64,000 nucleotides of DNA from Spirochaetota bacterium (GCA_965208615.1 CBDBPB010000004.1:320001-384000); one strand, 5' to 3'; shown: positions 1-64,000, counted from the first letter of the stretch. Numbers and translations are program-made. The notes: generated from the sequence alone by a model not told the origin.

Positions 1-550
1 AAAGCCAGATTATAATACTGCTACTCAATATATTAAGGCTAAGCGGTTTTTGTGGAATAGTGGTATGTTTATTTTTAAAACAGATAGTATGTTAGCTGAA
101 ATGAATAAGCATATGCCCGCTTTAGCTGAAGGGGTTAAAGAAATTAACTCTGCTATTGGCTCTCACAATGAAGATCAGGTTAAGCATAGGGTATTCAGTA
201 GAGTGGATAAGCTTTCAATCGATTATGGCATAATGGAAAAGACTAATAATATTTTGTGTATTAAATCATCCTTTGACTGGGATGACGTTGGCTCATGGAC
301 CTCTATTAACAGGTGGATCCCTTCTAATGAAGATGGGAATATAGCACTGGGACAGGTAATCAGTCATAATACTAAGGATTCCATTATTATTGGGGATAAT
401 AAGTCTATGGTTGCTGTTGTGGGAATGAGGGATGTCATTGTAGTTAAGGGTGATAACGGTTTTTTAGTTTGTGCTAAAAACTCGGATCAGGATATTAAAA
501 AGGTTTTGGCTAAGCTTAAACAAAATGAATCCTTTGATAACTTTTTATAA
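1..550 (+). CDS. manC: Mannose-1-phosphate guanylyltransferase, 3' part (begins before window)
   Basis: Frame open from nt 2 (KPDY...FLWNSGMF), with intact SIDYGIMEK and WDDVGSW motifs and C-terminal beta-helix. Confidence 0.9.
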   Translation, partial: KPDYNTATQYIKAKRFLWNSGMFIFKTDSMLAEMNKHMPALAEGVKEINSAIGSHNEDQVKHRVFSRVDKLSIDYGIMEKTNNILCIKSSFDWDDVGSWTSINRWIPSNEDGNIALGQVISHNTKDSIIIGDNKSMVAVVGMRDVIVVKGDNGFLVCAKNSDQDIKKVLAKLKQNESFDNFL

Positions 551-602
551 TATATATAGTTATATAATAGTTGGACTACTATAAGGCTGGTTATTTGTTT
601 TT

Positions 603-2477
603 ATGTGTGGGATTGTAGGTAAGCTCAATTTTGACGGCAAAGGTGTATCCAATGAGTTAATACAAAATATGACTAACTCAATATCATATAGGGGGCCTGA
701 CGACTACGGCATTTGGAACGATAACTATATTGCCCTTGGACATAGACGATTATCTATAATAGACTTATCCAAAGACGCTCATCAGCCTATGGTTAGCGAT
801 GATGGTAATTTGATAATTGTTTATAACGGAGAGATATATAATTTTAAGGATCTTAGATATAGGCTTATTAATAAGGGATATACTTTTCGCTCTAGCTCGG
901 ATACTGAGGTACTTTTATATTTGTATAAGGAATATGGTAAGGATTGTTTATCTTATCTTAGGGGGATGTTTGCATTTGCCATTTGGGATTCTAAGAATAA
1001 GACTTTATTTTTGGCAAGGGATCGCTTTGGTAAAAAACCGTTAAAATATTATATAGATGATAAATCCATTATATTTGCATCTGAGTTAAAGGCTATATTA
1101 AAGGATACTCAGGTTAAAAAAGAAGTGGATTATAATAGTATAAATCATTATTTAACTTTTCATTATATGCCATCTCCTTATACTGGTTTTAGGGGTATTT
1201 ATAAGCTTCCTCACTCGCATTATTTGATAGTTAAAAAGGGAAAATTATCCATACACAAATATTGGGATATAGACTATTCAAAAAAGACTATATTATCATC
1301 TTGTGACCTTAAACATGAAATAATTAACAGGCTTAAGGAATCCGTTAATTTGCGGATGATTAGTGATGTCCCTCTGGGAGCGTTTTTAAGCGGGGGAATT
1401 GATAGTAGTATAGTGGTTGCATTAATGAGTCAGATTAGTACTAACCCTGTAAAAACTTTTTCTATTGGTTTTGAGGAAGCTGATTATAGTGAACTTAGTT
1501 ATGCTAAGATGATTGCTAAGCGTTATAATACTGATCATCATGAGTTTATTGTTAAGGCTGATATGTCCATATTACCTAAGCTTGTATGGCATTATGAAGA
1601 GCCTTATGGTGATCCTTCTGCTTTACCTACCTATTATTTAGCTAAAATGACAAGGGATTATGTTACTGTTGCATTAAACGGTGATGGCGGGGATGAGAAC
1701 TTTGCTGGATATAAAAGATATCAGTGGATTAAAACGGCATACTATCTTATGAAATTACCTATTACTATAAGAAAGACTATAGTTTATGGGTTAAAGGCTA
1801 TTCAGCTGGGATATAATAATAATATACTAAAGCGTATATCCGAACTTATTAATAATATTGACAATAGTCTTATTAGAAATTATTTTAATACTATTTTATA
1901 TATTAGTGATAACCAAAAAAACAAGGCTTATACTCGTTATTTTAAGGAATTACTTAAGGGGGATAACTCCTTTAATATATTTACTAACTTATTAAATGAT
2001 AATAGTTTTACTGATCCCTTAGACCTGCCTTTATACATTGATTTTAGAACTTATGTTCCCGATGACCTTATGGTAAAAGTTGACATCTCCTCTATGGCAC
2101 ATTCTTTAGAGAGTCGTTCACCTTTATTGGATCATTTATTTGTTGAGTTTGCGGCTGGTATTAGAATGAAGAATAAGTTAACCGTTTTTGAGACTAAGAG
2201 TATTTTTAAAAAAGCTTTAAAGGACTATCTACCTAGTGATATTCTTTATAGAAAGAAAATGGGCTTTGGTATACCTATTGATAAATGGTTTAGAACAGAG
2301 TTAAAGGGCTTTCTTATGGATAATATTTTAAAGGATAATAGTTTTGTATTAGATATTTTAAAAAAGGATTATATTAATAGTATTATTAATGATCATCTTG
2401 ATAATAAAAGGGATAACTCATATATCCTTTGGGGATTACTAACTTTAGAGCTATGGCATGATATTTATTTTAACTAA
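603..2477 (+). CDS. asnB: Asparagine synthase (glutamine-hydrolysing) family amidotransferase, likely surface-glycan modification
   Basis: N-terminal MCGI Ntn cysteine, HRRLSIID, NGEIYN, LSGGIDSS, GDGGDE; glycan gene context. Confidence 0.93.
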   Translation: MCGIVGKLNFDGKGVSNELIQNMTNSISYRGPDDYGIWNDNYIALGHRRLSIIDLSKDAHQPMVSDDGNLIIVYNGEIYNFKDLRYRLINKGYTFRSSSDTEVLLYLYKEYGKDCLSYLRGMFAFAIWDSKNKTLFLARDRFGKKPLKYYIDDKSIIFASELKAILKDTQVKKEVDYNSINHYLTFHYMPSPYTGFRGIYKLPHSHYLIVKKGKLSIHKYWDIDYSKKTILSSCDLKHEIINRLKESVNLRMISDVPLGAFLSGGIDSSIVVALMSQISTNPVKTFSIGFEEADYSELSYAKMIAKRYNTDHHEFIVKADMSILPKLVWHYEEPYGDPSALPTYYLAKMTRDYVTVALNGDGGDENFAGYKRYQWIKTAYYLMKLPITIRKTIVYGLKAIQLGYNNNILKRISELINNIDNSLIRNYFNTILYISDNQKNKAYTRYFKELLKGDNSFNIFTNLLNDNSFTDPLDLPLYIDFRTYVPDDLMVKVDISSMAHSLESRSPLLDHLFVEFAAGIRMKNKLTVFETKSIFKKALKDYLPSDILYRKKMGFGIPIDKWFRTELKGFLMDNILKDNSFVLDILKKDYINSIINDHLDNKRDNSYILWGLLTLELWHDIYFN

Positions 2478-2489
2478 TTAAAGGGCATT

Positions 2490-4067
2490 TTGGTGATACA
2501 AATAATTTATAACAACAGAAAAGCTATTATATTTTTGTTTATAGCTTTAATTGCCTTTATACAAAGGGGTTCTACTCTATTTATAGAGTTTTATGATGTT
2601 GATGAGATAACAGATGTTTTAATGACTAGTGAGATTATGCTTGGTGGAGAGCCTTATGTTGATGCAGTCCCTGGTAGGCCTTTCTATTTTCTATTTTTTT
2701 ATATAAGCTTTTGTATTGTTGGTATAGGCAATATTTTAGGCTTACACTTTATGACTATTTTAGTGATAGTTGCTACCGCATATTTTTTATATAGGGCTAA
2801 TAAAGTACTTTTTAATGAGAAAGCGGGTTATTTTGCCGCTTTATTTTATGTAATATTTGTATCCGGCTTTCTTGAGCATTACTTAGCTAGTCACGGTGAG
2901 ACCGTAATGAACTTGCCATCATCTATCTCATTTTATCTTTTTGTATTAGCCGCTAAGGTCGAAAAGAAATATAAATCTTATTTGTGTTATTTTTTATCTG
3001 GCTCTTTATTATTAATTGCTTTTTTAACTAAAGGACACTCCGGACTTATAATGATTGCTTACGGAGTTTATCTGGTTATTATTAAACCAATTAAGACTAA
3101 AGAATTTTATAATAATGCTCTATCACTTTTATTTATTGTGTTTGGATTTATGGGCATAGTTATCCTAGTTTATTTTATTAAGCCTCAGTTAGTTGGTATG
3201 ATAACGGGTTATGTTAGTGGTAATATTGGCTATATATCTGTGGGTATTAATAATATAGCTATTTTACCTTTTATTAATAAGGCTATTTTAAAGCTTGGTC
3301 AGAATATGCTTTTTCAGTTACCTTTATGGCTTTTGACTATTTATTTTTTAATTAGGAATAGATTATCCATAAAAAAAGACTTAAGGGTTTTATTACTCTT
3401 GGCTTATCTCGTTGTAAGCTTTTTGGGTATATTCTTAGGAGGTGATCGCCTTTATAACCATTATTTTATACAATATATACCAGCTCTTTGTCTTATAGCT
3501 GGATATAGCCTTGTTAGACTTATGGAGTTGTCATTTAATCATAGAATAAAGGTATTAGTTAATATTTTGTTAGTTATGTCTATTATGATTAATGTTTTGT
3601 GGAATTATACTAATGGATTTTTATCTCATTTTAGTCCTAGTAAGGTTTGGACTCAGAATCACGCTATTATACCAAGAGCTCATTATATTGGTGTTAGTAA
3701 CTGGATCCAAAAAAATAGTACTATAACTGATAAGATTTTGGTATGGGGTGATATTGTTGAAATATACTATTTTTCTAATCGTAGGCCTGGTATTAGGTTT
3801 TTGTGGTGTTCGGCTTATGCCAAAAGTTATAATAGTGGTCTAACTCGGTCGATTAATAATGCTAATTCTGCTATTAGTTCTGTCATTACTGATCTGGATA
3901 AAAAAAAGCCTCGTTATTTTATTGATACAGCTCCTAGTGGTGTAAGATCTTTTGGAAGTTATCCCCTTAAAGGTATGCCCATTTTGTATAATTATATTAA
4001 AAAGCACTATCAACATGTTAATACGATAAATAAAATGGATATTTATCAAAGAAAGTCTTTTTTTTAA
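2490..4067 (+). CDS. GT-C fold (ArnT/PMT-like) membrane glycosyltransferase
   Basis: Many TM segments, DE motif in first loop (YDVDE), PYVD, YNHYFIQYIP, WG...IYYFSNR. Confidence 0.7.
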   Translation: MVIQIIYNNRKAIIFLFIALIAFIQRGSTLFIEFYDVDEITDVLMTSEIMLGGEPYVDAVPGRPFYFLFFYISFCIVGIGNILGLHFMTILVIVATAYFLYRANKVLFNEKAGYFAALFYVIFVSGFLEHYLASHGETVMNLPSSISFYLFVLAAKVEKKYKSYLCYFLSGSLLLIAFLTKGHSGLIMIAYGVYLVIIKPIKTKEFYNNALSLLFIVFGFMGIVILVYFIKPQLVGMITGYVSGNIGYISVGINNIAILPFINKAILKLGQNMLFQLPLWLLTIYFLIRNRLSIKKDLRVLLLLAYLVVSFLGIFLGGDRLYNHYFIQYIPALCLIAGYSLVRLMELSFNHRIKVLVNILLVMSIMINVLWNYTNGFLSHFSPSKVWTQNHAIIPRAHYIGVSNWIQKNSTITDKILVWGDIVEIYYFSNRRPGIRFLWCSAYAKSYNSGLTRSINNANSAISSVITDLDKKKPRYFIDTAPSGVRSFGSYPLKGMPILYNYIKKHYQHVNTINKMDIYQRKSFF

Positions 4068-4250
4068 AATCCAAAACCAGCATAGACCTACTTTAACGAA
4101 TTTGTTTTTTAGCATATTATAAATCTTGACATATACAAAATACTTATTACCTTTCCTAATAATAAAGCTATAACTAAAAGTTAACATGATTTATTAATAG
4201 GCTAAGTCTTTATTTCAACTAATTACAATTACATAATCTAAAATATCATT

Positions 4251-5351
4251 ATGAATAATAATGGAATATCTAATTATAAGCGAGGCCTATTAATATTTGT
4301 AATCATTTCGTTAATAACTTTATTCTTGCTTTTTTTAAGTGGAGATATATCACTATTAACCTTAAAAAAAGGAATCAAAAACTTTAATCCACTATACCTT
4401 CCCATTTTATGCCTACTTATGGTCATTCATATTTTAGTTGACTGTATTCGTTTAAAAGTTATTGCTTGGGGAATAAATACTAAACTATCACTTAAGACTG
4501 GTTGGAACGCTTATTTAGCAAATGAGTTTTTATCAGCGGTTACTCCTTTTCAGTCTGGCGGCCAGCCTATCGAAATATATATTCTGCATAAAAGCGGTAT
4601 TTCTCTGGGCAAGTCTGTCGTAATTTCATATTTTAAAACTGCAACTTCTTTATTATTCCTCTTACTAACTGGTTGTTATGCCATAATAAGCTATGAACCC
4701 CTTAGTAATTTTGGACATCTAACTTTCTTTTATATTTACGGTGGAGGATTCATAATATATTTTATTATTATATCATATCTTTCGGTATTCAAGCCATCTT
4801 TTGCCAAAAAGCTGAGTTTTATAGGCATGAAGTTTCTAAAAAGAATTCGTATAGTAAAAAAGGATTCTTTTAATAGTCGTCTAAAGTTTATCTTGAAAGA
4901 AGTTAACAACTTTAACCACTATATAAAGAACTATTTTCTCACTAAAAAACTAAACATACTACTAACCCTAATAATAACCTTTATATCTTGGACTACAAAA
5001 TACTTAATAGCCTATTTTATAGCTATTGGAATGGGTATAAAACTGGCTATATTAGATTTATTATTATTCCAATCAGCAATCCACTTTGTTAACTACTCCA
5101 TCCCTACTCCAGGTGCAAGTGGTACAAGTGAATTAGTAGCTCATAGCATATTTAAATTTTTAAGTCCAGTTTTTGCTAGTGGGGTAATACTAAATCTTTT
5201 CGTAACTCTATGGAGGTTTTTTACTTATCATATACTCATAATTGTTTCAGGCTTGGCTACGTTTAAAATCATTAAAGATAGACTAAAAGTTAAAAACCAT
5301 AGTATAGAAACAAAAAATGAAATAATTTATAATTCTAATGTGTCAAAGTAG
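4251..5351 (+). CDS. Lysylphosphatidylglycerol synthase TM-region / UPF0104 flippase-like protein
   Basis: AVTPFQSGGQP, PTPGASGTSE, WRFFTY motifs. Confidence 0.85.
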   Translation: MNNNGISNYKRGLLIFVIISLITLFLLFLSGDISLLTLKKGIKNFNPLYLPILCLLMVIHILVDCIRLKVIAWGINTKLSLKTGWNAYLANEFLSAVTPFQSGGQPIEIYILHKSGISLGKSVVISYFKTATSLLFLLLTGCYAIISYEPLSNFGHLTFFYIYGGGFIIYFIIISYLSVFKPSFAKKLSFIGMKFLKRIRIVKKDSFNSRLKFILKEVNNFNHYIKNYFLTKKLNILLTLIITFISWTTKYLIAYFIAIGMGIKLAILDLLLFQSAIHFVNYSIPTPGASGTSELVAHSIFKFLSPVFASGVILNLFVTLWRFFTYHILIIVSGLATFKIIKDRLKVKNHSIETKNEIIYNSNVSK

Positions 5352-6454
5352 AGTTGTTCATACTGATCTACTATTTTGTTAATGTTAAAATATTTTATAG
5401 CCCGTGCTCTTCCGTTTTGACTAAGGTGTTTATGTAAATCTGAATTAGTTAATACTTCTATTGCTTTTTCAGCCATTGAGTTAAAGTCATCTGGGTTGAA
5501 TGTAAACCCTGTTTCTCCGTGTTGAACTACTTCTGATATACCCCCAACATTAGACGATATAGTTGGTACTCCACAACTCATAGCCTCTAACAAAGATAGA
5601 CCAAAACTTTCTGTTTTACTGGTTAGCATAAATAAATCTGCGGATGGTAATAAATCTTCCACTAATTCTACCTTACCCAAAAAGCATATTTTATCTAATA
5701 TACCCAATTTATTAGCCAGTTTTCTAACGGTGGATATTTCTGTTCCATCTCCTATTAATACCAATCGTGCATTAACCTTTTTTAAAATGAGATTATAAGC
5801 TTTTATTAGTATCGTTATATTTTTGACTGGTCTAAAATTAGATATATGTAAAATAAACTTATATCCTCCTTCAAACAAAGGACATTGTATATCCCTTTTG
5901 TTAGGAGAGAATTTATTAGTATCCACAAAGTTGGGGATAACAGAAATATCTTTGTTAATTTTAAACTTATCAATGGTTGCCTGTTTAAGGTAGTTAGATA
6001 CTGTACTAACCTTATCACTTTCTATAATGCCAAATTTTACCATTTTATGATATGAGTGTTCTATTCCAACCAGGGTTATGTCTGTACCATGCAGGGTAGT
6101 AACAAACTTTATACTACTATCCCTCAATATTTGACGGGATAGATAAGCGCAAATTGAATGTGGTATAGCATAGTGAACATGAAGAATATCTAATTTATTA
6201 GCCTCACAAACTTCGATAATCTTGGAAGTTAGAGCCAAAGTATAAGGTGGATACTTAAATAGGGGATAGTTTTGAACATCCACCTCGTGAAACTGGATGT
6301 TTTGATGAAAGCCAGTTAAACGAAAAGGTGTTTCATAGCTTATAAAGTTAATAGAATGTCCTCTATTAGCCAGGTTAATCCCTAACTCAGTAGCTATTAT
6401 ACCGCTACCACCATAGCTGGGATAACAAACAATACCAATCTTTAGCTTATTCAT
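5327..6454 (-). CDS. bshA: N-acetyl-alpha-D-glucosaminyl L-malate synthase
   Basis: KIGIVCYPSYGGSG, HVHYAIPH, TTLHGTDIT, HISNFRPVK, ESFGL; start set at MNKLK overlapping bshC end. Confidence 0.95.
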   Translation of the reverse strand: MNKLKIGIVCYPSYGGSGIIATELGINLANRGHSINFISYETPFRLTGFHQNIQFHEVDVQNYPLFKYPPYTLALTSKIIEVCEANKLDILHVHYAIPHSICAYLSRQILRDSSIKFVTTLHGTDITLVGIEHSYHKMVKFGIIESDKVSTVSNYLKQATIDKFKINKDISVIPNFVDTNKFSPNKRDIQCPLFEGGYKFILHISNFRPVKNITILIKAYNLILKKVNARLVLIGDGTEISTVRKLANKLGILDKICFLGKVELVEDLLPSADLFMLTSKTESFGLSLLEAMSCGVPTISSNVGGISEVVQHGETGFTFNPDDFNSMAEKAIEVLTNSDLHKHLSQNGRARAIKYFNINKIVDQYEQLYFDTLEL

Positions 6455-8063
6455 AATACAGAACCTGATGAGAAAAATCATTAATATCTACATTACTAAT
6501 TATCTCCGATAAAAGATTTAGTCCGTAATAGTTAATATAATAAAAGTAGTTAAAAACTCTTTCTTGAGGCCTAATACGGGGTATTACAGCATTATTTAGT
6601 CTTACTATTTGATTCTTTGATATACCCAGATTCTCTTCTAGCCTTTTAATATATTTAGCCTTAACTTTCTTACCTTCACTTAATATCTTATTTAAAGAAG
6701 GTCTTATGCTATCTATTACGTTTTGTCCCTGTTTTTCTGCCATTAAGGTTAAATCTTTTATATTTCTTTCTATATTAAGGATAAATATATTTATTATGTC
6801 ATCCGAGGTGTTAAATAGCGGATTAGCCTTTATAGAATTATTATTTAGTATATCTATTATAGTTAATCCAAATTTATTTTGTATCTTTTGATATCTTTTC
6901 TCAAAAAGAGTAATACTAATACGCGGATAGATTACAGGAAGCCTTTTGTTAAAAAGAGCATATACACTTTTTAGCTGAGAAAAATAATTGATCTCACCCG
7001 GACCAGCTATATAAACAGCATTAGGAAAAAGATAATCTTGGACTATTGGCCTTAGAACTACGTTATGAGAAAATAAATGGGGATCATTAACTATTTTAAG
7101 TTTAAGTTCCTCTAAGGAAAAGGAAAGTTGATTCTTTTTATTTTCAAATAGATTGCTATTCTCATTCCATATTAGCTTTAGCCTAGCTTTATTATGATGA
7201 TAGAATAAGTTAAGCCCATTACTATTATTTATAGCGGGGTTATACCCTAGTTTAGTTAGCTTTTTCGAGGACTCAGTAATAAGTTTATTAATTTCACTAT
7301 TTTTGTTTAGGGCTAATAAGCTAATGTCAATACTAAGTTTTCTTAGGATATTAGGTTCTACAATAATAAGTCCGTAATCTTTAAAGACTTCACTAATCAG
7401 ATGTATGAACGAATCTAAAAGACTATTACTTTTCTCTTTCACTAATGAATACATACTTGATGAGAACTCAGTTTTATGCCATTTATCCTTAAGGATGTTT
7501 AGAAAATTGTATATCTCATCCTTTAGATCAATATCCTTTATAGAAAAGCCTTTATCCTCTATATCAAGGGATAGGGATTCTATTTCATTATTTAAGCTAG
7601 AAAAGCTTAGATTATTAACTTCGTTTAAATCATGATCCTCTGAGGCCACCCAAAATATAGGTATAAACTTTTTATTCAAACTTTTATTTAGCTTATCAGC
7701 CAGCAGAATAGCAGATATTCCTTTGTAGATAGTATAAAGTGGACCAGTCAAAAGACCACATTGCTGACCAGTAATAATTGTATAGCAATCATTATCAACT
7801 AAACAATTTAGGTTATCCATAACCTTTGGATGATTATTTTTTTCTTTGTTAAAGTCGTATAAAACTTTATATAGCTCTTTTCTTTGATCAGAAGATAGTT
7901 TATTTTGTTCAGCGGCATCATTAATGCTATCGACCGATCTATAATCAAAGTCATAAAATGATTTAACTTTATCATAATTAGTTAGGTATTCATTAGATAT
8001 AGAGTTTTGTGAGTGAAAAAGCCTTAACTTTGAATAGGGTATCTTAATATTTTTCGAAAACAT
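6447..8063 (-). CDS. bshC: Bacillithiol biosynthesis cysteine-adding enzyme
   Basis: ITGQQCGLLTGPLYTIYK, FWVASEDHD, NVVLRPIVQD, GPGEINYF, PQER. Confidence 0.93.
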   Translation of the reverse strand: MFSKNIKIPYSKLRLFHSQNSISNEYLTNYDKVKSFYDFDYRSVDSINDAAEQNKLSSDQRKELYKVLYDFNKEKNNHPKVMDNLNCLVDNDCYTIITGQQCGLLTGPLYTIYKGISAILLADKLNKSLNKKFIPIFWVASEDHDLNEVNNLSFSSLNNEIESLSLDIEDKGFSIKDIDLKDEIYNFLNILKDKWHKTEFSSSMYSLVKEKSNSLLDSFIHLISEVFKDYGLIIVEPNILRKLSIDISLLALNKNSEINKLITESSKKLTKLGYNPAINNSNGLNLFYHHNKARLKLIWNENSNLFENKKNQLSFSLEELKLKIVNDPHLFSHNVVLRPIVQDYLFPNAVYIAGPGEINYFSQLKSVYALFNKRLPVIYPRISITLFEKRYQKIQNKFGLTIIDILNNNSIKANPLFNTSDDIINIFILNIERNIKDLTLMAEKQGQNVIDSIRPSLNKILSEGKKVKAKYIKRLEENLGISKNQIVRLNNAVIPRIRPQERVFNYFYYINYYGLNLLSEIISNVDINDFSHQVLYYE

Positions 8064-8140
8064 ATTTTATTTATACTATCCTTGTTTTTTTTTATAAGCT
8101 ATGATCAAGAAATAGGTTAGCAGTAGAAAAGTAAAACCAG

Positions 8141-8749
8141 CTAATTCTTAATATTAACAAGGATATTAAAAAGGTTTATGGAATCTTGCTTATCCCACTC
8201 AAGCTCACGTTCTATAACTGATATAATATAACCTTTTTTATCTATAATAAAAGTTGTAGGAAAGCCATTTAACCCTAAGGTATTATATAGTTCATAAATA
8301 TTTTTATTTATGTCGTGTATTATAGTAAAGGTTAGTTTATGCTTTTTTACAAAGTCAGATATAACCTTTTTACCATCATCCACAGAGACCGCAACCATTA
8401 AAAAATCTTTTCCTTTCATTTTGTTATGGAGTTTTTCCATTGATGGCATCTCAACAACACATGGAATACACCATGTTGCCCAGAAATTAAGAAATACTAT
8501 TTTTCCTTGTTGTTCTTTTAGACTAAAGTTTTGTCCGTTTAAATCCTTAGAGTTAAAGTTTAGAGCCTTTTTTTTATATATAATGGGATTAATTCCCAGT
8601 TTTGCAAAGGCTATATCCAGTTGTTCACTTCCAGTTAGATTTGATGTATTCTGCTGTTTTATTTTAATGCTATTTTTTCGTTGTTCGCATGACATGACGT
8701 TTAATGAAGATAAACAAATTATTAATATTGTTAAATATATATTTTTCAT
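8141..8749 (-). CDS. TlpA/ResA-family thiol-disulfide oxidoreductase, lipoprotein
   Basis: NFWATWCIPC, cis-Pro PTTFIID, lipobox-like VMSC. Confidence 0.9.
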   Translation of the reverse strand: MKNIYLTILIICLSSLNVMSCEQRKNSIKIKQQNTSNLTGSEQLDIAFAKLGINPIIYKKKALNFNSKDLNGQNFSLKEQQGKIVFLNFWATWCIPCVVEMPSMEKLHNKMKGKDFLMVAVSVDDGKKVISDFVKKHKLTFTIIHDINKNIYELYNTLGLNGFPTTFIIDKKGYIISVIERELEWDKQDSINLFNILVNIKN

Positions 8750-8977
8750 ATAGTTATATCCTTATTAAGCATCCACTATTATAGATATAAGTGGTTAATT
8801 GTTAATGTTAACATTTCAAATAAAATAATTATTTTATAAGGGTTAATCAAGTAAATTTATTTTAGTTAAAAAAATTACATCGCTATACAGATATTTAAAT
8901 TTATAAAAAAAACATTATTAAAAACTTGTATATCTCAAAATAAACCAAATATATATCTATAAGATTAGGACCATAAA

Positions 8978-9148
8978 ATGACTAAATATGAATGCTTAAA
9001 ATGCGGATATGTTTATAACCCCTATGAGGGAGATAAATTTAATGATATTAAACCAGGGATCCCTTTTGAGGGATTAGCGGATTATTGGGTTTGTCCAAAG
9101 TGTTCTTCGGATAAAAATAATTTTGAACCAGTATTTGAAGAATATTAA
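8978..9148 (+). CDS. Rubredoxin (56 aa; not in ORF track)
   Basis: MTKYECLKCGYVYNP...PGIPFEGLADYWVCPKC; AGGA RBS at 8967. Confidence 0.93.
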   Translation: MTKYECLKCGYVYNPYEGDKFNDIKPGIPFEGLADYWVCPKCSSDKNNFEPVFEEY

Positions 9149-9297
9149 ACTATAGTGTTGTTAGCCTATAACGATAAAAGTTCTTGAGAAAGCAAATTTA
9201 AATATATAAAAATTATATATATTTATTTGTTAAATTTTATATTATAAAGTTACTTTTTATTATAATTAGATTATTTTTTAAGTATAATAGCAAAAGG

Positions 9298-12267
9298 ATG
9301 CTTTATAATCTTATGACAGAGCATACCAATATAAAAAAAAAGCTAAATCAATTATTTGATGTAGAACTTTATAGCAAGCTCAATAGCTATTCTTTTAAGA
9401 ATATTGATGAGTGTTATAAGCTAATTAAAAAGCTCTATAAGCTATGTGATGACTTTTATGTAGACCTACCAGAGGTTTTAGAGTTTCTAAGTGTTTCAGG
9501 GTGTATAGACAAGGCTCTAGAGGGCTTTATTTTACTAATAGAAAAAAGTAAAAATAGACAAAAACTAATAAAATATATTATAAGTAATCCATTATTTGCA
9601 AAGCTTGTTCCTCAAATACTTATACTGCCTTATGTTAATAAGATTCTCATCTTAGAACCAGACTGGTTATATTGGCTATTAGATCAGGATCTACATAATA
9701 TAAAGTCTAGTGACGACTATCTAGAAGAGCTAAAGTCTTTTAAGTGTAAAAATAAATCCAATAAATACCATTATATAGGCCTTTACAAAAACAGAGAAAC
9801 TTTTCGAATAGCAGTTAGAGAGCTTTTAGGAGAAGACTATTCAAAAATAGAAAAAGAACTTTCTAATCTTGCGGAGGCTTGCTTTAAAACAGCCTATGAT
9901 ATTGTTAACGAAAAATATAAAAAGCAGTATGGCTCAATTGATAATATAGGTTTAGCTATAATCGCCTTAGAAAGACTTGGAGCTTGTGAATTGTGCTATA
10001 ATGATGATGTATCCGTTTTAGTTATATATAGCGATTCTGATAAAAAAAATGTTAATGGCTCCAAATTATCTGCTTATAACTATTATACCAACTTTACCAG
10101 ACAATTAATTGAGATAATAGATAAAAATAATATTTATAGGCTAAGCTATCCCACAAGGTCTAAACGTGATAAAACTCCAAAAGTATATACCATAGATGAA
10201 TATATTTCTAAACTAGAAAATAATATAGCGGTATTTGAACGCTTTCAGCTTATTAAAGCAAGATTTTGTTGTGGAGATGTTAAACTGGGTAATACTTTCC
10301 TAACCCATGCCAATGTAATTACTTATAGAAAGTATCTTTCATTAGACGACATTTATAAGATAAAAGATTTAATAGGTAATTTTAGTCATTCAAAGGTGGT
10401 AAAACTTAAGGATATCGAGATTATGATTCAGATGATCCAGCTATTCCACGGTGGAAAAGTACATAACATACAAACTCAAAATACTTTGAATGCTATTAAT
10501 AAATTATATTGTACGGGATTGTTGAATAAAAGCGAAAAGAACATTTTAGAAGATGGTTATCATTTTTTTAAACTTTTGAAGCATGAGACTCAACTTTTTG
10601 ACAAAGAACAGTGTAAATCATTGATGACTAATAAAAAGCTACTTAAAACCATTGCTAAAAACTTAGGTTATTTACCCAAAACTGATAAAGATGCTGGTAC
10701 TTTATTTAAGGACTACTACAACAATATAAGTTATGAACTTCTTAAAACCTTAAAAAATTATTTTAGAGCTCTTGTAAGGATTAAGAATCCATCTTTTTTA
10801 TATTTATTAAACCATAAGCCTAAGTTAATTCAACATTTTATTGCAAGATATCAATTTAAGGATACAAAAAATGCATTTAATATGATAAAAGAACTTGCTC
10901 CTTCGACTCAAAAGGGTTCAGAGGCTTTTATAAACATTCTACCAATATTTTTAGAAGAAATTAAAAACTCTCCAGATAAAGACTTACTTCTTATTAACTT
11001 TTCTAAGGCTATCAAAAGCTACAACTTAAAAGATGGTTTATTCGAATTCTTTAATTATAACAGAAAAATAGTATGCTATTTATCTAAGGTATTCTCCAAT
11101 AGTGAGTTCCTAAGCGAAATCCTTATTCAGCATCCCGAGCTTTTTGAGGATATTACTAAAAAAGACTTTTTTGAATATAAATATTCTTTTGCAAACTTAC
11201 AAAGAGATCTTAACCAAATACTTAAGTTCAAGTCATTTGAGAAGGCTGTTTTTATTTTTAAAAACTATGAAATATTTAGGATAGGCCTAAAGAGTATTAT
11301 TGGAATCTCTAATATAATTAAAACTACCTATGAACTATCCGTTTTGGCAGAGACTATACTTTTTCACTCTATACAGTATTTCCTTAAAAAGCTATCTGAT
11401 AAAAAGGGTATGCCTGATTCTGAGGTTGCTGTTGTTTTACTTGGAAAGCTTGGAGGAAGAGAACTTAACTTTGGCTCTGACTTAGATATTTTTATAGTTT
11501 ATGAAAAAAATGGCGAGATTAGCTCTGGATATTATAATTCATCATTTTTTAACGACCTAACTGCAAAGACATCTAAGTTTTTATCTTATACGTCTGCATC
11601 TGGTATTCTTTATGACGTTGATCTTAAACTACGACCCCATGGTAAAAATGCTCCTGTGGTAATTTCGGCTAATAAGCTCGATGACTATTTACAAAAAAAA
11701 GGTGCTGTATGGGAAAAGCTCGTTTACACTAAGGCAAGGGTTATTTCTAAAAGCAATAAATTTGAGTTAAAAGTTAAGGATATTATAGATAGGTTTGTTT
11801 ATTCGCCGATAGATGTTTTAGAGTTTAAAAAAGAAGTTGTTCATATGCGAAAGCGTATTGTGGATAATGCTGTTAGTAAAAATGGACATAATCTATTTAA
11901 AAAGGGTAAGGGCGGACTCTTAGATCTAGAGTTTTTAGCACAATACCTTAATATTATACACGGAATAGAAAATAAGTATATTAGAAAAAAGAATATATTT
12001 AACTTATATTCCAGCCTATACCATTATGGTATTATAACTTTAGAGGACTTTAAAACTGCCAAAACAGCCTTGATATTTTTACGGAATATAGAAACAACAT
12101 TAAGAATTATGACTAATTATTCTCATGATAAGCTCCCTGAGTCTAAAGAAGAAAGGGATAAGCTGGCTATTAAGCTTGGATTTAGTAATACTAAGGCTTT
12201 TATGGATAAATATTACTTTATTAATAGTCAGGTTAGTGCTATTTATAAAAAGTTTCTTTTAAATTAA
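9298..12267 (+). CDS. glnE: Glutamine synthetase adenylyltransferase/adenylyl-removing enzyme; N-terminal domain degenerate
   Basis: Two nucleotidyltransferase repeats; C-terminal GKLGGRELNFGSDLD, DLKLRPHG, KGKGGLLDLEF. Confidence 0.88.
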   Translation: MLYNLMTEHTNIKKKLNQLFDVELYSKLNSYSFKNIDECYKLIKKLYKLCDDFYVDLPEVLEFLSVSGCIDKALEGFILLIEKSKNRQKLIKYIISNPLFAKLVPQILILPYVNKILILEPDWLYWLLDQDLHNIKSSDDYLEELKSFKCKNKSNKYHYIGLYKNRETFRIAVRELLGEDYSKIEKELSNLAEACFKTAYDIVNEKYKKQYGSIDNIGLAIIALERLGACELCYNDDVSVLVIYSDSDKKNVNGSKLSAYNYYTNFTRQLIEIIDKNNIYRLSYPTRSKRDKTPKVYTIDEYISKLENNIAVFERFQLIKARFCCGDVKLGNTFLTHANVITYRKYLSLDDIYKIKDLIGNFSHSKVVKLKDIEIMIQMIQLFHGGKVHNIQTQNTLNAINKLYCTGLLNKSEKNILEDGYHFFKLLKHETQLFDKEQCKSLMTNKKLLKTIAKNLGYLPKTDKDAGTLFKDYYNNISYELLKTLKNYFRALVRIKNPSFLYLLNHKPKLIQHFIARYQFKDTKNAFNMIKELAPSTQKGSEAFINILPIFLEEIKNSPDKDLLLINFSKAIKSYNLKDGLFEFFNYNRKIVCYLSKVFSNSEFLSEILIQHPELFEDITKKDFFEYKYSFANLQRDLNQILKFKSFEKAVFIFKNYEIFRIGLKSIIGISNIIKTTYELSVLAETILFHSIQYFLKKLSDKKGMPDSEVAVVLLGKLGGRELNFGSDLDIFIVYEKNGEISSGYYNSSFFNDLTAKTSKFLSYTSASGILYDVDLKLRPHGKNAPVVISANKLDDYLQKKGAVWEKLVYTKARVISKSNKFELKVKDIIDRFVYSPIDVLEFKKEVVHMRKRIVDNAVSKNGHNLFKKGKGGLLDLEFLAQYLNIIHGIENKYIRKKNIFNLYSSLYHYGIITLEDFKTAKTALIFLRNIETTLRIMTNYSHDKLPESKEERDKLAIKLGFSNTKAFMDKYYFINSQVSAIYKKFLLN

Positions 12268-12371
12268 AAAAATATATATTAATAATAACTTAGTTAATTT
12301 TTCTATAACAAGGAAAATAGCTGATAATTTTTATAGTAGAATGCTTAATAAAAAATAGGAGATAAAAAAAA

Positions 12372-13583
12372 TTGGATTTAAAATATGTTAATCCATTTGT
12401 TTCTTCGGCAGTATCTGTAATTAAAGAAGTAGTTGGGGTGACTGCTATAAAAAAGCAGATATACGTTGCTAAAGGCAAAGAAAGCTTAGGCGGTGTCTCT
12501 ATATTTTTCAATATAATTGGAGATGCAGAAGGACAAATCATATTTGATCTTCCACCTGGTATCTCTACAGCTATTGCACAGGAAATGATTGGGTTAAACC
12601 TAAAAGAAATTATCAAAGACATGGAGCAAAAAGAACTCTTTAAGTCAGCTATTGCAGAACTCGGTAATATGATTTCTGGTACAGCAATTACCAAGCTTGA
12701 AGAGTATAATTATGACTGTGATATAAAGTCTCCCCAAGTTTATGTAGGACCTACTACTCTTTTGACTCACCCGTCTATTGCAACTATTGTTATAGAGATG
12801 AATACTGATATAGGTGATTTTTCTATAAATCTTGTTAATAAAAAACAGCGTTATCTTGAAAATATTGAAATTGTTATGGTTAAAACTAACAACGATATTA
12901 ACGAAGCAATAGCTACAAAACTGCTACCAAAAGGGTTTTATCTTTATTCCACTAATGAGATGGAACAAGTTAAATACTATCTCCGTAATAAAAAAGTTGA
13001 TTTTATTTTAATTGATGTAGATCATATTATTAACGAACTTGACTCTACCATAAATAGCTTTAGAGAGCTTAGTGGTAATACTAAATTTAAGATAATTGTG
13101 TTTTCTGATAAAAAAGATCGCAATTTTCTTTTAAGAATACAAAAACTAGGTGCTGCTGGATTACTTCTTAAGTCTACTAATACTGAACAAGTGCTTATAA
13201 AGCTACAAGGAATACTTGCTCGACTGGGAGTTAAGTTAAATGAAAAGAGAAAACAAATTTCTATTAAAATAGATGCCAGTAATATGTTTAAGGTTAATAT
13301 TAAATTAAGTGAAAAACTAAATATATCAGGCATGATTACAGAATTATCAATGAATGGATTAACCTTTATTCCTGAAAATAAAGAAATAGTTAAATCATTA
13401 GACCTTCCATATAAATCATCAGATATACAAATTAATTTAAAAGGTAAATATATCCTTACTGATGGAGCAATAGAGATAGATGATAATGATAATACTATTA
13501 TCAAGTTCATTTCGCTAAAAGAAAAGTTTAGTAAAATATTAGCATTAGCTGTTTTTGATAAAATGTCTTCTTTTAATCCATAA
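12372..13583 (+). CDS. cheX: CheX phosphatase fused to receiver-like and PilZ-like domains
   Basis: YVNPFV, AIAELGNMISG (ExxN); central DFILID...GLLLK; C-terminal EKRK...ELSMNG; TTG start with AGGAG RBS. Confidence 0.8.
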   Translation: MDLKYVNPFVSSAVSVIKEVVGVTAIKKQIYVAKGKESLGGVSIFFNIIGDAEGQIIFDLPPGISTAIAQEMIGLNLKEIIKDMEQKELFKSAIAELGNMISGTAITKLEEYNYDCDIKSPQVYVGPTTLLTHPSIATIVIEMNTDIGDFSINLVNKKQRYLENIEIVMVKTNNDINEAIATKLLPKGFYLYSTNEMEQVKYYLRNKKVDFILIDVDHIINELDSTINSFRELSGNTKFKIIVFSDKKDRNFLLRIQKLGAAGLLLKSTNTEQVLIKLQGILARLGVKLNEKRKQISIKIDASNMFKVNIKLSEKLNISGMITELSMNGLTFIPENKEIVKSLDLPYKSSDIQINLKGKYILTDGAIEIDDNDNTIIKFISLKEKFSKILALAVFDKMSSFNP

Positions 13584-13614
13584 CCTTATATAAAAACATA
13601 AATAAGACATATTA

Positions 13615-14139
13615 TCAAATAAGTTGTTTTCTATAATGCTGTCTAGTGTTGTTAAAAAAGCTTATAACTCCACTTGATCGATAATCGGGATAGGTCCAAC
13701 TGTTAGGACTAAAAGAGTTTTTTCTATAACTTAAGGTTATTTCTGCAAATATTCCCATTCCAATATATATTCTATGAGCAAAGTTTTTAGTGGTTAAAAG
13801 TATCACTTTTGCCTCTGTTAAATAGCCTGGATCAATATTTACACTTCTCTTTAGATTAGCATCTGCAAGTTCCATCTCTATGTCATTAGAAATATGTTTT
13901 AGCGTGGGAGCATTATCCTTATGTATTAGTGAACTAAAAGTTAAGATTATTTTTCCTAAAGGATAATCCATTTCTTTATGATAATAGTCACTAAAACTAC
14001 TAAAGCAGTATGAATGAACATGACTTACTCTACCAAAGTGCTTTTTTAGTAAACTAAGAACTTTTTTATATACTTTTATATCCTTATATGTAATTGATAT
14101 AAACAGCTTTACAGGCTTAATACTATTAATTTTACCCAT
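13615..14139 (-). CDS. DUF4416 family protein
   Basis: YYHKEM, RSVNIDPGY, TKNFAHRIYIG, WTYPDY. Confidence 0.85.
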   Translation of the reverse strand: MGKINSIKPVKLFISITYKDIKVYKKVLSLLKKHFGRVSHVHSYCFSSFSDYYHKEMDYPLGKIILTFSSLIHKDNAPTLKHISNDIEMELADANLKRSVNIDPGYLTEAKVILLTTKNFAHRIYIGMGIFAEITLSYRKNSFSPNSWTYPDYRSSGVISFFNNTRQHYRKQLI

Positions 14140-14160
14140 ATTAGTATACCCTTATTATTT

Positions 14161-15096
14161 TTAATCCATTAATGCTTTTATATGCGTTGAAACCGATTTA
14201 GATAATGCACCTAGGTTATATCCCCCTTCTAATACGGATACTATTTTACCATTACAAAATCTTTTTGCAATTTTTAATATTTCTTTGGTCATTAATGAGA
14301 AACCTTTTTCCGTTAGAGACATTTCTCCAAGGGGATCATCAATATGAGCATCAAATCCAGCAGATATCATAATAAAATCTGGATTAAAACTATTTATAGC
14401 CGGTATAATTTTCTCGTCAAAGGCCTTTAGATAGTGGATATCTATAGAATGTGAAGGCATAGGACAATTTAATGTATAGTTTTTACCTTTTCCTATACCA
14501 ATATCTTTTTGCAGTCCACTACCCGGATATAGCTTATCTTGGTGTAAACTGACAAAAAAAACATTATTATCATCATAAAAAAAATCCTGTGTACCGTTGC
14601 CGTGATGCACATCCCAATCTAATATAAGTACTTTTTTTATATTATATTTATCCCGCAGATAGCGAGTAGCTATAGCTATATTATTAAAAAAACAAAAACC
14701 CATTGATGAGTTTTTTTTAGCATGATGTCCTGGCGGTCTTACTGCACAAAAAGCCCTGTTTATCGTATCATCCATAATACTGTCTATGGCAGACATAACC
14801 CCTCCTACTGCCCATAGAGCAACTTCATATGTTTTACTGTTAATAGGGGTATCAATACTGTCTAAAAAGCTGTTTTTGTTTTTGGATGCCATTTCTAATC
14901 GCTGTATGTAGCTATTATTATGTACTTCTCTAATCCAGTTTATGGATGGCCTATAGGGTTCAATATGTTTTAGCTTATAGAAAATACCATCCCTTTTAAG
15001 CTGGCGAATAATGGATGTAATTCGACTAGGGCGTTCTGGATGCCTATTATTAGTTTTATGTTCAAGATAAATTGGACTAGTAATAAAACCAACCAT
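14161..15096 (-). CDS. Histone deacetylase-family (Zn-dependent) deacylase
   Basis: HPERPSR, RPPGHH, GFCFFNN, DWDVHHGNGTQ, SAGFDAH, LEGGY. Confidence 0.95.
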   Translation of the reverse strand: MVGFITSPIYLEHKTNNRHPERPSRITSIIRQLKRDGIFYKLKHIEPYRPSINWIREVHNNSYIQRLEMASKNKNSFLDSIDTPINSKTYEVALWAVGGVMSAIDSIMDDTINRAFCAVRPPGHHAKKNSSMGFCFFNNIAIATRYLRDKYNIKKVLILDWDVHHGNGTQDFFYDDNNVFFVSLHQDKLYPGSGLQKDIGIGKGKNYTLNCPMPSHSIDIHYLKAFDEKIIPAINSFNPDFIMISAGFDAHIDDPLGEMSLTEKGFSLMTKEILKIAKRFCNGKIVSVLEGGYNLGALSKSVSTHIKALMD

Positions 15097-15313
15097 AGTT
15101 ATACACCTTAAGTATTAGACGGCTATAAAGTATAACTTATTACACTACCTAAGGCTATAGCGTAAATAAATAACAACAAAAATTAAAATAAACCAAAATA
15201 AGCTTGACTTATAAATAATCAAAATTTAATTTATAGACCATATTCAAAGTTATTGTTAAATTTAACTTTCTATAAATATCTAATTTATTTATAAATTATA
15301 ATGAGTTGTCTTA

Positions 15314-16426
15314 ATGAATTACATTATTTTTGCTATATCTTTTATAATAATTAACTTATTCATAGCCTATATCCTAAAAAGAGTTGTAAAATATCACCGT
15401 ATTCGTCGTAACTTTTTTGATATATCTCTTAGTCTAGTATTAGTTATTATGTTAATCATTTGTTCGTTAGAGATCTTATATTATTCTTTTTTCCCTATAG
15501 ACTTTGCCTTTAGCGTTATAATACTAAGTTTTATATTTGCCTTATACTTAACTAAGTCTGTTTTTAGGGTTAAGGTAAAAAAAGCTTTTTCTTTACTATT
15601 TGTATCAGTTATTTTCTCTATAATACCGTTATACCTTGTTACTATCTTTCTTATGGATATATATAGAGTCCCAAACAACTCTATGGCTCCTTATCTCGAA
15701 CCCAATAAAACCTATGTTTTAGTGAATAAAGTTAGTTATGGTCTTAATAAACCCCTATATAATGAAATAATTATAAGCTGGAATAAACCACAACAAGGTG
15801 ATATTGTTCTTTTTAAATCCCCTTTAGATGATAAACAAAATTTTATATCAAAGAATACTCTATTTAGTATATTAAACTTCTTAAGTTTTAATTTATTTGG
15901 TTTACCGTCTAATCCGTCTAATCCGTCTAATCCCAACATAATATTCGCCAGAATCCTAAGCAAACCAGGTGAATATTTACCTTATAAAAATCCCTATTCT
16001 AATTTAGAAGAATATAATAAACAGCATTTTTTATATATTCCCAAAAGAAATGATAAAATAGAAGTAATATTAAGTCCAGATAGAAAAACTGTTAGGTTTT
16101 CTAACACTACAAGATTCTCTTTTACTATAAGTATAGACAGTCTTCCAACAAATTTAAGGTCTTATGAAAATAGCGCTAAAAACCTTTTGTATTTTTATAG
16201 ATTTTTATTTCCAGACAATCTAAAAAGTATTATTTTATCAAAAGGAGAATACGTTTTTCAAGTTTATAATGACTATTACTTTGTTTCAGCAGATAATAAA
16301 AATAGCATATATGATAGTAGATATTTTGGTATAATACCCTATAAAAATATTATTGGCAAGGCTTTTTTTATAGTAATACCAATATATAATTTTAGTCCAA
16401 TTTTACCTAAGGAATCTGACAAATAG
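15314..16426 (+). CDS. Signal peptidase I homologue (catalytic Lys apparently replaced)
   Basis: SMAPYL, VNK, GDIVLF, DN..S.DSRYFG; KR box reads FAR; PSN x3 repeat at ~15905-15934. Confidence 0.75.
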   Translation: MNYIIFAISFIIINLFIAYILKRVVKYHRIRRNFFDISLSLVLVIMLIICSLEILYYSFFPIDFAFSVIILSFIFALYLTKSVFRVKVKKAFSLLFVSVIFSIIPLYLVTIFLMDIYRVPNNSMAPYLEPNKTYVLVNKVSYGLNKPLYNEIIISWNKPQQGDIVLFKSPLDDKQNFISKNTLFSILNFLSFNLFGLPSNPSNPSNPNIIFARILSKPGEYLPYKNPYSNLEEYNKQHFLYIPKRNDKIEVILSPDRKTVRFSNTTRFSFTISIDSLPTNLRSYENSAKNLLYFYRFLFPDNLKSIILSKGEYVFQVYNDYYFVSADNKNSIYDSRYFGIIPYKNIIGKAFFIVIPIYNFSPILPKESDK

Positions 16427-16432
16427 TTATAT

Positions 16433-16723
16433 TTATTTAGCTATTTCATTCATTGCCTTTTTTAGTTTCTCAATAAGAGATATTTCCTCACTTATCATTC
16501 CCTCTCCACCTATAGCATTATCAGACCATATAATCATAATTTTTAGATCTCTTTCATTAACATCAATAGCTCCGTCTTTAACGTTATTTTTAAGCTTATC
16601 TAACGTAATTCTTTCTTCTGGCAATATTACATTATGATCACCATAATGTCCACCTGAGATGGTGTTTTCAGCCCAAATTAATAATTGTTTAACTTCTAGT
16701 GCATTAACCCTTAATTTAATCAT
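16433..16723 (-). CDS. Hypothetical protein with internal duplication
   Basis: Two similar halves (VNALEVKQLLIWAEN..GG / VNERDLKIMIIWSDN..GG); GGGG RBS. Confidence 0.65.
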   Translation of the reverse strand: MIKLRVNALEVKQLLIWAENTISGGHYGDHNVILPEERITLDKLKNNVKDGAIDVNERDLKIMIIWSDNAIGGEGMISEEISLIEKLKKAMNEIAK

Positions 16724-16838
16724 ATAGCTAACCCCAGTTACTTAGGTATTCTGACTATCTTAATAAAAACGTCTTATTAGGCGTACTAGCTAAAAAAGCG
16801 TGCTGTTTATTTAAATAAATAAGTGTTGTCACTTTTTG

Positions 16839-18188
16839 TTAATTTTTATTATTAAAGTTAAAGGTTTCTAAATATCTTGTAGAATATTTACCTTTTTTGA
16901 AGTCATTATCTTTCATAACCTCTTTGTGAAACGGAATAGTAGTATCAATTCCCTCAATAATAAACTCACCCAAGCTTCTGGTCATCTTATTAATAGCCTG
17001 ACTACGATCCTCACCCCAAACAATTAGTTTAGCAACTAAAGAATCATAATAAGGAGGAACCTCATATTCAGCATATAAATGACTATCCATACGAACACCA
17101 AATCCACCAGGAGGATGAAATGTCTTTACCTTGCCAGGAGAAGAAGAAAAATTATTAAAAGGATTCTCAGCATTAATCCTACACTCTATTGCATGACCAT
17201 TAAATTTAACCTGATCCTGTTTAAAGCTTAGCTTTTTACCTTCTGCAATCAATATTTGTTCTTTAACAATATCAATGCCAGTAACCATCTCGCTAACAGG
17301 ATGTTCAACCTGAATACGAGTATTCATTTCCATAAAATAAAACTGTTTATCAGAATCAAGTAAGAATTCAACTGTTCCAGCACCAACATAATTAACTGCC
17401 TTAACTCCTTTAATAGCGGCTTCTCCCATTTTCTGTCGTAACTGATGACTAAGGTCAGGTGATGGAGATTCTTCGATTAATTTTTGATGTTTTCTCTGAA
17501 TAGAACAATCACGCTCACCAAGATGAATGATATTTCCATGTCTATCTGCGAGGATCTGTATTTCAATATGCCTTGGGTCCTCAAAAAACTTCTCTAAATA
17601 AAGATTAGGATTTTTAAAAGACTTGTCAGCTTCTGCCTGAGCCATATAAAAAGCATTTTCAAAGTCATTTTCAGAATATACAACACGCATTCCTTTCCCC
17701 CCCCCTCCAGCAGTAGCTTTAATTATAACAGGAAAACCAATATCTTTAGCAACTTCTAAACCACTTGTTGCACTCTCTAATATCTCCGATCCGGGAGTAA
17801 CAGGAACACCCGCTTTAATCATAGTCTTTCTGGCAGTAGCTTTATCACCCATAGAATCAATAACATCCTTTGGTGGTCCAATAAAGTTTAGCTTATTTTC
17901 CTCGCAAATTTGAGCAAATAATCCACTTTCCGCTAAAAAACCATATCCAGGATGAATAGCGTCTGCACCAGTTATCTCAGCCGCACCAATAATACTTGGA
18001 ATATGCAAATAGGACTTTAAACTATCAGGAGGACCTATACATACATCCTCATCCGCAAAACGTCTATGTAAACTCAAATCATCTGCAGTAGAATGTACTC
18101 CCACTGTTTTTATACCAAGTTCTTTGCATGCTCTAATAATTCGCAATGCAATCTCACCACGATTTGCAATAAGTACTTTTTTTATCAA
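16839..18188 (-). CDS. accC: Acetyl-CoA carboxylase biotin carboxylase
   Basis: [42 protein letters not shown]. Confidence 0.97.
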
Positions 18189-18205
18189 TTATCTACCCCA
18201 TATAT

Positions 18206-18646
18206 TTATTTATTAGCCTGTCTAAGCCTAAAAAGAGGTTGTGCAAACTCTACTGCTTGTCCGTCTTCTACTAATATCTCTACTATTTTACCACTAAAGT
18301 CAGAAATAACCTCATATTGGAAATTCATTGAGCTAATATAAGCAACTAATTTTTGCTTTTCTACTACCTCTCTAAGTTTAACTAAAGGCTTACCACCAGA
18401 CTTTTGACTCCTTCTAAAAAAGCCAACATGTGGTGATGTTATATCAAAAGTATCATCCTCTGGTACTTTTTTACCCTCTTTTTCTACTATTAACTTAGAT
18501 TCCTCAGATTTGCTCTCAATATGGTCTTGTTTATCACAAGCTCCTTTTATTATCTCAACCTTTTTTTTAGGGCTTTCTAGTTTAAAATATTTTACATCAG
18601 TGTTAGCCAAAGACTCTAAAACACTTTCTAAAAAGTCAGTATTCAT
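18206..18646 (-). CDS. accB: BCCP-like protein lacking the biotin-accepting Lys
   Basis: ITSPHVGFF, SGKIVEILVEDGQAVEFAQPLF, efp-accB-accC order; EAMKM reads SSMNF. Confidence 0.8.
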   Translation of the reverse strand: MNTDFLESVLESLANTDVKYFKLESPKKKVEIIKGACDKQDHIESKSEESKLIVEKEGKKVPEDDTFDITSPHVGFFRRSQKSGGKPLVKLREVVEKQKLVAYISSMNFQYEVISDFSGKIVEILVEDGQAVEFAQPLFRLRQANK

Positions 18647-18681
18647 TATATCCTCAAAAAAAAATAATAATAAAGTTAATG

Positions 18682-19242
18682 TTAATTTACTCTCTCTACG
18701 TACTCACCAGTTCTAGTATCAATTTTAATTTTTTCTCCATTGCTTATAAAAAGAGGAACAAGTAACGTATAACCTGTTTTAATAGTAGCAGGTTTATTTG
18801 CTCCACTAACGCTATCACCTTTTAATCCTGGCTCAGTATGAATTACTTCCATTTCCACAAACATAGGAAGAATTATATTAATAATATCATCGTTATAAAG
18901 TTCTATTTCAAGTTCCATACCCTCTACTAAAAAGTTAATATTATTACCAACATCACTCTTAGACAACGATTGTTGCTCATAAGTATTACTATTCATCAAC
19001 ACTATATCATTACCATCAGAGTATAAATATTGAACACTACACCTTTCTATATAGGCATCTTCTATTTTTTCTTCAGACCTAAAAGTCTTTTCAATAACAA
19101 TATTTTTTTTTAGTTGACGTAGCTTAGTTCTAACAAATGCACCACCTTTTCCCGGTTTTACATGTTGATGTTCTACTACATTATATAGCTCCCCGTTTAA
19201 TAAAATAATAACTCCTTTTTTTAATCCATTTGCTGAAATCAC
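18682..19242 (-). CDS. efp: Elongation factor P
   Basis: HVKPGKGGAFVR, TEPGLKGD, VPLFI, DTRTGEYVER. Confidence 0.97.
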   Translation of the reverse strand: MISANGLKKGVIILLNGELYNVVEHQHVKPGKGGAFVRTKLRQLKKNIVIEKTFRSEEKIEDAYIERCSVQYLYSDGNDIVLMNSNTYEQQSLSKSDVGNNINFLVEGMELEIELYNDDIINIILPMFVEMEVIHTEPGLKGDSVSGANKPATIKTGYTLLVPLFISNGEKIKIDTRTGEYVERVN

Positions 19243-19423
19243 TATATACCTCTATATTAGCCCTAAAATAATCAATAAGTATTATAAAATACTTTATATA
19301 AATAACCATCCTAATTTTAAATATAGTAATACATAAATTATATATTACAAAAAAAGTTAAATCTAATCTATAAAATTGAAAGACCGTTGTCAAGTAGAAA
19401 AGTAAAAATTAGATTATATTATA

Positions 19424-19855
19424 TCATAAAAGAGTAATAAGATGACGTAGGGCAAGAAAATACCCATCAGAACCAAGCCCCATAATCACTCCCTTTGCTA
19501 TATCATGAAAATAGGACTTTTGTCTAAAGCCTTCTCTCTTATAGATGTTCGAAAGATGAACCTCTATCATTATAAGGTCATAGGCTAATATAGCATCCCG
19601 TATGGCAATAGATGTGTGAGTATAAGCAGCAGGATTTATAATTAATGCATTTGCATCCTTAGCATTATTTTGTATAAAGTTTATAATATCTCCTTCGTGA
19701 TTAGAAAAAAATATATTTAACTTAATATAGTTTTTATTAGCAAGCTCTATCAACTCACTATTTATGTCATCAAGGGTTTTAGCTCCATATATATTTGTCT
19801 CTCTTGTTCCTAGTAGGTTTAGATTTGGACCATGTATTACTAATACATTTTTCAT
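19424..19855 (-). CDS. aroQ: Type II 3-dehydroquinate dehydratase
   Basis: HGPNLNLLGTRE, NPAAYTHTS, EVHLSN. Confidence 0.97.
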   Translation of the reverse strand: MKNVLVIHGPNLNLLGTRETNIYGAKTLDDINSELIELANKNYIKLNIFFSNHEGDIINFIQNNAKDANALIINPAAYTHTSIAIRDAILAYDLIMIEVHLSNIYKREGFRQKSYFHDIAKGVIMGLGSDGYFLALRHLITLL

Positions 19856-20167
19856 GATTATATACCTTTGCTATTTAGTAAAAATAGTAGAGAAAAATAC
19901 TAGATTTTTTACTATTAACTTTTTATTATATTTAGGTTTGCCCCTTTGTGAATGATAGAACCTTTGCTAAAATAACTTGTATAATAAAATAACTTCTAAA
20001 TTATAGGTGTAATATTTGAAAATAATAATTTTTAAAGTAATAATTATTATAAAAAGCTTTTTTTATAAAAGGAACTACATTTAAATGGAAAAGTCAAAAA
20101 TTAAACAAGAAAAGGCTTTTATTAGTAATTTATAATTAAGGTGTCGATAGTTTAGCGAGAGGGTTTT

Positions 20168-21025
20168 ATGCTCGATGACAATATGTTTTTAATTAGATTT
20201 TGGGGAGCTAGAGGGAGTATAGCGGCACCTGGAAAAAATACCATTAAATACGGGGGTAATACTTCATGTGTTGAAGTTCGTTGCGGCAGTAATATTATTA
20301 TTTTTGATGCTGGTACTGGCATAAGAGAACTTGGAAAACATCTTTTAAAGGATATGCCAGTAAAGGCGGATATTTTTATATCCCATGTGCATTGGGATCA
20401 TATTCAAGGTTTTCCTTTTTTTAGTCCTGCATATACTAAGGGTAATAGCTTTAATATTTATGGGCTAGAACAAATTAACATAGAAAAAGTTTTAAAAAGT
20501 CAGATGTCCAATCCTAATTTTCCTATATCTGTTGATGATATGAGTGCAAATATTGAGTTTCATAATTTGATAACTAATGACAGGGTAACATTAAACAATA
20601 TTACCATTGACTATAAACAGCTTAATCATCCAAATACCGTTATTGCATTTAAAGTTAGTTATAACGGTAAATCTATGGTTTATGCAACAGATACCGAACA
20701 TTATAATCATATTGATCCAGAGCTATATAAGCTATCAAAAGATTCTGATGTACTAATTTATGATGCTCAATATATACCCGAGGAGTATGACGGTAGAATA
20801 GGCGTATCAAAAATTGGATGGGGACACTCCACATGGAAAGCAGGAGTAAAAATTGCTAAGGCTGCCAATATAAAACAACTTGTTCTTTTTCACCATGACC
20901 CATCTCATTCTGATGCTTTTATAGACAAAATAAAAGATGAGGCACAAAAAAGCTTTCATAATACCATAGCGGCTTATGAAGGCCTTGAGATAATCCTAAT
21001 TCCAACTAATAGTAAAACAAGCTAG
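20168..21025 (+). CDS. MBL-fold metallohydrolase (RNase Z/phosphodiesterase-like)
   Basis: FWGARGS, YGGNTSC, SHVHWDH, TDTEH, WGHS, FHHDP. Confidence 0.9.
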   Translation: MLDDNMFLIRFWGARGSIAAPGKNTIKYGGNTSCVEVRCGSNIIIFDAGTGIRELGKHLLKDMPVKADIFISHVHWDHIQGFPFFSPAYTKGNSFNIYGLEQINIEKVLKSQMSNPNFPISVDDMSANIEFHNLITNDRVTLNNITIDYKQLNHPNTVIAFKVSYNGKSMVYATDTEHYNHIDPELYKLSKDSDVLIYDAQYIPEEYDGRIGVSKIGWGHSTWKAGVKIAKAANIKQLVLFHHDPSHSDAFIDKIKDEAQKSFHNTIAAYEGLEIILIPTNSKTS

Positions 21026-21197
21026 CCTATTTTTGAATAAAAAGCTAAACAAGCATTTTAATTTATTATTTTAATTTAATAAAAAAGGTATTATTTTTCA
21101 TATAGACTTGTTATAAAAATAAAGATTTTTTTTATTTTTATATTTAAGGGTTATTAGTTGTTATCAAGCTATTAATTTTGGTTATCATAATGAATAC

Positions 21198-21227
21198 AAA
21201 AAAAAGCGGGATTTTAAAATCCCGCTT
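21198..21227 (-). terminator. Intrinsic terminator
   Basis: Perfect palindrome AAGCGGGATTTTAAAATCCCGCTT with U8 tract on the minus strand. Confidence 0.8.
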
Positions 21228-21369
21228 ACCGATAGGCATGTCTTTTTCTCTTTACCCCAACACAACGTATTACGATAAAGAGAACAGATGTTTATTTAGA
21301 GAGGCAAACCATAAAATAATTGAGTAAAACCTAATTTGTTATAATTAACTTTACCAGCTATTTTACTTA
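21198..21369 (-). ncRNA. Candidate small RNA (~170 nt)
   Basis: Sigma70-like promoter upstream, two internal hairpins with G-U pairs on the minus strand, intrinsic terminator, no credible ORF. Confidence 0.5.
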
Positions 21370-21375
21370 ATAGAA

Positions 21376-21404
21376 AGAATAATACTGTTTATTAAGAAAG
21401 TCAA
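21376..21404 (-). promoter_or_regulatory. Sigma70-type promoter
   Basis: TTGACT-17 nt-TATTCT on the minus strand. Confidence 0.5.
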
Positions 21405-21536
21405 AGAGTTTTTTTTATAGCTAAATGTTGATATAATATGCCTATTATTACATTTAACTTATAATTATTCATATAATTATAATAAATATAGCCTTATGAC
21501 TAATGCTGTAGAGTAGTTTATTTTAATAAAAAAATT

Positions 21537-22814
21537 ATGTATTACTTTTTTTTTATACTGTATACTTTTTCACTATGGATAATATATCCAATATTATTAG
21601 TTATTATTTTAATCCGCTGCATAGTTGATAAAAGTAAGTTTAAGACATATTTATATAAGCTGTCTATAAAAACTCCTTTTGTTAAACAGCCCAATATATG
21701 GATACATGGTGTTTCAGCTGGTGAGATTTCATCTATTAGTCGATTGGTATACCTGTTAAAAAAGCGTTATAATATTTTTATAACTACAACCACCAGCTCT
21801 GGCATAGAGATGGCAAAAAAGTTATTTCCTAATCAATGTTTATCATACTATCCATTTGACTATACTATTTTTTGTAAAAGGCTTATAAAAAAGGTTAAGC
21901 CTAAAGCCATAATTTTCATAGAAAGCGAAATATGGCCTAATATACTTAAAACTGCCAAGTCCATGAATGTACCTACTTTTCTAATAAGCGGTCGGATGCC
22001 TGAAAAGGAATATAAAAGATATAGGATACTAAGTTCTTTTTTTAAAGAGGTTTTTAATTTATTCACTCTAATAACCATGCAGTCTGAAGAAGACTTTAAA
22101 AGGATAAAAAGCTTTGGTATAGATAAATCCAAGTTAAAAGTTATAAGGAGTTTAAAGTTTGACTTTAGGCCAAAGGAAAATATTCTTGTTAATTATAAAA
22201 ATAACGGATCACTTATTATAATAGCCTCAAGCACTCATAGACAAGAAGAGGCGTTAATTATTAAAGCTTATAAAGAATTATTAATACTATTTCCTTTTCT
22301 TAAATTATTTATTGCTCCAAGACATCCAAACAGGGCTAGAACCGTTATGAGGATAGCAAAAAGGTATAAACTAGTAACTCGGCTTAGGACTAATGTTAAC
22401 CTTGATGATAACTCCTATAACGTACTAATTATCAACACTATAGGAGAGCTTATAAGTTTTTATAAGATGTCTGATGTTGTAATATTAGGTGGAACATTTA
22501 ACAAGAAAATTGGCGGACATAATCCTATTGAACCATGTTATTTTAATAAAGCTGTTATTGTTGGTCCCTATACATATAACTTTGATTTTATTGTAAAAAA
22601 ACTAATTACTAACAAAGGCATTATACAAATTAAGGTTAATAAGAGTTTTTCTGATAAAAAGGCATACTATACAAATGAGCTTTACTACCATATAAAGAAA
22701 CTATTGAAAGACAAAGCCTTTAGAACTAAGTTATCCAATAATGGATATAATACTATACTTTATTATAGTAATTCTTCTGAAAAGAACGTTGAGCTTATAA
22801 TGCCTTACTTATAA
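21537..22814 (+). CDS. waaA: Kdo transferase
   Basis: IWIHGVSAGE, TTTTSSG, ESEIWPN, LKFD, ASSTH, APRHP, GGHNPIEP. Confidence 0.93.
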   Translation: MYYFFFILYTFSLWIIYPILLVIILIRCIVDKSKFKTYLYKLSIKTPFVKQPNIWIHGVSAGEISSISRLVYLLKKRYNIFITTTTSSGIEMAKKLFPNQCLSYYPFDYTIFCKRLIKKVKPKAIIFIESEIWPNILKTAKSMNVPTFLISGRMPEKEYKRYRILSSFFKEVFNLFTLITMQSEEDFKRIKSFGIDKSKLKVIRSLKFDFRPKENILVNYKNNGSLIIIASSTHRQEEALIIKAYKELLILFPFLKLFIAPRHPNRARTVMRIAKRYKLVTRLRTNVNLDDNSYNVLIINTIGELISFYKMSDVVILGGTFNKKIGGHNPIEPCYFNKAVIVGPYTYNFDFIVKKLITNKGIIQIKVNKSFSDKKAYYTNELYYHIKKLLKDKAFRTKLSNNGYNTILYYSNSSEKNVELIMPYL

Positions 22815-22834
22815 TACCTAACTATATTAATATC

Positions 22835-24208
22835 CTAAAAATTAATACCCCTAGAAAAATCCCTAAGTGTATTATCCCTCGCACCCATAACCAGTATAGC
22901 TTGCTTATCAGATAATAAAGTGGGATTTCTATTTAAAAAGTTAATAATATCCTCTCTGCTATAAAAAAAATAAGCTAACTTATCCCCTTTGTTAATAGCC
23001 TCCACAATCTCCCTAGAAGATATATCCCTATCCACCGTACCACCCTGATACAATATCTCAGTAATAAATATAATATCTTTATCAGTAAGGCAATCAGTAA
23101 AAGTCTTTATATAGTCATCCCTCATAAGCCTTGTAGGAGCAAATCCATGAGGCTGGAATATAACTATAATACCCTCTCTATCAATCCTAACGCACTCTAT
23201 GGAAGCCCTAATCTTTGACGGATTATGTGCATAATCACTTATAATATCTATTCCTTTTATAGTATTAACAATGTTAAGTCGCCCTTCTACTCCCTTAAAG
23301 CCCAATATAGAGTCCTTAATTATATCCCTTTTGATATTTAAAATATCACCAACAATAATAGACGGTATACAATTTAAAATATTATGATAACCAGAAATAC
23401 TAAGCCTAAAACCGTCTTTATTAAGTGAAAAGCTGGATGAGTCCTTATTAAGAAGAATATCGCCTATAACATAATCCGCACTTTTGTCTAAGCCAAAACT
23501 AATAATATTCTTATTAGCAAAGCTATGGGCAATATTACGAGTATGCAGACAATCAGCATTTATTATAAGATAATCCTTTGTATTATTAGCAAAACTCGTA
23601 AATAAAGAATATAATTCCTCAATAGGCTTGTGATCCAGATCAATATTAGTAATAATGGATATATTAGGTATATATTTTACTAAAGTACCATCACTTTCAT
23701 CAGCCTCTATAACTATATGTTTGGTCTTTCCGCAATAAGCATTGCCTATTAAACCCATCTCACAAAAGTTTATAGCCTTCCCACCGTTTATCATCTTAGG
23801 GTCAAAGTTGCTCCTATACAGCATATAGCCAAGAAATGCACAACTAGTTGTCTTACCACTAGTACCAGATATAGCAATCCCATAACCCTTGTTGAATATA
23901 GTAGCCAGCATATCAGAACGATGAATGCAAGTAATATTAAGTTCCTTAGCCTTTTGTAAGTCAGGTATATTGCTCTCTATCGAACTGGAGTATATAACCA
24001 AATTAGTATTTTTATCAATTCCACTCCCATCCTGCTTGTGTATTTTTATGTTAATGTTTTCCAGTAAAGCCTTAAACTCTAAATCAATATTATTATCAAA
24101 AGCCCTGTCTGAACCACTAACTTCATAGTCATCCAATAAAACCTGGGCAATAGCACTCATCCCTATCCCAGCAATACCAATAAAATGAACCTTATCCTTG
24201 AATAACAT
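22835..24208 (-). CDS. murC: UDP-N-acetylmuramate--L-alanine ligase (MurC/Mpl family)
   Basis: HFIGIAGIGMS, GTSGKTT, EADESD, DYAHNP, FQPH. Confidence 0.8.
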   Translation of the reverse strand: MLFKDKVHFIGIAGIGMSAIAQVLLDDYEVSGSDRAFDNNIDLEFKALLENINIKIHKQDGSGIDKNTNLVIYSSSIESNIPDLQKAKELNITCIHRSDMLATIFNKGYGIAISGTSGKTTSCAFLGYMLYRSNFDPKMINGGKAINFCEMGLIGNAYCGKTKHIVIEADESDGTLVKYIPNISIITNIDLDHKPIEELYSLFTSFANNTKDYLIINADCLHTRNIAHSFANKNIISFGLDKSADYVIGDILLNKDSSSFSLNKDGFRLSISGYHNILNCIPSIIVGDILNIKRDIIKDSILGFKGVEGRLNIVNTIKGIDIISDYAHNPSKIRASIECVRIDREGIIVIFQPHGFAPTRLMRDDYIKTFTDCLTDKDIIFITEILYQGGTVDRDISSREIVEAINKGDKLAYFFYSREDIINFLNRNPTLLSDKQAILVMGARDNTLRDFSRGINF

Positions 24209-24255
24209 ATTATAAATAATCCGCTAAGAATAACATATTATAAATAATCCGCTAA
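24200..24255. repeat. Exact 28-bp tandem duplication covering the murC translation start
   Basis: GAATAACATATTATAAATAATCCGCTAA x2. Confidence 0.9.
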
Positions 24256-25202
24256 AAAGCCTTTTGACCAAAGTTATCACAAAAACGCTTATTAAATAAA
24301 TCTATACTATAACTAAAAGTTTGAGTTCCGTATTCCTCAACAGCATAGGCAGAAGAAGTAGATCCAATCTTAGCCGCATAACAAATATCATCAGATAACA
24401 AAAGTCCTTTAATTAAACCTCCACGATAAGCATCACCAGCACCAGTGGGATCCTTAACATCATAAGCCTTTACTACAGGGATATTAACCGACTTTAATTT
24501 AAAGTTATCCATAAACTGTACTATAGAACCGTATTCACCTTTTGTTGTTATAACTATTTTTGTAGCTTTTATAATGTCCTCCAAAGACATAGATGTTTTC
24601 TCCATAGTTAACTGCAATTCATAATCATTGCTTATGAATATCTTAGCCCCCTCTACAGCCTCTAATAGCTTATTCTTATTCCAGGCTGGAAGTGACTGTC
24701 CAGGATCAAAAATATAATCTATTCCTTTTTCTTTATATATTTTTGCAAACTTATGCATATCATTTAAATTACCAGGTCCAATAAGGGCAATAGTACTATT
24801 AGGCTGAATAGAAGTAAAATCAAAATCAGCACTATAATTCATCGCTCCGGGGTTAAATGTGGTAATCTGATTATCCAGCTGATCAGTGGTAATATAAGCA
24901 CCAGCCGTTAATACCTCCTCTATAATCTTAATATTATTAGTATTTATGTTATGTTTTTTCATCCACGCTTTGTAGGAGCCAAAATCACGACCAGCAGTGG
25001 CTATAATTGTAGGATTCTCTCCCAATAAAGAAAGGGTATAGGCAATATTCCCGGCAGTTCCTCCAAAGTTCTCTTTTAGGTCATTTACCATAAAAGAAAC
25101 GTTTAGAATGTGAAGTTTATGGGATAGAATATGATCTGAGAACTTACCCGGAAAATCCATAATTCTATCATAGGCAATAGAACCCGATATTAATATATCC
25201 AT
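24252..25202 (-). CDS. PfkB-family kinase (adenosine kinase-like)
   Basis: GSIAYD, GGTAGNIAY, DPGQ, DPTGAGDAYRGG. Confidence 0.9.
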   Translation of the reverse strand: MDILISGSIAYDRIMDFPGKFSDHILSHKLHILNVSFMVNDLKENFGGTAGNIAYTLSLLGENPTIIATAGRDFGSYKAWMKKHNINTNNIKIIEEVLTAGAYITTDQLDNQITTFNPGAMNYSADFDFTSIQPNSTIALIGPGNLNDMHKFAKIYKEKGIDYIFDPGQSLPAWNKNKLLEAVEGAKIFISNDYELQLTMEKTSMSLEDIIKATKIVITTKGEYGSIVQFMDNFKLKSVNIPVVKAYDVKDPTGAGDAYRGGLIKGLLLSDDICYAAKIGSTSSAYAVEEYGTQTFSYSIDLFNKRFCDNFGQKAF

Positions 25203-25251
25203 TATCTTAATCCTTATTATTTTTTAGCTAATTTAATAATGTTAGTCTTTG

Positions 25252-26660
25252 TTACCAGCTATGTTTGCGAGTTTTTGCTTTTTTATTTAAGTAATCCCAA
25301 GCCTTTTTTAGGGGTTTATCATAATCCATGTCTATTATTGTTTCGTAGCTTAAACTATACTTCTCTTTTTTCAAATGCTTTATAACAATAGCCTTTTTTA
25401 GTGCTATACCCCGTTGTTTAATTATTTTCATAAAGTTATCCACGTCATTATCAGAAAGCTCTTTATGATTTTTAACATAATCTTTAACTAGCTTGCTTTT
25501 ATAAAGCCTTATAACATAATACTTTTCATCAATACTTAATTTTGGCTTTTGTATTTCAATATCAGGCTTAAGACCTTTTCTGTCAATAGCCCTATTCTTT
25601 GGAGTAAACCACTTCGAATGAGTAATCTTAAAACCTATAGTAGGTTTTACCTCAGATGCCATATAAGACTGTACAGAACCCTTTCCATAAGTTTTTGATC
25701 CAATTGCTATACCCCGTTTATGATCCTGAATTGCTCCCAAAAAGATCTCAGATGCAGAAGCACTATTACCATTGACCAACACAACAAGAGGAATATTAGG
25801 TAATATAGTATAGTTATTATCAGAGTATAAATGCGTTTTATATTTTTCATCTTTTTCTCTCATAGACAATATCTTTTTATCATCAGATAAAAAAAAGTTT
25901 GTTATATAAATACACTCTAATAAATCACCTCCCAGATTATTTCTTATATCAAATATCAGGCCTTTAACGGCCTTCCCCCTTAAGCTGATAAGTGCCTTTC
26001 TAACAGATTTAGAAGAATTATTACTAAAACTCCTAAGCCTAATATATCCAATATTATTTTTAAGCACCTTATACTCAACAATAATGGGCTTTATAATTTG
26101 CCTTGTAATAGTTTTGTTTATTATTTTTTTATTTTTAGCCAGTTTAATAGTCAGTTTTACCTTAGAACCTGGTTTTCCCCTTAGTTTATCCACGATTTTT
26201 TGTAGTGATAGCTTGCTTATAAAACTACCATTTACTTTTATAATACCATCCCCTGGCTTTAGTCCAGCTCTTTTAGCAGGTGAATCAGGAAATATATAGC
26301 TAATTACCAACTTATCAGTTGTTTTTGTGAAAGAAAAACCTATTCCCCCAAAATATCCCTTTAGTCCTGTATCTAATAATCTAAAGGTATTGTCATCAAG
26401 AAAGTTGGAATAAGGATCTTCAAGAGCATCAAACATCCCCTTAAGGCACCGTAGTACAGTTTTTTATCATCCACTTTGTCTATATCTACATAATTATTTT
26501 TAACAATGTTGTATGCCTCAAAAAATAACGATAAATACTTATTCTTTTTTAATGGCTCTTCTCCACGATTAATGGAACTACCACAATATCTACCACTTAA
26601 TAACAATATTATTAAACTTATAAATAAAAACCTTTGCTTATTTAATAAAACATTTTTCAT
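25252..26660 (-). CDS. ctpA: S41 C-terminal processing protease with a 1-nt frameshift near 26437-26440
   Basis: LYYGALRG|MFDALEDPYS joins the two ORFs; PDZ GIG, DIRNNLGG, SASASE, GKGSVQ. Confidence 0.88.
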
Positions 26661-27147
26661 AAATAGTCCCAGCTGTAGTAATAATCCTAAAATAAAGCAT
26701 AAACGGTTTTATTAACAACAACGAAAGTATATAATTCCAGTTATAAAAAGACCAATATTTATGTTATTAAAAGTTCTAATATTTTAAGTAAAAGACATTA
26801 AAATGGTTGCTAACTCCCTAAAATATACCTAAAACTTAGCTAAATTTAGAATTAAAAAAAGTTTTTTTTAAAAGCGAAAACCTTATATATCGGCTATAAA
26901 TGTTAGTATACTTTTTGATCTAAATTTGTTAGTTTTTCTTTAGTAACACTTTTTATCTAAAAAATTAAAATATTTACTAAAGTATATATCCTGTTTTTTT
27001 TTAAATTTTACTTTTCCTTTAAAATAATTTAGTTATCTTATTTATAAATATATTGATAGCTTTATAAGTGCAGTTAGCAGTCCTGTAGTAAGTTTCAACT
27101 TAAAAACTGCCAATATAATAAAATAACCTGACAATAGAGGAGGTATA

Positions 27148-27564
27148 ATGACTATATCAGTATTGCTTTTTATTATATGTTTACTAGCCGGGTTTATTGT
27201 AAGTTATAATTATCTGGCGGAAAAGTTTTCACAGTTAGATCAAATTAAAGACATTGTTAACTCAACCCGTATCTATATTGGCATTGCTGGAATAATAATT
27301 GGTTTTTGGTCCATATTAAGACAAGATATTATTTATGATTTATTCCCAGCAATATTTTCTATCGCATCAGGGTTAGTATTGGCTACAGTTGTATTTAAGT
27401 ATTTCAATTTATCTGCAGATCATGATAAATCAGAAGAAAGAAAATCAAAAATTCAAGATGCTCTTGAAAAATATAATACCTTAATCGGTTTTGGTACTTT
27501 AATATTTGCCATTGTACACCTTATTGATCTAATTGTTGCAAGTGGAGAAATTCCTTTTATATAA
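27148..27564 (+). CDS. Hypothetical membrane protein
   Basis: Four hydrophobic segments, GAGGAGG RBS. Confidence 0.7.
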   Translation: MTISVLLFIICLLAGFIVSYNYLAEKFSQLDQIKDIVNSTRIYIGIAGIIIGFWSILRQDIIYDLFPAIFSIASGLVLATVVFKYFNLSADHDKSEERKSKIQDALEKYNTLIGFGTLIFAIVHLIDLIVASGEIPFI

Positions 27565-27567
27565 ACA

Positions 27568-27873
27568 ATGAAAGTGACAAGGTGGAATAAGGATAAAATC
27601 CTTAATATTGTCAAGTTAGAATGTGAGTTAAAAAAAGAAGGATTAAAGCCATTTGTGTGGCAGGATGAAGCTGGTACTTATTATCCAGCCCATTCTCATT
27701 CTTATGAAGAGATAAGATGGGTCTTAAGAGGCGCTATTACTTTTGGAGTCAACGGAAAGGAAATAACTTTATATTCTGGAGACCGTATTGACTTGCCAGC
27801 AAATACTGTTCATTATGCCAAAATGTCTGACAAAGAAAAAACAGTTTATTTGTGTGCCTCAGTAAAGCAATGA
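27568..27873 (+). CDS. Cupin domain protein
   Basis: HSHSYEE, GDRIDLPANTVH. Confidence 0.85.
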   Translation: MKVTRWNKDKILNIVKLECELKKEGLKPFVWQDEAGTYYPAHSHSYEEIRWVLRGAITFGVNGKEITLYSGDRIDLPANTVHYAKMSDKEKTVYLCASVKQ

Positions 27874-28562
27874 TTCTTGCTTCTATACTAGTTAATGCCA
27901 AGTTTATAGAGAGGGTTAATCGATATTTAGGCCTTGTTAATATAGATAATAAACCTATAGAGGTGTTTATCCCTAACCCTGGTAGGATGAAAGAGCTTTT
28001 ATTACCTAATACGCCTATAAAATTGAGGCCTGTTCATAATAAGAATCGTAAAACTGCTTATGACCTTGTCCTAGTTAGCCATAATAATGACTGGGTGTGT
28101 ATTGATAGTGGTATACCTAATAAGTTGTTATACGATTGTCTTATTAAAAAAGAGATTGAGGAATTTAAAAATTATACTTATATAAAAAAAGAATATCCTT
28201 ATTTAAATAGTCGCTTTGACTTTTTTTTATCGGGAAATACTAAACCTTGTTTTATTGAGGCAAAATCATGTACTCTAATGGTAAATAATGTAGCATTATT
28301 CCCTGATGCCCCTACTAAAAGGGGGTCTAAACATCTATACCATCTTGTAGATGCTTTTAAAAATGGATATAATGCTTATGTTGTAGTTATTATCCAAAGA
28401 GAGGGAGCTAAGATTTTTTCTCCTAATAGAAATACTGACCCTAACTTTGCTAATGCAATGAAGTTTGCTGTTAAAGAAGGGGTTAAGGTTATGGCATTTT
28501 CTACTAAAATTAAAGATAATGAAATAGTAATCACTAAATCTATTAGGACTCGCCTTGAATAA
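27870..28562 (+). CDS. sfsA: SfsA DNA/RNA nuclease-family protein
   Basis: PNPGRMKEL, SRFDF, EAKSCTL, FPDAPTKRGSKHL; ATGA overlap with cupin stop. Confidence 0.92.
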   Translation: MILASILVNAKFIERVNRYLGLVNIDNKPIEVFIPNPGRMKELLLPNTPIKLRPVHNKNRKTAYDLVLVSHNNDWVCIDSGIPNKLLYDCLIKKEIEEFKNYTYIKKEYPYLNSRFDFFLSGNTKPCFIEAKSCTLMVNNVALFPDAPTKRGSKHLYHLVDAFKNGYNAYVVVIIQREGAKIFSPNRNTDPNFANAMKFAVKEGVKVMAFSTKIKDNEIVITKSIRTRLE

Positions 28563-30228
28563 CATGGACAAATTAAAACATTTAATTCTTATTATAGTTT
28601 ATATTGCCCTTGCTCTATGTATCACTATACTTTTTCCTTTTATAAGGATAGAGTGGATTTTTGTATTATCCATTATTCCTATAGGGATAATTACTTTTTT
28701 TTATGTTAAAGATTTTAAGCTTTTTTATTCTTTACTATCCGCCTGCTTAACAGTTTTGAGCTTCCCCGATATTGACTATTGGTTTTTGATGTTTTTTTCA
28801 TTCATCCCTATTTTTTTTATTATACCAAATACTAAATCGTATAAGTCTGCTTTATTCTTTGGAATTATAACTGGAATAACTACTTTATATGGAGGCTTTT
28901 ATTGGCTTATTCATACTCTTGAGGTCTTTGGAGGAATTAGTAAAGAATTAGCTACTCCTATTTTTATACTTTATTCAGTTTTTTTTAGTTTAAAATTCCC
29001 TCTAATATTTATTGGGCTTAGGTGGATAAATAATAATTTAAGGATTAGTAAGCTAATCACCTATCCTATTGTTATTACTATAGCTGATTTCTTAGTTATA
29101 GAATTATTCCCGTGGTATTTTGGCAGTTCTCAGTATAAAAATATTTATTTTATTCAGATTGCTGAAATAACTGGTGTTATTGGCATTACTTATCTTATTG
29201 CTTTTTTTAATACTCTTATTTATACGGTTTATTTATCGTTAAAGGAAAAGAGAGTATTACCTCGTAAAGAGATTTTTATAGGTATTGGATTATTAATTTT
29301 TATTTATGGTTTTGGCATTATACGAATAGACCAAGTAATTGAAGCTCAAAAAACTTCTAAGCCAATACGAGTTGGGTTGGTTCAGCCTAACACTCCTATG
29401 GGTAAAACTAAAGACGTAAATAAAGTATATAAGGTCATTTCGGTTAACTCTATTAACTTACTTAAAGATAAAAAATTAGATTTACTTATATGGCCTGAGT
29501 CTGCCGCATCTTTTTCTTATAGGTTTGGTGTTGGGGATAGGTTTATAAAGCTTATTGATAACCTTGCTAAAACCTATAAAACCTCTATATTCTTTGGAGA
29601 TTCAGATTATAAACGCGAAAAGGGTAAGAGAACTAAAGTTTATAATTCTGCAAGTCTCATTTTACCCGATCTATCCCTCTCAAAGCCGTACCATAAGGTT
29701 TATCCCCTTGCATTTGGAGAATATTTACCTTTAGGTGAATGGTTTCCTCAGTTATACGACTATGATATTGTAAAAAATGTTGGTAAATTCTCAAAAGGAG
29801 AATCCATTGAAATATTTGATATGAATAAGGCAAAGCTAGCACCTCAAATATGTTATGAGATTATTATTCCATCTTTTACAAGGCAGTTTATAAATAAGGG
29901 TGCTAATGTTATTGTTAACATAACTAATGATGTATGGTTTGGTAACACTAAAGCCTCAAAACAGCATCTTGTTTTAGCACTTTTTAGGGCTGTTGAAAAC
30001 CGTACTCCTATTGTTAGGTCTACTAACTCTGGTATATCTACTTTTATAAACCCTGTGGGAGAGATAGTCACAAGAGAAACTCCCTTATACACTACTGATA
30101 CATTAACTCATACCATTAGGACTGCAAATATAAAAACATTCTATACTAAATTTGGAGATATTTTTGCATATATTATTAGTGCTATGGGTCTTTTATTATT
30201 CATCTTTAAAAAATATATTAAGCATTAA
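28555..30228 (+). CDS. lnt: Apolipoprotein N-acyltransferase
   Basis: VQPN, IWPES, K...FGEYLP, ICYE, TNDVWF, RAVE, NSGIS. Confidence 0.95.
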   Translation: MNNMDKLKHLILIIVYIALALCITILFPFIRIEWIFVLSIIPIGIITFFYVKDFKLFYSLLSACLTVLSFPDIDYWFLMFFSFIPIFFIIPNTKSYKSALFFGIITGITTLYGGFYWLIHTLEVFGGISKELATPIFILYSVFFSLKFPLIFIGLRWINNNLRISKLITYPIVITIADFLVIELFPWYFGSSQYKNIYFIQIAEITGVIGITYLIAFFNTLIYTVYLSLKEKRVLPRKEIFIGIGLLIFIYGFGIIRIDQVIEAQKTSKPIRVGLVQPNTPMGKTKDVNKVYKVISVNSINLLKDKKLDLLIWPESAASFSYRFGVGDRFIKLIDNLAKTYKTSIFFGDSDYKREKGKRTKVYNSASLILPDLSLSKPYHKVYPLAFGEYLPLGEWFPQLYDYDIVKNVGKFSKGESIEIFDMNKAKLAPQICYEIIIPSFTRQFINKGANVIVNITNDVWFGNTKASKQHLVLALFRAVENRTPIVRSTNSGISTFINPVGEIVTRETPLYTTDTLTHTIRTANIKTFYTKFGDIFAYIISAMGLLLFIFKKYIKH

Positions 30229-30375
30229 GTTTTATAACTGCCTTTTTTTATCATATAATTGTATTTCGCATGATGAACCTAGTAGTTTTAATGCCCTTAT
30301 ATACAATTTGTTAGTTGAGGCAAAGGATATGAGTGTTAAATTAGTTAAGAGATTTTTTTTAAAACGATCTTACAA

Positions 30376-30412
30376 TTGGCTATCATAAAAGGGGTATGAT
30401 AGCCAAGTTTTT
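30376..30412 (+). terminator. Hairpin / intrinsic terminator
   Basis: TTGGCTATCATA-7 nt-TATGATAGCCAA followed by GTTTTT. Confidence 0.65.
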
Positions 30413-30466
30413 GTTATTTTTACAATATTTCAGCTATTGGTCTTGGAACCCTAAGGAGATAGAATT

Positions 30467-30682
30467 ATGTTTATCAAAATGTTTGACGGTTCAAGCGTAA
30501 AAGAGGTTGAAAGCAAGGTTAACGATTATTTAGAAAAAAGTATGCCTGATGATCATGATTTCTATCACCTTGTTCAAACTGAAGGTTTAACTGAGTTAGA
30601 AGGGCAATTAGAGCGTAGGATCACTATAACATTAATTTTTACAAATAAATTTTATGATTTTACAGAAGAAAATGATATTTAA
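30467..30682 (+). CDS. Small protein, Cse60/DUF2758-like
   Basis: IKMFD...EVESKVNDYL pattern; AAGGAG RBS. Confidence 0.55.
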   Translation: MFIKMFDGSSVKEVESKVNDYLEKSMPDDHDFYHLVQTEGLTELEGQLERRITITLIFTNKFYDFTEENDI

Positions 30683-30693
30683 AGGGATAAGGT

Positions 30694-31755
30694 TTGAAAA
30701 TTGCTGTTGGGCTTTCTGGAGGTATTGATAGTACTGTTGCTTTATTAAGACTGCATGAGAAGGGACATGATCTTATTGGAATAACAATGAAGGCTACTTT
30801 TGGAGAACAAGATTATGGAAAATGTTGTTCTATAAAAGATGTTCATGATGCTAAGTATATTTGTCAGACCCTTGGGATTAGGCATTATGTCATTGATGTA
30901 AAAAAAGAGTTTTATGAAAAAATAGTTAAATATTTTGTTGATGAATATATAAATGGTCATACTCCTAATCCGTGTATATTTTGCAATGAGCTAATAAAGT
31001 TTAAAAGGCTGATTGAGGCCGCTAATTCTTTAGGTTATGATTATTTTGCTACTGGTCATTATGCTATTATTGATAAATATGTCATGAAGAAGGGTATTGA
31101 TAAACTAAAGGATCAGACATATTTTTTAAGTCGCCTTCCGTTATCTATATTGAAGAAATCTTTATTCCCCCTTGGAAAAACTTATAAGAAGGATAATATT
31201 AATTATTTGTCTGAGAAGTCTATCTATATAAGCAAAAAGCGAGAGAGTCATGAGATTTGCTTTGTTTTGGGAAATGACTATAGAGAATTAATAAAACAAG
31301 AAGCCAATGATAAAATAAAAACAGGGGATATCCTTGATGAGGCTGGCTATAAGATCGGTGAACATAAGGGTATAGCATACTATACCATTGGTCAGAGAAA
31401 GGGTTTAAATATTGCAATGGCTAAGCCTATTTATGTTAGAGAGCTAAAATCTGTTAGTAATTCCATTGTCGTTGGAGAAAAACCATATAACAGCTCTTTT
31501 ATTATAAATAATGTCAATTGGCTTTTGGATTATGACTTTGATAAACCTCTTACAGTTAAGGTTAGATATTTCCATGAGGGCGAAGAGGCTATTTTAAAAA
31601 AGTCCAATATAGATGGTGAATTTGTAGTTCAGCTAAGACAAAGTGTTTTTGCTATAACAAAAGGACAGGCCGCTGTTTTTTACGATAATGATATAGTTGT
31701 GTGTTCTGGCATCATAAAGCAGATTATAGATGATCCCCGCCATCAACAAATATAA
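30694..31755 (+). CDS. mnmA: tRNA 2-thiouridylase
   Basis: SGGIDS, TPNPC..CN, ATGHYA, KDQTYFL, EICF, YTIGQRKGL. Confidence 0.95.
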   Translation: MKIAVGLSGGIDSTVALLRLHEKGHDLIGITMKATFGEQDYGKCCSIKDVHDAKYICQTLGIRHYVIDVKKEFYEKIVKYFVDEYINGHTPNPCIFCNELIKFKRLIEAANSLGYDYFATGHYAIIDKYVMKKGIDKLKDQTYFLSRLPLSILKKSLFPLGKTYKKDNINYLSEKSIYISKKRESHEICFVLGNDYRELIKQEANDKIKTGDILDEAGYKIGEHKGIAYYTIGQRKGLNIAMAKPIYVRELKSVSNSIVVGEKPYNSSFIINNVNWLLDYDFDKPLTVKVRYFHEGEEAILKKSNIDGEFVVQLRQSVFAITKGQAAVFYDNDIVVCSGIIKQIIDDPRHQQI

Positions 31756-32431
31756 ACTGCCCTGTAATAAACGTATTATGTATAAGAAACTCTATAGCCT
31801 TAATTATTTCTTCTGGTTCGCCTTTTCTCTGTAGGAGTATTGTTTTAGGTCTTTTTTTTAGATAACAACTATTTTGTTCTTCCGGAGCTAATATATAACC
31901 TGGGGCAATACCATTAACTCTAATATTTGGTGCAAGCTCTTTTGCGGATATTTTTGTTAAATCTGCCAAAGCTTTTTTTGATAAAGTGTATGAGGCATAG
32001 CTTATATCATTATGAACTATTTTTGCATCCAACATATTTATAATTTGTCCTTTTTTGCACTTTAGAGCAAAGTCGCGAGTTAAGAAAAAAGGGGCTTTAA
32101 AATTTATATTAAGATTTTGATTAAATACATCGATATTGGTATTTAAGATACTCGTTTTTTGGAAAACTGAGGCATTATTAATTAATAAATTAAGATCGGG
32201 AAACTTCTTTTTTACTAATGAGATAAGAGAAAGTAATTCATCTTCTTTAGATAGATCATTACTAAAAATGGTACAAGTACTAATTTTACTAATTTTATTA
32301 GCCAAAACTTCGGCCTCATTCATAGATTTATTGCAGTGCAAAGCAATTTTATACCCTATAGAAGCCAATTTAAGAGCTATTTCTTGTCCTATTCGTTTTG
32401 CACTACCGGTAATCAGTGCCGTACCTATCAT
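31724..32431 (-). CDS. SDR oxidoreductase, pteridine reductase/FolM-like
   Basis: TGSAKRIG, NNAS, YTLSK, RVNGIAPG, ITGQ...DGG. Confidence 0.85.
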   Translation of the reverse strand: MIGTALITGSAKRIGQEIALKLASIGYKIALHCNKSMNEAEVLANKISKISTCTIFSNDLSKEDELLSLISLVKKKFPDLNLLINNASVFQKTSILNTNIDVFNQNLNINFKAPFFLTRDFALKCKKGQIINMLDAKIVHNDISYASYTLSKKALADLTKISAKELAPNIRVNGIAPGYILAPEEQNSCYLKKRPKTILLQRKGEPEEIIKAIEFLIHNTFITGQFIFVDGGDHL

Positions 32432-32640
32432 TAGTTCCCCTACAGCTAATAGTGTTAGTATAATTCAAATACATTTATAGTTAGTATAAAATATATGCAA
32501 AAATTATATAATTTTTTTGTATAATGTTAAAAACTTGTTAGCTGTGTGTTAAATATATAAAATTATTATTACAAAGTTAAAGCCAAGTATGTTAAACTTT
32601 AGAAAACATTAAAAGAGTATATATTTAAGGATAGCCTAAT

Positions 32641-33650
32641 ATGTATGACTACAATGGAAAACATACAATACTCATGGGTGATCCTTTTTTCTTTGGCATA
32701 GAAGGATCAAATAGCTATAACAGAATTGGCACTAAGATAAATAGAAAATTAGCAATAAGACAATGGCATAATTTAGCAAATACTCTTATTGACCATGGTA
32801 TTCAAATATTTATTATTCCTCCAGAGTCTGACTATCCTGGTTTAGTTTATCCTTCAAATGCGGGATTTATGGTTAATGCTCATCAATATGCACCTCTTTC
32901 AGAAAAGGAATTTTACTTTTCAAATTTACTACCTAATCGTGCAGGTGAAAAGCTTATTTATAAGCCATTACTTGAGAGCTTAGGATTACGTACCTCATAC
33001 TTGAATTTGGACAAACGTTTTGAAGGAGAAAGTGATTTTTTCCCTATAGGTAAGAGTTATATATTTACACATGGGAAAAGTTATAAAAAGTAAGTATCGT
33101 TTTCGTTTTGGTTTTCCCACCTTACGAGAAGGTTCACAGCCAGTTTTCAGATTACAGCTTACTTAAAAACCTTTATCTAATTGTAGGCAAAGTCCCCATT
33201 GCTCCTTTTACACTGGATAACCAAAGGTTTTGTTATGGTGATACAGTATTCTGTCCTTTTGGATCAACGAGGGAACACTTACTTATTAATCTGGATGGTC
33301 TTTCTAAGGAGTCTCAAACTTTTTGTCTTAAGGATATGGGAGATCAGATTATTTTATCTTATGAAGATTCAAAGATATTTGCGGCTAATTCTTTTCAAAC
33401 CGTTGTTAACGATGAAGTAATTTTATTTATGCCAATGGGAATAACTAATAGGCTTATTGATATGGTGAAAGAACGAGGAGTTTATCCTGTCTTGATAGAT
33501 GTTTCAGAATTTATAAAAAAAGGCAGAGGCTCTATAAAGTGCATGATTGGTGACTTAGGAACTTTTTTAGATTCTGCTAATGATCTTTCAGAAAAAATAA
33601 AAGAATGCAGAGAAAAATATCGATATAATAACTACTATAAGAAAATTTAA
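32641..33650 (+). CDS. Amidinotransferase/DDAH (pentein) family protein, split by frameshift(s) at ~33076-33118
   Basis: LAIRQW, VYPSNAG, RAGE, FEGESD, AANS, SEFIKKGRGSIKCM across the two ORFs. Confidence 0.75.
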
Positions 33651-33667
33651 AATAAGAGGCATATATT

Positions 33668-34176
33668 GTGAACAAAAAAAAAGTTATTATAGTAGGTGCA
33701 GTTATATTGGTTATTTTATGTATTGGCATATACCTTATTTATTTTTATGGATATAATAATATTAGCTCGTCTATAAAAGAAATTAATTTGCGTAAAATCG
33801 GTGATAACTATTTTAAAAGATCAAATATAAATGAAGCCCCCTCCCCCTTGAGTCCACCTACAGTCTTGATCCTATGAAGTTTATGGCTAAGCCGGAAGGT
33901 AAAAATGAAACGTTTATATCGATTACAGTTGTAGTCAGTTATACTCATATGGACAGCAAAACTGAACAAGAGATTATCTTAAAGCGATACCATATTAATA
34001 GGCTTGTTAAAGACTATATTTCTCAAAGGTCATATACAGAGCTTAACTCCGCCGATAAAAGAAAAAAACTGAGAAGAAAGCTATATTTTAAGATTAAAAA
34101 AATTATGAAAAATCCTATTCTAAATGTATACTTTAAAAACTATATGCACAGTGTTATAGAAGGACAAGAAGAATAG
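33668..34176 (+). CDS. fliL: Flagellar basal body protein FliL-like, frameshift in C-runs at ~33837-33847
   Basis: N-terminal TM anchor, then TYSLDPMKF...YTELNS...ILNVYF. Confidence 0.6.
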
Positions 34177-34180
34177 CTAA

Positions 34181-35414
34181 CTAGTCTAGACTTTTTCTTA
34201 GTTTTCTTAAACGGATTTCAGCTCTTTTTCTTTGTTCCTGAGCTCTTTTTCTTTGTTTTAGTGCCTTTATTCTTTGTTCTTCAGCTCTTATTCTTTGTTC
34301 TTCAGCCCTTATTCTTTGTTCTTCAGCCCTTATTCTTTGTTCTTCAGCTCTTATTCTTTGTTCTTCAGCTCTTGTTTTTTCTTCTTCAGCTCTTTTTTTC
34401 TGTTCCTCAGCTTTTGTTTTTAAGGCTGTTATATCTTCCTCAGAATAAACATTTAATTTATTATAAGCTTGCTGAATACCTTTTGATACAGCAAGAGAGG
34501 TGATAGTTGCTCCTGAGATAGAGTCTATACCAATAAGAGGTTTAAAGTCCTTTTTATTTTTTGGCATTCTATTTGGATCTTTACCTTTAAAAGCATTTAT
34601 GAAATCATTATCATTAGCTTTAGTTCCTAGTCCTGGAGTTTCTTCGTGTTCCACCATTAAAAAACCGACTATTTTTCTGTTTATATCATAGCCTACAAGC
34701 ATAGCAATATTACCACTATATCCATCAGTGACATAATGTTTTATTATCCATCCTGTTAGGACATTTTTATTATTAGGATCATAAGCCTCGTGGTAGCTGG
34801 CAATTTTAATATTTTCCTGATTAAGCTTATTGATTAATTTATTATATTGCTTTTGATTAATTATGATAGGTGTAAATTTAAGATTACCTCTGTCAGTAAG
34901 TTGCAGTTTTTCATTCTTTTTTAGGACTATAAATTCAATAGTTTTTCTTTCGGATAAAAGAGCAAAGTTATTAGGCTTAATGATCTCGTTAAAGATTTCA
35001 TAGCCCCTTCCTTTTTTACTATGTTTTTCTATGAGATAAATAATTTGCGGACTAAATAAGATATCGTAGGTTTTTTCATATAGAGTTTTAATAGCTTTTT
35101 GATAGTCGCTATTAGCGGATAACTTAATAAGATGACTTTTTTCTTTTTCACTCATCTTACCAGTATAGCTTAATATTTTTGTTTTATTATCGTAGTATAT
35201 TTTTGTTTGTCCTTTAAGGATTGTTTTAGTAGGAAGTTTATCTAGAGTAGTGTTGGTTATTTTTGAAAATACTTGTTTTCTAGCTCGTTTTTCAAAATCT
35301 TGTTTTGCTTTTTCAATATCTTTTTTTGCTAATAACGTAAGTTACGGATAGTAATAATACTAGTATTCCTGCTAGTCCTCCTAGTTTAAGTCCTGTTTTT
35401 AACATATCATTCAT
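34181..35414 (-). CDS. rnfG: RnfG/RsxG-like FMN-binding protein with charged C-terminal repeats; +1 frameshift at T7 35321-35327
   Basis: Start MNDMLKTGLKL with TM anchor and AGGAG RBS; GYSG, ETPGLG, DSISGATITS flavinylation motif. Confidence 0.75.
34219..34395 (-). repeat. 21-bp coding tandem repeat (RAEEQRI)n
   Basis: About 8 imperfect heptads visible in DNA and protein. Confidence 0.9.
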
Positions 35415-35955
35415 AACTATCTCCTAAGACTTATGTATACAGCTAAATCATACTTATAGCAAGTCAAATAAACTATCTTTATATAATTTATTTAGATTTA
35501 CCTTGTTTAACAAAATAGTATAGTGTAAAGGTTATAATAATAAAATATAAGATAATATTTTTTTTTAAGTAGAATTAAAATTATATAAAAAGATTTTCTA
35601 AGAACTTGCTATAATAAGAGTAACTATTTTTTATTAAGCCGGATAACAAGCATCTAAAAACATAGCATTTTAAATATTAGTTATAACTTACTATCTTTAA
35701 TGCAGATATAACCATTATATATTACAAGGGCATGGCTATAGTCTTGTCTTAGTAGTAAAAATCATTTATCTTTGATAAAAAAGAAGAATGGGGATAAGAA
35801 AAGTATTAAATAATTAATGATTTTAGGTATTTTTTTTTGATATATTTTTTTAATAAATAGATTTGTATTAAAAATTTGTTATAATTTTTTATTAAGTTAT
35901 TTTTTAAGATAGTATAACTTTTATCTATTATCATGTAATATTATTAGGAGGTCAT

Positions 35956-36706
35956 ATGATAAAAAAGGTTATTTTAGTAATGTTTGTTTTTTCTATAGGG
36001 TTCATAGGTTGTTTTGTTGATCATACCACCCCTAGGGTAACCAGGGTTGAATATGTTGAATATGAAGGTCCTCGTGATGGTTATTGGTACGATTATAGAG
36101 TAAAGGCTTATAAGCGTGTACCTACAAGATATAATAGAGGTTGGTATTATAGCTATGATAGGGGTAGATGGGTAAGAACTCCACCAAGATATAGAAAACA
36201 CTGGTATTATGATCATCATGATAGGCGATGGTATCGTTCTGATAGAAGAAAGGCTTTACGAAAAAAGGCTAGGAGAAGGGCTTTAGAGAGAAGAAGGGCA
36301 AGAAGAGAGGTACGTAGAGATTTTAGACGCGAAAAACGTAGAGATGAACGTAGAGATCTTAGACGTGAGAGGCGTAGAGATGAACGTAGAGATCTTAGAC
36401 GTGAGAGGCGTAGAGATGAACGTAGAGATCTTAGACGTGAGAGGCGTGAGGTACGTAAAGATCTTAGACGCGAAAAACGTAGAGATGAACGTAAAGATCT
36501 TAGACGCGAAAAACGTAGAGATGAACGTAAAGATTTTAGACGCGAAAAACGTAGAGATGAACGTAAAGATTTTAGACGCGAAAAAACGTAGAGATGAACG
36601 TAAAGATTTTAGACGCGAAAAACGTGAGAGACCTAAAGAAGATATTAGGCCTAAAAAAAGATATACACCAAAAGAGAGCAGAGATCCACGTAGGGAATGC
36701 ACGTAG
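35956..36706 (+). CDS. Arg-rich repeat lipoprotein; +1 frameshift at A6 36581-36586
   Basis: AGGAGG RBS, lipobox FIGC, Trp/Tyr-rich region, then RRDERRDLRRE repeats; other repeat units carry A5 at this site. Confidence 0.7.
36311..36625 (+). repeat. 33-bp coding tandem repeat, ~9 copies
   Basis: CGTAGAGATGAACGTA(G/A)AGAT(C/T)TTAGACG(T/C)GA unit. Confidence 0.9.
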
Positions 36707-36837
36707 AAAGGCACGTAACCAGTAAGTAGAAGGGCATAGAGTTAGTTATTATTTATTTTAGTCTAAATGGAGTTATATATAGTTTGTGCGTTTTATAAAG
36801 ATTAATTTATTTTTGTTACTCTATTTAGTATTAGCAT

Positions 36838-37371
36838 GTGATCAATGGAGAGCATAAGGAATATAGTTATTCAGAGATAGTTGAGATTTTTGCTATATCG
36901 ACATATTTAAAGGATAAGCAAGAGATTCAGGGGTTTATTGATGCTAAGTATGACTTAATAGACTATAAAAATCAAAAGAGATATAATAATGCTCTTAATG
37001 ACAAAATAAAGACTAAGGAAAAGTGGAATAGTTTTTTAAAGGATACCATTGAATATTTTATTGAGTTAAACAGAGAGTATACAATTAAATACTACACTCA
37101 AGAGGGTTATAATAAGAGGCTAAATCTTTTTAATGATAACTATACTTTTGATATTAAAAAGAAGAAACCTATCAAGTATTGGAAGGTATATTTTTTAATT
37201 AAAAAGGAATACAAGCCTATACCGCTAATCCAGGAGCAATATATAAATAATAAGCTTTTTCTTAAAGTTTATTATGATGAAAACCTTAAGAAGGTTAAAG
37301 AGGAGTATCACTTAAGATATCCCAAGTCCAATAAGGTTCTGTATTATTCTTATGGAGCAGTATTAAATTAG
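36838..37371 (+). CDS. Hypothetical protein, possibly a lipoprotein with frameshifted start at ~36786 (MRFIKINLFLLLYLVLAC)
   Basis: 177-aa ORF; out-of-frame signal peptide with lipobox directly upstream. Confidence 0.5.
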   Translation: MINGEHKEYSYSEIVEIFAISTYLKDKQEIQGFIDAKYDLIDYKNQKRYNNALNDKIKTKEKWNSFLKDTIEYFIELNREYTIKYYTQEGYNKRLNLFNDNYTFDIKKKKPIKYWKVYFLIKKEYKPIPLIQEQYINNKLFLKVYYDENLKKVKEEYHLRYPKSNKVLYYSYGAVLN

Positions 37372-37756
37372 TATTTTTTAGGGAGTTATTTTCGATTATT
37401 TATAATTTTTGTATAGGTAAATATATAAAAAGACGTTTTATGATAACTTTCTTATTAAGAAGGTGTTGTTACTAATTTTTCTAGTAGTGTAGATCAAAAG
37501 TACTCTAAGATAATTTATCTTTTTTAAAACTTAAAAAATACAGATTATCAAGTTATAGAAAGTGTTCTGATGAGAGTAAAAAGGTTGTGAAAGAGGTTTT
37601 TGATAATGGGGATAAATATAAACATGTAGGTTTAGACTTTGGGTTAGGGGTGGTAAGCATATTTATTTTTTTGTTAATGTTAAGGGGATATTATTTAATA
37701 ATTCAGTTATCATTTTATGATAGAGTTATGCCGAGTCATACAAGGTAAAAAGTAAG

Positions 37757-38060
37757 ACATATAACGTAAAGGCAAGTGAATTTTAGATTTCTTTGTAGAA
37801 CAAGAAAGTTAAGATCTTTATGGAAAAGTTATTTTCTTGTATCAAGCAGGTTATCCCTCTATGCTCTTTAAGTGCTGATTAAATGCCTCAGTAATGAACA
37901 CAAAATATCACTTTTTATGCAAGTAGTCATCACTACGAGAGCTATTAAGAATCCCTTACTGAGACTAAGAATTATAGACCTTTATTAAGTAATAACGGAT
38001 TTGCCCTTCCATAAAGACGTAGAGCGAATTATTCAAATATCGTATATTGACGTTATATGT
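37757..38060 (+). ncRNA. Candidate large structured ncRNA, copy 1 (homology block 37687-38064)
   Basis: Closing stem ACATATAACGT/ACGTTATATGT; internal helices covary with copy 2; no ORF. Confidence 0.65.
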
Positions 38061-38427
38061 AAAAGCCGGTGGGAGACTCTAACGCTTTAACAGAATATCT
38101 AAGCTAACTCATATAAAAATAAGCTGTAACCCTTTACAAGGGTCCACAAAACCATTGATAAAAAAATAATTAATAAAACTAAAATGCTAATCAAACTTTA
38201 ATTTATTATTAAAATTATCGATTACTATAAAAATAGATTGCCTTGTTACAATATTTATTAATACTTATAAACTAGATTATTAATTTTATAATATAAATAC
38301 TTTAGAATTAATATTATAAAAAAAACTCTTAACAAAATAAAATCTAATTTATTAACTTTTTAATATGTATATATGAATTAAAAATATTTATATTAAACTA
38401 TTTTAACAAGTATGTACGGTTAGCCCT

Positions 38428-40653
38428 ATGACAAATAATAAAAATATCATTACTTATACAATTAATGAATTCGATATAAACAGTCTTAGAACCTCTCAAA
38501 GCCGAATACTCGAAGTGGCTGAAAACCTTGTTAAAGAAGGTAAATACGATTTGGGAGTAGTACTCTACTCTAAACTCCTGGATAAACATAATATAAAAAA
38601 AGTTAATAAAATTAAAATTGAAAAAAATATTAGTGATATTATGGTCTCTGTTAAACAAACTATTAAAACTGCAAAAAAATATATCCCCTCTAATGCAGAA
38701 ATAATAACAGATGAATCTGACGAATTTGACGAAATTGACCTATCCCTAACAAATGAAAATCAACAAAAAATAACAGATAATAATAAAAAAGAAAAATCTA
38801 AAAACTCAACATTAGCTGAACTACTTAAGTATGCTGTAGATAAAGCTAATACTCCAGAAGAACAATATGAGAAAAGTATACCCAATACAGAAAATAACCT
38901 GGATAATAAAGATATTAATGAAAAACTTCTTAATAAAATAGATAGCCTTAGTACTAGTACTAGCAAGCTAATTAATAAAACTATTAGCAAAATAAAACCC
39001 GAATATAAAAATACTACTACTGATAACGTGGATGTTGATAAACAAATTAAAAGTTTGACTAATGAACTCTCCGATAAAGAAAATCAGGGGGCTGAGTTAA
39101 GTGATTTTACCAGCAATATTGATGAAAGTAAGCTACTTTTAACTAATAATTTCTTTAATAAAATCAACGAAATAGAAAATAAAATTAATAATGACACTAT
39201 TAGTTACATAAATAATTCACTATTTCCTCCTAAGATAGCTACAGAAAAATATAGCGAGGTGCCTAAAGATAATAAATATGATGTTAAGCTGAATAAAGCG
39301 TTTTTTAGCAACATTAATAAGCTCTCTGATGATGCAAATAAAATTAAAGATAGCGTTGACCAGCTTAAAGACTCATTTATTAGTAAGATTAGTAACCATT
39401 TTTTTCCTCCACTTTCTAAAGACAGCATAAAAAAGAATATTAGCTCTAAACTAGAGGATGTCTCTATAGATAAAGACTACAAAGAAGATAAACAACTGGT
39501 AAATAAAAAAGAATATTTAGCTCCTTATGATCCTAACGAATTCGAAGAAAAAATTAATAACCTTATAAATAATCTGTCTGATAGCAATAATAAAAGTAAC
39601 ATCTCAGAAACCACTAATATATCCGAAAACTTGAATGATAAGGTTAATATAATAAAAGACCTTGTGGAAAACCTTAAAGATGAAAAAGATACTAAAGAAA
39701 TTAATGAAAAGAAAATTGATGACTTTAAAGAAACTGTTGATAAATTAAAATCCCGTTCTAAGGATGAAGATGCTCCTGAAGAACCTGTTTTAGAAGTCTT
39801 TAAAGCAAATGAAGAAATCATTATAAAAAAACATAAAGAAAAAATAAAACCTGAAACTTACTCTGATAACTATCATAAAGTACTCTACTTCCCCGATAAT
39901 GAAGCTTATAAAAAAAACGATATAGATAATTTAGGCTTCTACTCCCTAAATGATATTCTAAGTGAAGATTATAGTAATGCTGAAAAGTTAAACGATTCTG
40001 GTGAGCTTATAGAAAAAGTTAAAAAAGTAGTTAGTAAAAATATTGATTTACAACGTACTCCATATCCACACAACGTAGAAAATGACTACAAAAATAAAAA
40101 TGGCTTCTTAGAGCATATAAATAAACCACTTGATACTGAAAAAACCATCAATATTGATAATGATAATTTAAAAAATCACGAAGCACCTATCGATAACGAA
40201 TATAATACGAATAGGTATGCAGATAAAGAAAATAAAGATAGGTTAAATGAACCTGAAAAACAAACTAAACCAAAACCTGAATATTATAATAGGTCTCTAA
40301 AAAACCCTGTAATACTTTCTTATGATTTTAGATCCCTCTTTAAAACAAAGTTTTACCTGAAATACAAAGATATATTGAATGAAGCGGCTATGCTGGTAGC
40401 AAATAAAAAATTGGATGAGGCTTTGGAGTATTATTACGTTATTCTAGACCAAAATATACCCTCTGCCCTTAAATTAATGATTAAGCAAAATATTGAAGAT
40501 ATTGAACAAACTATTACAAATACTTTTCGCTATTCCGATACTATTGTAAAACTTAAAGAATCCGGTGAAGTATCCAGACTAAAAGTGGTAGACGAAATAG
40601 AATATGGTGAAGATAAAGTTAGTTCCAAAGAAATCGTTTTTACAGAAGAATAA
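38428..40653 (+). CDS. Large low-complexity protein with TPR-like helices at both ends
   Basis: Asn/Lys/Asp/Glu-rich core; LSYDF...KYK..L..A...ALEYY.VI..QNIP resembles (from memory) a conserved Leptospira hypothetical. Confidence 0.7.
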   Translation: MTNNKNIITYTINEFDINSLRTSQSRILEVAENLVKEGKYDLGVVLYSKLLDKHNIKKVNKIKIEKNISDIMVSVKQTIKTAKKYIPSNAEIITDESDEFDEIDLSLTNENQQKITDNNKKEKSKNSTLAELLKYAVDKANTPEEQYEKSIPNTENNLDNKDINEKLLNKIDSLSTSTSKLINKTISKIKPEYKNTTTDNVDVDKQIKSLTNELSDKENQGAELSDFTSNIDESKLLLTNNFFNKINEIENKINNDTISYINNSLFPPKIATEKYSEVPKDNKYDVKLNKAFFSNINKLSDDANKIKDSVDQLKDSFISKISNHFFPPLSKDSIKKNISSKLEDVSIDKDYKEDKQLVNKKEYLAPYDPNEFEEKINNLINNLSDSNNKSNISETTNISENLNDKVNIIKDLVENLKDEKDTKEINEKKIDDFKETVDKLKSRSKDEDAPEEPVLEVFKANEEIIIKKHKEKIKPETYSDNYHKVLYFPDNEAYKKNDIDNLGFYSLNDILSEDYSNAEKLNDSGELIEKVKKVVSKNIDLQRTPYPHNVENDYKNKNGFLEHINKPLDTEKTINIDNDNLKNHEAPIDNEYNTNRYADKENKDRLNEPEKQTKPKPEYYNRSLKNPVILSYDFRSLFKTKFYLKYKDILNEAAMLVANKKLDEALEYYYVILDQNIPSALKLMIKQNIEDIEQTITNTFRYSDTIVKLKESGEVSRLKVVDEIEYGEDKVSSKEIVFTEE

Positions 40654-40654
40654 A

Positions 40655-41497
40655 CTAATAATCTAACTTCCACTCTCCATCAAATACTTTTACAGCAGGA
40701 CCTCTAAGGTATACATTTTTATTGTCATCCCATTTTAGATAAAGATCTCCACCTCTAAGATGGATTAGTATAGTATTTTCAGTTTTATTATTTAAAACTC
40801 CAGCAACTTGAACAGCTGATGCACCAGTTCCACATGCCAACGTTTCACCTGAACCTCTTTCCCATGTTCTTTGGATAACCTCTTTTGAAGATATTACCTT
40901 TACAAACTCAACATTAATACGATTTGGAAAAAGTAAATGATTCTCAATTAGAGGACCATATTTTCTTAAATTAAAATTATCTATATCTTCATTTTCTAAG
41001 AAAATTACACAATGGGGATTACCCATTGAGATTCCAGTAAAAAAAAAGGTTTTATCAAGAATATTAATTTTTTGATTTATAACAGTATCAGAAAAATCAT
41101 TTATAGGGATATCTTTAGCTTTTAAGGTTGGTTTACCCATGTTAATTTCTACAGATTCAACCAAGCCATTTTTAGGAAAAACATTAACCTTTAATATACC
41201 AGCACCAGTCTCAACTGCAAACTCTTCAGCCTCGATCATCCCTCTATCATAAACATACTTAGCTACGCACCTAAGACCATTTCCACACATTTCCGACCAG
41301 GAGCCATCAGAATTATACATATCCATTTTAATAGGAGCTTTTTCACCAGGCTTAATTAGTATAAGTCCATCAGATCCTATACCAAAATTACGATTACTCA
41401 TTTTTATTGCTAAATCTTTAGGATTATCAACGGTTTCTTCAAAGCAATTTATATAAACATAGTCATTGCCAATACCATGCATTTTAGTAAATTTCAT
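40655..41497 (-). CDS. dapF: Diaminopimelate epimerase
   Basis: KMHGIGND, EMCGNG, MGNPH, ERGSGETLACGTG. Confidence 0.97.
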   Translation of the reverse strand: MKFTKMHGIGNDYVYINCFEETVDNPKDLAIKMSNRNFGIGSDGLILIKPGEKAPIKMDMYNSDGSWSEMCGNGLRCVAKYVYDRGMIEAEEFAVETGAGILKVNVFPKNGLVESVEINMGKPTLKAKDIPINDFSDTVINQKINILDKTFFFTGISMGNPHCVIFLENEDIDNFNLRKYGPLIENHLLFPNRINVEFVKVISSKEVIQRTWERGSGETLACGTGASAVQVAGVLNNKTENTILIHLRGGDLYLKWDDNKNVYLRGPAVKVFDGEWKLDY

Positions 41498-41626
41498 TAT
41501 GGCACTCTTATGCGAAAAGTTATATATTATTTAACAGTTATACATAAGCAGGATTACAAAAGCTAATATAGTTAGTAAAAAGAGTATAAATAATCCCTTT
41601 CAATTTTTAAATTTATATACGACTTA

Positions 41627-41800
41627 TTAGGCCTCTTTGCCTTTAGCAAGCTTCTTAGCGGCTTCACTCCTAGCCCTATTCTCTTGATCCTTTTTAATAT
41701 TAAATAATTTTTTTTGTCGTTTTAGCTTTTTCCTAAGCCGTCGTTTTCGTTGAACTTCAAGCATTATTAGCTTTTCATTATATTTCTTTCTATTAGACAT
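41627..41800 (-). CDS. Small basic protein (57 aa; not in ORF track)
   Basis: MSNRKKYNEKLIMLEVQRKRRLRKKLKRQKK...; GAGG RBS. Confidence 0.6.
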   Translation of the reverse strand: MSNRKKYNEKLIMLEVQRKRRLRKKLKRQKKLFNIKKDQENRARSEAAKKLAKGKEA

Positions 41801-41881
41801 AATTAACCTCTATCTATTTTGTATTATTATAGATTTTAGTAATAAAATTAAAGGTTTTCTATTATGTAGTTAACTATTATA

Positions 41882-42145
41882 CTAAGAGTTAGCCACATTT
41901 GGACATGAAGATCCACTACCGCATACGCCATTACTACAAGTATTAGGTTCTTTATTCTTAGAGTTTTTATAGTCCGTTGTATAAAACCCAGAACCTTTAT
42001 ATATTACGCCCATACCTCCACTTATTAATTTAATTACTTCTTCCTTATTGCATTGTGGGCATTCTTTAATGGCCTCAGCAGTTATAGACTGAAAAACCTC
42101 AAATTTATATTCGCAACTATTACATTTATATTCATAAGTAGGCAT
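41882..42145 (-). CDS. FmdB-family zinc ribbon protein
   Basis: MPTYEYKCNSC...CPQC...YKGSGFYTTDY. Confidence 0.93.
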   Translation of the reverse strand: MPTYEYKCNSCEYKFEVFQSITAEAIKECPQCNKEEVIKLISGGMGVIYKGSGFYTTDYKNSKNKEPNTCSNGVCGSGSSCPNVANS

Positions 42146-42391
42146 TTTTCCTCCAGTTAATCAATCAACTAGTTAATGAAATTTAATTTCTAAGATAACT
42201 AATTGTTCGAGTTAAGTCAATTGATTAATAACAACGATTTTTTAATAATTTGCTAATTAAGAAGTTATATATAATTTAATATTAAATAGTTCTTGATTAA
42301 TCTCAAAAATCGACGATCTTGTTGTTAATTAATAAAAATAGCATTATATTTTTGATAAAATAAATAGTTTTTAGAGGAGTATTAATATTAA

Positions 42392-43501
42392 ATGGCTAAA
42401 AATAGAGGTTTAACTACTTCTAAAAAGGATAGAAGAATAGAAAGCAAAGGTCTAATCAAGTCAACTTTGCCAGAAAAGATTGTTCTAAAGCCTCTGAAAG
42501 AAGATACTGCTTTAAACGGAATTCAAAAAGTCGCTGCACTTCTTATAGCTTTAGGATCCGATGTTGCAGGGTTTGTTTTACAGCACTTGGATGAGGATGA
42601 AATACATTTAATTTCTAAGGAAATTGTTAATATTAAGAAAGTTAGCCCTAAACTAAAAAAGTCAATTATTAAAGAATTCAAAGAACTTGTTGACTCCGAA
42701 CAGTTTATTGTAAAAGGGGGAATAAATACTGCTAAAAACTTTATTCTAAAAGTTTTCGATAAGGAAAAGGCTGATAAACTTATTGTTGATATTAACAATA
42801 AAATAAATAAAAAACCATTCCAATTCCTTAATAAGGTGGAACCTGAAGAAATCTTTAGACTATTATGTAATGAACATCCACAAACTATTGCTTTTACACT
42901 ATCTTATCTATCGCCAAAAGTTAGCTATAGAGTATTAGAAGAGCTACCTCATAATATTAAGGTTTCGGTAGTAAAACGAATAGCAACATTAGAAGAGCCT
43001 ATTTCTCTTGTAATTAATGAAACTGAAAAGGTATTATCTAAAAAACTGTCCACACGGTCTGCTTATATACCAAAGGTAAATGGTGTAAATACTATCGTGG
43101 AGATATTAAATAAGTTGGATAGAGGTCTTGAAAAGGATATTCTAAATGCAATAGAAGAAGAAAGTGATGACTTGGCAGAAGAAATTAAAGAAAAAATGTT
43201 TTTATTTAAAGATATTAAGTGGCTAACAAATAAAGAAATTAGAATAGCTTTTGAGCTTGTTAACAACAAAGACTTGGCTATGGCCTTAAAAGGTGAAAGC
43301 CAATATATTAAAAATCTTATATTATCTAGTATATCAGCAAATAGAAAAAAACTAATTGAACAAGAAATAGTACTCCTTGGCGGGGTAAGGTATAGAGATG
43401 TTTACTCGGCTCAAAAAAAGATTATTAATCTTCTGAAATTACTGGATAGCCAGGGTAAGATTATTTTAAGGTATTCAACTTCTTCTGATATTATAGCTTA
43501 G
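42392..43501 (+). CDS. fliG: Flagellar motor switch protein FliG (stand-alone copy)
   Basis: KVAALLIALG, GG, PFQFL, EHPQTIA, MFLFKD, ALKG, AQKKII. Confidence 0.9.
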   Translation: MAKNRGLTTSKKDRRIESKGLIKSTLPEKIVLKPLKEDTALNGIQKVAALLIALGSDVAGFVLQHLDEDEIHLISKEIVNIKKVSPKLKKSIIKEFKELVDSEQFIVKGGINTAKNFILKVFDKEKADKLIVDINNKINKKPFQFLNKVEPEEIFRLLCNEHPQTIAFTLSYLSPKVSYRVLEELPHNIKVSVVKRIATLEEPISLVINETEKVLSKKLSTRSAYIPKVNGVNTIVEILNKLDRGLEKDILNAIEEESDDLAEEIKEKMFLFKDIKWLTNKEIRIAFELVNNKDLAMALKGESQYIKNLILSSISANRKKLIEQEIVLLGGVRYRDVYSAQKKIINLLKLLDSQGKIILRYSTSSDIIA

Positions 43502-43523
43502 TTATTATATAAATTGTAATTTA

Positions 43524-44351
43524 TTAATCTGATATAAGCTCATCAATTTTGACTATAGTTTCTTTAGCACCCTCAGCAAAGCTAAGATTTGGTTTATAAA
43601 TATAAGGATCCCTAATATTTACTCGTATAATAATACAATTCCCAAGTCTACCTGCAATTTGCTCTGACTGAGATCTAACAGATGGTATAGCAGTACCAGC
43701 CCCACATTCTATAATAACAACTTTTTTTTCATGTAGTCCAGAAAGCCAATCCATATAGTTATTAGACTGTATTGTCTGTCTTGAACTGTCCCATTCCCAG
43801 TCTCCAAACATTAGAATATTTGGTCTGGCAAGAGCATTACACTTAGGACAAAGGGGTAGAGGACTAATTGCTTTCATAGTATAGTGATCCACCTCTATTT
43901 TATATTTACTGCTATTAAATACTTTCTGAGAACAATTAGCACTGCACTGCATATAGTGAATAGATCCATGAATTTCAATAATCCTATTGTTAGAAAAACC
44001 AGCCTTTTGAAATTGTCCATCTACATTGGATGTAAAAACAAAATATTTGTCAGATAGCCTATTCCCCCACTTTAAAAGTATATCAAAGCCAATATGAGGT
44101 TTTGTTTGCTTATATAGATTCAACCTGTGACCATAAAACCCCCATGCAAACTCTGGATCACTATAAAACCAACTAGGATTAGCCATATCAGTAAATCCTA
44201 ATCCCTTTTCAGCATAGGCAGGATAAGCCTTCCAAAATCCTTGTTTACCTCTAAAGTCTGGCAAGCCTGAGTCAACACCCATCCCAGCTCCTGCAGTAAT
44301 TAATAATGCATCTGCTTGATTTATTAGCTTAGCGGCTTGTTTATAATGCAC
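43524..44351 (-). CDS. Sir2-family NAD-dependent deacylase
   Basis: AGAGMGVDSGLPDFRG, TSNVD, HGS, CxxxC/CxxC, RPNILMFGD. Confidence 0.93.
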   Translation of the reverse strand: MHYKQAAKLINQADALLITAGAGMGVDSGLPDFRGKQGFWKAYPAYAEKGLGFTDMANPSWFYSDPEFAWGFYGHRLNLYKQTKPHIGFDILLKWGNRLSDKYFVFTSNVDGQFQKAGFSNNRIIEIHGSIHYMQCSANCSQKVFNSSKYKIEVDHYTMKAISPLPLCPKCNALARPNILMFGDWEWDSSRQTIQSNNYMDWLSGLHEKKVVIIECGAGTAIPSVRSQSEQIAGRLGNCIIIRVNIRDPYIYKPNLSFAEGAKETIVKIDELISD

Positions 44352-44612
44352 TTAATACTCCATTAACTATTTGTTATCATTAAATGTGGTTTATTATATT
44401 TATTAGAACGTTTGCTAACAATAAATCTATACTACTCAAATTAATAAAAAAGTGAAGCTTAAAATCCTTTTTTTTAAAATTGTTATCCATAATAAGTTAT
44501 TATATTAAAATATTACCCTATAAAATAAAAAATATAAAAATTAGCATGTTTCTTAAAGGCATTATTATATTTGAGTATCATTTAAAAAAATAATATTTGT
44601 TATGGTACGCTT

Positions 44613-45482
44613 ATGACCAGTATGACAGGTTATAGTTATATTGAAGAACTTTATGATGACATCCGCCTATCAGTGGAGATTAAATCACTAAATAATAGAT
44701 TCTTGGATATTAACATAGAAGCACCCTACTTTTTAACTCCATACGAACTGGAAATTAAAAAAATATTATCCGCTAAACTAAAAAGAGGTAAGATTGTTCT
44801 TAAGATTTATGTTAAAGAAAAAAACCCCAATGTGGATATTGAACTCGACCTTAACCTTGCTAAAAAATACTTGGACTACTTTAATAATATTATAAACGAG
44901 CTTAAGCTTCCTAATAACATTTCCCTATCACATTTTCTTAACTTAAACGGACTAATTAAAACTAATACTATTCCAAATGCCAATGAGATCTGGAAAAAAA
45001 TAGAAAATACCTTAAATAAATCATTATTACTCCTTACTAAACAAAGAGATAAAGAAGGTGAAAACACTAAGAATAACATACTTAGTATAATAGAAAATCT
45101 TAAACAAAATATAGAACTTATTAAAACTTTTATCCCACTTACTCTAGAAGAAGTATCAAAAAAGCTAAAAAATAAGCTGGACAGTATATTAAAGGATTAT
45201 AGTTATGATGATGATAGAATATTGATTGAAGCAGGTATTATAGCTTCAAAAAGTGATATTAATGAAGAGATTCAAAGAATTGACTCCCATTTATCCCAGT
45301 TTATAGAAATATGTGAATATACTACTCCTGTTGGCAAAAAGCTTGACTTTATTACTCAGGAAATACTTAGAGAAGTTAATACAATTAGCTCAAAAAGCTA
45401 TAACTTAAAAATATCCAAACTTGTAATCAATAGTAAAAACGAAATAGAAAAAATTAAAGAACAGATCCGTAATATAGAATAG
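44613..45482 (+). CDS. yicC: YicC/YloC-family endoribonuclease
   Basis: SMTGY, EIKSLNNRFLD, DINEEIQR, GKKLDF..QE..RE.NT, EQIRNIE. Confidence 0.92.
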   Translation: MTSMTGYSYIEELYDDIRLSVEIKSLNNRFLDINIEAPYFLTPYELEIKKILSAKLKRGKIVLKIYVKEKNPNVDIELDLNLAKKYLDYFNNIINELKLPNNISLSHFLNLNGLIKTNTIPNANEIWKKIENTLNKSLLLLTKQRDKEGENTKNNILSIIENLKQNIELIKTFIPLTLEEVSKKLKNKLDSILKDYSYDDDRILIEAGIIASKSDINEEIQRIDSHLSQFIEICEYTTPVGKKLDFITQEILREVNTISSKSYNLKISKLVINSKNEIEKIKEQIRNIE

Positions 45483-45564
45483 CCTATAATTATAAACCAT
45501 CCACCTAGTTGTCATAAGTTTAAAAGATGATTAACTTACTTATAAAATATTAAGTAAGGTATAA

Positions 45565-46467
45565 ATGAAAACTAAAGTTATTTTACTATTTGGTCCTACC
45601 GGTATTAGTAAAAGTTCCACTGCCATAAAACTGGCGTATAAACAAGGTGAAATTATAAGTGCTGACTCTATGCAAGTCTATAGAAAAATGAATATCGGAA
45701 CCGCTAAAGTCAATAAAGATGAACAAAAAAAAGTCCGCCATCACCTTATTGATATAGTTGATCCAGATTCTTATTTCTCCGCTCATCATTTCTATAAAAA
45801 AGCATTTAAACTTATAAATAGTATATCTAAGGTCCCATTTATAGTCGGCGGAACAGGACTATATTTTAAGGTGCTTATTCAAGGTGGATTGATAGAAGGG
45901 CTAAACAGGGATAATTCTATAAGAAAAGCTTTAGAAAAAACTTATGCCAACAAAGGCTCTGAATATCTATATAATCGTTTGAAAAAGGTCGACCTTAATA
46001 CTGCTATTAAAATATCTAAAAATGATAAAAAACGTATAATAAGATCACTAGAGGTATATGAGCTTACAGGTAAGCCTATATCTGAGTTATTGAGCCTTCA
46101 AAAGAAAACTGAACCTTTTAACTTTTTGAAGATTGGACTAACTATGACTAGAGATAAACTGTATGAAAAAATTAATATCCGGTGTGAAAACATGATAAAA
46201 AATGGACTTATAAACGAAGTTAAAACCTTAAAAGATTATGGATATCCCCCTAACCTCATCTCTATGCAGGCTATTGGCTATAAGCATGCTTATAAATACC
46301 TTGATGGAGAGCTTGAATACGATGAAATGATAGGCCTTTTTAAACGCGATACAAGACGTTTTGCAAAAAGACAGTTCACCCTGTTTAGTAAATTTGAAAA
46401 TGTAAACTGGTTTCATCCTGATCAGCTGGATGATATAGACAATCTTATAAAAGTATTTTTAAAATAG
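45565..46467 (+). CDS. miaA: tRNA dimethylallyltransferase
   Basis: GPTGISKS, DSMQVY, IGTAK, VGGTGLY, QAIGYK, AKRQ. Confidence 0.95.
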   Translation: MKTKVILLFGPTGISKSSTAIKLAYKQGEIISADSMQVYRKMNIGTAKVNKDEQKKVRHHLIDIVDPDSYFSAHHFYKKAFKLINSISKVPFIVGGTGLYFKVLIQGGLIEGLNRDNSIRKALEKTYANKGSEYLYNRLKKVDLNTAIKISKNDKKRIIRSLEVYELTGKPISELLSLQKKTEPFNFLKIGLTMTRDKLYEKINIRCENMIKNGLINEVKTLKDYGYPPNLISMQAIGYKHAYKYLDGELEYDEMIGLFKRDTRRFAKRQFTLFSKFENVNWFHPDQLDDIDNLIKVFLK

Positions 46468-46526
46468 CTTTAAGCTTTTCATTTGTACTTTATCTTATAA
46501 AACATGGTTAAATACCAAAAAGCTCT

Positions 46527-47621
46527 ATGGAGGATAGATTAATGACTGCGGGATTGATTTTAGCTGGCGGCTATGGAGAAAAACTATGGCCCATGAGTAA
46601 ACTTGATAAACCTATGCAGTTCCATAAGATTTATAGTAATCGTTCAATGTTAAGGGAAACTTTCATAAGACTAAATTATTTTTTATCAGCCAATAATATC
46701 TTTGTTGTGACCAATGAAAGATATATTGATCAGATATACAATGAACTTCCTGAAATAAATAAAGAAAATTATATTTTTGAGCCTTCATCCAAAGGTACTG
46801 CTACAGCTATTGCATTAAGCTCTATTATCCTTGAAAAAAAATATCCAGGACTATCAATAATAGTATGTCCATCCAATAATATTATCACCAGTCTGCCTGC
46901 ATTTAAAAATGATATAGAAAATGCAATTAGAATCGCTGATCACAGCTATTGTCTAGTTACATTTGGTATCAAGCCTACTAAAACAGATACTTCCTACGAA
47001 TACATTAAAATAGGTGATAGAATATATGACGAAAACGGATATCAGGCTTATGAGGTAAAAAAGTTTGTTATAGAACCCACTTATAAAGACGTCATAAACT
47101 TTATTGACAACAAAGACTTTTTATGGAATACTAAAATCTTTATTTCTAAGGCACAAGTATTTTTAGAAGAAATCTCTAAGTTTATGCCAAATCTATATAG
47201 TGCTATGCTCGAAATTGAAAGCTATTCTGGAAAGATTAATGAATCAAAGGTTAAAAATGAAATATACTCTAAATTAAATAACATATCTATTGAGGCAGGT
47301 ATATTTCAAAAAACTAAAAATCTACTATGTATAAAACCTAACTTCCATTGGGATACTATAAATTCATGGACTTCTTTATCCAAAGCTCTTAGCAGTGATG
47401 ATCAAAATAACATACACTCAGGGCAGGTTATAAACATTGATACAAGTAATTCTATAATTTTAGGTGATAAACATACTCTAATTGGTGCTATTGGTATTAA
47501 GGATATTATAGCTATTAAGGTTGGTGATGCTCTTCTTTTATGTAACAAGGATAATGATAGTAGATTAAAGGAGCTTATTGATAAAATTAAAAAAGATAAA
47601 TCATTAGACAGCTTTTTATAA
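46527..47621 (+). CDS. Mannose-1-phosphate guanylyltransferase paralogue with degenerate active site
   Basis: Full-length ManC scaffold, but PMQF, PSNN, FVIEP, WNTK, SIEAG and WDTINSW replace catalytic motifs. Confidence 0.8.
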   Translation: MEDRLMTAGLILAGGYGEKLWPMSKLDKPMQFHKIYSNRSMLRETFIRLNYFLSANNIFVVTNERYIDQIYNELPEINKENYIFEPSSKGTATAIALSSIILEKKYPGLSIIVCPSNNIITSLPAFKNDIENAIRIADHSYCLVTFGIKPTKTDTSYEYIKIGDRIYDENGYQAYEVKKFVIEPTYKDVINFIDNKDFLWNTKIFISKAQVFLEEISKFMPNLYSAMLEIESYSGKINESKVKNEIYSKLNNISIEAGIFQKTKNLLCIKPNFHWDTINSWTSLSKALSSDDQNNIHSGQVINIDTSNSIILGDKHTLIGAIGIKDIIAIKVGDALLLCNKDNDSRLKELIDKIKKDKSLDSFL

Positions 47622-47821
47622 TAATTTATTTACGCTGGATCTGTTATTATATCTTATTAATTTAACTTTTTATGCTTGATACTTGATAAGTATTATTTAA
47701 TATGTTATATTAACCACTTTAAAATAAATAATCATGTTATACTTTTTTTAAAAAAAAACAATATACTAAAACTAATAAAAATATTTATTTTATATAATAC
47801 TATATAAAAAAAGGAGAATAC

Positions 47822-47917
47822 ATGCCATCTGGAAAAAAGCGTAGGCGAGCTAAAATCTCAAAACACAAAAGAAAGAAAAAGAGACGAGCAAATCGCCATA
47901 AAAAGAAGTTGAAGTAG
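47822..47917 (+). CDS. AURKAIP1/COX24-domain small basic protein (bS22/mS38-like; not in ORF track)
   Basis: MPSGKKRRRAKISKHKRKKKRRANRHKKKLK; AAGGAG RBS. Confidence 0.88.
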   Translation: MPSGKKRRRAKISKHKRKKKRRANRHKKKLK

Positions 47918-47936
47918 TTTCTAATAGATTTAAACG

Positions 47937-48000
47937 GTTTAAAGTTCATTTATCCTTTAGGTATTCTAAAAAACCTTAAGAATAAGTGAATGCTTTAAAC
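47937..48000 (+). terminator. Long hairpin after the small basic protein gene
   Basis: GTTTAAAG-TTCATTTAT..AGGT / ACCT..ATAAGTGAA..CTTTAAAC; no clear U tract. Confidence 0.45.
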
Positions 48001-48029
48001 ATATTCCTATAGCAGCTTTAGAGGAAGTA

Positions 48030-49184
48030 ATGATTTCTAAACAAGCTAGTAATACTAAGCCATTTACCGTTATGGATATATTAGAACATGCTCAGGAGTT
48101 AGAAAGACAAGGGCATAATGTTATACACTTGGAAATAGGAGAACCTAATTTTAAAACTCCTAAACCTATTATTGATGCTAGTATTAACGCTATTAAAGCT
48201 GGGAAAACTACATATACACATAGTCTTGGTCTAATCGAGCTAAGAGAAGCAATTACCGAACACTATTATAACAAATATAAAATTAATATTTCCCCTGATC
48301 AGGTCTTAGTTTCATCTGGTACATCACCTGCGATGCTTATCCTATTCCAGACTATCCTTGAAAAGGATGATGAGTTTATTATCTCTAATCCATATTATCC
48401 CTGTTATCCTAATTTTGTTATTGGCGTTGGCGCTAAGGCTGTACTGGTTGACGTTTTAGAAGATGAAGGCTTTCAGTTCAACATTAATAATCTAAAACAA
48501 AATATCTCCCCTAAAACAAAGGGTATCCTTATAAACTCTCCTGGTAATCCTACTGGAGCAATATATAAAAAAAAAAGATTGGAAGAAATTAGCAATATTA
48601 ACTTTCCGTATATAGTATCTGATGAGGTTTATCACGGACTCTCATATGATAATAACAAAGAACATACTATGCTTGAGTTTGCTAATAATGCTATAATAAT
48701 AAACGGCTTTTCTAAGCTATATGCAATGACTGGTTGGAGACTAGGATATGTAATTGTACCCAAAGATCTTATACGTCCATTACAAAGACTCCAACAGAAT
48801 TATTTTATATCGGCTAATAGTTTTGTCCAATGGGCTGGAATAGCGGCTCTTAAAGAAACTTCTAACAATATTAGCTCTATGAAAAAAGAATATAATGAAC
48901 GTAGAATATATATGATAAATAGGCTAAGATCAATGGGATTCATTATTAAGCATGAGCCTAAAGGTGCATTTTATGTTTTTGTTAATGCGAGGCATATTAA
49001 TCCTGATTCTAAAAGTTTAGCTTTTTCTATATTAAACAAGGTATACCTTGGAGTTGCCCCTGGTATTGACTTTGGTAAAAATGCTGAAGGCTATTTAAGA
49101 TTTTCTTATGCTGGCTCACTAGAAAATATAAAGATTGGGCTTAATAGACTAGAGAAGTTTATTAAAAAGCATACCACTAACTAA
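48030..49184 (+). CDS. Class I/II PLP-dependent aminotransferase
   Basis: GEPNF, NSPGNPTG, SDEVY, GFSKLYAMTGWRLG, RFSYA. Confidence 0.93.
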   Translation: MISKQASNTKPFTVMDILEHAQELERQGHNVIHLEIGEPNFKTPKPIIDASINAIKAGKTTYTHSLGLIELREAITEHYYNKYKINISPDQVLVSSGTSPAMLILFQTILEKDDEFIISNPYYPCYPNFVIGVGAKAVLVDVLEDEGFQFNINNLKQNISPKTKGILINSPGNPTGAIYKKKRLEEISNINFPYIVSDEVYHGLSYDNNKEHTMLEFANNAIIINGFSKLYAMTGWRLGYVIVPKDLIRPLQRLQQNYFISANSFVQWAGIAALKETSNNISSMKKEYNERRIYMINRLRSMGFIIKHEPKGAFYVFVNARHINPDSKSLAFSILNKVYLGVAPGIDFGKNAEGYLRFSYAGSLENIKIGLNRLEKFIKKHTTN

Positions 49185-49424
49185 TTATAATTTAAATCTT
49201 TTTATAACTATTAAAATTAAAGTAATATATTGCTAAAAGTTACTTATAAAAAAGCTAGCTTAGGGTTTATATAATAAAATATGTTAAAAAATATTAACTA
49301 ATTTTTATAGAGTTTTTTTTACATAACTACCTTTATAATTTATTATTATTTACCTTAAAGGTAATTCTAACAATATATATATTAATATTATTAACAATTA
49401 AACTATTTTACTGGTGGCAAAAAC

Positions 49425-51980
49425 ATGAAAACAATTAAAACATTTAAAGTTAGTCCTTCTATCCCTAAACGTCTTCAGCCTCTTTTAAAGATTGCATATA
49501 ATCTTTGGTGGACATGGAATCCTCAGGCAATGGACCTACTAAGACAGATAGATGTTATATTATGGACTAAATATAATCATAACCCCATTCAGCTATTACA
49601 CTCTATATCTCAAGATAAGTTTAAAGAATTAGAGGAATCTGAGAGTTTTTGTTCTAATATGGATATGGTAGAGGTTGAGCTTGATAGTTATCTACTAAGA
49701 CATTCAACTTGGTTTAGCAAAACTAATAATTCAAAAAGTGATTTTAAGATAGCCTATTTTTCTGCTGAGTTTGGTCTTCATGAGTGTCTGCCAATATATT
49801 CAGGGGGACTTGGCGTTTTAGCTGGAGATCATTTAAAATCTTCGGATGAAATTGGACTACCTCTTATTGGAGTAGGCTTATGTTATAGACAAGGATATTT
49901 TCACCAATTACTTAATGCTGATGGATGGCAACAAGAATTCTTTCCTGAAAATGATTTCCATAGTATGTCGTTAAAGCCAGTTAATGATGATAATAATAAT
50001 CCTATTCTTATTGATGTTGATTTCCCTGGTAGAAAAGTATATGCTAAAATATGGGAGGTTAATATTGGTAATATATCGCTATTTTTACTTGATAGCAATG
50101 TTGACGCTAACTCTCATGAGGATAGAGAAATAACTGCGAGGTTATACGGCGGAAACGAAGAAACCAGAATCAAACAGGAAATTATATTGGGTATTGGAGG
50201 TGCTAAATTTCTAAAGATTATGAAATTTAATATTACCGTATTCCACATGAATGAGGGACACTCTGCATTTCTTGCTGTAGAACGTATTAAACAGGTTATG
50301 AATGAATATTCTCTAACTTTTAATGAGGCAAAAGAACTTGTTTCTGCTACTAATGTTTTTACTACTCACACACCTGTTCCAGCTGGATTAGATAGATTTG
50401 CTCCTCAACTAATAGATAAGTTTTTTTCTAATTACTACGGTAGTCTTGGAATATCCCGTGATGCCTTTTTAGCATTAGGTAGGTCTAATATTCACGATCA
50501 TAATGAACCTTTTAGTATGGCGATTTTAGCCTTATCTCTTTCTTATATGGTTAACGGTGTTAGCAAGCTCCATAGAGAAGTCTCAAAAAGAATGTGGAAT
50601 AAGCTTTGGCCTGATGTACCCTTTAAAGAAATTCCCATAAGCTCTGTCACAAACGGAATACACCTTAGATCATGGTTATCTGATGAAATATCAAGGCTAT
50701 ATGATAGATATCTGGGTAGAAGATGGTATGAGAATACTCTAAACTCTGAGATGTGGAATAGAGTTATTGATATTCCAGATACTGAGTTATGGCGTAGTCA
50801 GGTTAGGTTAAAAGATCGATTAATATCATTTGCCAGATTTAAATTAAAATCCAAATTAAAGCGTGTTGGCGCCCCACAGTTTGAGATTAACAGGGCTGAT
50901 GAGGTTTTGGATCCAGAAGCTTTAACTATTTGTTTTGCAAGACGATTTGCCACTTATAAGCGTGCTATCCTTATTTTGAAAGATAAAAATCGACTAAGTA
51001 ATATATTGAATAATAAAAAGCATCCTGTTCAACTTATATTCTCTGGTAAGGCACATCCACATGATAACGAAGGAAAGGAATTTATTAGACAACTAATACA
51101 CCTAACCAGAGATGAGCGTTTTAGAACAAGGATTATGTTTATTGAAGATTATGATATGAATATTGCTAGATATATGGTTCAGGGTGCTGATATTTGGCTT
51201 AATACTCCAAGAAGGCCTTTAGAAGCCAGTGGAACAAGTGGTATGAAAGCCGCTATTAATGGTGTCCTTAATTTGAGTATCCTTGATGGATGGTGGTGCG
51301 AGGCATATAATTCTGCTAATGGATGGGCTATTGGTGGTGGGGAGGTATATGATGATAATAATTACCAAGATGACGTTGAAGGTAATGCTCTATACGATCT
51401 TCTGGAATATGAAATTATACCGACTTATTATAGACGCGGTCCTGAGGGGATATCAAGAACTTGGATAGCTAAAATGAAGGAATCTATTAAATCTATTACT
51501 CCGGTTTTTAACACTAATAGAATGGTTAGTGAATATGCCAAAGAGCTTTATTTCAACACTAATAATAATTACTTGCAATTCACCCAAGATAATATGGATA
51601 CCCTTAAGAAGTTTGCTATATGGAAGGATAACGTAATAAAATTGTGGTCTGGAATAAAAGTAGGGTCTATAGACTACAAACAACAAAAAAACTTTATTGT
51701 AGGAGAAGAAATAGAAATTACTGCAAAAGTTGAATTAGGAAAGTTATTTCCTAAGGATGTATCTGTTGAGTTATATTATGGTCCCCTTGATGGAAAAGGA
51801 AATATTGATAGTGGAAATACGCTAACAATGCATCATAAAGGAGAGGAAAATGAACTTTTCCGTTATTGCGGTAATATAAAGTGTATTCAATCTGGTCAAT
51901 ATGGTTTTAGTGTTAGAGTATTACCATACCATAAAGATCTTGTTAATAAGTTTAATCCTCACCTTATAAAATGGGGATAA
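49425..51980 (+). CDS. glgP: Alpha-glucan (glycogen) phosphorylase
   Basis: YSGGLGVLAGDHLKS, HMNEGH, FARRFATYKR, EASGTSGMK. Confidence 0.96.
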   Translation: MKTIKTFKVSPSIPKRLQPLLKIAYNLWWTWNPQAMDLLRQIDVILWTKYNHNPIQLLHSISQDKFKELEESESFCSNMDMVEVELDSYLLRHSTWFSKTNNSKSDFKIAYFSAEFGLHECLPIYSGGLGVLAGDHLKSSDEIGLPLIGVGLCYRQGYFHQLLNADGWQQEFFPENDFHSMSLKPVNDDNNNPILIDVDFPGRKVYAKIWEVNIGNISLFLLDSNVDANSHEDREITARLYGGNEETRIKQEIILGIGGAKFLKIMKFNITVFHMNEGHSAFLAVERIKQVMNEYSLTFNEAKELVSATNVFTTHTPVPAGLDRFAPQLIDKFFSNYYGSLGISRDAFLALGRSNIHDHNEPFSMAILALSLSYMVNGVSKLHREVSKRMWNKLWPDVPFKEIPISSVTNGIHLRSWLSDEISRLYDRYLGRRWYENTLNSEMWNRVIDIPDTELWRSQVRLKDRLISFARFKLKSKLKRVGAPQFEINRADEVLDPEALTICFARRFATYKRAILILKDKNRLSNILNNKKHPVQLIFSGKAHPHDNEGKEFIRQLIHLTRDERFRTRIMFIEDYDMNIARYMVQGADIWLNTPRRPLEASGTSGMKAAINGVLNLSILDGWWCEAYNSANGWAIGGGEVYDDNNYQDDVEGNALYDLLEYEIIPTYYRRGPEGISRTWIAKMKESIKSITPVFNTNRMVSEYAKELYFNTNNNYLQFTQDNMDTLKKFAIWKDNVIKLWSGIKVGSIDYKQQKNFIVGEEIEITAKVELGKLFPKDVSVELYYGPLDGKGNIDSGNTLTMHHKGEENELFRYCGNIKCIQSGQYGFSVRVLPYHKDLVNKFNPHLIKWG

Positions 51981-51989
51981 AAAGTTATC

Positions 51990-52658
51990 TTAATAGTTTA
52001 GCAGGTCTTTTATAGTATTAATAAATGCAGGGTAGTCATTATTCTTAAAAAAAGCACTGCCCATAACTAAAATATCTGCTCCACTTTCTACAACTTTATT
52101 TATTGTAGAAAGGTTTATGCCGCCATCTACTTCTATTAGGGTATTTAGACCTTTAGACGTAATCTTTTCTTTTACTGCACTAATTTTAGGTATGGTTTCT
52201 TCGATTAGAGATTGTCCTCCAAATCCTGGTTCTACAGTCATAATCAAAACCATATCCAGATAGTCAAGATAGGGATATATTTTATTAATAGGAGTATTGG
52301 GCTTTACAGAAAGGGCAAATTGTTTATTTTTATCTTTTACCTGTTTGATTAGGCTATCAATGTCTTTTACCGCCTCTATGTGAAATGTGTATATATCTCC
52401 TCCACTATCCAAAAACTGTTTAGCCCATCTATTAGGGTTTTCTATCATTAAGTGGACATCAAATGGAATATTAGTATATTTTCTTAAGTCCTTAATGAAC
52501 TTAGAGCCAAAAGTTAGATTAGGGACAAAGTGATTATCCATTACATCAAAGTGCAAATAATCCACTTTTGCTTTTTCTAGTTTGACAATTTCTTCTTTAA
52601 TAGAAGAGAAATCGGCTGACAGCAAAGATGGAGCAATTTTTAACATATTATTTTTCAT
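51990..52658 (-). CDS. rpe: Ribulose-phosphate 3-epimerase
   Basis: APSLLSADF, HFDVMD, DVHLM, MTVEPGFGGQ, VDGG. Confidence 0.97.
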   Translation of the reverse strand: MKNNMLKIAPSLLSADFSSIKEEIVKLEKAKVDYLHFDVMDNHFVPNLTFGSKFIKDLRKYTNIPFDVHLMIENPNRWAKQFLDSGGDIYTFHIEAVKDIDSLIKQVKDKNKQFALSVKPNTPINKIYPYLDYLDMVLIMTVEPGFGGQSLIEETIPKISAVKEKITSKGLNTLIEVDGGINLSTINKVVESGADILVMGSAFFKNNDYPAFINTIKDLLNY

Positions 52659-53747
52659 TTTAGACTATAACTTAAATGCTTATTATTGTTAAGATAAACA
52701 GTTACCTTTGCTTTTCCTAATACTCTAATCCATTCAACTATCTTTTCTCCTATATTTTTATATCCCTCAAAAACAGTTATTTTATTGCTATTATCCTTAA
52801 CCTCTATTTTGACCATAATCTTTTTATCCAGTTTAGTTAGTTTGCTGTTATCAGAGTCATGATATGACATAGGAACAATAAACTTTATCATTTTGTAATT
52901 ATTTAGTGCATTTTTTATGTCATTGTTAACCACATGCAAGGTAATACTTTCGCCCTTAAAAAGCTTAGTACCTGGATTAATACTTTGTTTAGTAATTTTA
53001 CCAAAGTTTTTATGGTCGCCTTTAACCGTGATAATTTTTACAAATATATTTTTATTTTTTAGTATTTTAGTAACTGGCTCAATATATTTGCCTATATAAC
53101 TAGGAAGCTTAATATAGTTATTTTTTCCTAAGCTAACCTTAAAGTTAATGTATGTATATTTATTAATTAGAGTTTTTTCTTTTGGATGCTGATCAATAAT
53201 AGTTCCTTTAGGAAACTCGTTATGATTTACAAAAATAGCATTATCTAATATTAACAAGTTTATTGCTTGTGGATCAGTTTTATTATTTTGCAGAGTATTA
53301 TTTATTTTATTGAGTTTTTTTTTATTTAGTAATTTATGAGAGTCAACTATTTTTTTATTATGGAGAGACTTTTGCACTTGAACAAAGTTTTTGCCAATAA
53401 AGTTGGGAACTTTTAAACTTTTATCCCCTATTGAAACCTTGAGTACAATATCTCTATTATCTCTAATGGGAATTCCAAAAGTAGGAGTTTGGCTTATAAC
53501 TTTATATTTAATAAATTCTTCATTTAATATAGGTATAACTTTTATATTTATATTTGTATTTAAGGTTTTATTAATTTTTTCGATTTCGTAATAAACATCC
53601 AAGATATTCATTCCTACAAAGTTAGGGACTTGTGCTTTTTTATCTTCTTTTTGAATACGGCTTATAGTATACAAAGCCACCGAACTTACTATAATAACTA
53701 CTGCTACAAGGACTAGGATGTATCCTAGATATTGATTTTAAGATCAA
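52655..53747 (-). CDS. PASTA-domain protein; TM anchor restored by removing one base near 53737
   Basis: Three VPNFVG/VPNFIG/LPSYIG repeats; adjacent to rpe; TTG at 53747 with GAGG RBS; span is 3n+1. Confidence 0.8.
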
Positions 53748-53848
53748 GGGACTAACCTCTTTTTTTTTTATATATTCAAGCTGTATAGCCTATTAAAAGT
53801 TGTTCAAGCAGGTTTTAGTAAAAGAGTTATGAAATTGTATTTAACAAC

Positions 53849-54060
53849 TTTAGTTTGAGTTTTTTAAGACATTATGAGTATAATTAAATTTTTGATAATA
53901 ATCAATAATAGTTTCTTAATTTAGGTTAAGAAATGTTTAGTTAGCGAGGTGAGGGGTTTATGAGCAAGGCTTCCAGTAAATATAGCAAAAAGGTATTTTG
54001 TTATAATTTAGTTTTAGTTTTTTAAGGCATTATGAATATAGTTAAATTTTTGATAATAAT
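53849..54060. repeat. Imperfect 54-bp direct repeat (53849-53902 and 54007-54060)
   Basis: TTTAGTTT(G/T)AGTTTTTTAAG(A/G)CATTATGA...TTAAATTTTTGATAATAAT. Confidence 0.8.
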
Positions 54061-54200
54061 TGTTACTAATTATTTTAGTTTTTAGATAAAGAATTATTCT
54101 AAGACAATTGCTAAATAGATTTTATTTGTATTTTTTAAGTTTTAGAAATATAAGTTAGCTTAAAATATTTTTGATCTACACTATTAGGGCAATTAGTAAC
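54061..54200. repeat. ~135-bp palindromic dispersed element, copy 1
   Basis: Terminal IR GTTACTAATT/AATTAGTAAC; homologous to 60253-60384 and 61097-61231. Confidence 0.8.
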
Positions 54201-54315
54201 CACTAATATACAATAACAAATACTTATTTTTTTTTATTAAATAATAATGAATATTTATAAAGTTAGAGTGTTACTATAAAGTAATAAAATAGATAAAGGC
54301 TTGAAATTATGATAT

Positions 54316-54525
54316 GTGAATATTGCAATATGTATACCACGACATACTCTAAATAATGTGAAAGGTATACTACCAGAAATTAAAAAGAAGTTTATGTTAG
54401 AAAATGTAGATCTCGTTTGCAACCAATGCTTTGATAGATTAAAATCATCTGAACAATGGTATGTAAAATCTCAAGTTATTTATGGAACAAAGAATAAACT
54501 TTTAAATAATAAAAGTGTTCCCTAA
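54316..54525 (+). CDS. Small hypothetical protein
   Basis: 69-aa ORF with CxxC; GTG start and weak RBS. Confidence 0.35.
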   Translation: MNIAICIPRHTLNNVKGILPEIKKKFMLENVDLVCNQCFDRLKSSEQWYVKSQVIYGTKNKLLNNKSVP

Positions 54526-54605
54526 GATAACAAACCTATTAATGTATTCAAAAACTTAATGCAATACATTAATAGGGATAGCTAATTACCTATTAAATTA
54601 ATATA

Positions 54606-55744
54606 TTACTCTGCCGTCTTTTCTATATATTCCTTTTGTTTTTCCGAAATATATTTCTTAAATGTATTATCCAAAAATATATTATTTTTTCTAGTAGATT
54701 CTATCTTATTTTTAACCTGATTATCAGTAAATTTACTATAATACATAAATAGCAAATGGATAGCTGCAATCCTCTTCACCTTTTGATTTCTATTTTCAAG
54801 ACTATTAATCAATATAGCTAATCTGTCTTTTAATAAGAGATCCGAATTAATAGGAACTGAATAATCAGACTCATTACCTATTTTCTTAGTTAATGACCTA
54901 ATAACCCTTAGCTTTGTATGAGTAAAATCCTTTGGTTTTAAAGCTCCAGTATTTAGTTTTTCTAAAGACAGCTCCCTTACTATAAACAAGTCCAAGTCAT
55001 TAACCTTTCTATAAACATTAGCTAATACTATTCTACCATTAATAGCAATACCCAAATACTTTCTTTTATTAACAGTTTCTATACTCCATACTTTTTTGGT
55101 TTCTATAGCAACTTCGTTTATGGTCTTAATATATAAACCTTTATACTTTTTTTTCAACTTACTTATTATACTATTGCTTAAAATAAGACCTTTTTTAGTT
55201 TTCTTAGGTATTTTTATATCCTTTAGCGATCGAAGCAATCCCTTAATGGCAATAACACTAGTTAAGCCTTACCCTCGGATCTTTTATTATAAAGACCTCC
55301 TATAAAAGACTTTATAACCTTTCTTTTAAGGAAAGGGCTTATAGCAAACTCATCAGTAAGTAAAGTTTTATTTTTTCTAGCACTTTCATTAAACATCAAA
55401 ACTATGTTTTTTAAAAGAGTATAATCTATCTCTTTCAAGAAAGTACTATCACCTTTTTTAACTTGACTAAACGCCATAAATGACCTCAGGACCAAAAGTC
55501 ATCTTATCTAAAATAACTATACTTTTTTCTATATCCGGATCATTAATTAGCTTAATAGTTATAGTCTTTTTAGGCTTTATTGATTTTTTATCTTTGATAA
55601 TGTCAGTTTTTTCTGTATTCTTAACTTTACTAAGTTCCTTTTTATTATTATTTAGGGTCCTTAGCATTTAGTTGCGGCAAGCTGAATATGCTGGTTAAAG
55701 ACAATAATAAAACTATCACTAAGTAACAAATTTATATAATTCAT
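54606..55744 (-). pseudogene. Secreted hypothetical protein broken into several frames (errors or decay)
   Basis: AAGGAG RBS and ATG at 55744, signal-peptide-like segment out of frame, consecutive fragments 55467-55667, 55262-55495, 54606-55238. Confidence 0.5.
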
Positions 55745-55893
55745 ACTTTCTCCTTCATTTTTACTATGTAATAACTATTTAAAATCTTTAACTAAAGATA
55801 ATACAACACACTAATAAATCATAACAAAAATATGATTTAAGTTATAAAAAATTTACAATATTTGGATAATAAAATAATGGCTTAGAAAAGTTA

Positions 55894-56247
55894 TTATTTT
55901 ATTTTACCTAAGTAATTATATAATATTTCAGAATCCTTTAATACCTTATAATCAAATTTGACCCCTACTTTATACTTACCTTTGCTTATATTTTCTACAC
56001 GAACAACTTCACCTTTAAGATATAAGGGCAATTTTTCATTAGGAATATTTAACCTAATTTCGAGTAAACTTCCCTCTGGTATTTGTTCACCAGTAAGTAT
56101 AATAGAGATTCCACCTTCACTTAAGTCAATTGACTCAGTAACTCCCTCACCCTCTTTTACAGAAGAACCAAATCCTAAAGAATAAAGAATCTGATAGTTT
56201 ATCTCTAAAGATTCTTCAAGTCTACTATATTTTCTTTTTTCGGTCAT
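55894..56247 (-). CDS. Single-domain PilZ protein
   Basis: RKYSR (RxxxR) and DLSEGG c-di-GMP motifs, GEVVR, GVKF. Confidence 0.92.
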   Translation of the reverse strand: MTEKRKYSRLEESLEINYQILYSLGFGSSVKEGEGVTESIDLSEGGISIILTGEQIPEGSLLEIRLNIPNEKLPLYLKGEVVRVENISKGKYKVGVKFDYKVLKDSEILYNYLGKIK

Positions 56248-56249
56248 AG

Positions 56250-56438
56250 TTATACTTCTACATCAATAATATTACCAAGGCTATTTTTTTCATATTTATG
56301 ATTTTCTTTTTTAACCTTAAGTTTTTTCTTTTTGTTAAGATTAAATGCTCTCTTACGAGGGCCTAAATATTTACCAATTATATTTCCCTCTTGATAAAGC
56401 TGTTCAGGAGGTTCGATTATATTATTATTATTTTCCAT
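56250..56438 (-). CDS. Small hypothetical protein
   Basis: AGGAGG RBS; C-terminal LGNIIDVEV; 2 nt upstream of the PilZ gene. Confidence 0.6.
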   Translation of the reverse strand: MENNNNIIEPPEQLYQEGNIIGKYLGPRKRAFNLNKKKKLKVKKENHKYEKNSLGNIIDVEV

Positions 56439-56571
56439 AAACCTTTCCTCCTAAATAAAGATTCTCTTATATAAAAATAATATAAAATTCCAAAATGTCA
56501 TAAAAACTTTTTTTGATTACACTAAATTTTACATAAAATTAACCGATAATACATTTTCGTTATTAGCTTAG

Positions 56572-57244
56572 TTATACTTTATTTTTATTTAGGACGCTAT
56601 TACTAACATTTTTTAATAATTCTATTGTACTATTTTTTATATAGGCAAGCAAACCATTTACTTTGTTAACCAAATAATTATGGCCAATTAAGGCGGGAAT
56701 ACCAACAATTAGTCCTGCGGCTGTGGTACTAAGGGCTGTCCAGATACCTTTTAATAGACTTGCTCCTTGGGCTTCAGCTGTCCCTAAGGTTATCTCCATA
56801 GCTCTAAGGGAGTCTATCATACCAAGAACAGTTCCTAAAAGGCCTAAAAGAGGTGCTACACTAGCTATAGTACCCAGTGTAGATATTTTTGTTTCTAGTT
56901 TTAGGGAGTTCCATATCAACAATATTCTCAATGGACTCCTTAGTCTCAGTATTGCTTTTATTAGGGTGCAACAAGATCTCTTTGCTAATAGACGCACAAA
57001 CAACATTATTTATTTGTTCGCAAAAGTTAACAGCCTTATATACATTTTCTTTTTTTAATAACAGAAAGACATTATCTATAGCAAACCTGTTATCTTTTTC
57101 TACTCTTCTTAAATAAAAAAAACGTTCTAGGAAAGATAGCAATTGTAATAATCGAGGATATTCCAATAAGAAAGTATAAAATTGGCCCTGTATATTGAAG
57201 TATTTTAACCCAAAACATTTAACTACACACCAAATATATCTCAA
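56572..57244 (-). CDS. MotA/TolQ/ExbB proton-channel family protein, multiple frameshifts
   Basis: FLERFFYL, ELPK|LE, LGTIASVAPLLGLLGTVLGMI, GIWTALSTTAAGLIVGIPA. Confidence 0.8.
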
Positions 57245-57292
57245 ATTTAAATCTTAGTTTTATTATTTGTTGATAAACTGTTAGACTATATA

Positions 57293-59768
57293 TTATATGG
57301 ATACAGCATTTTCTTGTTCTACATTATTAGGATCATCGGGCTTATCTATTTTTCTAAATTCTAGAGTATTATTATTTAATACAACCTCAAGGTTATCCCC
57401 TATTTTAAAATGTCCTTTTAAAAGCTCATTAGCAAGAGGATCTTCAATCATTTTTTGTATGGTCCCTTCGTAGAGGACGAGCTCCATATTTCTTGTCATA
57501 ACCATTCTCTACAAGATAGTCTTTTACCTCATTTGATACAGTTAAAGTCATATTTTTTTCATTGAGGAGTTCATGTACTTCTTTAAGCATAATATCCGAA
57601 ATCTTTTTAATATGCTCTTTGGTAAGAGAATGAAAAACTATTATATCATCAACCCTATTTAAAAACTCAGGATTAAATACCTTTTTTAGTGCATTTAATG
57701 CCTTATCTTTAATAGCGGCAAAATTTCTTTCATTATCATTATAAGAAGAAAACCCAAGATACGTATCCTTAAATATCTCTCTAGCGCCAACATTACTGGT
57801 CATAATAACTACAGTATTCCTAAAATCTACAGTATGTCCAAGATTATCCGACAACTGCCCCTCTTCTAAAATTTGAAGGAGAATATTAAACACATCAGGA
57901 TGAGCCTTTTCTATTTCATCAAGCAAAACTACACTATATGGACGCCTACGCACCTTTTCAGTAAGTTCTCCGCCTTCATCATATCCAATATAGCCAGGAG
58001 GAGCCCCCACTAACCTAGATACGCTATGACGCTCCATAAATTCACTCATATCAATGCGAATTAAGGCATCCTCATTACCAAATAAAAATTCTGTTAATGT
58101 TTTAGAAAGCTCAGTTTTACCAACTCCAGTAGGACCAAGAAAAATAAACGATCCTGTAGGCCTTTTATAAGACTTAAGACCAATACGACTACGTCTTATA
58201 GACCTGGATATAGAGTCAATAGCCTCATTTTGCCCAATCACTCTATCATGTAGTTCTTCTTCCATTTTGAGTAGCTTTTCTGATTCATTCTCATTAATCC
58301 TATTAACGGGTATCCCTGTAGAAAAGGATATTATATCACTTATTTCTTCAGATGTAATTTTTGACACATCAAGATTAACCTCTTTTTTCCATGACTCAGT
58401 CATCTCTTTAAGCTTTCGCTTTAACTCATGAACCTTATCTCTTTTTTCAGCGGCCTTTTCATAGTCTTGAGCTTTAACGCATTCATCTTTTTCGGCTATG
58501 AGCCTATTAATATCTTTTTCTATATCAGTAAATTCCTTAGGTCTAGTAGTATTTTTCAATCTTGCTTTTGCACCAGCCTCATCAATAAGGTCAACGGCCT
58601 TATCCGGTAAATATCTATCACTTACATACCTATGGGATAGATTAGCGGCGGCTATTAAGCTGTCCTCAGAATATATAACTCTGTGATGGGATTCATAAGC
58701 ACCTTTTAAACCTTTTAATATTTCAATAGTTTCTTTAACATTAGGCTCTTTAACAATAACTGGCTGGAATCTTCTTTCAAGAGCGGCATCCCTCTCTATA
58801 TACTTTTTAAACTCATTTAAGGTAGTAGCACCAATACACTGCAATTCTCCCCTTGCAAGAGCAGGTTTCAACATATTAGCCGCATCTATAGCACCTTCAG
58901 CTCCACCAGCACCGATTAGGGTATGAAGTTCATCTATGAAAAGGATAATATCATTAGCTTTTTTAATTTCCTTCATTATATTTTTTAGTCTTTCTTCAAA
59001 CTCACCTCTATATTTAGTTCCTGCGACTATAGATGCAAGATCTAGAGTAAGGAGTCTTTTTCTCAAAAGTAGTTCTGGTATATTACCTGAGGTAATATGT
59101 TGTGCAAGACCTTCCACAATAGCAGTTTTCCCGACACCTGGTTCACCTATTAAAACAGGATTATTTTTTTTACGACGGCTAAGTATTTGTATAACTCTTT
59201 CTATTTCAATTTCTCTTCCAACAACAGGATCCAGCTCTTTTTTTTGAGCAAGTAAAGTAAGGTCTCTTCCAAACTCATCTAGAGTAGGAGTCTTAACTTG
59301 AGCCTTACCCTTAGACTTAATTATTTCTGTATGGCCAAGTAGTCTTAATATTTCATTTCTAACTTTATCCAGACTAATATCCTTACTCTCTAGAATTAAT
59401 GCCGCAGTACCACTTTCCTCTTTGAGTATGCCAAGCAATAGGTGTTCAGTACCTATATATGTATGACCTAAATTTCGTGCCTCTAGTGAGCTAAGTTTCA
59501 ATATTTTTTCTATTCTGGGAGATGGGGGAGCCTCACCAAGTAAAAGTGTACCACCAACTTTTTTAACGGCCATTTCCACATCACTTCTAAGCTGATTAAG
59601 GTCAATGCCCAAGTTAACAAGGGCTTTAACAGCTATTCCATCGCCATCTCTTATTAGCCCTAGTAATATATGTTCTGGAGTTAACTGATCATGGTTTAGG
59701 CGTTTTGCTTCTTCCTGAGCTAGTATATGTATGATTTTATTTGCCCTTGGTGTTAGATCTTCAAACAT
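57293..59768 (-). CDS. clpC: Clp protease ATPase ClpC; +1 frameshift at 57464-57466
   Basis: Clp N repeats, [11 protein letters not shown]-like M domain, GPTGVGKT; GARPLRR|[11 protein letters not shown] continues in the second ORF. Confidence 0.95.
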
Positions 59769-60252
59769 AATCGACCCCTCTATCTTTTAGTAATTTTCAT
59801 TAATTATATTCTTTAATTAATAAAGCATTAGTTATAACTGTTATTTTCTTAAACACTTATAACTTAGTATATTAATTTAAACTAACATATTATTTTATTA
59901 GTTTAGATTTTCAATTTGTTAAAGTTAAAAATATCAACTTATTAAGTTGATAAAAAACTTTATATAAGTTGTAAATATAACTAATTATTTTTAAGGTTAG
60001 CAAAAATAACCTATTAATTTAAAATTAGTTTTATTTAATTCACAACAAAAAATATAATAAGTAATCTTTTATCGTATACAGAAGAAGTTATTTTTTAATA
60101 AAATTGGAAAAAAACTATTTTAAGTTAGGCATTAGAGTGTCAACTCATTGTTACAGGGGCATTACAGCAGATATAAAAAAAAGCATTTTATGATAATTTA
60201 CTAATTTAGGCGTGGATGTATTATTTAACAATTCACTTATTCTGTTGTGAGG

Positions 60253-60384
60253 TGTTAGTAATTATTTTAGCTTTTAGATAAGTTATTCTAAGACGACTGC
60301 TAGCCAGGTTTTATCTATATTTTTTAAGTTTTAGAAATATAAGTTAGCTTAGTTTAATCTGCACTATTAGAACAACTAGTAACA
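60253..60384. repeat. ~135-bp palindromic dispersed element, copy 2
   Basis: TGTTAGTAATTATT...AACAACTAGTAACA. Confidence 0.8.
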
Positions 60385-60528
60385 GATATTTTTGTCATTT
60401 TGGACACTATAAATACTATTTTATGGGAGTTAGATTATTAAAGATTGTTAGGTATTATCTATTTTTTTTGAGGATTATAAGTCGTTTTTGTATTCAGCAC
60501 TACCACTGCACGTCCATTTTTACCGATA

Positions 60529-60849
60529 CTACTTCAGTATATCCTTTACTACTAGCATCAGTATTCCAATTAGTATACCTGTTACCATGGCAACCATTAT
60601 TTTTATCATACCTTTTAGTTCTGATATATCTTGCCTGACACTCGATATATCATGTTTAAGCTCTTCTTTAATGACTGATATTTTATTGTCGAGCTTGTTC
60701 TCTATTGCTTTTAACTCTACTCTTAGTCTTGATTCAACTCCAGTTATCTCATTTCTAAGCTTCTCCACTTTAATATCAGTAATCTCAACTTCATGGATCT
60801 GGCTAGTAACTTCTCTTTTGATCTCTTGCTTTAACTCTTCACTTATCAT
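60529..60849 (-). CDS. Bdr/DUF1640-like coiled-coil protein with C-terminal TM anchor, copy A
   Basis: 11-residue periodic coiled coil plus MIKIMVAMVTGILIGILMLVV; GAGG RBS. Confidence 0.75.
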   Translation of the reverse strand: MISEELKQEIKREVTSQIHEVEITDIKVEKLRNEITGVESRLRVELKAIENKLDNKISVIKEELKHDISSVRQDISELKGMIKIMVAMVTGILIGILMLVVKDILK

Positions 60850-60851
60850 CT

Positions 60852-61019
60852 TTACCTCTTCTGAAGATGATTGTATATGTACTCTTCAACTGGTAATTTT
60901 ACTAAAAGCTTTTGTGATATGTTTATGCCTTCTTTTTTTAGTTTGTTTATGAAATAAATGAGGAGTTCTCGGGTCGAGGGTTCGATTGCAATATTTGCTC
61001 TATTTTCTGTTTTTTCCAT
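60852..61019 (-). CDS. Small ribbon-helix-helix-like protein (55 aa; not in ORF track)
   Basis: MEKTENRANIAIEPSTRELL...LKKEGINISQKLLVKLPVEEYI; stop 2 nt before the Bdr-like ATG. Confidence 0.6.
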   Translation of the reverse strand: MEKTENRANIAIEPSTRELLIYFINKLKKEGINISQKLLVKLPVEEYIYNHLQKR

Positions 61020-61060
61020 TTTTTAAACTTGAGAAACTTTATTTCTTTCATTTATTTTTA

Positions 61061-61089
61061 AATATACTCTTTTTCTTTATGTTTGTCAA
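61061..61089 (-). promoter_or_regulatory. Sigma70 promoter of the RHH/Bdr-like operon
   Basis: TTGACA-17 nt-TATATT. Confidence 0.7.
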
Positions 61090-61096
61090 TATTTTG

Positions 61097-61231
61097 TGTT
61101 ACTAATTATTCTATCTTTTAGGTAAGGAATTACTTTAAGACAATTGCTAAATAGATTTTATCTATATTTTTTAAGTTTTAGAAATATAAGTTAGCTTAGT
61201 TTAATCTGCACTATTAGAACAACTAGTAACA
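61097..61231. repeat. ~135-bp palindromic dispersed element, copy 3
   Basis: 17-bp terminal IR with 2 mismatches (TGTTACTAATTATTCTA / TAGAACAACTAGTAACA). Confidence 0.8.
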
Positions 61232-61375
61232 GATATTTTTGTCATTTTGGACACTATAAATACTATTTTATGGGAGTTAGATTATTAAAGATTGTTAGGT
61301 ATTATCTATTTTTTTTGAGGATTATAAGTCGTTTTTGTATTCAGCACTACCACTGCACGTCCATTTTTACCGATA

Positions 61376-61663
61376 CTACTTCAGTATATCCTTTACTACT
61401 AGCATCAGTATTCCAATTAGTATACCAGTTACCATGGCAACCATTATTTTTATCATACCTTTTAATTCTGATATATCTTGCCTGACACTTGATATATCCT
61501 GCTTTAACTCAAGCTTTACGTCCTTTATCTCATTCCTTAGTTCAAGCTTTACGTCCTTTATCTCATTTCTAAGCTTCTCCACTTTAATATCAGTAATCTC
61601 AACTTCATGGATCTGGTTAGTAACTTCTCTTTTGATCTCTTGCTTTAACTCTTCACTTATCAT
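61376..61663 (-). CDS. Bdr/DUF1640-like coiled-coil protein, copy B
   Basis: Same termini as copy A; core LRNEIKDVKLE x2 (33-bp repeat). Confidence 0.75.
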   Translation of the reverse strand: MISEELKQEIKREVTNQIHEVEITDIKVEKLRNEIKDVKLELRNEIKDVKLELKQDISSVRQDISELKGMIKIMVAMVTGILIGILMLVVKDILK

Positions 61664-61665
61664 CT

Positions 61666-61758
61666 TTACCTCTTCTGAAGATGATTGTGTATGTACTCTT
61701 CAACTGGTAATTTTACTAAAAGCTTTTGTGATATGTTTATGCCTTCTTTTTTTAGTTT
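61666..61758 (-). pseudogene. 5'-truncated copy of the RHH-like gene
   Basis: Matches the 3' half of 60852-61019; homology ends at ~61758. Confidence 0.6.
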
Positions 61759-62183
61759 AGAGTGTTAAGCTCTAATAGGCCAACGCATATAAAGCTATAT
61801 CATTTAAAAATAAATCTACTATAAGGCAATCAATCTCAGGGAAAAGTACAACTAAAAAAAGTACTTAAACCTATTTCAAAGGGGATAGCTATATTTTAAT
61901 AAGAGGTTTTAATATTCCCAGTTGGCATACCTATACATAATATGTGATAATTTAGTATAACGGACACTTCATCAAGTTTAGGTTGTTGAAAATAGACATG
62001 CATATAAACTTGTACGCTCAGACCTTGATTCAGGCGAGTAAGTATATTTATTTTTTGTTAAGGCTAATGTTAGTATAGCTTTTCTTTTTTATGATAATTT
62101 AGGTTATTTAGAGTGATATTATTTAGTGATTTAGTTATCATCTTATGACAAAGTTATGACGAGGGATACAAGGCAAAAGGAAG

Positions 62184-62487
62184 ACATATAACGTAAAGGC
62201 AGATGTATTTTAGATTTCTTTGTGGAACAGGAAAGTTAAGATATTCATGGAAAAGTTATTTTCCTGTGTCAAGCAGGTTATCCCTTTATGCTCTTTAAGT
62301 GCTGTTTAAATACTTTAGTAATTAACACAAAATATCACTTTTTATGCAAGTAGTCATCATTACGAGAGCTATTAAGAATCCCTTACTGGAACTAAGAATT
62401 ATAGACCTTTATTAAGTGTTAACGGATTTGCAGTCCCATAAAGGCGTAGAGCGGATTATTTAAATATTACATGTTGACGTTATATGT
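62184..62487 (+). ncRNA. Candidate large structured ncRNA, copy 2 (homology block 62115-62491)
   Basis: Colinear with copy 1 (constant offset 24427), same closing stem, covarying helices. Confidence 0.65.
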
Positions 62488-62546
62488 AAAACTTCAAAAA
62501 AGTATGCTTAACCCTCTATAAATAAATAACAACTATAAAAAGTAAA

Positions 62547-62903
62547 CTGCCAGATCCTCTTTACAATAATACACCTAAAATAAATAGTAATACCTAAATC
62601 TTAATCGAATTACACCAGTATATAGCAAAATTAACTGCCAACCTGCCAGATCCTCTTTACAATAATACACCTAAAATAAATAGTAATACCTAAACCTTAA
62701 TCGAATTACACCAGTATATAGCAAAATTAACTGCCAACCTGCCAGATCCTCTTTACAATAATACACCTAAAATAAATAGTAATACCTAAACCTTAATCGA
62801 ATTACACCAGTATATAGCAAAATTAACTGCCAAACTGCCAGATCCTCTTTACAATAATACACCTAAAATAAATAGTAATACCTAAACCTTAATCGAATTA
62901 CAC
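62547..62903. repeat. 96-bp non-coding tandem repeat, ~3.7 copies
   Basis: CTGCCAGATCCTCTTTAC... at 62547, 62643, 62739, 62835; stop codons in all six frames. Confidence 0.95.
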
Positions 62904-63321
62904 CTATATATACTAAAACTAACTACTGAAAATTATACTCCAATTATTAATGCCAAATAAACTATATCTATAACCTTAACTATAATTATATGTTAACTAC
63001 TTAATCTAATAAATAGCCTATAACATATTACTATGAACCTTTTAAAAGCCCATCCATTGACTTTAAACAATTTTTTTGTTATCCTTGTAAACAAAAGTAA
63101 ATTATAACCTAAATCATATTTTAAAAAAACTGTTATCTAAATATATGCATACTTAAAAATGGAAATGGGCTTCTTTAATATAAATCTTCTAATTAAAAAG
63201 TATACTATGAAATAAGGTTATAAACCAATATTAAAAATTATAACTAAATAACTAATAATAAATGTTCAAAGATTTAACCCTTAAACAATATATTAAAAAA
63301 AATGTATAATGTGAGACGCCT

Positions 63322-64000
63322 ATGAGTAAAGACTTGCCAAGCTCTATAGATATACAAAAAGATATAAGTAATTACTTATCCGATAAATACGGCGGACAGG
63401 TAGTAGTTAGTAATCCAGATGTAGAAGGTGGACAAGAAGGGGTTAGTTCAAAAAATACCAAAAAAAATGCAAACTTTAGCCTGAAACCCCTTGAACTAGA
63501 AAAATACCTTAAAGAATATGTAATACAACAAAATGAGGCAATCGATGTTCTGGCTACTAAAATATGTACCCACTTTAATCGTATGGTCTATGAAAAAACT
63601 CTATCTAGTAAAGAAAAAATTATAGGTAATGTAAAAAGTAATATCCTAATGGTAGGTCCAACAGGTGTTGGTAAAACTTATATCACTAAACTAATTGCCA
63701 TGAACTTAGGTGTGCCATTTGTAAAAGGTGATGCCACTAAGTTTACTGAAACTGGATACGTCGGCGGAGATGTCGAAGACCTGATTAGAGAACTAGTCCG
63801 TGAGGCAGATGGAGACATTACTTTAGCCGAATATGGTATTATATATCTCGACGAAATAGATAAAATTGCCTCCTCTAATAATCACTACGGACCTGATGTA
63901 TCCCGTACAGGAGTACAGAGAAACCTCCTGAAAGTAATGGAGGATACTGATGTTGAATTAAAAAGTCCTATGGATATGGCATCACAAATGGAAGCCGTTA
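63322..64000 (+). CDS. clpX: ClpX-like AAA+ ATPase without N-terminal Zn finger (runs off window)
   Basis: [54 protein letters not shown]. Confidence 0.85.

Follow-up and report, generated by a model that had tools for sequence, protein, structure and literature searches.

A conserved 304-nt intergenic block of a spirochaete genome is the core of a multicopy composite repeat with one end homologous to the termini of a resident Mu-like prophage

The locus described here raises the question of what a gene-free block of about 300 nucleotides is doing at more than one place in a spirochaete genome, and whether it specifies a large structured RNA, as the original prediction proposed from two copies. 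The window, that is, the whole 64-kb stretch of DNA that was analysed (contig C4, 320001–384000), belongs to a genome of 2.46 Mb in nine contigs with a GC content of ~31%, which is the sole member of its own family and genus among the genomes compared and represents a poorly sampled lineage. The block at 37687–38064 of the window recurs at 62115–62491. The cores of the two blocks, copy A (37757–38060, plus strand) and copy B (62184–62487, plus strand; C4:382184–382487), are each 304 nt long and align without gaps at 90.13% identity, corresponding to 30 differences, so that the coordinates, the length and the count of about 30 substitutions first given for the two copies proved accurate. Inverted repeats of 11 nt open and close the core of copy A (37757–37767 and 38050–38060).

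The block had been called multicopy on the strength of these two occurrences, and the number is in fact much larger. A BLASTN search of the entire genome with the core as query, one of the checks proposed with the original prediction, identified 40 full and 13 partial copies, and a sequence profile of the core marked 43 places. The full cores are 81–100% identical to each other in pairwise comparisons (median 88.6%), a divergence which indicates that most of the spread of the repeat is old. Their distribution is uneven, with 17 copies on contig C4 and none on contigs C5, C6 and C9, which together span 450 kb and would be expected to hold 7.3. All 40 full copies are intergenic. The description of the block as ORF-free likewise extends to the whole family: no ORF of at least 100 aa overlaps any copy, and the longest open frame has a median length of 30–38 codons in each of the six frames.

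The core is an internal module of a lineage-specific, non-coding, interspersed composite repeat of 0.6–1.5 kb, and the 378-nt block first noticed consists of the U block and the 304-nt core of this repeat. The basic unit measures ~0.7 kb and extends up to ~1.5 kb with internal tandem arrays. It is composed, in this order, of 1–15 direct S-motif units, optional P and X segments, the U block, the core, a D segment of 60–130 nt and one or two inverted S-type motifs. The repeated DNA of copy A reaches from ~37450 to 38064, and that of the copy B locus from 61745 to 62924. The most similar pairs of copies are homologous from ~–290 to ~+405–434 relative to the start of the core, beyond which lies unique DNA, indicating that a unit of ~0.7 kb was copied and not a chromosomal segment.

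On the left side of copy A, a left-end-like unit on the plus strand (37466–37599) is formed by an S motif (37466–37484; C4:357466) and the X segment. This unit gives 50–75 BLAST hits in the genome, is homologous to a 201-nt array unit on contig C1 and is tandemly repeated upstream of other copies. The adjoining P block (37600–37672, plus strand), which starts with TTGA(C/T)AATGGGG, is common to tandem-array units at many loci and has a coverage of 56–69. Directly upstream of the core lies the U block (37687–37756 in copy A and 62115–62183 in copy B, both on the plus strand), which contains a TCAT-n3-ATGA dyad at 37710–37720. The U block is kept in 36 of the 40 copies, a different upstream module occupying its place in the other four, and the dyad is present in 34; the conserved upstream sequence reported for the two window copies is thus a property of most of the family.

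The S motif is 19 nt long and starts each upstream array unit, where it has direct orientation. The periods of the array units include 74, 110, 144–146, 156–169, 201–222, 263 and 318 nt. The units of one array are nearly the same, those of different arrays diverge, and their number varies from 2 to 15 by locus. At 14 or more of the 40 loci, a tandem array is located no further than 250 nt upstream of the core. A further array is located downstream of copy B (62547–62924, plus strand; period 96, 3.9 copies). On the right side, one or two inverted S-type motifs are found 60–135 nt past the core (at most 260 nt) in 27 of the 40 copies, and the left and right S consensus sequences match at 14 of 19 positions. 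The right end is unrecognisable in the remaining 13 copies, both window copies among them. S-bounded units without a core, ~135–145 nt in length and with inverted S motifs at both ends, also exist, and three of them lie in the window (143 nt at 54060–54202, 134 nt at 60252–60385 and 137 nt at 61096–61232). An autonomous S-bounded element was considered as well and rejected, the ORFs enclosed by S pairs not being transposase-like when their sequences were read by eye.

The absence of a target-site duplication, noted for the two window copies, also holds on a larger sample. Both ends could be assigned in 19 copies; on average 2.16 of their 6 flanking bases match, compared with 1.96 of 6 in mismatched pairs, and no copy reaches five of six; the flanks of the copy at C7:2720 read GCTCTT/GCTCTA when its ends are set by eye. 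No duplications were found around the small S-bounded units either. We also considered whether the 11-nt inverted repeats enclose a promoter that can invert and rejected this idea, the orientation of the core being the same in all 36 copies with a U block, with no serine invertase in the genome and tyrosine recombinases of XerC/XerD-like type only. Low-depth contigs from one DNA run, which bear on neither expression nor mobility, show the core in one orientation, with no inversion, and have one joint (37562 to 37687) that probably stems from another copy.

A clue to the origin of the repeat comes from a 35,348-bp insert that sits inside one of the core copies (G000:C7:424830–460177). Two of the apparently partial cores are the halves of this one copy, the 5' half at C7:460298–460178 and the 3' half at C7:424829–424640, both on the minus strand, and they break at the same position. 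The insert is bounded by near-identical inverted repeats of ~55 nt with TG..CA termini and is flanked by a 6-bp duplication, GTGCTG, which occurs a single time in intact cores. It encodes a transposase of 532 aa (G000:C7:427508–429106) that matches PHROG 310 (E 3e-35; its rve match, at 23.4 bits, is weak and below the cut-off) and a MuB-like AAA protein of 282 aa that matches phrog_296, 'DNA transposition protein' (E 2e-26). In addition, a Mu-type portal (Portal_Mu, E 5e-90), a protein with a Mu F-like domain (Phage_Mu_F), a large terminase, an Xre-type repressor, anti-repressor-like proteins and a sigma factor are encoded. By its predicted gene content and its termini, the 35-kb insert is a Mu-like transposable prophage. 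TG–CA ends and 6-bp duplications are described for transposable prophages of Leptospiraceae in PMC8705779, and the prophage found here resembles those spirochaete prophages in both features. A second, diverged prophage lies at C7:139129 to ~170224. The transposase region is present in a further copy of 5.2 kb that is 98.5% identical (C3:10639–15823), and a smaller fragment exists as well; the transposase occurs twice in the genome.

The terminal repeats of Mu are the binding sites of Mu-type transposases. Our comparison reveals that the right terminus of the composite repeat, its outermost ~55 nt, is ~80% identical to both termini of the prophage. The alignment scores are 56–57, compared with 20.6 ± 3.0 (maximum 32) in 200 shuffles, BLAST returns E values from 1e-6 to 5e-5, and the homology is recognised at the right terminus of at least ten copies. 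A pattern built on the phage end and allowing up to three mismatches occurs at 26 places in the genome, against ~1 expected under a first-order Markov model. Three of these are prophage ends, nine mark the right side of full copies, one that of the split copy, and the other 13 lie elsewhere. The window itself contains a solo terminus of this type on the minus strand (44365–44421; C4:364419), with the ~50-nt end seen in the prophage ends and in the right ends of the repeat. At the left side, the S unit resembles the phage ends in its TGTTA terminus and in a pair of TTCTA(A/G) boxes spaced by 24 nt; the alignment score of 27–29 is not significant alone (shuffles 20.5 ± 4, maximum 39). The other modules of the repeat, the core included, gave no BLAST match in the prophages, and the words common to the core and either prophage do not exceed chance; the idea that the core is a copy of a phage operator or enhancer was rejected on the latter result. 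The option that the block serves as a non-autonomous substrate for a recombinase whose gene lies elsewhere, one of several named in the original prediction, thus gains a candidate partner through the right terminus of the larger repeat, while mobilisation by that partner is a step that we infer.

We searched the genome for other enzymes that might act on the repeat. In this 99.4%-complete assembly, genome-wide searches returned no hit for TnpB (PF07282), IS110 (PF01548) or Y1 (PF01797), no reverse transcriptase gene (PF00078), and no serine recombinase, rve or DDE_Tnp_1 gene; such family searches can miss divergent genes, as that with PF00665 (rve) missed the phage transposase. No multicopy transposase emerged from clustering of ORFs of at least 120 aa. 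Two tyrosine recombinases are present, one XerC-like and one XerD-like, and a search for dif-like motifs gave no clear site, on which grounds a Xer/dif module was set aside. Among the partner genes suggested at the outset, reverse transcriptase, IS110 and TnpB were therefore not found in these searches, and integrases are represented by the Xer-like pair only.

The family looks lineage-specific as far as the collections searched reach. The check for homologues in related genomes came back empty: neither BLASTN nor a sequence profile detected the core in 40 relatives, the nearest of which belong to the same order and the most distant to the same phylum. Two exact degenerate patterns had no match in one genome per GTDB species, one exact pattern had none in metagenome contigs and viral contigs, and distant BLASTN found no similar DNA in plasmids and phages. 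The phage-end word is absent from viral contigs, and the phage transposase has weak partial matches only, in 4 of the 40 relatives. Neither the element nor the prophage was found to be targeted by CRISPR spacers of the genome itself.

With confidence only slightly above even, we favour the reading that the repeat is a lineage-specific, non-autonomous, mini-Mu- or MITE-like element with a constrained cargo, spread in trans by phage enzymes. This reading draws on the homology of the right end, the resident helper phage, the failure of our searches to find another candidate enzyme and the lack of a structural RNA signal (see below), together with the 40 full intergenic copies, the boundaries of the copied unit and the S motifs at its ends. 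The right terminus probably derives from the transposase-binding ends of the resident Mu-like phage, and the S motifs probably do likewise. The MuA-like transposase and MuB-like ATPase predicted for the prophage would have spread the repeat in trans and perhaps still do so. The copies would later have been scrambled and homogenised by recombination with one another, a process that would also erase target-site duplications, and the core would be a conserved cargo or a cis-acting module. Several observations count against a mini-Mu-like element, namely the missing duplications, the non-significant score of the left S unit, the 13 of 40 copies that have no recognisable right end, the core with no more prophage words than chance would give, the lack of BLAST matches between the prophages and any other module, the divergence of the copies, by which most of the spread is old, and the fact that the interior is the best kept part, the opposite of what is typical of a MITE.

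The core itself calls for an explanation of its own. Its length is 303–304 nt in 39 of the 40 copies, the remaining one being 313 nt long owing to a 9-nt insertion, and only ~5 internal indel events were counted by eye in the alignment. By comparison, a maximum-likelihood tree of the 40 cores requires at least 515 substitution steps where 200 is the minimum possible; the consistency index of 0.39 indicates much recombination or recurrent change among the cores. The flanking modules, unlike the core, are rich in indels. Substitutions within the core are unevenly distributed, the central 80 nt (37908–37987 in copy A, plus strand) showing 11–15 parsimony steps per 20 columns, compared with 33–58 in the outer parts, which makes the centre 4–5 times less substituted. 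The small number of indels set against 200 to 515 or more substitution steps points to selection on the core beyond what transposition demands. The pattern suggests that the length and the centre of the core are under constraint, in keeping with the general expectation that the element is constrained, and neither neutral decay nor a transposition requirement alone explains it.

Could the repeat be a DNA element that the host itself uses? It might be a protein-binding, promoter or insulator module whose arrays tune or phase-vary neighbouring genes, or a set of decoy phage ends acting by titration or Mu-type immunity. We regard this as unlikely, though it keeps appreciable weight. The setting of the copies speaks for it, since by our own tally of neighbouring genes (14 divergent, 23 co-oriented and 3 convergent arrangements) 37 of the 40 copies lie in regions with at least one gene start, and the upstream neighbour is divergent at 28. 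Read by eye, 11 of these 28 divergent genes have a lipobox-like N-terminus, and 11 of the 14 ORFs of a repeat-rich family, predicted to be surface proteins, are located within 4 kb of a core. The variation in array unit number between loci would suit a tuning function, the arrays multiply a motif that resembles the phage end, and the conserved centre and fixed length of the core fit a protein-binding platform. However, many neighbours are housekeeping genes judging from N-terminal sequences read by eye (a chaperone, a tRNA synthetase and a flagellar rod protein), and the orientation relative to the downstream gene is mixed, with 23 copies co-oriented and 17 opposed. The 13 truncated copies resemble decay and not maintenance. 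As for decoys or immunity, the prophage inserted into a core ~320 nt from a phage-type end, so that effective target immunity is unlikely at that site.

The structured RNA would take the form of a multicopy gene of ~300–400 nt on the plus strand, transcribed from a promoter within the U block and either carried by the repeat as cargo or independent of it; in our assessment this is improbable. The nearly fixed length of the core and its slowly evolving centre would fit such a gene, as would a –10-like TATGAT box that, read from the alignment, precedes the core by a similar distance (34–36 nt) whichever of the two upstream modules is present. By comparison, no plus-strand promoter-like site was found upstream of or inside the element (5 sites in the scan, compared with 8.6 expected), nor any terminator-like site. 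The original prediction saw no hallmark of a known RNA, and the covariance models of Rfam 15 bear this out: no family reaches its gathering score on the window, the element itself yields three hits only when E values up to 10 are admitted (E 3.9–8.9, far under gathering), and in 12 other loci the only matches are CRISPR repeats outside the element. The absence of an Rfam match also deprives an RNA gene of support from any known family.

The central argument for an RNA was that substitutions between the two window copies respect pairing in four helices, enclosed by an invariant 11-bp stem and joined by a possible pseudoknot. All 40 copies were aligned with their flanks (alignment A2) and as cores only (A3), and the pairs of the closing stem, the four helices and the pseudoknot were counted against a null in which the 3' partners were shuffled 500 times. 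Standard pairs fill 91.6% of the cells, compared with 91.3 ± 0.1% in the shuffles (7 of 500 reach 91.6%). Cells changed on both sides number 11, compared with 6.7 ± 2.1 (21 of 500 reach this value), and pairs changed on both sides number 6, compared with 4.9 (171 of 500); calibration of the method showed that unstructured related sequences often give such values. All copies are recombining paralogues from one genome, which limits the power of this test. Individual pairs are frequently broken. A C–G pair of the closing stem (A2 columns 108–404) forms in only 12 of the 40 copies and is broken in the other 28, so that the invariance of the stem is true of the two window copies only, and among the other pairs, 244–310 is broken in 20 copies, 214–371 in 13, 211–374 in 12, and 215–370 and 218–368 in 10 each. 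Neither the four helices nor the pseudoknot is upheld by these counts.

The second argument, that the wobble pairs work on the plus strand only, fares no better. Of 45 nested pairs, 17 have G–U variants, but 13 have A–C variants, which are mismatches on the plus strand and equal G–U pairs on the opposite one. The consensus structure from RNAalifold contains 65 pairs, three of which show a compensatory change, compared with 2.4 in shuffles (233 of 500 reach three), so this structure, too, has no excess covariation; many one-sided changes do retain G–U pairs in it, a point on the side of an RNA. A subset of 12 copies, filtered to less than 90% identity, gave structure conservation indices of 0.40 for the plus and 0.39 for the minus strand, and the energy of the alignment fold has a z score of –2.2 and –2.0, respectively, against column shuffles. 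Copy A alone folds somewhat better than its shuffles on the plus strand (–61.5 kcal/mol, z –2.1), but better still on the minus strand (–67.3 kcal/mol, z –2.9). A possible long-range helix (A3 columns 25–30/285–290) shows a CC/GG co-change in nine copies, almost all from one clade.

Taken as a whole, these data indicate that the proposed helices are inverted repeats in the consensus of the family, not kept by compensatory change. The inverted repeats confer modest stability on both strands, and the substitutions do not respect them. The original prediction had itself stated that a lack of significant covariation in a larger alignment would speak against it, and this is the outcome in the alignment of 40 paralogues. 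The structure conservation index is low as well, and folding reveals no strand asymmetry. On this sequence evidence, a selected multi-branched RNA, and with it a new structured RNA, is not demonstrated.

A further reading accepts a natural mini-Mu-like element and adds that the host or the phage exploits it, the ~40 dispersed ends and the arrays serving as decoys, as immunity sites or as starts for the packaging of neighbouring host DNA. The core would then be the functional module, either a platform for protein binding or a new class of RNA with a structure that paralogues from one genome would not reveal; we hold this reading to be quite improbable. A decayed protein-coding gene or fragment is scarcely credible, as nothing beyond short frames such as a 20-codon frame from an ATG in the core speaks for it. 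Every copy has stops in each of the six frames, the 20-codon frame meets a stop directly after its ATG in three copies and has an altered ATG in two others, and no similar DNA turned up in plasmids, phages, species-representative genomes or metagenome contigs. Small peptide genes were rejected in turn, start and stop codons not being conserved.

We next compare the repeat with known systems. Correia elements of Neisseria and RUP of Streptococcus pneumoniae are examples of bacterial MITEs. Like MITEs, the repeat is non-coding, intergenic and multicopy and has truncated copies. Its S-type motifs face each other in inverted orientation in the 27 copies that carry one downstream, and kinship with the ends of an autonomous element of its own genome is found at the right end only. 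It differs from them in being larger, at 0.7–1.5 kb, where the ~0.7-kb unit is at the upper size limit, in the absence of a detected duplication, in its internal tandem arrays and in an interior that is better conserved than the ends. Moreover, its putative helper would be a transposable phage and not an insertion sequence. A general census of bacterial MITEs is given in PMC11602168. In the literature searched, we found no description of MITEs derived from transposable phages.

With mini-Mu elements and transposable prophages, the repeat has in common the homology of its right terminus to phage termini and the inverted end-like motifs that flank a non-coding insert, and the resident prophage offers what a mini-Mu requires of a helper, a predicted MuA-like transposase together with a MuB-like ATPase. 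By comparison, its left end is similar at the level of motifs only, 5–6-bp duplications are missing and the cargo is not phage sequence. BOX elements of S. pneumoniae (boxA–boxB(n)–boxC), NIMEs and BIMEs are likewise modular intergenic repeats with variable tandem internal modules that often lie near surface-protein genes. The likeness is one of architecture only, as there is no sequence relation and the modules of the repeat are several times longer.

The ωRNAs of HEARO/IscB and TnpB and the bridge RNAs of IS110 are ~200–400 nt long, can be present in tens of copies, leave no target-site duplications and contain hypervariable patches. The core is alike in kind, being non-coding, multicopy and free of target-site duplications. 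It is distinct from these RNAs in having no Rfam HEARO hit and no support from covariation, and no TnpB, IS110, Y1 or reverse transcriptase gene was found in the genome; given this outcome of the gene searches, the repeat is not regarded as a HEARO/ωRNA or bridge-RNA system.

For the reading of such loci, the lesson is that apparent covariation between two copies can mislead, since here the signal vanishes once 40 copies are compared. What stands out in the family is a core that keeps its length and hardly varies at its centre while the rest of the repeat is fluid, and this core offers a concrete target for RNA-seq and for protein-binding experiments. Mini-Mu elements are known as laboratory constructs; if the reading favoured here is true, the repeat would be a non-autonomous element that arose in nature around transposable-phage ends.

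A Mu-like transposable prophage of 35.3 kb lies outside the window at C7:424830-460177 (loci L044 and L045 of the genome). It sits within one copy of the 304-nt core, with a 6-bp duplication at the insertion; its ends are of the TG..CA type and carry terminal inverted repeats of ~55 nt. Another, diverged prophage extends from C7:139129 to about 170224, and a 5.2-kb copy of the prophage transposase region, 98.5% identical, is found at C3:10639-15823. Within the window, a solo phage-type terminus is located on the minus strand at 44365-44421, adjoined by neither a prophage nor a core; beyond it, the prophage end pattern has 12 more matches elsewhere in the genome, outside the prophages and core units.

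The S motif also borders elements without the core. Three short stretches of non-coding DNA, each 134-143 nt long and enclosed by inverted S motifs, occupy window positions 54060-54202, 60252-60385 and 61096-61232. The right flanks of the latter two are identical, indicating that both belong to a larger local duplication.

Two CRISPR arrays with 30-nt repeats, assigned to Rfam CRISPR-DR2, are present at C1:280391-280819 (positions 526-954 of locus L041, outside the window) and C1:341834-342303. The first array ends 547 nt upstream of a core copy that is divergently oriented; its first repeat is degenerate and directly abutted by an S motif. None of its spacers matched the prophages or the composite repeat family.

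The distribution of the core over the contigs is uneven. Contigs C5, C6 and C9, 450 kb in total, carry no full core copy versus 7.3 expected (Poisson P ~7e-4), and their GC content equals that of the remaining contigs; four partial copies are found on C6.

Directly 3' of the core copy at window positions 62184-62487, a 96-nt unit is repeated 3.9 times in tandem (62547-62924); only 4 of the 40 core loci have an array on this side. Two further tandem repeats in the window are in frame within ORFs, one with a 36-nt period and 9.1 copies (36304-36631, inside ORF 35956-36591), the other with a 21-nt period and 9.3 copies (34217-34412, inside ORF 34181-35155).

A core copy also lies 171 nt from the end of an array of six tandem lipoprotein paralogues of ~305-325 aa (C1:264765-270918). 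Repeat-rich, Cys/Thr-rich predicted surface proteins form a family of 14 ORFs in this genome, some of them pieces of one gene, for example at C2:115736-118189 and C8:87569-89587, and 11 of the 14 are located ≤4 kb from a core.
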